Virus record (IMG/VR): IMGVR_UViG_3300037313_000612 | Location: 1 to 28,283 of that record | Length of the DNA stretch: 28,283 bases | Strand: one strand, 5' to 3' | Origin: a virus | Lineage: Duplodnaviria > Caudoviricetes | Part shown: positions 1 to 28,283 of the stretch, piece after piece | Layout of the letters: each line of letters starts with the position of its first letter | Position numbering within the stretch: position 1 is the stretch's first letter | Program-made: the position numbers and the translations under genes | Notes under the pieces: generated by a model | What the model was told of the DNA's origin: nothing | The model's input: only the letters and a program-made list of their open reading frames with translations | Databases searched by the model: none

Positions 1-87
1 ACTTCCAGCGGCCCAGGTCGGCAGGCCAAAACGGACCTTGACTGTCGACGCTGTCAGTTGCGTTCGCTGCCTTCGTTGCTGCCGACG

Positions 88-408
88 TCACCCGCCTAGC
101 CAGCGGCGGCGTTCGCGTTCGATCGTTGCGTTGTCGCCTGTGCTGAGTTGGCCTGCGTCTTTGCCTGCGGCGTAGTTGCCGATGCATTCGTATCCGTCGA
201 CCTCGAGCCTGCGTCTGGTGCCGTGCTCGGCTCGGAGGTTGTCGGGGTCGAGGGCTAGGGCTGGGTGGGTACTGGCCGGGAGGATGTGGCCGGCCGTGTC
301 CGCTCCTTGCCGGCCGCATCGCCAGCAGATCCCACGATCCCGAGCGATGACCATGCGGGCTAGGGCTTGCCAGCGGCGGCCGGTACGTGGATCACCGGGG
401 GTGGTCAT
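88..408 (-). CDS. HNH endonuclease (terminase-associated, HK97 gp74-like)
   Basis: ATG at 408 overlaps the upstream stop (ATGA). W..L...VIARDRGICWRCG...AGHI.P...HP.LA.D.DNLRAEH...C.GN pattern. Genome-terminal position. Confidence 0.8.
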   Translation of the reverse strand: MTTPGDPRTGRRWQALARMVIARDRGICWRCGRQGADTAGHILPASTHPALALDPDNLRAEHGTRRRLEVDGYECIGNYAAGKDAGQLSTGDNATIERERRRWLGG

Positions 409-992
409 CCGCGGTGGTAGCAGGCAGTGCATTCGCTGCCGGGGTGGGCTGTGTGGAAGCAGGCTGGGCAGATAGGGGGGGTGCCTGTTGTGAGGGGGGT
501 AGGTCGTTGTGGGCATTCTGGGTGGCAGTGGGTGGTGGGGTGGGGTGTGTCGTGGGGTGGGTAGTGGGTGTCTTGTCCCCATGCGTGGCTGGGTGTGGTG
601 TGGGGCCATTCGGTGCCTTCGGGTCCGTCGTATCCGGGGGTGTGGGGTCGGTTGGTGCCCTCCTCGAGAGGACAGCCGACGAAGTGTGGGCGTACGTCGA
701 GGTCTGCTCCGCACTTGTCGCAGCTCATGACGTGTAGGGGTTCGCGGCAGTAGTCGGTGTGTGGGTGGCCGTTGTGGGTGTGGCAGCTCGGGCACTCGCG
801 GTGCGGCCCGTGGATTGGGCAGTTGGTCGTCTCGACTAGTTCGCCGTACTGCCCGGGCCCACGAGCGCATCGGCAGCGGTCGCCGTGCTCGGGGCAGGCG
901 GGGCATGACGGCTGTGGTCCGCGGTCGAGATCGGCCCTGGTCTGGTACGTCGGGCAGCAGCAGCGAGGGGGGTGGTTGTGTGTCGCGGTCAT
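405..992 (-). CDS. Cys/His-rich multi-zinc-finger hypothetical protein
   Basis: GAGGAG SD upstream of the ATG. Repeated CxC...CPxHG, CPxC...H and CxxC...H...C motifs. Stop coupled to the HNH start. Confidence 0.65.
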   Translation of the reverse strand: MTATHNHPPRCCCPTYQTRADLDRGPQPSCPACPEHGDRCRCARGPGQYGELVETTNCPIHGPHRECPSCHTHNGHPHTDYCREPLHVMSCDKCGADLDVRPHFVGCPLEEGTNRPHTPGYDGPEGTEWPHTTPSHAWGQDTHYPPHDTPHPTTHCHPECPQRPTPLTTGTPPICPACFHTAHPGSECTACYHRG

Positions 993-1007
993 CGAATCTC
1001 CTCTGGG

Positions 1008-1016
1008 TTATCCACA
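1008..1016 (+). promoter_or_regulatory. Perfect DnaA box TTATCCACA
   Basis: Exact consensus 9-mer in non-coding DNA about 95 bp from the iteron array. Confidence 0.7.
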
Positions 1017-1111
1017 GGCTGTGGGTGCCTACCTGTGGTTGGGGTCGGCGGGTCGTGATGTGTCCTCGTCTAAGTCCTTACTCCTCCTCTTTGTTCCTAG
1101 GGGTCCACGAT

Positions 1112-1191
1112 TCGTGGTACCTATAGACCCCAATTCGTGGTACCTGCGGTCCACAAATCGTGGTACCTAAGTGGCCCAATTCGTGGTACCT
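1112..1191. repeat. Four direct repeats TCGTGGTACCT at 23-bp period (iterons, putative replication origin)
   Basis: Copies start at 1112, 1135, 1158 and 1181. Flanks repeat with a 46-bp super-period (GGTCCAC at 1102/1148; CCCAATTCGTGGTACCT at 1129/1175). Directly downstream of a wHTH gene. Confidence 0.85.
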
Positions 1192-1531
1192 AACTCGGGG
1201 TCAATTTCCACGTCTGTTGGTGACCTCGACGGGCCGTCTCCTGGGGTTTGATCGCCCCGGCTGTGACCAGTGCGGAGGTCACTTCGGACACTTCGCGGCA
1301 GAGTCGGCGACGTCGCCGTTTGGCTTCGTCGCGGGGGTCGTCTTCGTCGGGTACGTCGCGGGCGAGGGCGAGCGACAGGGCTTCCCATCCGCCGAAGTAG
1401 ACCCGGGCGGGTTGTCCTTTGCCGTTGGGTGAGTCCAGCGCTGTGAGGGCCATGCGCATCAGGATCTTGAACTGTCGCTCCGGTAGGTGTGCCCAGGACA
1501 CGGATACGACGTTGGCTAGTTGGATGCCCAT
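1190..1531 (-). CDS. Winged-helix DNA-binding protein, putative replication initiator
   Basis: Likely start ATG 1531 (MGIQLA...). FKILMRMALTALD...YFGGWEALSLAL...VSEVTSALVTAGAI...Q.W.L is wHTH-like. Adjacent to iterons and a DnaA box. Confidence 0.6.
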   Translation of the reverse strand: MGIQLANVVSVSWAHLPERQFKILMRMALTALDSPNGKGQPARVYFGGWEALSLALARDVPDEDDPRDEAKRRRRRLCREVSEVTSALVTAGAIKPQETARRGHQQTWKLTPS

Positions 1532-1639
1532 CAGCCGCGCCCCAGTCGGGGCCGATCGGGTACTCTCATCCCGCGATTTCCTTCCTTGTGAGGGAACTTG
1601 TGGGAGCCCTCTACTGTCGCGGTTGGGTGGTCTCTGGGT

Positions 1640-1678
1640 GATCGGCCCGCACCTCCTCATACGGGGTGTGGGCCGATC
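1640..1678. promoter_or_regulatory. Stem-loop in the leader of the putative initiator gene
   Basis: GATCGGCCC (1640-1648) pairs with GGGCCGATC (1670-1678), and the stem extends inward with two imperfect pairs. Confidence 0.5.
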
Positions 1679-1714
1679 GGCTTGTGGGGAGTGTAGGCGG
1701 GTTGCCTGCGGCAT

Positions 1715-2206
1715 CTAGTCGCCGTGCCGCTCCTGTTCGTCGAGGGTGTATGACCAGGGCGGGAGCGGGTCGACGAGGACGTCATGGTCGCCGTGTCGCT
1801 CGACGCGGACGAGTTTGTTGCCGTCGCCGTGGTGTGGGCAGCCCGGGTTGATCCTGAAACAGCGGGTTAGCGCGGTCGCGCGACGGATGCCTGGGGGCTT
1901 CCACAGGACGTATGGGCCGGGGCCGTCTCGGACTTCGTACAGCCCGTACCGGCATGAGCAGGGCGGGGTGGGGAGTGGGCCGACCACGACCACGGGCGAA
2001 ACCTGCCAGCGGTGGACTGGGCAGTGTGTGCGGACGCGGGCGAACATCGTGCCTGTGTCGACGAGCTCGCAGCGGCACGATTCCGCGCCTGTGGTGAGTT
2101 GCGGTAGCCGGTATCCCTGGGTGATCTCGGCTGTCGCGAGCATGATCAGCAGCCCGCGCGCCTGGGCTTCGGATAGCGGCCCGGGGGTGATCCGTGGGTG
2201 GTTCAT
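1715..2206 (-). CDS. Hypothetical protein with two CxC...CPxH zinc-binding motifs
   Basis: ATG 2206 overlaps the RusA stop (ATGA). Motifs CRC...HCPVH and CSC...GCPHHG. Confidence 0.65.
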   Translation of the reverse strand: MNHPRITPGPLSEAQARGLLIMLATAEITQGYRLPQLTTGAESCRCELVDTGTMFARVRTHCPVHRWQVSPVVVVGPLPTPPCSCRYGLYEVRDGPGPYVLWKPPGIRRATALTRCFRINPGCPHHGDGNKLVRVERHGDHDVLVDPLPPWSYTLDEQERHGD

Positions 2207-2742
2207 CGCGGTTGGTCCTTCGGGTAGATGCGTACGACGACGCCTGGGACGGGGAGCGCGTCGTCGAGGTCGGGCCGCGCCTCGAGGGTCGTCTCGGCCC
2301 GGGTGGTCGCCCACCGCTTCCGTATCCAAGCGTCGACGATCTGGGCGTCGTCGCCGAGCCGGCCCGACTTCGTGAGGGCGTCGAACACGGCCCGGGTGAG
2401 TTTGTCGAGGTCGGGGGGGCTGGTCGGGTACGCCGGCGCGGACGGTTTGAGCCGGTCGGCGTTGCGGCCGGTTCCCCAATGGGATTTGGGGCGGGCGAGT
2501 GACCATGTGATCCCGACGTCGAGGGGTTCGCCTGGGTTGGCGGTCTGGTCGACGTACCGCTCGACGGCTTTCATGACTCGGCCGCGCCAGTCCTCGAGGG
2601 CGTCTGCGTCTTTGTGAACGAGGATGTGCCGGCCACCCTTGCCGTAACAGACGAGATCGCCTTGTTTGGCAGGGGTGGCGAGCACCATAAACGCATGGGG
2701 TCGGGTCAGCATCAGGGAAGCGTCAGGAGGCCTGACGATCAC
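2203..2742 (-). CDS. rusA: RusA-family Holliday junction resolvase
   Basis: P.KQG at the N-terminus, WR..V, RPKSH, PDLDKL.RAVFDALT......DDAQIV....K. Confidence 0.9.
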   Translation of the reverse strand: MIVRPPDASLMLTRPHAFMVLATPAKQGDLVCYGKGGRHILVHKDADALEDWRGRVMKAVERYVDQTANPGEPLDVGITWSLARPKSHWGTGRNADRLKPSAPAYPTSPPDLDKLTRAVFDALTKSGRLGDDAQIVDAWIRKRWATTRAETTLEARPDLDDALPVPGVVVRIYPKDQPR

Positions 2743-3517
2743 CGGTTGGGCTGGTCGTCGGCGACGGCGGGGTGTATGCCGTGCCGCTGTTCGCGACTAC
2801 CCAACGCTGTTTGATGACCTGCCCGACGATCGCGCCCCAGAACGCGCACCCGTCGCCGTGCCCAGTCCCGGCCGACGCCCACGGGTGTACCCCGTCTTGT
2901 AGGTAGTAGCCGATCCCGGGGCGGCCCGTGCGGGTCGTCGCGGCGACCTGCTCAGCCCACGGGACGACCTGGGCTGCCGGCAGCGCCGAATAGATCTGCG
3001 CGTTGATCCATCCGCTGTTCCGTTGGTCGGCGAGCTGTACCGCGGCGGACTGTGACGTCCGCGCGGCCTGCACGTCGACCCACACCAGCCCAGTCGGGTC
3101 GAGCATGAGTTGGATCGCCTTCTGCGCCTCAGTAGCCATGACGGGCGGGTTGAAGATGTCGTTCGTTCCGAGCGCGATCACGGTCAGCGGTGGCCGGGTC
3201 TGTTGCGCGCCCAGCCAGTTGAGCCCGTCGTCTGTGGGGCGGCCGGCGCGGTAGTTCACGGCGAGTGTTGGGCCGCTGTTCGCGGTGAGCCAGTCGCGGA
3301 GGTCGGGCCAGCAGCGCGCGGTGATTGAGTCGCCGACGATGAGCGCCTGGGCCTGGTCGAGCGGTACGCCTGTGGTGATGACGGGTTGGTCCTCCCATCC
3401 GCCGATGTCTCCCGAGCCGTAGTCGGCGTTGGCGGGTGCGGCGAGTAGGGCTGTGGTGATGAGGGCGACGACGGCGAGCAGGGTGATCCCTCGGACTCGC
3501 CGCTGGTATCGGTGCAT
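2723..3517 (-). CDS. Secreted SGNH/GDSL-family esterase or acetyltransferase-like domain protein
   Basis: Signal peptide ending APANA. Block I IVGDSIT, block II G(R), block III LGTND, block V DGVHP. AGGAG SD. Confidence 0.8.
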   Translation of the reverse strand: MHRYQRRVRGITLLAVVALITTALLAAPANADYGSGDIGGWEDQPVITTGVPLDQAQALIVGDSITARCWPDLRDWLTANSGPTLAVNYRAGRPTDDGLNWLGAQQTRPPLTVIALGTNDIFNPPVMATEAQKAIQLMLDPTGLVWVDVQAARTSQSAAVQLADQRNSGWINAQIYSALPAAQVVPWAEQVAATTRTGRPGIGYYLQDGVHPWASAGTGHGDGCAFWGAIVGQVIKQRWVVANSGTAYTPPSPTTSPTGDRQAS

Positions 3518-3548
3518 TGTGTGGTCTCCTGGGTGATGGTTGGTGTTA

Positions 3549-3589
3549 GGCGGGTCGCCGTGTTTCCCCCCGTGTCGCGGCGACCCGCC
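3549..3589. other. Intergenic 12-bp perfect inverted repeat (RNA stem-loop)
   Basis: GGCGGGTCGCCG (3549-3560) and CGGCGACCCGCC (3578-3589) with a 17-nt loop and no U-tract. Confidence 0.6.
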
Positions 3590-3613
3590 GCTGTGTCTAC
3601 TGCGGGTTGGGGG

Positions 3614-3940
3614 TCAGTCGACCGGGCCGTCTGTGTCGAACGCGAGCCGGTCGATCGGCAGCGGAGTCTTCCCGGTCCGCTCTTCGTACAGCCTGAGCGC
3701 CATGTCTCGGAGCTCCTGCGGCGCGTTGTTCGCGTCGCCGACCGGCTCGATACGGCGCCACCGGACGACCGGGACCCGCGCGCCCGTGTCGGTCACGTCG
3801 CGGACCTCGGACACGTCGACCCAGGCGAGGACCAGCCGCAGTTTCTCGGGGTGCTCGACGAGCTCGGCGGCGATGTGGTCGAGCCCGTTTATGTCGTCGT
3901 TCCCGGGGAGGGCTGACGACAGTCTCACGCTTGCTGACAC
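3614..3940 (-). CDS. Hypothetical phage protein
   Basis: GTG 3940 preceded by GAAAGG SD (MSASVRLSSALP...). Globular composition. Confidence 0.7.
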   Translation of the reverse strand: MSASVRLSSALPGNDDINGLDHIAAELVEHPEKLRLVLAWVDVSEVRDVTDTGARVPVVRWRRIEPVGDANNAPQELRDMALRLYEERTGKTPLPIDRLAFDTDGPVD

Positions 3941-3966
3941 GTTGTGCCTTTCGGTTGGTTGGTTGC

Positions 3967-4275
3967 TCAGAACAACGGGTGTTGTTCCGTGGGTGGGGTC
4001 GCGAATTCGCACACCTCTGCGTGGAGTCGCATGGCGACGAACCCTGGGCGTAGTGGCCGGAAGCCGGTGAGCCGGTAGCCGTGCAGTTTCGTCCCGATCA
4101 TGCGGGCCGCGATCGTCCCCCGTGGGTTTTCTGCCCGGACGACCGCGACCCGCTCACCCCCGTCCGCGTGCTCGACGTCGAGGGTGACGTATTCGACGGG
4201 TGCCGCGCATTCGCTGCACTCTGCGCCTGACCATGGCGGCAGGATGGGCCGCCGCGTCGGGGGTGTGCCTCTCAT
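3967..4275 (-). CDS. Small zinc-binding hypothetical protein
   Basis: CSEC near the N-terminus and HAEVC near the C-terminus. ATGA-coupled to the upstream gene. Confidence 0.7.
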   Translation of the reverse strand: MRGTPPTRRPILPPWSGAECSECAAPVEYVTLDVEHADGGERVAVVRAENPRGTIAARMIGTKLHGYRLTGFRPLRPGFVAMRLHAEVCEFATPPTEQHPLF

Positions 4276-4469
4276 GCGACGAGCAGGACAACGACCGCAG
4301 CCAGCATGGCGTTGCCGATCCCGAGCACGAGGCAGGTAATGACGAGCCCTTCGATCCGGTCGAGCCGTTCCCGCACCGTGCCGCGTTCGGGATAGATCAG
4401 CCCTCCGCGAGACTCGAGCAGGTATGGCCGGCCGCGGAGGACCGGGCCGCCGCGGCGAAGCCGGATCAT
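4272..4469 (-). CDS. Small membrane protein
   Basis: ATG 4469 overlaps the RecT-like stop. C-terminal hydrophobic helix LVITCLVLGIGNAMLAAVVVLLVA. Confidence 0.6.
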   Translation of the reverse strand: MIRLRRGGPVLRGRPYLLESRGGLIYPERGTVRERLDRIEGLVITCLVLGIGNAMLAAVVVLLVA

Positions 4470-5677
4470 GCCTCCTCCTCGGCCGCCGCGTCCTGGGTGA
4501 TCTGGACCATGAGGGCGATCACGTCGTCGCGGGACCGGCACGGCGCGAGGACGCGAAGGATCTCGTTCGCTTCGTCGTAGGTGAGGTGTTCGGGGGTGTC
4601 GCCGGCGCGGAAGCTGTCGACGGCGTGGCCCACGATCGCGGCGGCGATGTTCAGCCGGGATTCGCGGTCGTCGGGTTCGTCGGTCCAGCCGAGCCCTTTG
4701 AATCGGGCCTGTAGGGCTTTGGTTTGCGCGGAGTGCATGGGCTTCGGCTTGGTGTCGACCGGGCCGTCCTCGGCGACCTGGGCGGCGACGTCCTCGGCTG
4801 CCTCCCAGATCTCGCCGGGGTCGGGTTCGGCCGGTGTGACGTCTTCCGGTACGTCGCGCCCCTCCCCAGGGGTGGACCCGGCCGAACCCACACCAGCAGT
4901 GTCGCTCACAGGCGCGGCCGGGGGCGGCGGTGGCGCGATATCCGCCGAACGTGGCGGCGACCCAACCGGCCCAACCGGCACCACAGGATCAAGCTGTGCA
5001 GAACCAGCCAGGGAAGCGCCCGACCGGGCCGCCTGCGCAGATCCTCTCGGCTTCCGAGCAACACGGGTAGTCGCCGTCTCACCAGACGACGCGCCCGCGT
5101 CGACCTCGCCGAACAGTTCGCCGTCTTCGACCTCCTCCGTCGCCCGCATCCCATGCGTCACGTCAGGGAAGATCAGCCGGCACAACTCGGCCGTCGCCCG
5201 AGCCGTCAACATCTGACGCGGGTAGCTCTTCCACACGGCTTTGTTCGAGATCCCGGCCCGCTGGGCGTCGGCGAGAGTCCAGACGATGATCGTCCACGCC
5301 GTCTCGCCCTTGCGCCGACCCTTGACCTCGACCTTGCTCGACGACACCTCGCCGTACCCGATCTCGTGCCCAGCGGCCAACACCTGCGCCCGCATCGTCT
5401 CCGCGGCCAGCGTCGGTTTCCCCTCGACCATGTGAATGTTCGACAGGGCGTGCATCGGCGGCATGTCCAGTTCACGGCCGAACAGGACGGCAGCGGTCAC
5501 AGCGGCCGGGTTGTTCCGCAGCGCCCGCGGAACAAAGTCGGTGTTCGCGACCTGGGCGGCGAGCTCGGCGACCGGCTGCAGGACGGCGATCCAAGCGTCG
5601 GTGCGTTCGTTGCGGATCGATAGGGATTGCTCGAGCGGGTCGGGGTCGCGTCGGGCGATCTCGTTACTAGGCGGCAT
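4466..5677 (-). CDS. RecT-like single-strand annealing protein with long Pro/Ala linker and C-terminal helical domain
   Basis: Start ATG 5677. FVP..LR..PA...AAVL.G.EL...PM.AL..IH..EGKP.L.A..M and W..YPRQML.ARA..ELCR..FPDV..G motifs. Directly follows an exonuclease gene. Confidence 0.8.
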   Translation of the reverse strand: MPPSNEIARRDPDPLEQSLSIRNERTDAWIAVLQPVAELAAQVANTDFVPRALRNNPAAVTAAVLFGRELDMPPMHALSNIHMVEGKPTLAAETMRAQVLAAGHEIGYGEVSSSKVEVKGRRKGETAWTIIVWTLADAQRAGISNKAVWKSYPRQMLTARATAELCRLIFPDVTHGMRATEEVEDGELFGEVDAGASSGETATTRVARKPRGSAQAARSGASLAGSAQLDPVVPVGPVGSPPRSADIAPPPPPAAPVSDTAGVGSAGSTPGEGRDVPEDVTPAEPDPGEIWEAAEDVAAQVAEDGPVDTKPKPMHSAQTKALQARFKGLGWTDEPDDRESRLNIAAAIVGHAVDSFRAGDTPEHLTYDEANEILRVLAPCRSRDDVIALMVQITQDAAAEEEA

Positions 5678-6476
5678 CTTCTTCAGTCTCCGGGGGGTCA
5701 ATGGGTGCGTGGATACGGGGGTTGTCGGCGACCGCGGCATCGTCGCGGGCCATGGCGAGGGCGTACAGGAATTGACGGAATGCTTCCGCGTCGATCTCTG
5801 CCGGCAGCATGTCGACGGAATCGGCCTTGATGTGGGCGACGTACGCCGCTTCGACGGGAGGCGCGGCCTGCTCGGACTGCGGCCCGTCAGGCTGCCACAG
5901 GTCACACATCGCATAACCGGCGAGTTGTAACGCCGTCTCGCTGTAAACGCCCTTGCCTGTCTTCAGATCGACGAGACAGTAAGCGCCACCGAGCCGGCCG
6001 ACCCGGGCGAACAGGTCACCCGTACCGCCGTACCGATATTCGGTATTCGCGAGCGGGACCTCAGCGGCGACGGGTTCGATCTCCCACAGGTCGCAGAACC
6101 TCGCGTAGGCCTCGACCGGGCCGCGATTCTCGTCGGACACGTCGACCGGCTTCCCGTGGACGAGCCGCTGACCCAGTTCGTGGATCTGGTTACCGCGCAA
6201 CGCAGCAGCGGTCTTGGTGTTGAACTGGACCCCGCGCAGGACGTCGAGCCGCTCCGAGGGCGGCATCTGGGCGAGCTCGGCCCAGTGATCGATCGCGTAC
6301 TCGGCGGTGACCCGGCCGGCCCAGCCGGTAAGCGCCGGCTTCGCCTTCGCGTTAAGGGCTGTGGTCACGCCCATGATCTTGTGGGGGTCGGTCTTGCTGT
6401 AGCGGCCTGGGCAGTCGCAGTCGAGGGTGTAGGCGTGCCCGTTGCGGCCGAACTTGTGCAGCTTCAGCCGCGGCAT
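5667..6476 (-). CDS. PD-(D/E)XK exonuclease (RecE/Cas4-like recombination nuclease)
   Basis: GVTT.L....KPAL..WA, RG..IH, E, YGGTGDL, LVDLKTG.GVY.E.ALQLAGY. Confidence 0.85.
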   Translation of the reverse strand: MPRLKLHKFGRNGHAYTLDCDCPGRYSKTDPHKIMGVTTALNAKAKPALTGWAGRVTAEYAIDHWAELAQMPPSERLDVLRGVQFNTKTAAALRGNQIHELGQRLVHGKPVDVSDENRGPVEAYARFCDLWEIEPVAAEVPLANTEYRYGGTGDLFARVGRLGGAYCLVDLKTGKGVYSETALQLAGYAMCDLWQPDGPQSEQAAPPVEAAYVAHIKADSVDMLPAEIDAEAFRQFLYALAMARDDAAVADNPRIHAPIDPPETEEDAA

Positions 6477-6749
6477 TCAGTTCTCCTCGGGGGTGTGGTG
6501 ATGGACGGCGCGGCGGAGCGCCTCGAGGGCGTCCGTGGACGCCTGCCCGTGCGGCGACAGCGCGAGTTGCCCGAGCGCTTCGGCGAGGTCCCGCAGCGCA
6601 CGCGAGCCACGCGCAGCGAGATTCGACACCAGCGCTTCCACCTCGCGGTACGACGGCCCGCCGATGACATGCCCGGGCTGCCACAGCATGACCGGCATGA
6701 CCGGCAACTCGTGCTCAGGCGAACCGGGAAGGGTTGCTGAACCGCTCAC
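6477..6749 (-). CDS. Hypothetical protein
   Basis: Fills the gap between neighbours and ends 1 nt before the nuclease start, with GAGGAG in its 3' end. Start uncertain. Confidence 0.5.
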   Translation of the reverse strand: MSGSATLPGSPEHELPVMPVMLWQPGHVIGGPSYREVEALVSNLAARGSRALRDLAEALGQLALSPHGQASTDALEALRRAVHHHTPEEN

Positions 6750-7260
6750 GAGTCACCCCCCGAACCCAGGCGTCCTTATCCGCTTGGATCTGGGCGAGCT
6801 TGTCGTCAACCATCTGGGCCGCGCGCTGGTCGATCTCGGCGAGCCGCTCGGCGACCCGCCGACTGATGATGTCCTCGAGCCGGTCGGCGAGCGTCGTCGA
6901 CGTCTCCGGGTCGAGCTGGTCGACGAGCTTCGTCGCCAGGTACTTGCGGCCCAGCAGGACCGACAGCCGGATCTGTGTGGCCCACGCTTTCCCGTCGTCT
7001 TTCAGCAGGTCGCGGAAGTCGACTTCGGGGGCGTCGGCGGGGTCGGCGTACCGTGCGCGTAGTTCGGCGTACGACGGCAGCGGGCGACCGTGGATGGTCT
7101 CGTACAGCCCAGGGGCGGGATCGCGGACGACGGGGATCTCATCCGCCCCTGGGTGTTGCTCCTCTGTGTTGGTTGGTGTCGGCGGCCAGGGCGGGGCCGT
7201 CGTCAAGTCGAAGCCCTCACGTAGTTCGCCCCCAGGTCGTAACCACTTCGGCATCTTCAC
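6715..7260 (-). CDS. Hypothetical protein with coiled-coil C-terminus
   Basis: AGGAGG SD before the GTG. Heptad-like helical C-terminal half. Confidence 0.7.
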   Translation of the reverse strand: MKMPKWLRPGGELREGFDLTTAPPWPPTPTNTEEQHPGADEIPVVRDPAPGLYETIHGRPLPSYAELRARYADPADAPEVDFRDLLKDDGKAWATQIRLSVLLGRKYLATKLVDQLDPETSTTLADRLEDIISRRVAERLAEIDQRAAQMVDDKLAQIQADKDAWVRGVTRERFSNPSRFA

Positions 7261-7300
7261 TTCGGGTGATCCTCCTATGTGCGGTTGTGTGTGTCTCGGT

Positions 7301-7819
7301 TCATCGTGCAGCAGCAGACCGACAGGCCTCCTTCGCGGCGAGCCACTTCGGCGCGAGCCGGTTGACGCGAGCGGTTGTCTTCGTCAGCGTGTCAACGTCG
7401 AACTCGCCCGCGGCGGTGATCGCGGTCGCGGCGAGATCGAACCCGGTCTCTGCGTAGGTGAGCGCCTCGAGGCAAGCCTGTGGGACGGTCGCGACCTTGA
7501 CGGTTGTCGTCGTGGTGACGGTCGGGGCGGGTTTCGCCGGAAGCGTGAGCGTGATGGTCGGGGCGGGGGCCGGGGTCGCGGTCACTGTGACGGTCGGCGC
7601 TGCCGCTACCGGCTTCGTCGAGGTCGCGGCCGGGTCGCCGATCGTCGCACCGATCCCGATGAGCAGCAGCCCACCGACTACTGCGGCGGGGGCGACGAGC
7701 CACCTACGGCGCTTCGGGTTCGGGGGCTGGGGCTGGGGCGGTACTCGGTACGGCCCGGGCTGGTCGCTGCCGTAGCTGTAGGGACCGGACTTGTACTGGT
7801 CGTGCAGTTCGTTGCCCAT
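7301..7819 (-). CDS. Membrane-anchored Pro/Thr-rich protein
   Basis: PKRRRW followed by a TM helix, then (T/V)TVT-PAP repeats and a C-terminal Cys pair. GAAAGG SD. Confidence 0.75.
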   Translation of the reverse strand: MGNELHDQYKSGPYSYGSDQPGPYRVPPQPQPPNPKRRRWLVAPAAVVGGLLLIGIGATIGDPAATSTKPVAAAPTVTVTATPAPAPTITLTLPAKPAPTVTTTTTVKVATVPQACLEALTYAETGFDLAATAITAAGEFDVDTLTKTTARVNRLAPKWLAAKEACRSAAAR

Positions 7820-7910
7820 GGCGGGGCCTTTCTTCGCGGTCGGGTGTGTCGTCTTGGGCGAGCAGGGCGAGGATGTCTGCTTGCCGGATCGCCTGCTCGA
7901 CTGTGGTCAC
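7704..7910 (-). CDS. Possible small protein coupled to the HTH gene
   Basis: GTGA overlap with the HTH stop, but 116 nt of overlap with the next gene. Confidence 0.3.
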   Translation of the reverse strand: MTTVEQAIRQADILALLAQDDTPDREERPRHGQRTARPVQVRSLQLRQRPARAVPSTAPAPAPEPEAP

Positions 7911-8158
7911 GGGTTTGTTGGGTCGGGGTGGTCGGATGAGGTTGGGGCCTGTAGCAACGATGCCGGCTCAACTTCGAGGGCTTCGGCGATGCGCGACAGG
8001 TCGTCGACGTCGAACGAGATCCGGCCGGCGAGGCGGTGGGACAGGCTCGAGCGGGCCATTCCGATACGGGTAGCGAGCTCCTCCTGTGTCACCCCTCTCC
8101 GGGCGATCTCGGCCCGGATGTTCCCTGCTAGGGTCCGGGATAGGTTGGTGTTCGTCAT
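7907..8158 (-). CDS. XRE/Cro-family helix-turn-helix regulator
   Basis: NIRAEIARRGVTQEELATRIGMARSSLSHRLAGRISFDVDDLSRIAEALEV. First gene after the leftward promoter. Start ATG 8158. Confidence 0.9.
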   Translation of the reverse strand: MTNTNLSRTLAGNIRAEIARRGVTQEELATRIGMARSSLSHRLAGRISFDVDDLSRIAEALEVEPASLLQAPTSSDHPDPTNP

Positions 8159-8165
8159 GAACGTG

Positions 8166-8195
8166 ACGTTAGGTGAGCGCACATTCTGTTGTCAA
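8166..8195 (-). promoter_or_regulatory. Leftward sigma-A-type promoter TTGACA-N18-TAACGT
   Basis: -35 at 8195-8190 and -10 at 8171-8166. The HTH ATG follows after 7 nt, suggesting a leaderless mRNA. Confidence 0.75.
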
Positions 8196-8210
8196 ACCGA
8201 ACCGCGCGTG

Positions 8211-8239
8211 TTGACACAACACTGACGACCATGTAGCGT
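8211..8239 (+). promoter_or_regulatory. Rightward sigma-A-type promoter TTGACA-N17-TAGCGT
   Basis: -35 at 8211-8216 and -10 at 8234-8239, upstream of the only plus-strand operon. Confidence 0.75.
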
Positions 8240-8281
8240 TTTCAACACACCGCGACAGTGAGAGGGACCGAGACAAGGCCG

Positions 8282-8488
8282 ATGAAAACCATCCGAACCT
8301 GCGGGCACACCGCCACCGAATGCACCGCAGCACCCCACATCCACCGAGCGGGCTACCGGTCGGCGCACGCAGCAGACAAGTACGCCGCGACCGAGCCTGC
8401 GCCTGCGGGCCGCATCTACGTCGTACGGGACAACCACGAGGACCCCGGCAAGGCGACCGCGCTAGATATCTGGTGCGTGCCCCAGTGA
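8282..8488 (+). CDS. Small hypothetical protein
   Basis: First ORF after the rightward promoter. Its stop overlaps the methyltransferase start (GTGA). Start could be 8258 or 8282. Confidence 0.6.
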   Translation: MKTIRTCGHTATECTAAPHIHRAGYRSAHAADKYAATEPAPAGRIYVVRDNHEDPGKATALDIWCVPQ

Positions 8489-9690
8489 GGATCGGTTCTC
8501 TGTGCAGCGGGTACGGCGGTCTAACGCTCGCCGTACAGGCAGCCCTAGGCGGCGACGTCGCGTGGCATTCGGAGATCGAACCTGCGGCGAACCGTGTCCT
8601 AGACCAGCGGTTCCCCGACGTGCCGAACATCGGCGACATGACCCGCGCGGACTGGGCCAGCGTTGAGCCTGTCGACGTGCTCGACGGGGGTACGCCGTGC
8701 CAGGACGTGTCCCATGCTGGGAAGCGCGCTGGGATGCGGGCTGGGACCCGCTCCGGGTTGTGGTCGAGCATGGTCGACGCGATCGACGTACTGCGCCCGC
8801 GCCTTGTGGTGTGGGAGAACGTGAGAGGGGTATTGAGTGCCGAAGCGGATAGCGGAGTGGAATCCTGCCCGTTGTGTGTGGGAGACGGGTCAGGGCCAGT
8901 TCTGCGGGCACTTGGCCGTGTTCTCGGAGACTTGGCCGATCTCGGGTATGACGCGCGGTGGTGTGGCTTACGAGCTGCCGACGTCGGCGCTCCTCATGGC
9001 CGGTTCCGCACCTTCGTTGTTGCCTACCCCGTTGAGCGTCCCGTCGTCGGAGGCATCGCACAACCAGTTGAGCGGGACATTCCGCGCGGCTATGGACAAG
9101 GCGCTGTCGCTGTTGCCGACCCCAGCGGCGTACGACGGGGAGCGTGGCGGCCCGCAGGACCCGGCGAAGCGGAAGGCGGGCGGGCACTCGGTGACGTTGC
9201 AAGACGCGGTCCACGTTCTGCTGCCGACCCCGAAGACGACGGACTCGCATCACAGCTCGCCAGCGGACATGGCGCGGAACGAGCCGGGGTTACGGGCGAT
9301 CGGGCGGCTGCTTCCGACGCCCCGGGCGACGGATGGGACGAAGGGCGGCCCGAATCAGCGTGGCAGCTCGGGAGATCTCATGCTTCCGTCAGCCGTGCAA
9401 CTGCTGCCGACCCCGATTGGGGCCCGTACGAACCCGCGATTCGACGCTGGGAGCACGTCACAGGACGAGCTGCCCCTTCCCCCACAGAGCGAAGCGCCCG
9501 AGGAGGAGAGCGCCTGAGTCCACGCTTCGTCGAATGGATGATGGGGCTTCCCCAGGGCCACGTCACAGACGTTCCCGGCATCAGCCGTAACGACCAGTTG
9601 AAAATGCTGGGGAACGGGGTCGTCCCCCAGCAGGCAGAGGCGGCGATCCGCCACCTACTCACCCCAACCGCGACACGGGAGACACCATGA
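8485..9690 (+). CDS. DNA (cytosine-5) methyltransferase, catalytic polypeptide
   Basis: Motif I SLCSGYGG, II SEIE, III GDMT, IV GGTPCQDVS.AG, VI ENVRG, VIII GAPHGRFRTF, IX RLSPRFVEWMMGLP, X LKMLGNGVVPQQA. GTG start at 8485. Confidence 0.92.
   Translation: MRIGSLCSGYGGLTLAVQAALGGDVAWHSEIEPAANRVLDQRFPDVPNIGDMTRADWASVEPVDVLDGGTPCQDVSHAGKRAGMRAGTRSGLWSSMVDAIDVLRPRLVVWENVRGVLSAEADSGVESCPLCVGDGSGPVLRALGRVLGDLADLGYDARWCGLRAADVGAPHGRFRTFVVAYPVERPVVGGIAQPVERDIPRGYGQGAVAVADPSGVRRGAWRPAGPGEAEGGRALGDVARRGPRSAADPEDDGLASQLASGHGAERAGVTGDRAAASDAPGDGWDEGRPESAWQLGRSHASVSRATAADPDWGPYEPAIRRWEHVTGRAAPSPTERSARGGERLSPRFVEWMMGLPQGHVTDVPGISRNDQLKMLGNGVVPQQAEAAIRHLLTPTATRETP
8837..9517 (+). CDS. Nested +1-frame ORF inside the C5 methyltransferase, putative specificity (TRD-array) polypeptide with LLPTP repeats
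   Basis: 226 open codons. GAGAGGGG SD-like sequence 6 nt before GTG 8837. Five perfectly conserved LLPTP motifs with synonymous variation in this frame. Confidence 0.75.
   Translation: MPKRIAEWNPARCVWETGQGQFCGHLAVFSETWPISGMTRGGVAYELPTSALLMAGSAPSLLPTPLSVPSSEASHNQLSGTFRAAMDKALSLLPTPAAYDGERGGPQDPAKRKAGGHSVTLQDAVHVLLPTPKTTDSHHSSPADMARNEPGLRAIGRLLPTPRATDGTKGGPNQRGSSGDLMLPSAVQLLPTPIGARTNPRFDAGSTSQDELPLPPQSEAPEEESA
9017..9415 (+). repeat. Five 15-bp dispersed repeats (consensus CTGCTGCCGACCCCG) delimiting four 90-108 bp modules
   Basis: Copies at 9017, 9110, 9218, 9308 and 9401. Spacings of 93, 108, 90 and 93 bp are all multiples of 3. Confidence 0.8.
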
Positions 9691-10016
9691 AAACCAGCAC
9701 CAAAACAACCCACCGCTTCGACCTCGACGAGCACGAACAGTTCGACTGGGTCAGGACCAGCAACCCGTACAAGGGCCACGCGTTCAAGGTCGAGACCGTC
9801 GAACTCGAATTCCGCGACGGGGTCGCCGTCGACGTGTACCTTCGCGGCCCGTGGGTCGATCCGTGCCCAGTGATTGAGGCCGGGTCGGCTGGGGAGCGTG
9901 GCGGCTGGGAGACGATGTTCGTCGACTTCGACCAGCCGACAATCTGGCTGTTGCCGGCGTTCGTTCTCGACGCCCTTCTCGGCGTGGGATTGGAGATCGC
10001 GCGTGGCGAAGCATGA
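9687..10016 (+). CDS. Hypothetical protein
   Basis: ATGA overlap with the methyltransferase stop. GGGAG SD. Confidence 0.7.
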   Translation: MKTSTKTTHRFDLDEHEQFDWVRTSNPYKGHAFKVETVELEFRDGVAVDVYLRGPWVDPCPVIEAGSAGERGGWETMFVDFDQPTIWLLPAFVLDALLGVGLEIARGEA

Positions 10017-10206
10017 GCCCTGGTTTCGGCCGCGCGACGAAGACGGCGACGACGCCCTCCTTGATTGGCTCGGGAAGCCCGACCCCCGCTACAGCCAGCG
10101 GCAGCGAGACAGCGGCGGATGCGCTACAGGTCTGCTCATCGTCGGCGGCGGCAGCGTCCTCGCGTGGCTCGGCGTGGCAGCGACCGTCGCCCACATCCTG
10201 ACGTAA
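10003..10206 (+). CDS. Small membrane protein (C-terminal TM helix)
   Basis: GTG 10003 with GGAG 7 nt upstream. MAKHEPWF...GLLIVGGGSVLAWLGVAATVAHILT. Confidence 0.55.
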   Translation: MAKHEPWFRPRDEDGDDALLDWLGKPDPRYSQRQRDSGGCATGLLIVGGGSVLAWLGVAATVAHILT

Positions 10207-10250
10207 CCTGTAGATCCTCCCGCCCCCCACGCAGCGGAGGACCCCCCAAA

Positions 10251-10297
10251 GGGAACGGCCCGACCGGTTCACACCCGGTCGGGCCGTTGCCGTTCCC
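10251..10297. terminator. Putative bidirectional terminator hairpin between convergent operons
   Basis: 14-bp perfect stem AACGGCCCGACCGG (10254-10267) / CCGGTCGGGCCGTT (10275-10288) with a 7-nt loop, between stops at 10206 (+) and 10308 (-). Confidence 0.75.
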
Positions 10298-10307
10298 CCT
10301 GCAAACG

Positions 10308-10619
10308 TCAGGGTAGCGAGATCACCCGGAACAACCCGCAAGTGATCACGGTCGTCGTCGGCGCGTCGACCAGCTTCGCCTGTAGGCGGTAGTCGCCCGG
10401 GGTCGTTGCCGTGAACAACGCGGCGGCCCGGATCACGTTCGGGGGGGTCGTCCCGTCCTCGTTCGCCGGGTTCGCCCATGCTGACGCGACCCCGGCCGGG
10501 TCGACCGTGCGCAGTTGTACGGCGACCCCCGTCACGTCCACGCCGTGCAGCTCCTCGATCCTGCCCCACACGAAGTCGGTCGTGCCGACCTCGAGCGTGC
10601 GGACGTCCTCGGTGATCAT
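10308..10619 (-). CDS. Small beta-rich virion-associated protein (Ig-like fold suspected)
   Basis: ATG 10619 overlaps the upstream stop. ...TPGDYRLQAKLVD.P....CG.FRV. Confidence 0.7.
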   Translation of the reverse strand: MITEDVRTLEVGTTDFVWGRIEELHGVDVTGVAVQLRTVDPAGVASAWANPANEDGTTPPNVIRAAALFTATTPGDYRLQAKLVDAPTTTVITCGLFRVISLP

Positions 10620-11800
10620 GCGTTCTCCACTTCCGTCAGCCAGCGGGCCGGCTCGACCGTCGCCGTCCACGTATCCGATTCGATGGTCGCCGACCAGCGG
10701 CCCGTTTCGACGACCGCGGCCCAGTCGAGGTCCCGGTAGAGCGCGTTCGGGTTGTACGGCGCGACCCCTGTGTCTGTCTCGGCCGCGGGCGTGATCGCCT
10801 GCGACCGCGCCTGTGTGACCGTTACGGCGACGTCGAGCTCGGTCGCGGGGGTGACGGCCTGGGACCTCGCCCGGGTCGGTGTGACCGCTGTGTCGGCCTC
10901 GAGCGCCGGGGTGATGACCTGCCCCCCGGGATGCGCCGGCGCGACCCCGACGTCCGTCTCGATCGCGGGCGAGATCGCGATCACTCGGGACTGGGCCGGG
11001 GTGACCGCCGTGTCGGTTTCCGTCGCCGGGGTGATCGTGGTCGCCCGCGCCTGCGACGGGGAGACAGCGGTGTCCGTCTCCGTCGCGGAAGTGATCGCCC
11101 GGGATCGCGCCTGGGCCGGGGTGATCGCGGCATTGGTCTCCGTCGCCGGGGTGATCGCTTGACTGTTCCCACCGCCACCGGACGCGGGCCGAAGCGCGAT
11201 CAGCGCGCCGAGCTGGACCGTCGACGTCGACACCCCGCCACCAGAGATCGACTCCGACCCAGCCGAGCCGGCGATCTTGGTGTTGGTTTTGAGGTAGTTC
11301 GCCTCTTGCTGTTCGGTGTAACCGGTCGGGGCTGTGCTGGTCGAGCTGTTCTCGTTCGCGATGAGGTGCAGCATCCCGCAGCCCGCCGAGCTGGTCGTCA
11401 GCGAATTCGACGGGTACGCCGTACCGGACGCGACCTGGGCCGTCGACACAGCCACGTCGAGCGGGGTGGTGTTGTCGACCCCGGACCACAGCGTGCATTG
11501 GCCCTGATTCCAATGCGTCGACGACCACGACGGCGTATAGCTGCCCGAATCCGCGCCCGTCAGGACCTTCCGGGCCGCTTTGATCTTCTGGAATCCGTCA
11601 GTCGACGACGCGAAGTTGACGATCTCGACGAACCCGGAGGGCCAGGTGACCGTGGGGTTGGTCGCGGTCGACTGCCACAACTCGAGGACGAGCACGGCGA
11701 CGTGTCCCGCTGCCGCGCCGGCCGGGACCGGCACGGCGCGTGATGTTCCTTGCGCGTCGGTCGTGCCCGATGTGGACGACGCGACTAGGGCGACCGCCAC
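10616..11800 (-). CDS. Putative fibre or minor virion protein with beta-rich N-terminal domain and seven 20-aa repeats
   Basis: Ser/Thr/Gly-rich domain, SGGGG linker, then repeats of QAITPATETDTAVTPAQARS. Confidence 0.75.
   Translation of the reverse strand: MAVALVASSTSGTTDAQGTSRAVPVPAGAAAGHVAVLVLELWQSTATNPTVTWPSGFVEIVNFASSTDGFQKIKAARKVLTGADSGSYTPSWSSTHWNQGQCTLWSGVDNTTPLDVAVSTAQVASGTAYPSNSLTTSSAGCGMLHLIANENSSTSTAPTGYTEQQEANYLKTNTKIAGSAGSESISGGGVSTSTVQLGALIALRPASGGGGNSQAITPATETNAAITPAQARSRAITSATETDTAVSPSQARATTITPATETDTAVTPAQSRVIAISPAIETDVGVAPAHPGGQVITPALEADTAVTPTRARSQAVTPATELDVAVTVTQARSQAITPAAETDTGVAPYNPNALYRDLDWAAVVETGRWSATIESDTWTATVEPARWLTEVENA
10750..11161 (-). repeat. Seven degenerate 60-bp tandem coding repeats
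   Basis: 20-aa period visible in the translation. GGGGTGA(T/C) recurs on the plus strand. Confidence 0.8.
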
Positions 11801-11814
11801 CAGTCACCCCGCGG

Positions 11815-12276
11815 TCAGGACGCGCGGGCGAAGTCGGTGAACTGGGCCGTCTCGGTTGCGCCTGAGGGGGTGACGACGAAGTCGCAAACACTGATGGGGG
11901 TGAGTTGCGCGTTGGTCGGCGACGCGACGGATGCGTAGCAGATCACGAGATCCGACACTGTGTCGCCGGCGCTGGTCGGGGTCCACGACTGGTCGGCGAT
12001 GTCGGTCGGCATCCGGTCGTTGGTGTCGTCCGGGGTGAGGGTCGCGAGATCCGTTGCGGCGAGCGTCTTGCGGTTCCACCCGTTCGCGGTCCGCTCCGTC
12101 ACGCCCAGGGTCACCATGGCGGCGAAGTCGTCCGCGTCGAGGAGCTGTGCGTCCGTGACCGACCCGGCCGCGATCGGGATCACGTACAGGCGCGCGGCGG
12201 CCGGGTCGCCGAGCTTCACACGGTTGTATAGCTCGGCGAATCGGCCTTTGGCGATGTTCGGGACGAGAGACGTCAT
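11815..12276 (-). CDS. Putative virion structural or fibre-associated protein
   Basis: ATG 12276 overlaps the holin stop (MTSLVPNIAKGR...). Thr/Asp-rich beta composition. Co-oriented with late genes. Confidence 0.7.
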   Translation of the reverse strand: MTSLVPNIAKGRFAELYNRVKLGDPAAARLYVIPIAAGSVTDAQLLDADDFAAMVTLGVTERTANGWNRKTLAATDLATLTPDDTNDRMPTDIADQSWTPTSAGDTVSDLVICYASVASPTNAQLTPISVCDFVVTPSGATETAQFTDFARAS

Positions 12277-12593
12277 GGCACGTAGTTTCCGGGCACAGCG
12301 GGCGTCACGTCGACAGGCGCGCCCGTACGGACTGTGGTTGCTGGGCCAGCGACGACATGCGTATCGCCGTCGACCTCGACCCGCTTCGCGGCGACGTCGA
12401 CCCACGGGACCGTCCGCGCCTGGGTGATCTGCCCACCGACCGCTGTCCCGACTGCGGTCACGCCGGCGAGGGCGATCAGGACCCACCGCGGGACCGTGTC
12501 GACCGCGGCGAGTACGCCGGTCAGCGCTGACGTGCCGGCCACAACGGATGCCAGGACCATCACGGGCCGGGACTTGCTCGCCGGGATGCTCAC
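12273..12593 (-). CDS. Holin (two TM segments)
   Basis: Directly downstream of and overlapping the endolysin. Two hydrophobic helices followed by a ...TVPW motif. Confidence 0.7.
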   Translation of the reverse strand: MSIPASKSRPVMVLASVVAGTSALTGVLAAVDTVPRWVLIALAGVTAVGTAVGGQITQARTVPWVDVAAKRVEVDGDTHVVAGPATTVRTGAPVDVTPAVPGNYVP

Positions 12594-13426
12594 AGGGTCG
12601 CCTGCGAATCTTTGATGTTCTGCCGCAACGTGGCGAGCTCGGCCGACGCGGCAGCCATAGCCTCCTCAACCGACTTCCCGGCCTTCAGCGCGTCCTCATA
12701 GGCACGCTGGGCATTCGCCCGGTCGTCCTCGATCTCGATCTCGTAGAGCTGAGCCCACAGCGCCCAACGCCGGGTGCTCGTCTCGATCGCCTGCTCGAGC
12801 CGCAATGCGAGCCCGTCGATGCTCGCCTTCAGGTCACGTTGTCCTGCGGTGATCGCGTCCGTGATAGCGCGAATGTCCGACACGCTCAGCTCCTCCGTGG
12901 TTCGTGGGGTGAACTCTCCCCGGCGTAGTGCGGCTGTCGCCGCGGGTCCCGGGCAGTCGGTGCCGTCGCCCGTGTATTCCTTCCGAACGTCGGCGTGTGG
13001 CCGGATCGCTGTCCCGTTCGGGTAGATCTTGCGGAAGTCGGCGATAACGGCGCGCGTGGTCGCTTTCATCGCCTCCGAGGGTGCCTCGCCTTGCACGAGG
13101 ACGAGGAGGATCGCGCCATAGTCCTCGTTCGCCGCGTTGTTGCCGTTGGCACCCGACTGTGTGCGCAGCCCGCGCAGCGTCCACGCCCTACCGGCCTGGT
13201 CGACGGCGACTTGGTACGCGATGTCGGACCAGCCGCGTTCGTCCATGTGGTAGGCCTGCCAGCCGCGCAGCGCCGACGCGACCGCAGCCTGAGACGTGAT
13301 CGGCTTGCTCGAGGTCGTCCCGGGCCAGTGAATGACCGCGCCCTTGACCCGGGACACCGTGAGAGGTCCCGGGCCACCCTCTGGCGGGCGTGCGCCCCAC
13401 GCGGAGCGCGACAGGTACTCGACCAC
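12590..13426 (-). CDS. Endolysin, N-acetylmuramoyl-L-alanine amidase (Amidase_2/PGRP-like)
   Basis: SRSAWGARPP, VIHW, Q.YHM..RGWSDIAY, GAN, PH.DV, T.CPG zinc-amidase motifs. Confidence 0.92.
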   Translation of the reverse strand: MVEYLSRSAWGARPPEGGPGPLTVSRVKGAVIHWPGTTSSKPITSQAAVASALRGWQAYHMDERGWSDIAYQVAVDQAGRAWTLRGLRTQSGANGNNAANEDYGAILLVLVQGEAPSEAMKATTRAVIADFRKIYPNGTAIRPHADVRKEYTGDGTDCPGPAATAALRRGEFTPRTTEELSVSDIRAITDAITAGQRDLKASIDGLALRLEQAIETSTRRWALWAQLYEIEIEDDRANAQRAYEDALKAGKSVEEAMAAASAELATLRQNIKDSQATL

Positions 13427-13427
13427 T

Positions 13428-13580
13428 CTACTCCTCGTCCTCGTCGTCGGACGCGCCCTCGGGCTGCTCAGGATCGGGCAGCGGTTCGGCCTCCTCGCCC
13501 TCGACGAACTGGACCGTGCCGTCGTCGAGCCTCTCGACGTCCTCCGGGTCAGGTACCGGCGCGGCTGTGGTGTCGCTCAT
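13428..13580 (-). CDS. 50-aa highly acidic protein (absent from the ORF track)
   Basis: GGGAGG SD, ATG 13580, TAG 13428. MSDTTAAPVPDPEDVERLDDGTVQFVEGEEAEPLPDPEQPEGASDDEDEE fills the gap between its neighbours. Confidence 0.7.
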   Translation of the reverse strand: MSDTTAAPVPDPEDVERLDDGTVQFVEGEEAEPLPDPEQPEGASDDEDEE

Positions 13581-13589
13581 GATGCCTCC

Positions 13590-14234
13590 CTAGTTGGCCT
13601 TTGGTGGTTCCGTGCTCAGCGTAGGCGGTGGCGGCGTACAGGTGACGGATTGCGTTGACCCGTCGCTGTAGTCAAACCAGAACGTCGCCGGCCCGCCCAT
13701 GCACCGCGACGACGTGACTGCGGGCCCGGGAGGACCGGACGGCCCGGGTGGCCCAGACGGACCGGCAGGACCGGACGGTCCCGGCGACCCGTCACTTCCC
13801 GGCTCACCAGACGCCCCAGGCTCGCCCGACGCCCCAGGTTCCCCAGGTTCCCCCGGGACACCCGAAGCGCCAGCAGCACCCGGCGACCCCGGCCTACCAG
13901 ACGCCCCCGGAGGACCAGACGGACCAACCGGCCCGGGCGGGCCAGGTGGCCCAGACGGGCCGACCGGTCCCGTGATCTGCTCGGCCGGCTTCGTCGCCAC
14001 GATCGACGCCTCACCGCACGACACCCGCAGTTGCCGCGCGGTCGTCGGATCTTTCTTGCACAGCTCGGCGAGCTGTTGCGCGAAGTCCTTCGCCTGCCCC
14101 TGCGCGCCGGCACGCTCCGACTCAGCCTGGTCCTTACCAGCGAACAACCACGCGACCGTGCCCCCGCCACCGACCACGCCAGCGACGAGCAGGAACACAG
14201 CGCCCATAGCGTTCAGGCGCGGCGACCCCATCAT
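13590..14234 (-). CDS. Membrane-anchored collagen-like protein
   Basis: ATG 14234 overlaps the upstream stop. N-terminal TM, Cys pair, 28 uninterrupted Gly-X-Y triplets (13719-13970), second Cys pair. Confidence 0.85.
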
Positions 14235-14506
14235 TCGTCGTCCTTCGGCGGGTACTTCGTCCACCGGTCGAAGTCGACCGGCTCGGACTCTCCCCGCTCG
14301 GCGAAGTAGTCACGCAACGGGACGATCACCTCGCGGGTCACCAGCCGATACCAGCGTCGACGGTCGTTGAGCTCGACCCGCTCGTTGACGTCGATCGAAT
14401 CTCTGCGCGTGAAAGTGTCACGCCGGAACGCGAGGACGAACCCGCAGACCGTCGCGACCACCGAACCGACTCCGGTGATGATGATGCCCCAGTCGTCACC
14501 GCTCAC
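14231..14506 (-). CDS. Single-TM membrane protein of the lysis cassette
   Basis: N-terminal [24 protein letters not shown] followed by a charged helical tail. Confidence 0.7.
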
Positions 14507-14515
14507 CCCGTTCTC

Positions 14516-14995
14516 TCAGGGACGCAGAACGTACAGGCGGCCGGATACCGCGCCAGCGTTGAGCGCGCCGGCCGTGGAAGCGTTCATGAACCGGCAGCGA
14601 AGCGTGGTCGCGCCGATTGTGTCCATCCCCCACAGCACAGCGAAGTTCGACGCTGGGTTGGTGTTCAGGAACCAGCCCCCGAGCGACGGGGTGAACCCGA
14701 GCCCGTGGGTCACGGTCAGGAACCCTGAGGCGTCCGTCGTACCGGAGACCGTGATCGTGACGACACCGTTGGTCTGGTTCGTGGTCATCTGTACCCAGGC
14801 GGTCCCGTTCCACATGTAATAGAGCTTCGTGTCGTCGGCGTACGCGAGCATCCCATTCTCACGAACCCCGGCACCGAGCGCGGTCGTGAGCGCGGTCAGG
14901 GTCGCAAACCGCATCACGGTCTGTTTCATCAGGTAGCCGTCGATCTCGGCCTCATACAGCGGCGACCCGTCGACGAAGTCCTTGAATCCGGCCAT
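14516..14995 (-). CDS. Minor tail protein
   Basis: GGAGAGG SD. F..G..L....I.GYLM.Q.V.RF...GM.AY..DT...Y..NG.AW pattern typical of actinophage minor tail proteins. Confidence 0.75.
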   Translation of the reverse strand: MAGFKDFVDGSPLYEAEIDGYLMKQTVMRFATLTALTTALGAGVRENGMLAYADDTKLYYMWNGTAWVQMTTNQTNGVVTITVSGTTDASGFLTVTHGLGFTPSLGGWFLNTNPASNFAVLWGMDTIGATTLRCRFMNASTAGALNAGAVSGRLYVLRP

Positions 14996-15015
14996 GCGTC
15001 ATCCTCTCCCAAGCG

Positions 15016-16647
15016 TCACGGGATCTGCCCCAGGTAGGTCGGTTGTCCTTCGCGCCACTGGCTGGCCGGGTTCCCTGACCCGGGCGCTGGGTTCGAGGTG
15101 TAGAGGACCCACCAGTTTTGACCGGACGTGCCGGTCACGACTTGTTGCCGGAGGGTCCCCGGCGCGGCAGCGACCGGCGCGTCCGACGCGAAGGTGATCG
15201 AATCCGACGTGATCAGCCGCGACGTGGCCGGCAGGGTGAAGACGACCTCATAGATGGTCGCGTCGGTCGGGTAGTTCGGTACGACCCAATCGAACCGCTC
15301 CTGTCCTACGCCGACGATCGTCGACCCGACAGCCTGCGGGGTGCCCGGGTCGAAGTCGCTCGACCGGTCGAGCAGGTGCGGCGGCCCGAGGGTGTACCGG
15401 ATCATCCACTTCGTCGGGGTGATCTGTTGCTCGCGGCCCAGGACGGCGACCCGCTCGAGGATGCCGTCATGCTCGAGGAGCGCCATGGCCGGCACGGTCC
15501 CGCGTAATTGCTGCACAGACTGCAGCGGGGTGACCAGTTCCCGGGTGAACGGTTCGGACGACTTGCGTAGCGGCAGCGTGCCGACGACCGCGCGCGCAAG
15601 CCGGTAGTTGTTCGTCGACGGCGACGCGACGTCGATAACGCCCAGGTCGACCACGACATCCCGGCCGGCAGCACCCGACGCCCGATACTGGCTCGAGGTC
15701 GTCGCGACCGGTTCGCCGTCCCCTGGGGGCGACTCGATGTCGTACTGTCCCCAGGTGAGCGTGACCGCGTTCGGGAACATCGACAGGTCCATCCCGACCG
15801 TCCGCGACGTGTACCCCACATAGCGGCCCAGGTGGACGAACTCCTCGGCCGCATCGGTCGGTTGTCCCAGGACATGCGCAGGGTCGTCGCTGAAAACAAG
15901 CGTGTCGGCCTGCGTCGTCCCAGTGATCCACCGGTTGTTCGGCAGTAGCACGAACGGGCTGACCGGGTGCAACGGCCGATAGATGAACGTCATGTTCCGC
16001 AGCCTGGTTTCGGCTCGGAGCGTGTCGAGCAGCGACCCGAGCTGGTCCGTGCCGCGGTAGATCTTGCGGACATTCGTGGTGTCCCAGCCGGCGTTCTTCC
16101 AGCCGACCGGCAGATCGACCGCGGCTGCCTCCTCCGACACGGCGAGCCCAGTCCACCAGTTGATCCGCTGGGCGAGCGTCTCGTCCGTGAGGGTGCGGGC
16201 CGGGGTCGTGAACCCGGCGAGCCGCTCCTCGCCGTTCGTTGCCGTCAGCACCACCCGGTATGTCTTCGTTGCCGTGTTGCCCGGTTTGTACTCGGCCGCG
16301 ACCTCGACCGACTCCGACAGGGCGAACTCGGCGACCCGGCCGCGGTAGATCTCCTCGGTGTAGTACGTGATCGCGATCCACTGGTTTTTCAGGTCCACCT
16401 TTGCCGGCAGGGTCGCGGTGAGGGTGCACGTCTCGACCTCGCGGTGCACGAACATCCCATCCTCGACCGTCGTCGGCGACGTGATCGTGATCGACGTGAA
16501 CTCGGCCGCGATCTGCACATCCGCCCCGGGGCCTCCGAGCGGGTCGACGCCCAGGATCGATTCGCCGATCACGAAACCTGGGCTAGCTGTGTACAGCTTC
16601 AGTTTCTTCGGGTCGAAGTTCCACCCGCGTTGCCATGCCGGCCGCAT
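15016..16647 (-). CDS. Minor tail protein (tail tip/hub)
   Basis: TGATG-coupled to the tape measure gene. F.IG.S.LG.D.LG N-terminal motif. 543 aa. Confidence 0.75.
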   Translation of the reverse strand: MRPAWQRGWNFDPKKLKLYTASPGFVIGESILGVDPLGGPGADVQIAAEFTSITITSPTTVEDGMFVHREVETCTLTATLPAKVDLKNQWIAITYYTEEIYRGRVAEFALSESVEVAAEYKPGNTATKTYRVVLTATNGEERLAGFTTPARTLTDETLAQRINWWTGLAVSEEAAAVDLPVGWKNAGWDTTNVRKIYRGTDQLGSLLDTLRAETRLRNMTFIYRPLHPVSPFVLLPNNRWITGTTQADTLVFSDDPAHVLGQPTDAAEEFVHLGRYVGYTSRTVGMDLSMFPNAVTLTWGQYDIESPPGDGEPVATTSSQYRASGAAGRDVVVDLGVIDVASPSTNNYRLARAVVGTLPLRKSSEPFTRELVTPLQSVQQLRGTVPAMALLEHDGILERVAVLGREQQITPTKWMIRYTLGPPHLLDRSSDFDPGTPQAVGSTIVGVGQERFDWVVPNYPTDATIYEVVFTLPATSRLITSDSITFASDAPVAAAPGTLRQQVVTGTSGQNWWVLYTSNPAPGSGNPASQWREGQPTYLGQIP

Positions 16648-18857
16648 CAGTTCCGCCAGCCCGCGCCGTTGAACGTCTCGTAGTCGCGGATCGCGTCGAC
16701 GACCCGGCGACCGACCTCCGGGCCGTCCGTCAGGGCGTACACCTGTAGGACGACGGTCCCGCCACCAGCACCGACCGGCGAATCAAGCAGGGTCGGGGCG
16801 AGCTTCTGGGTCGGGGTGATGAACCCGGACGTCCCGCCCAGCGTCAGCAGTTCGGGTCCCTGCTCGCCGACGAGATACGTACGGCCGGCCAGGACCGGGC
16901 CACCCGACGCGCGCCCCTCGAGCCCGTACCGCGACAGTTGTTGCTCGACCTTGTTGCGGATCTGGGCCGCGTTGATCTTCGCCGTGACGGACACCGTGAC
17001 CGGGACCGTGACACCGTGAAGCGAGTTGAGCTGGGCCTGTGCGGAATTCTTCGCCGCGACCAGCGCCGAGATATCGGCGTTCAGCTTCGCGCGACGTTCC
17101 TTCGTCAGATCACTCGACGCGAGCTGGGCCTTCGCGGCGGCGATCTTCGCGTCTAGGCTCCGCTTGTCCGCGTCGAGCTTCGCCGCGCGGGTCTGGATCA
17201 GCCGCTTGTCGCCCAGGTCATTGATCGCCTTCGTCTTCTTCCGCTCGAGCTCGGCGATGTCCGCGGTCAGGAAAGCGCGACGGGTCGCGGTCAGCTTCGG
17301 GTCCTTCAGCTCGTTCCGGGCCGCCGTGATCTTCTTGTCGAGATCCTCGATGTCGGCCTCGAACTCGATCCGCGTCTTCGCCTTGCCCAAGGCAACATTC
17401 CAGCCCTGTAGCTCGGTCCGGGCCTCGCCGATACCCTTCTTCGCCGACTCGCCCCAGGCGTCCATGTTCTTCGCCTGCTTCAGCAGGTTCAGCGCTTGCC
17501 CAGGGTTCGACATGGCGACCAGCCCAGCGGCGGACACCAGCGCCACCGCGCCGAGCTTCGCCAGGGCAGGGATCGCGGCAGCCGCACCGGCCAACAGCTT
17601 GTCAGTGAAGTCCAAGAATGCCTGCGCAGCACCGACACCCCACGCCGCGATAGCGAACTTCCCGGGGCCTTGGAACCACGTCACGAACTCGTTCAGCTTC
17701 GGCAGCGCATACTTCGCTATCGCCTCGACCAACGTCAGTTGGATCGTGCGGGCGATCTGGGTCAGCTTCGTCCGGGTCGTCGTCGTCGCATCGCCGGCCC
17801 GCGCGGTCGCGCCGGCCACATCGCCCAGCGACTTCGCAGCCGTGCCCAGGTTCGCGTGAGAGATCGCCCCGCCCAGGTCCTCCCACTGGGTGCCGAACAG
17901 CGCTACCCCGGCCGTGTTCCGCTTGACCGGGTCCTTAATGGAGTTGATCGCCGTCAGCGTCTCGGCGAACGCGGCCCGCGCGGTCGGGCCGCCAGCCGCG
18001 ATCTCCCGCGACATCGTCTTGGCGTTCAGCCCGATCGCCTTGAACCCCTGCGCGGTGAGGGTGCTTCCGTCGATAGCGCGGATCGAGAATTCCTTGATCG
18101 CGTCGGCCGCTACGTCGCTGTCCCGCGCGCCCCCCTGTAGTAGCTGATTCATCAGCCCGAGCGCGTCCGTTGCCGACAGCCCCAATTTGCGGAACTGCGT
18201 GCCGTACTCGTTGAACGTGTCGAGCAGATCCTCAGACTTGTTGATCCCGAGCTGTTGCCCGCGGGTCAGGACGTCGAACGCTTCCTTCGCGTTCTTCGCG
18301 AGCCCGGTCTTCAACATCTGCGCGACCGCGCGCGTGATCGGGAGCGCCTCCTCCCCCATCACGTTCGACAGGGTGAACACCGACTGCGCGACACCCTCGA
18401 TCTTGTTCTGACTGTCGCCGATCGACGCCAGACCGGACTGAAACACGGTCTTCAAGACGTCGTTCACGTCCTCGACCGAGTCACCGTAGGCCTGCTTGAA
18501 CAGGTCGCCGGCGATCTTCCCGGCCTTCGCCGACTGCGGACCGGTCAGCCCGAGCTGGGCCTGTAGCTTCCCGCGCGCGTCCTCGAGGTCCATCGCCTTC
18601 GTGAACCCGGCGACCAGCGACCCGCCGATCGCGAAGCCGGCCGCCAGCGCCGGCAAACCCTTCGCCGCGCCCAGCAGATCGCCCAGACCGGCGCGGGCCG
18701 ACACCCCCAACCCCCCGAAGGACTTCGACACCCCGACCCGGATACTGTCGCCGATCTTGGAAAACGACTTCTCAGCCGAATCCGCAGTGTCCTTGAATTC
18801 CTTCTTTGCCTTGCCACCATCGGCGAGGATGCTGATACGGATTGGGCGACCGGCCAC
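16647..18857 (-). CDS. Tape measure protein
   Basis: 736 aa Ala/Gly/Lys-rich helical protein. DLLDT.NEYG.QF.KLG, DAIKEF.IR.IDGS and LFGTQWEDLG motifs, with C-terminal RASGGPV...Y.VGE.GPEL. Confidence 0.95.
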   Translation of the reverse strand: MAGRPIRISILADGGKAKKEFKDTADSAEKSFSKIGDSIRVGVSKSFGGLGVSARAGLGDLLGAAKGLPALAAGFAIGGSLVAGFTKAMDLEDARGKLQAQLGLTGPQSAKAGKIAGDLFKQAYGDSVEDVNDVLKTVFQSGLASIGDSQNKIEGVAQSVFTLSNVMGEEALPITRAVAQMLKTGLAKNAKEAFDVLTRGQQLGINKSEDLLDTFNEYGTQFRKLGLSATDALGLMNQLLQGGARDSDVAADAIKEFSIRAIDGSTLTAQGFKAIGLNAKTMSREIAAGGPTARAAFAETLTAINSIKDPVKRNTAGVALFGTQWEDLGGAISHANLGTAAKSLGDVAGATARAGDATTTTRTKLTQIARTIQLTLVEAIAKYALPKLNEFVTWFQGPGKFAIAAWGVGAAQAFLDFTDKLLAGAAAAIPALAKLGAVALVSAAGLVAMSNPGQALNLLKQAKNMDAWGESAKKGIGEARTELQGWNVALGKAKTRIEFEADIEDLDKKITAARNELKDPKLTATRRAFLTADIAELERKKTKAINDLGDKRLIQTRAAKLDADKRSLDAKIAAAKAQLASSDLTKERRAKLNADISALVAAKNSAQAQLNSLHGVTVPVTVSVTAKINAAQIRNKVEQQLSRYGLEGRASGGPVLAGRTYLVGEQGPELLTLGGTSGFITPTQKLAPTLLDSPVGAGGGTVVLQVYALTDGPEVGRRVVDAIRDYETFNGAGWRN

Positions 18858-18861
18858 CGCG

Positions 18862-19017
18862 CTACCTCCTCGTCTTGTATCGCTGGTTGAGTGCCGCGAT
18901 CAGCTCGGTTCGCTCGATCTGGGTCAGCGACAGGTATTCGGCCTTGGTCAGCCCTGTCAGGACGATGATCCAAGCGAGCTCGCGTGCTCGCTCGAGGTCC
19001 CGCTTTCGTCTTTTCCC
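18862..19017 (-). CDS. Tail assembly chaperone, -1 frameshift extension (gpGT equivalent)
   Basis: The -1 frame after G GGA AAA reads GKRRKRDLERARELAW...GLTKAEYLSLT..ER... and stops 4 nt before the tape measure start. Confidence 0.8.
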   Translation of the reverse strand, partial: GKRRKRDLERARELAWIIVLTGLTKAEYLSLTQIERTELIAALNQRYKTRR

Positions 19018-19307
19018 GCTTCCGTGACCGGCTCGTCCTCGAGGTCGTCGAGGTCGTCGAGCCCGTCGCCGTCCTCGTCGGTGAACACAGCGCCCAGGTC
19101 CCTCTGCGACATCCCCAGCGCCTTCTGCCACGCGGCCGGCATGGTCAGCTTGTCGTCCTCGCGGGTGAACAGAACCGCAGCCAGCGACCGCGCGAGCAGG
19201 ATGTCCCGACCAGTCGCCGAGATCTCCTCGAACGACTTCCCGGTCACCCGCTCGATCGCGAGCTCGTCGAACCCCGTCAGGGTCCCGATCACGTCCCGTG
19301 CCTTCAT
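18957..19307 (-). CDS. Tail assembly chaperone (gpG equivalent)
   Basis: Upstream of the tape measure gene. Acidic C-terminus containing the slippery heptamer. Confidence 0.85.
   Translation of the reverse strand: MKARDVIGTLTGFDELAIERVTGKSFEEISATGRDILLARSLAAVLFTREDDKLTMPAAWQKALGMSQRDLGAVFTDEDGDGLDDLDDLEDEPVTEAGKDESGTSSEHASSLGSSS
19011..19017 (-). other. Programmed -1 frameshift slippery site GGGAAAA
   Basis: In-frame GC(G GGA AAA) GAC fits X XXY YYZ. Confidence 0.85.
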
Positions 19308-19684
19308 GCCAGTCCTCGCCTCCGAATGACGTCCTCGATCCCGGCCTCGAGCCGGTCGATCGCTACGGGTTGCATCCTCTCATCGGCCTTCTGTAGAAAG
19401 CGTTGCGGCGCGATGTTCCGAAGTTTCCAGCCGTAGTTCTGCGGGCCGGCGTACGGGACCGACGACCGGCCGGCAGTAACGACCGCTCTCGACTTGGCGC
19501 GGTTCCCGCGGATCGCGGCCCGGAGGGTGCCAGATCGCGACTGCACGAAACTGCCCGCGATCTGGGCACCCTCCTGGGCCAGCGGCCCGAACACGCCCTT
19601 CAGGTCCTCGACGTCCAAGCCGGCCTGCTCGAGCCCCCGCACGATCTCCCGCAGACCAACCACACGGAACCCGGCCTGCCCCAT
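19304..19684 (-). CDS. HK97 gp10-like tail completion or neck protein
   Basis: Start ATG 19684. V.GL.E..R.L, RSG.L...IR, VPYAG...YGW..RNI.P..FL motifs. Confidence 0.8.
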   Translation of the reverse strand: MGQAGFRVVGLREIVRGLEQAGLDVEDLKGVFGPLAQEGAQIAGSFVQSRSGTLRAAIRGNRAKSRAVVTAGRSSVPYAGPQNYGWKLRNIAPQRFLQKADERMQPVAIDRLEAGIEDVIRRRGLA

Positions 19685-19685
19685 G

Positions 19686-20042
19686 TCAGAACCCGACGAC
19701 CTCGCACGACAGCCCGGTCTGGGCCGACGTGGTGTAGTTGATCCGGCCCGTCGACGGGTCGCGGAACCGGGCCAGCCGGGAAGCGTCGAGCCAGATATAA
19801 CGGACGCCCGTGGTCGCCGGCACGGACACAGCGACCGATGCGTTGAACGCGGTCGCGTTCTCCGGGCTGGTCGAGGTCGGGTCGGTGAGGGTGACCGTGA
19901 TCGCGCCACCGGAGGTGTTCGCGAACCGGATCAGGACTTCGTCGCCGATCGCCGCGACGACGTAGTTGCCTGCGGCATCCTGCGCGTTCGCGGTCGGGGT
20001 GATGACCAGCGCGCCCTTCTGGACTGTGAGCTGAGTAGCCAT
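19686..20042 (-). CDS. Small virion structural protein
   Basis: GAGAGG SD. Beta-rich with N...G.ITVT...P. Lies within the tail gene cluster. Confidence 0.7.
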   Translation of the reverse strand: MATQLTVQKGALVITPTANAQDAAGNYVVAAIGDEVLIRFANTSGGAITVTLTDPTSTSPENATAFNASVAVSVPATTGVRYIWLDASRLARFRDPSTGRINYTTSAQTGLSCEVVGF

Positions 20043-20055
20043 GTCGGTTGTCCTC

Positions 20056-20475
20056 TCAGCTCGTGTACTTCGTGGGCTTCGCGGTGCACGGCCACACCGC
20101 GGAATAGGTCATCTTCGCGGTGGTCGACACGTCCGCGTCGCCACCGATGAAGTCGCCATCCGGTTCCTTGACCACGACCGACGCCTCATAGTGCGGCTGG
20201 GACACGGACGCGACCGCGTTGCCGTACGGCGCGATCCGGGCGAGCACAGTCGTACCGGGTGCCGACCAGATCAGGTCCCACAACGTCCCAGACACCATGT
20301 CCTGGGCCGCGGTGAATTCGAGGTTGTACTGTCGCGCGCCACCCGCCGCCGCGTCAGCGAACGTCACAAAGTCGCTGTCCGCGTCGCCCGTGGTGAACTT
20401 CGCCGTCGACACCTGGTCGGTTGCGGACGAACCCGCAACCGTCAGTGTCAAGAGCCGGGTTCCTACCTTCGCCAT
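20056..20475 (-). CDS. Major tail protein
   Basis: Position between head-tail genes and the chaperone. FVTF.DAA.G..R.Y.L.....QD....LW...W...G...PYGN pattern of short actinophage tail tube proteins. Confidence 0.75.
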   Translation of the reverse strand: MAKVGTRLLTLTVAGSSATDQVSTAKFTTGDADSDFVTFADAAAGGARQYNLEFTAAQDMVSGTLWDLIWSAPGTTVLARIAPYGNAVASVSQPHYEASVVVKEPDGDFIGGDADVSTTAKMTYSAVWPCTAKPTKYTS

Positions 20476-20481
20476 GCTGGG

Positions 20482-20826
20482 TTACTCCTCAGCCTCTCTG
20501 TGGCCCTCGAGGACCAGAGTCTTCTGTGATTGGTTGTCAGGGAACAAGACGAGCTCGGGTCGGGCCTGGGTGACGACCATGGCGTAGCCGAGCGCGTCCC
20601 ACAGATCCCGCTTGTGGTCGGCGATCCACGCCTGGGCCGCCGCGAGATCCTGCGGGAGCACGATCACGACACCCCAGTAGTCCTCGCCCCCGAGCGTGTT
20701 CGGGTACTCGGTCCGAAGCCACTCGACGTATCCCTGCCCCACACCCGACACGGCCCGGTACAGCGGCGACACGTCGACCCCGTCGACCGTCGAAGCGGCA
20801 GCCGCGATCTCGTCCCGCGTCGTCAC
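20482..20826 (-). CDS. Tail terminator or head-tail joining protein
   Basis: R.EIAAA.S.V.GV N-terminus. Synteny directly upstream of the major tail gene. Confidence 0.65.
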   Translation of the reverse strand: MTTRDEIAAAASTVDGVDVSPLYRAVSGVGQGYVEWLRTEYPNTLGGEDYWGVVIVLPQDLAAAQAWIADHKRDLWDALGYAMVVTQARPELVLFPDNQSQKTLVLEGHREAEE

Positions 20827-21200
20827 GTCTGGGCCGCCGCAGCGTCGACCTCGGCCGCGCGCGCGCCACCGATAACGAACTTCCCCTCAGTGCCGATTCC
20901 GCACAGCTTCGCGATGTCCGGGTCCTGCCGAAGGATCTCCGTCCCGCCGAACTCGACGTTCTGTGACGCGCCGAGCGGAGACGTACGGCGCGCGTAGAAC
21001 CTGTTCGCGAGCATCGCCGTGCCGAGCTTCACGTCCGCGCCGGGGGTGAAGACGGCCGGGTCGCCGACGAACAGGTCCTTCCGCTTCCCCTCGACGTACG
21101 CCCTAGCGGCGGCGACGTCGGCGATCCACGCCGGCGAGCTCGCCGGCGCGGTGCCTTCGACCATCGCCAGGGCGACGTCGGGATCAAGCCAGGTCGTCAT
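20823..21200 (-). CDS. Head-to-tail adaptor
   Basis: ATG 21200 in a TGATG overlap with the capsid stop. V.LG..MLA.R.Y.RR.SP.G....DPDIA.L motif. Confidence 0.8.
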   Translation of the reverse strand: MTTWLDPDVALAMVEGTAPASSPAWIADVAAARAYVEGKRKDLFVGDPAVFTPGADVKLGTAMLANRFYARRTSPLGASQNVEFGGTEILRQDPDIAKLCGIGTEGKFVIGGARAAEVDAAAAQT

Positions 21201-22579
21201 CAGACCGCGTTGATGACCTTGGCGAACGCGGATGCCTTGATCGTGTTGTACGCGACGTACCCGCCGTAAGCGATCTGGACGCCCAGGATCGACGGGTTGA
21301 CGGCCTGCAGCAGACCGATGCGCTCCTCGTAGACCTCCGTCCAGCGGCGAGCACCGATGATCACGGTCCCAGACGGCATGGACGGGACGACCACGCGCGG
21401 CAGCTTCAGCAGGTTCCCAGCTTGGAAGTCGCCGATGTTCGTCTGGCCGACGTCGTTGTTCATCGTCGGGACCTGGGCCTCGATCGCGGGGCCCATGAGA
21501 CCCCACATGTCGAGCGATACCCAGATGGTGTCGGGGAGTCGGCCCGCGCCGGCGTACGCGAGCGCGGCGGCGGCGTAGAGCGCCTTGGTCAGGTTCGGCA
21601 GGGTGACAGCGCCGACCGCGTCCGCGTTCTCAACGGTCGCCGTGACCGCAGCAGCGAAGGCATCGCCGGCCGCGTTCTCCGTCACGAGCCCGTACTGGTC
21701 GGTGAAGTCGTTCAGCAGCGCATCCCACGCCGAGGGCGAGGTCCAGTCGAGGTCCTGACGGGACACGTCGAGCCAGCCACCCCAGGTTTCCTTCGTGAAC
21801 GTCACGGACCCGATCGTCATCTTCTGCGATCCGAGCCCGGTCGACGTCGCCTGGGTGGTCTGCTTGCCCATAGCAACATGCTGGGTGATGAGCGGACGCT
21901 TGAACGTCTCACCCGCGAAGTCCAGAGGCTTCGCGCCCACGGAATCGATGAACGGCCGCGCCGAGTCGACGTCGTTCATAACCTCGCCGATGATCGGGAC
22001 CGGGATGATTCCCGGGGTGTCGCCCGACACCTGGGACGCACGAGCCTGGTCCATGCCGGCCCGGATGGTCGCCTGGTTGTTCTGCGCGGCCCGGATCTGG
22101 TCGTCGGTCGGGTTCGGCGGGACCACGCCGGCCGCGATGAGCCGGTCGCGCGCCTCGCCGTCCGGGGTGCCGATCGCGTAGCCACGCCCCGACAGACCGG
22201 CCGCGCGGATGTGATCGACCATGACCTCACCGCGGGTGCGGTAGTTGACGACAGGCTCGGTGCGAATGCCGCGGGACTGGTCAGCGCCGAGCCCAGACAG
22301 GCTGGCCGGCTGCCCCTGCGGGCGGGGGGCGAATTCCTTCGCGACCTGGGCCGACCGTGCCTTGTCCTTCTCAAACTCCTCGAGCGGGGTGATCTGCTCG
22401 TCGAGCTCGGCGATGCGGGTCTTCGACTTGGCAAGGGTGGCCTTCTCGGATGCCGAGAGGTCGCGGGCGTCGTCGTTCGCGCCCTTGATCGTCTGCTCGA
22501 GGAATGAGATCAGCTCGGAGCGTTCGCCGTAGAGACGCTGAAGCATGGGCGACTGGGTCGCCTGCTCGTTCGTGGTCAT
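21200..22579 (-). CDS. Major capsid protein (HK97 fold) with N-terminal coiled-coil scaffold domain
   Basis: GGGAGG SD. RDL...E....LDEQI..LEE delta-like region, G..P.PI.G.V...V...RP and K.T.GG...VSRQ..DW.SP. Confidence 0.92.
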   Translation of the reverse strand: MTTNEQATQSPMLQRLYGERSELISFLEQTIKGANDDARDLSASEKATLAKSKTRIAELDEQITPLEEFEKDKARSAQVAKEFAPRPQGQPASLSGLGADQSRGIRTEPVVNYRTRGEVMVDHIRAAGLSGRGYAIGTPDGEARDRLIAAGVVPPNPTDDQIRAAQNNQATIRAGMDQARASQVSGDTPGIIPVPIIGEVMNDVDSARPFIDSVGAKPLDFAGETFKRPLITQHVAMGKQTTQATSTGLGSQKMTIGSVTFTKETWGGWLDVSRQDLDWTSPSAWDALLNDFTDQYGLVTENAAGDAFAAAVTATVENADAVGAVTLPNLTKALYAAAALAYAGAGRLPDTIWVSLDMWGLMGPAIEAQVPTMNNDVGQTNIGDFQAGNLLKLPRVVVPSMPSGTVIIGARRWTEVYEERIGLLQAVNPSILGVQIAYGGYVAYNTIKASAFAKVINAV

Positions 22580-22709
22580 GCGGTAGCCCTCCCGGGCACT
22601 CGAAACGGATGGTTACCGGTCGGGTGTTCGTCCCGGGTGCGCCCAGGTGCCCAGCGGGCGGCGTGGGTGCGGCGCGGTGAACGGCGCGGCCTAACTGACA
22701 GTGATGGTA
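22580..22709 (-). promoter_or_regulatory. Capsid leader with putative -10 TACCAT and five CACC boxes
   Basis: TACCAT at 22709-22704. GGTG on the plus strand at 22623, 22636, 22646, 22666 and 22676. Confidence 0.4.
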
Positions 22710-22816
22710 CGACAGAACCCCCCTCACGCCTCGGAGCACCATGCCTGTAGGTGTCGGCGCGAGGGGGGTCCTCGGAGGTCTCCGACCGCTGGCGAGGTCG
22801 GGACGTGCCAGTCAGG

Positions 22817-23464
22817 TTATCGCGGGCCAGCCTTGATCTGCTCGAGGTAGGCGGCCCATTCGTCGACCGCGCGCTTCCCCGTGTCCCGGCCAGGCGCGCC
22901 GGCCGACCGAACCCAGTCGACCGAAGCCTGGTTCCAGACCGGCGTGGACACCAGCGCGACCGACACCAGCCGCGCCTCGACCCGGTCGACGTGGTCCTTC
23001 CCGTCGACACTCGACGGGTCCCACCGCGCCGAATCGACGAACGCCCACTTATCGCGGATCGGGGTGAACCGGATCGACATGTATCCGAGCATCGCGTTGC
23101 CGTCCGCGTCTGGGGTCGCGAGCTTCCGGGCCCGCTGGGCTTTCTCGGAGTCGTCGAACTTCCACACCCCGCGGAGACGGTCCTCGCCGTCCTGCCATTC
23201 GGTCGCGACCCCGATAGGCCACGACTCGAACGTCATCCCCTGCCCCTGCGGCATGTCGTCGTGGAAGACGTGCAGCGGCAGCGACCGCGCAGCCTCACGG
23301 ATGCTCTTCGACAGTGACCCCGGCAGGAACGACTCAGTGAAGAAACCGATATCGCCCTTCACGTTGTACGGGACCGCAGTCGCAGCAACGAACCCGCTGT
23401 TCGTGATGTCGAGGTCGACGACTTGCGCGCCCCGTTGCTCTGTGGCGAGAGTGCCAGCGGTCAT
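22817..23464 (-). CDS. HK97-family prohead (capsid maturation) protease
   Basis: ATG 23464 overlaps the portal stop. AVPYN...F.E.F.PG...S, L..FH, PIG, MSI.F, ARL..V.LV..P. Confidence 0.88.
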   Translation of the reverse strand: MTAGTLATEQRGAQVVDLDITNSGFVAATAVPYNVKGDIGFFTESFLPGSLSKSIREAARSLPLHVFHDDMPQGQGMTFESWPIGVATEWQDGEDRLRGVWKFDDSEKAQRARKLATPDADGNAMLGYMSIRFTPIRDKWAFVDSARWDPSSVDGKDHVDRVEARLVSVALVSTPVWNQASVDWVRSAGAPGRDTGKRAVDEWAAYLEQIKAGPR

Positions 23465-24615
23465 GCCGTCTCCTCCTGTCCACCCGGCAGCACAGTGAGC
23501 CGCGGGTCCTCGTTGCCTGCCGGCGCGTCGGCCGACGCCCCCGGGTCCATCAACTCGCCGATCGCCGGCGCAGCAGGCCACCCCATGTAAAGGCGCGCCT
23601 CCTCCCGCGACATGAGCCCGTCCTTCACGGCCTTACCCAGCCCAGCCAGCGACGTCAGGAAGTCGTCGCGGGTGAGCTGGTTACGGTCGAGCCGTACCTT
23701 CGCCGCGCCCGGGAACCACGCGGCCGACCAGATCGCCTCGAGGTCCTTCATCACAGGCTCGAGCGACGTCCGCTGCAACTCGAGGAACATCGGCCCGGGC
23801 GACCGGTAGGTGTGCGACGACTGCGGCGCGTTCAGCCAGAACCCGTTCAGGTTCAGCATGTTCGCGACGTCGTTCAGCGACATCTGTCGGGCCAGGGTCG
23901 CCTCTTGCTGTTGCGCGTTGAAACTGAGCGGGATGACCTGTGTCCCGCTCGGGAACACGCCCGGTCGCCGGGACGACCCGCCGAACCGTTTCTCCCACGC
24001 TTCCGCTGCCTCATCGGCTTCGGTCTGGGTCAGGTTCTTCTGTGGCGCGATCACGGCAACAGACGGGACGGAACCCGACTTCAGCCCGGACCGCTCCGAC
24101 GCTTCCTGTAGCGCGACCCGGTCGAGACTGTCGAGATACCGTTCGACCAGCCCCCAGCCGCGCCACGGTTCCCCAGGCGCGTAACCCCACTTGACGTGGA
24201 CGACGTCCTCGCGCCGGTTGATCTTCGTCCCGTTCAGGTAGTAGTCCACGAACCCGCGCCCGTGGGATGCGTCGACGGACCACTCGGCGGCCGGGAACCA
24301 CGTCGTGCGCCGTACCCGGCCGGCATCGTCGCGGGCCGACACGAGGTGTAGCGCGTTGCCGTGCACGAGGTAGTCCTCGACGTGGACGCGGATGAACGCC
24401 GGCAGCGACCCGAGGATCGGGTCTGGCATGTCGAGCAGGGGCGGCCGGGGGGCGACGGGGGTCGGGCCGTCGTACAGGTCCATGTCGCACTGCGAGATCA
24501 GCCCCCCGTAGAGCGCCATAGCGCGCCCGACTGACGGGATCTTTTGCGCGGTGACGCTGTCCCAGACCTGCCTGGTGAGGGTGGCCGGGTCGACTACAGG
24601 GGGCCAGATCTGCAC
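23461..24615 (-). CDS. Portal protein (HK97 family)
   Basis: GAGGAGG SD. IP.V.RA, DYL.HGNA, V.H, G.G, ..EAR...G.P motifs. Lies between terminase and protease. Confidence 0.9.
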   Translation of the reverse strand: MQIWPPVVDPATLTRQVWDSVTAQKIPSVGRAMALYGGLISQCDMDLYDGPTPVAPRPPLLDMPDPILGSLPAFIRVHVEDYLVHGNALHLVSARDDAGRVRRTTWFPAAEWSVDASHGRGFVDYYLNGTKINRREDVVHVKWGYAPGEPWRGWGLVERYLDSLDRVALQEASERSGLKSGSVPSVAVIAPQKNLTQTEADEAAEAWEKRFGGSSRRPGVFPSGTQVIPLSFNAQQQEATLARQMSLNDVANMLNLNGFWLNAPQSSHTYRSPGPMFLELQRTSLEPVMKDLEAIWSAAWFPGAAKVRLDRNQLTRDDFLTSLAGLGKAVKDGLMSREEARLYMGWPAAPAIGELMDPGASADAPAGNEDPRLTVLPGGQEETA

Positions 24616-24631
24616 TGGTTCGCCTCCTCAG

Positions 24632-25027
24632 CTACTTCGCGTCGGTGTTGCTGTCGCCCGACTCGGTCGCCTGCTCGCCCTCGGCGGGGGTGGGGCGGCC
24701 CAGCAGCCGAGCCCGGTCGGCCGCGACCCGAAGCGCCTCCTCGGGGGTGTAGCGCTCCTCGCTGGTCTCGGTCGTGACGTCGCTGGCTTCGGCTGCCTCG
24801 AGGGTCGCCGCGGTCGCGTCGTGCGCTGCCTGCTCGGCGGCCGACTGCGGCTGTTCCGGGCCCAGCGATGCCGGCGCGTCCTCGCCGTACTCCGCCGCGG
24901 TCGTTGCCGCGTCACCCGACGCCTGCGGGTCGTTGACCGTCTTCGCCTGGTCGGCCGGCGACTCCTGCCCGGTCGCGGCTTCGTTCGGGCCGGCTGCCGC
25001 GTCGTCGGCGTTCTTCCGTGCTGCCAT
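24632..25027 (-). CDS. Acidic low-complexity hypothetical protein
   Basis: 131 aa, Ala/Glu/Asp/Thr-rich. Fills the TerL-portal gap with an SD-like sequence upstream. Confidence 0.7.
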   Translation of the reverse strand: MAARKNADDAAAGPNEAATGQESPADQAKTVNDPQASGDAATTAAEYGEDAPASLGPEQPQSAAEQAAHDATAATLEAAEASDVTTETSEERYTPEEALRVAADRARLLGRPTPAEGEQATESGDSNTDAK

Positions 25028-25050
25028 TCCTGCTCACTCCTCTTGGTCGG

Positions 25051-26634
25051 TCAGTACATCTTGAACGGGCCGTAATCCTCCTCGACCTCGCGAGGATGGT
25101 CGGCGGCCCACATCGCCGCGGTCATCGCCACCAGCGACGTGATTGAAACCGCTGGGTCAATCTTCCACGCCCACGCCCCCGATGGGCCTGTTCGCCGCTT
25201 CGTAGCGTGTTCGACGGCGCTGTTCAGGACGGCCTGCCCGATGTGCTGGGCCTTCGCCCGGGGGGTCGCCGTCACCTCACCGTGGAACTGTGCGCACGCC
25301 GCAGAGAAATCGATCTGCGACAGCCGCAGCAGCCAATCCATGCCCCCGGCAATGAGCGCGTCGGCGACGTGCCGCGCCGGCCCGCTGTTCTGGACCGCGA
25401 CCTGGGCCACGTCCCACCGCGTACACAGCGCCACAACATCCGCAGCCAGCCACCCCACGCCCTCCGCGACCTTCACGACCTCTCCGACCCCCGAACCGTC
25501 CGGGCGACGCCAAAACACGGCGACCGCCGCGTCCCGGCCGTCCGGGTCGACCTCGAACCCCAACCCCACGGGTACGCCGTGCGGGATCGCCTTGTCGGTC
25601 ATCGCAGCGACCCACTGCGGCTGGGAGATCACATTCCAGCCACCGACCGTCGATTGCAGCCGGTTGCCGTAGGCACGGATGTACTCCGACCGCGTCAAGC
25701 CCTTGTCCTGGTCGCCGCCAGGTCGCCGAAGCTGGGTAGCGATGTGGTGCCGCATCTTCTCGGCCGGCGCGACCGGATGGAACCCGATCGCCGGGTGGAC
25801 CGCGAGACACGCCTCAACGAGCTGGTCATCCGACAACTCAGGAATCGGGACCCCGAACGGCTCGTCAGGAATCGACCACTCGAAATAGGCCATGCCCGAC
25901 CGGCGATCCATCTCGACCCCGGCGCGGCCCGTCTTCACGTCCCGGTTCAGGCCGGCCGACGCCTCCGTGCCCATCGTTGACGTCTTGATCGCCTGCCCGT
26001 TCTTCGTCAGGAACCCGGGCTGATAGGACGCCTCGAGCCCGTCCGCAGCGAGCACGTCGAACGCCCACCATTCGTCGACGTCGACGAGCTCGGGTGACTC
26101 GCCGTGCATGTTCTCGTCGTCCGGGGCGAACGGAATCAGGATTGACCCGGTGTCCTTCCACAGCAGTTTCTCGTGGGCGATCGAGACCCAGCGCTTCAGG
26201 TGCGGGTTGAGCTCTGGGATATCGAGCATGGTCTGAGACGCGACTTCCCACCGCTTGACGGCCTTCTTCCCGTTCTGCGCGGTCATCCAGAACTCGCCGC
26301 GGGTCGTCGACCGCATCCTGTGCGCGTAGAGCGGGATCTTGAGGGTGGTTTTCCCGGCCTGCCGCGGGACCGTGATCACGACCTCGTCGTACGCCCACCA
26401 GCCCGTATCGGGGTCCACCTCGTTGATCACGTCGTGGATGTAGGCCTGCCATGGCATCAGCGGCAGCCGGAGATCCTGGGCGACCCGGGCGACCTGCCCG
26501 CCGTAGGTGGGTCTATGCGGGGAGCGCGGTGTCGCCCACCGTGGGGCGGGTCCCCATTCCGGTCGCCAGTCCAATGGGGTGTGGACGTCCCTCGCCGGCG
26601 CGATCGGAGGCAGCAACAGGTCTGTCATCGTCAC
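25051..26634 (-). CDS. terL: Terminase large subunit
   Basis: LMPWQ adenine-binding motif, Walker A VPRQAGKTT, Walker B LVDVDEWW, TSTMG coupling motif, AYFEWS, C-terminal RNase H-like domain. Confidence 0.95.
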   Translation of the reverse strand: MTMTDLLLPPIAPARDVHTPLDWRPEWGPAPRWATPRSPHRPTYGGQVARVAQDLRLPLMPWQAYIHDVINEVDPDTGWWAYDEVVITVPRQAGKTTLKIPLYAHRMRSTTRGEFWMTAQNGKKAVKRWEVASQTMLDIPELNPHLKRWVSIAHEKLLWKDTGSILIPFAPDDENMHGESPELVDVDEWWAFDVLAADGLEASYQPGFLTKNGQAIKTSTMGTEASAGLNRDVKTGRAGVEMDRRSGMAYFEWSIPDEPFGVPIPELSDDQLVEACLAVHPAIGFHPVAPAEKMRHHIATQLRRPGGDQDKGLTRSEYIRAYGNRLQSTVGGWNVISQPQWVAAMTDKAIPHGVPVGLGFEVDPDGRDAAVAVFWRRPDGSGVGEVVKVAEGVGWLAADVVALCTRWDVAQVAVQNSGPARHVADALIAGGMDWLLRLSQIDFSAACAQFHGEVTATPRAKAQHIGQAVLNSAVEHATKRRTGPSGAWAWKIDPAVSITSLVAMTAAMWAADHPREVEEDYGPFKMY

Positions 26635-26878
26635 CAGCCTTCGGAGCGGGGTCGGGGGCCAGCGGGAGATCCTCGAGCAGCTTCCGCAGCTCGGTCGACA
26701 ACCGGGTCAGGTCGGTCGTTGAGACGTCTTTCCGGGTTAGCGCGGCGGCCACCTTCAACGCGACCGCCGCACCCGGCTCGTGCCATGGCTGCAACCGGCC
26801 AGCCTCGCGAGCTTCTGAGATCGCGGCGGCGACGGCAGAACGAACCGACCGCCCCCGGATCGCCCCAGCCGTCGCCAT
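26513..26878 (-). CDS. Putative terminase small subunit
   Basis: Directly upstream of TerL. AL..A..L......L.RLS.ELRKLLEDL helical motif. Start 26878 or 26884. Confidence 0.65.
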   Translation of the reverse strand: MATAGAIRGRSVRSAVAAAISEAREAGRLQPWHEPGAAVALKVAAALTRKDVSTTDLTRLSTELRKLLEDLPLAPDPAPKAGDDDRPVAASDRAGEGRPHPIGLATGMGTRPTVGDTALPA

Positions 26879-26902
26879 GCACACAGGGTAAGCGACCAGC
26901 GG

Positions 26903-28111
26903 TCAGCCGGCCTCCTCGCCGAGCAGGTCAAGCATCGAGATCTGGCCCTCGACCTGCTTGGCCGGCTTCGCGACCCGCATCGCCTTAGCGATCTGGTCCG
27001 GGTCATTGGTGCGCCACTCAGCTAGCCGGCAGTAATCCGCGGACATGTCGACGCTGATGCCGTGTCGACCGAGCGCCTTCGCGACGAGCGCGGTCGTACC
27101 TGTCCCGCCGAACGGGTCGAGCACGACAGCGGGCCGGGTGGGTGCGGTCGGTTCGGGGCACGCGCAGGCGTAACCGGTGATGGTGGTCAGCACGTTGCGT
27201 TGAAACATCCCGGCCAGGTGTTCACTGCGGTCGGGTCCGTTGACCTCGGCCCATGTCGAGTTGTCTTCGGTTTTGCCCGTTGCGGATCTCACACTGAGGG
27301 GCCGGCGTCCTTCGCCGCACGCCGTACACACACCGGACGGTGACCAGCCTTGGATGATGCGCCGCGGCCACTCAGTCGGGAACGCGGCGAAGTGGTCGAC
27401 GCCCAGCGACTCGGGCACCTTGAGAGGTTCGGTCGGGATCTCCCACACCGACCCCGGCAGCTTCCCTAGCGGGTTGCCAGCACCGTTCATCGATCCCGAC
27501 ATTGGGCGGGCGTAGTCGCTCGTACGGATGCGAGTGACGGCATCGGCCGTAACGTGCGCCTCACGGATCTCGTCGACGGCGCTGAAGTACCGCGGGTTCA
27601 GCGTGAAGTGGAACCACTGTTCATGGCTGCGGCGGACCCGGTCGGTGACGGACTCGGGTAGCCCGTTCGGCTTCGACCAGATGATCTCGGCGCGCAGGAT
27701 CAGGCCGAGCTCGTCGATGCAGCGGATCGCGTACCGCCACGGAATACCCAGCAACGTCTTCGGCCGGAACCCGACCACTGTCGGCCGCTGCTCGTACGTT
27801 GCAACCTGTGCGCGGTCCACGCGGCCGCCAGTCGCGCCCTGCACACCCTGGTTCGCGGCGTACTTGTCGCCGAGGTTGACCCACAGCGACCCGGATGGTT
27901 TCAGCGCCCGCACACACTCGCGGGTGACCTCGAGCAGCGAATCCACGAACGCGGCCGGGGTAGGTTCGTCGCCGATCTGGCCCGCGTAGTGCTCACCCCC
28001 GTCCTGGTACGACCGCAGCGCGAAATACGGTGGGCTGGTCACCACCAGATCCACGCTGTCATCCGCCAGAGGCAGCGCCCGAGCATTCGCCCGGACCACA
28101 TCAGCCCTCAT
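26903..28111 (-). CDS. Site-specific DNA amino-methyltransferase, beta class (N4-cytosine likely; N6-adenine not excluded)
   Basis: Motif IV VTSPPY near the N-terminus, LKP.GS.W.NLGD, IIW.KPN, HFAAFP, motif I VLDPFGGTGTT near the C-terminus. GAGGAGG SD. Confidence 0.92.
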   Translation of the reverse strand: MRADVVRANARALPLADDSVDLVVTSPPYFALRSYQDGGEHYAGQIGDEPTPAAFVDSLLEVTRECVRALKPSGSLWVNLGDKYAANQGVQGATGGRVDRAQVATYEQRPTVVGFRPKTLLGIPWRYAIRCIDELGLILRAEIIWSKPNGLPESVTDRVRRSHEQWFHFTLNPRYFSAVDEIREAHVTADAVTRIRTSDYARPMSGSMNGAGNPLGKLPGSVWEIPTEPLKVPESLGVDHFAAFPTEWPRRIIQGWSPSGVCTACGEGRRPLSVRSATGKTEDNSTWAEVNGPDRSEHLAGMFQRNVLTTITGYACACPEPTAPTRPAVVLDPFGGTGTTALVAKALGRHGISVDMSADYCRLAEWRTNDPDQIAKAMRVAKPAKQVEGQISMLDLLGEEAG

Positions 28112-28283
28112 CTAATTCGATCCTCCTCGAAATTCGCTGTGCGCCGATCTGACGGCCTAACTCGACCCCGGGCCTACCCGACCCCCACGGAACCCCCTGT
28201 TCGTCGATCTGGGCTAAACGTCGTACGCGCCAGCACAGGTCCCGTCTCGGCCTTCCCCAGCCGAGAGAGAGATTTTTGGAAGG

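Follow-up and report, generated by a model that had tools for sequence, protein, structure and literature searches.

To our knowledge, bacteria and phages rarely possess long dual coding on a single strand in which selection acts on both frames, and among methyltransferases M.EcoHK31I was the only case found in the literature examined. The conserved motifs of C5 methyltransferases are numbered I to X, and the Bacillus phages SPR and phi3T possess multispecific methyltransferases. Three described systems are relevant here. In M.EcoHK31I (YGGCCR), a second chain, β, is encoded inside the α gene in another frame, is separately initiated and carries motif IX (PMC2836561), and the predicted TRD is assigned to α (PMC2836561, PMC3404938). 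N-terminal deletions of this β weaken its association with α; the activity in vitro is abolished from 42 residues on, and in vivo a deletion of 50 residues lowers the activity, of which some remains (PMC2836561). M.AquI (CYCGRG) also consists of two chains, the small one containing the distal part of the variable region and motifs IX-X (PMC3404938). Finally, orphan multispecific enzymes of phages contain several recognition modules in a row and give protection against many restriction systems (PMC12707154).

Here, we describe a phage methyltransferase gene with a second, conserved reading frame in its +1 frame. A preliminary description of this DNA had proposed a two-polypeptide, potentially multispecific methylase with its specificity subunit hidden inside the catalytic gene. 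We consider, with a probability of about 0.72, that the best explanation as a whole is one gene giving a catalytic α chain and a +1 β chain that docks on it and supplies four alternative DNA-recognition cassettes.

Genome setting

The window, by which we mean the whole stretch of 28,283 nucleotides that was analysed, belongs to a tailed phage, as it includes genes for terminase, portal, capsid, tape measure, endolysin, RecT, an exonuclease and a repressor. The closest relatives of the methyltransferase gene are found in actinobacterial phages and prophages, which points to an actinobacterial host. The gene is located in a short rightward stretch diverging from the repressor gene (7907-8182), and no restriction endonuclease gene adjoins it in the 32 and 30 ORFs scanned. 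Six-base palindromes are strongly avoided across the window: GGCGCC occurs once against 21.9 expected, GGGCCC six times against 19.8 expected, and GGATCC, CAGCTG, CACGTG and GCATGC do not occur at all.

Several other genes of the window, all on the minus strand, may be recorded. A second orphan DNA methyltransferase, of the N6/N4 class (PF01555, 9e-38; 26903-28111), is encoded just upstream of the terminase region. There are also an HNH endonuclease (88-906), a pair of RecT and exonuclease (4466-6476), and a 394-amino-acid protein with T-P-A-x-E-T-D repeats and no family match (10616-11800).

The catalytic chain

Judged from its sequence, the product of the gene is a phage C5 cytosine methyltransferase. 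The α frame starts at a GTG that overlaps the stop codon of the upstream ORF (8258-8488) in the form GTGA. Residues 1-185 match PF00145 at 1e-30, and the chain matches phrog_116 at 1e-70 and M.HhaI at 1e-8. Motifs I to X, all of which had been claimed for this frame in the preliminary description, are indeed present in order, together with the catalytic PC, the ENV and the arginines of motif VIII, and the calls are supported by invariant columns in the alignment of homologues (Table 1). An ATG at 8320, from which the frame is also open, was rejected as the start of α, as it lies inside the upstream gene and its anti-SD pairing is poor (-1.5 versus -5.2).

Table 1. Positions in the window of the α and β chains and of their parts.
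Feature	Position	Strand	Basis or remark
α, C5 cytosine methyltransferase catalytic ORF, 401 aa	8485..9690	+	ORF and PF00145
α motif I	8494-8520	+	
α motif IV, catalytic PC	8689-8712	+	
α motif VI, ENV	8815-8823	+	
Putative internal ribosome-binding site GAGAGGGG with the in-frame TGA at 8834-8836 and the GTG at which β would start	8823..8839	+	anti-SD pairing, covariation
β, nested +1-frame ORF, 226 aa	8837..9517	+	ORF, homologues
β N-domain (W-N-x-A-R...W-P-x-S-G-M-T-R-x-G)	8837..9016	+	conservation, predicted docking
α motif VII	8929-8949	+	
α motif VIII	8986-9009	+	
Cassette 1, 31 aa	9017..9109	+	sole close relative in catalytic frame of L123
α filler, aa 185-308, cassettes read off-frame	9037..9408	+	composition
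Cassette 2, 36 aa	9110..9217	+	type common to 22 loci
Cassette 3, 30 aa	9218..9307	+	sole close relative in catalytic frame of L102
Cassette 4, 31 aa	9308..9400	+	commonest type in sample, 51 loci
Fifth LLPTP and β tail, overlapping α segment WGPYEPAIRRWE (9418-9453)	9401..9517	+	
α motif IX	9514-9552	+	
α motif X	9610-9627	+	
α motifs IX-X, joint span	9514..9627	+	

Between motifs VIII and IX, α contains a filler of 124 residues of low complexity, in which G, A, R and D account for 57% of the residues (42% in motifs I-VIII) and hydrophobic residues for 15% (32% in motifs I-VIII), so that the earlier impression of a G/A/R/D filler is borne out. The variable region of α has no conserved content across relatives, and the filler is likely to be a passive linker joining motif VIII to motifs IX-X.

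Two further segments of α were noticed. An insert after motif VI (8852-8905) with a C-x-x-C sequence (ESCPLCVG) lies under the first strands of β; β starts earlier in relatives lacking this insert, and far longer inserts are found in L028, L049, L054 and L194. The conserved α segment WGPYEPAIRRWE reads ARTNPRF in the +1 frame, resembling the beginning of motif IX (xNPRF) in the β of relatives that have motif IX there; this reading may be a vestige or chance.

The nested chain and its start

β consists of a conserved N-domain of 60 amino acids, four cassettes of 30-36 amino acids and a fifth LLPTP. The 226-amino-acid ORF and its five LLPTP motifs had already been recognized in the preliminary description and stand as described there, but the N-domain, which is the best-conserved part of β, lies over α motifs VI-VIII and is likely the docking part, had been overlooked. 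Homologues of β amount to 2482 called proteins, one of them an identical 226-amino-acid protein, and were found in 207 phage records; β matches phrog_1008 at 3e-24. It has no match in Pfam or NCBIfam, sequence searches of the PDB with β alignments gave no significant match and no solved relative, and a search of the ESM Atlas gave only unnamed clusters. An exact look-up of the α and β sequences matched neither chain. Among the GenBank records opened, β is missed in Shauna1 and Tweety, truncated in Eesa and called in Priya, where the overlap is partial, and the fully nested form is unannotated in those of Shauna1, Tweety, four plasmids and the E. coli locus described below. The earlier statement that standard gene callers would miss β was overstated in view of the called homologues.

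The stretch composed of GAGAGGGG, the TGA and the GTG overlies the α codons for V-R-G-V-L-S, and among 22 possible +1 starts in the gene this GTG has the strongest anti-SD pairing. A GTG is found at the same column in 39 of 105 non-redundant loci (less than 80% identical) against a background of 1.4%. Arg114 of α is AGA or AGG in 30 of the 33 loci with that GTG and in 2 of 20 elsewhere, a codon choice that would build the ribosome-binding site of β. In 63 of 67 other loci, a start codon is present within 40 codons upstream of the N-domain. A search for sigma-70 promoters found none. It is very probable that β is translated as a separate chain.

Selection on the nested frame

The length of the +1 frame by itself is not significant: of 5000 synonymous recodings made for α, 680 (13.6%) leave the frame open, and open-frame length was dropped as evidence for β. 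In the reverse direction, the α frame is open in 176 of 5000 recodings of β. Within the filler, it is the +1 frame that has the third-position GC signature (0.85; genome 0.86), and the value of the catalytic frame is 0.57.

Comparison of relatives is more informative. Of 100 relatives gathered with α alone and having motifs I-VIII in one ORF, 99 have an open +1 frame across motifs VII-VIII, the controls being 40 for motifs II-III and 18 for the +2 frame. Judged by codon counts, the α codons in the overlap are frozen to the needs of β: among the 105 non-redundant loci, Gly154 is GGG in 99 of 100 and Ala151 is GCC in 87 of 88, and Tyr155 is TAT in 65 of 79; the codon for Tyr10, in contrast, is TAC in 51 of 63. 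In profile score, the real +1 frame exceeds all of 100 synonymous recodings in 99 of the 105 loci, a result that holds for low-GC loci far from the training set of the profile as well. As a control, the single-chain enzyme MtbP of SPbeta gave no nested β signal, as 79 of 100 recodings reach its +1 score. The pN/pS ratio of cassette 4 is 0.24 in the +1 frame versus 2.66 in the catalytic frame (40 copies), and all six cassette types tested agree in being conserved in the +1 frame. In the fusions L075 and L194, which have the N-domain in frame behind motif VIII, the +1 frame stops at or just before motif VII.

Two observations were not counted. A catalytic-frame pN/pS above 1 was rejected as a sign of positive selection, being the mirror of selection on β, and the openness of α under 233 of 233 cassettes was set aside, as it is true by locus labelling.

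As far as sequence comparison can tell, the +1 frame is under selection, and there is good support for a real case of dual coding. The preliminary description had claimed selection on the nested frame and had named frame-specific dN/dS and the openness of the +1 frame in homologues as ways to check it; the pN/pS ratios, the open frames of the relatives, the frozen α codons and the comparison with recodings all agree with its claim.

The cassettes

The LLPTP motifs start at 9017, 9110, 9218, 9308 and 9401. Their copies differ synonymously in the +1 frame, whereas the catalytic frame reads VVAYPV, AVADPS, SAADPE, AASDAP and TAADPD, and they delimit four modules, the fifth LLPTP being a boundary only; here the preliminary description was accurate.

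In the family, 346 cassettes fall into 138 clusters and are arranged in shuffled order with a median spacing of 33 amino acids; of these, the +1 frame accounts for 258, the catalytic frame for 80 and the third frame for 8. The same type never occurs twice in one locus, against 18.9 occurrences expected (0 of 2000 shuffles). There are 23 mixed-frame arrays, and in 20 of them all +1 cassettes are located upstream of those in the catalytic frame. The type of cassette 4 is in the +1 frame in 43 of its 51 loci and in the catalytic frame in 8, in a sample partly collected with this cassette. In one contig of run X2, the N-domain is joined directly to a cassette-4-like stretch, which fits cassette shuffling, and the source organism may differ.

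What are the cassettes for? Several distinct tandem modules between motifs VIII and IX, as in multispecific enzymes, are present, but in the +1 frame. Cassettes that share a chain with motif IX always sit just before it, the place of C5 TRDs (PMC2413257), and the shortest relatives have one cassette directly before motif IX, with about 45 residues from VIII to X in α (L037). The cassette profile matched neither the TRDs of SPbeta MtbP nor those of the EcoHK31I-like α, and the published TL core P[STCA]PT[ILV][TASV] is fitted in full by 11 of 346 cassettes and in its first four positions by 86. Predicted folds of cassettes have pLDDT values mostly below 50, and that of the fusion L075 is confident in the core but of low confidence in the variable region. 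In a comparison of cassette type with palindrome avoidance over 84 non-redundant loci of 10-20 kb, 1 of 10 cassettes passed (type 1, ACNGT), with a small effect and with kinship uncontrolled. Their position makes it fairly probable that the cassettes are TRDs, and gives an even chance that the enzyme is multispecific.

A model of the complex

A model of α 1-395 with β 1-128, built with our own alignments, scored 0.86, the best of three controls scoring 0.29. The mark for such models is reached by 116 of 157 solved pairs versus 2 of 215 mismatched pairs, counts that hold only roughly here, given these alignments. At least 62% of the contacts are common to the runs, and the partner pLDDT is at least 66. 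The top contacts are between β 33-44 and α 143-160, and 16 of the 25 best contact pairs are encoded at most 6 codons apart. The N-domain is thereby predicted to dock on motif VII of α. Residues 90-102 and 121-128 of β, belonging to cassette 2, the only cassette that appears in the modelled interface, are also in it, as are residues of α motifs VIII, IX and X, the pairing of which with cassette 2 is not specified by the model. A short β folded alone was uninformative, with a pLDDT of 56.5 and a pTM of 0.22. Of the co-folding of both chains with DNA suggested earlier, the two-chain part gives this docking score, the model holding protein chains alone.

Layouts in the family

The gene belongs to a large family with several frame layouts, which the preliminary description of the nested gene had overlooked. 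When 197 sequences were scanned (a redundant set, including 80 loci collected with β), 188 were classified and 9 were unclassifiable; the N-domain is in the +1 frame in 181 of the classified loci and in frame in 2, and 5 gave no match. Longer proteins with the N-domain were not found among 12 candidates. In the layout of the window, α contains motifs I-X and β is nested; a variant has the array split between the frames. In others, α contains I-VIII and β contains the cassettes and IX-X, or α contains I-VIII and X with motif IX in β, and there are also loci with three ORFs and single chains. Motif IX is in β in 16 to 18 relatives, and a small chain with IX-X is found in 11 to 12, for example L004, phage Priya gp83/82. 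The layout with IX in β is present on plasmids of Nostoc, Acinetobacter, Bacteroides and Methanomethylovorans, where it is annotated as one gene. Selection on the +1 frame is seen in phages as well as plasmids, over a range extending from Actinomycetota to Nostoc, Bacteroides and an archaeon. In a quick tree of motifs I-VIII, with SH-aLRT only, the loci with IX in β are nearest to the outgroups, the other layouts are interleaved, and the 7 rows with IX-X in β take 7 changes, which gives a tentative order of the layout changes.

Some individual loci deserve mention. Shauna1, Priya and Eesa are phages in culture on laboratory hosts. Phage Tweety has two near-identical α genes close together (L199:161-946, 1501-2613), of which gp69 lacks IX-X at its end, and an unannotated β is nested in gp72. 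On the plasmid of the model cyanobacterium Nostoc PCC 7120, α (L083:2215-2976) is annotated as a methyltransferase of 253 amino acids, and the unannotated +1 ORF carries a cassette and motif IX. In L042, L060 and L067, frameshifts between motifs VI and VII, which may be assembly errors or pseudogenes, fuse motifs I-VI to the N-domain or break α.

A possible mechanism and its alternatives

An outline of the proposed process is as follows. Ribosomes would start β at the internal GTG, using a ribosome-binding site written into the codons after motif VI. β would dock, by way of the N-domain, at the edge of α where motif VII lies, and would offer one cassette at a time beside the active site. α would read the cassette DNA as a low-complexity linker to reach motifs IX-X, and this part would only have to stay open. 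If one cassette at a time is used at the active site, several sequences would be methylated and the phage would be shielded from several restriction enzymes. As the parts would meet by docking, insertions and deletions could move cassettes and IX-X between the chains. An anti-restriction role is suggested by the orphan setting, the avoidance of six-base palindromes and the precedent of Bacillus phages (PMC12707154). In the earlier two-polypeptide, multispecific reading, the part concerning two chains is well supported, with selection, start, register and model behind it, and the steps to TRDs and multispecificity are argued from position and shuffling.

The cassettes might instead not be separate specificities: the two chains would form an enzyme of one or loose specificity, with spare, decayed or structural repeats of which one is in use. 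This would account for the lack of a match to known TRDs, the poor fit to the TL core (11/346), the appearance of cassette 2 alone in the modelled interface and the lack of a clear link between cassette content and palindrome avoidance in flanking DNA. However, all six types tested are under purifying selection, no gene has duplicates and the shortest relatives, such as L037, keep one cassette before motif IX, and we regard this explanation as unlikely. A genuine β protein that acts outside catalysis, perhaps by regulating or inhibiting α or the restriction enzymes of the host, is suggested by the presence of all ten motifs in α, which makes β unnecessary for motif IX, unlike in EcoHK31I; this alternative is highly improbable given that other layouts join the N-domain and cassettes to IX, to IX-X or to the whole enzyme and that the variable region of α has no conserved content.

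Ribosomal frameshifting from the catalytic frame into the cassettes, resulting in a fused protein, would suit the arrays that change frame among relatives (23 mixed, 20 of them with the +1 part upstream) and the natural in-frame fusions. A single shift, however, would lose IX-X, β is provided with a conserved start and ribosome-binding site of its own, directly preceded by a +1 stop, and the β of M.EcoHK31I is separately initiated (PMC2836561). Moreover, a single stretch of DNA conserves motifs VII-VIII as well as the N-domain, and therefore one chain cannot hold both; we give frameshifting very little credence. It is hardly credible, too, that the nested frame is a relic or by-product, either of an enzyme broken by compensating frameshifts or of codon use, even though the frame of the window is open in 13.6% of recodings and L007, L013, L042 and L060 are in three pieces or have frameshifts. 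Selection on the +1 frame holds over the whole range of phages and plasmids given above, and the α frame is open in only 176 of 5000 recodings of β; the tests of codon freezing, recoding and openness appear to have largely refuted it.

Returning to the docking β with its four cassettes, this reading can be widened to a combinatorial anti-restriction system in actinobacterial phages, with more than 100 interchangeable cassettes of 30-40 amino acids, a shared docking site and function from either frame, which we put at slightly less than even odds. In such a system, cassettes would work from either frame because α and β share one docking site, and single insertions or deletions would redistribute cassettes and IX-X without killing the enzyme. 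M.EcoHK31I would then be an outlier of a large and mostly unannotated family, and new 5mC specificities could readily be drawn from the cassette library. TRD function of the cassettes, if real, would account for the ability of small phages to cope with many restriction systems, and would provide a natural swappable toolkit for sequence-specific cytosine methylation. The layout with the N-domain in the +1 frame is mostly annotated as one gene in the 181 of 188 classified loci that have it, a redundant set partly collected with β. Cloning, or prediction of specificity, from the annotated protein alone would lose the recognition part, and codon optimisation of the gene would destroy β.

Comparison with known systems

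An EcoHK31I-like locus was found via a primer from the supplement of PMC2836561, which matches 81 of 5426 E. coli genomes. One such E. coli locus encodes an α of 309 amino acids beside a NotI-family endonuclease and a +1 β of 176 amino acids, in which W37-S-N-S-G-M overlies motif VII, in register with its counterpart in the window. The N-domain of the window matches residues 28-56 of this β; the HMM match is weak, with 8 to 18 bits and, for a single target, E values of 6e-5 to 7e-8, and it is below the threshold of the family architecture scan, and none of 100 recodings reaches the +1 score of the E. coli β.

The likeness between the window and M.EcoHK31I thus consists of a +1 β, wholly nested and with its own start, and of W-x-x-S-G-M in register over motif VII, the homology being weak. 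They differ in that motif IX is in β in M.EcoHK31I but in α in the window, and in that the predicted TRD is in α in M.EcoHK31I, whereas the α of the window has a filler and the cassettes are in β. The EcoHK31I-like locus also lacks the LLPTP array, which forms four cassettes in the β of the window, and has an adjacent endonuclease gene, of which none was found beside the gene of the window.

The split of M.AquI, compared by description, is shared by those relatives that have an α with I-VIII and a β with the N-domain, cassettes and IX-X; in the window, in contrast, IX-X are in α and β is fully nested. SPbeta MtbP is a single chain without a nested β signal, whereas the window uses two frames rather than a single polypeptide, and the TRDs of MtbP do not match the cassette profile of the family. 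PHROG 1008 ('DNA methyltransferase'; 3e-24) is the same protein family as β, as are the paired overlapping 'DNA methylase' genes of actinobacteriophages in GenBank, both being annotations only; Priya gp82 starts at the same GTG as the β of the window. The literature searched contained no account of phage methyltransferases with a nested β or a cassette array; A/B subunits of some members may already be listed in REBASE. The available part of the Tweety paper gives the genes only as probable methylases, and that of PMC10333322 contains nothing relevant on nested β or cassettes. The gene of the window would work like M.EcoHK31I but lacks two of its defining features, motif IX in β and the predicted TRD in α; what is new with respect to M.EcoHK31I is motif IX in α and a cassette array in β.
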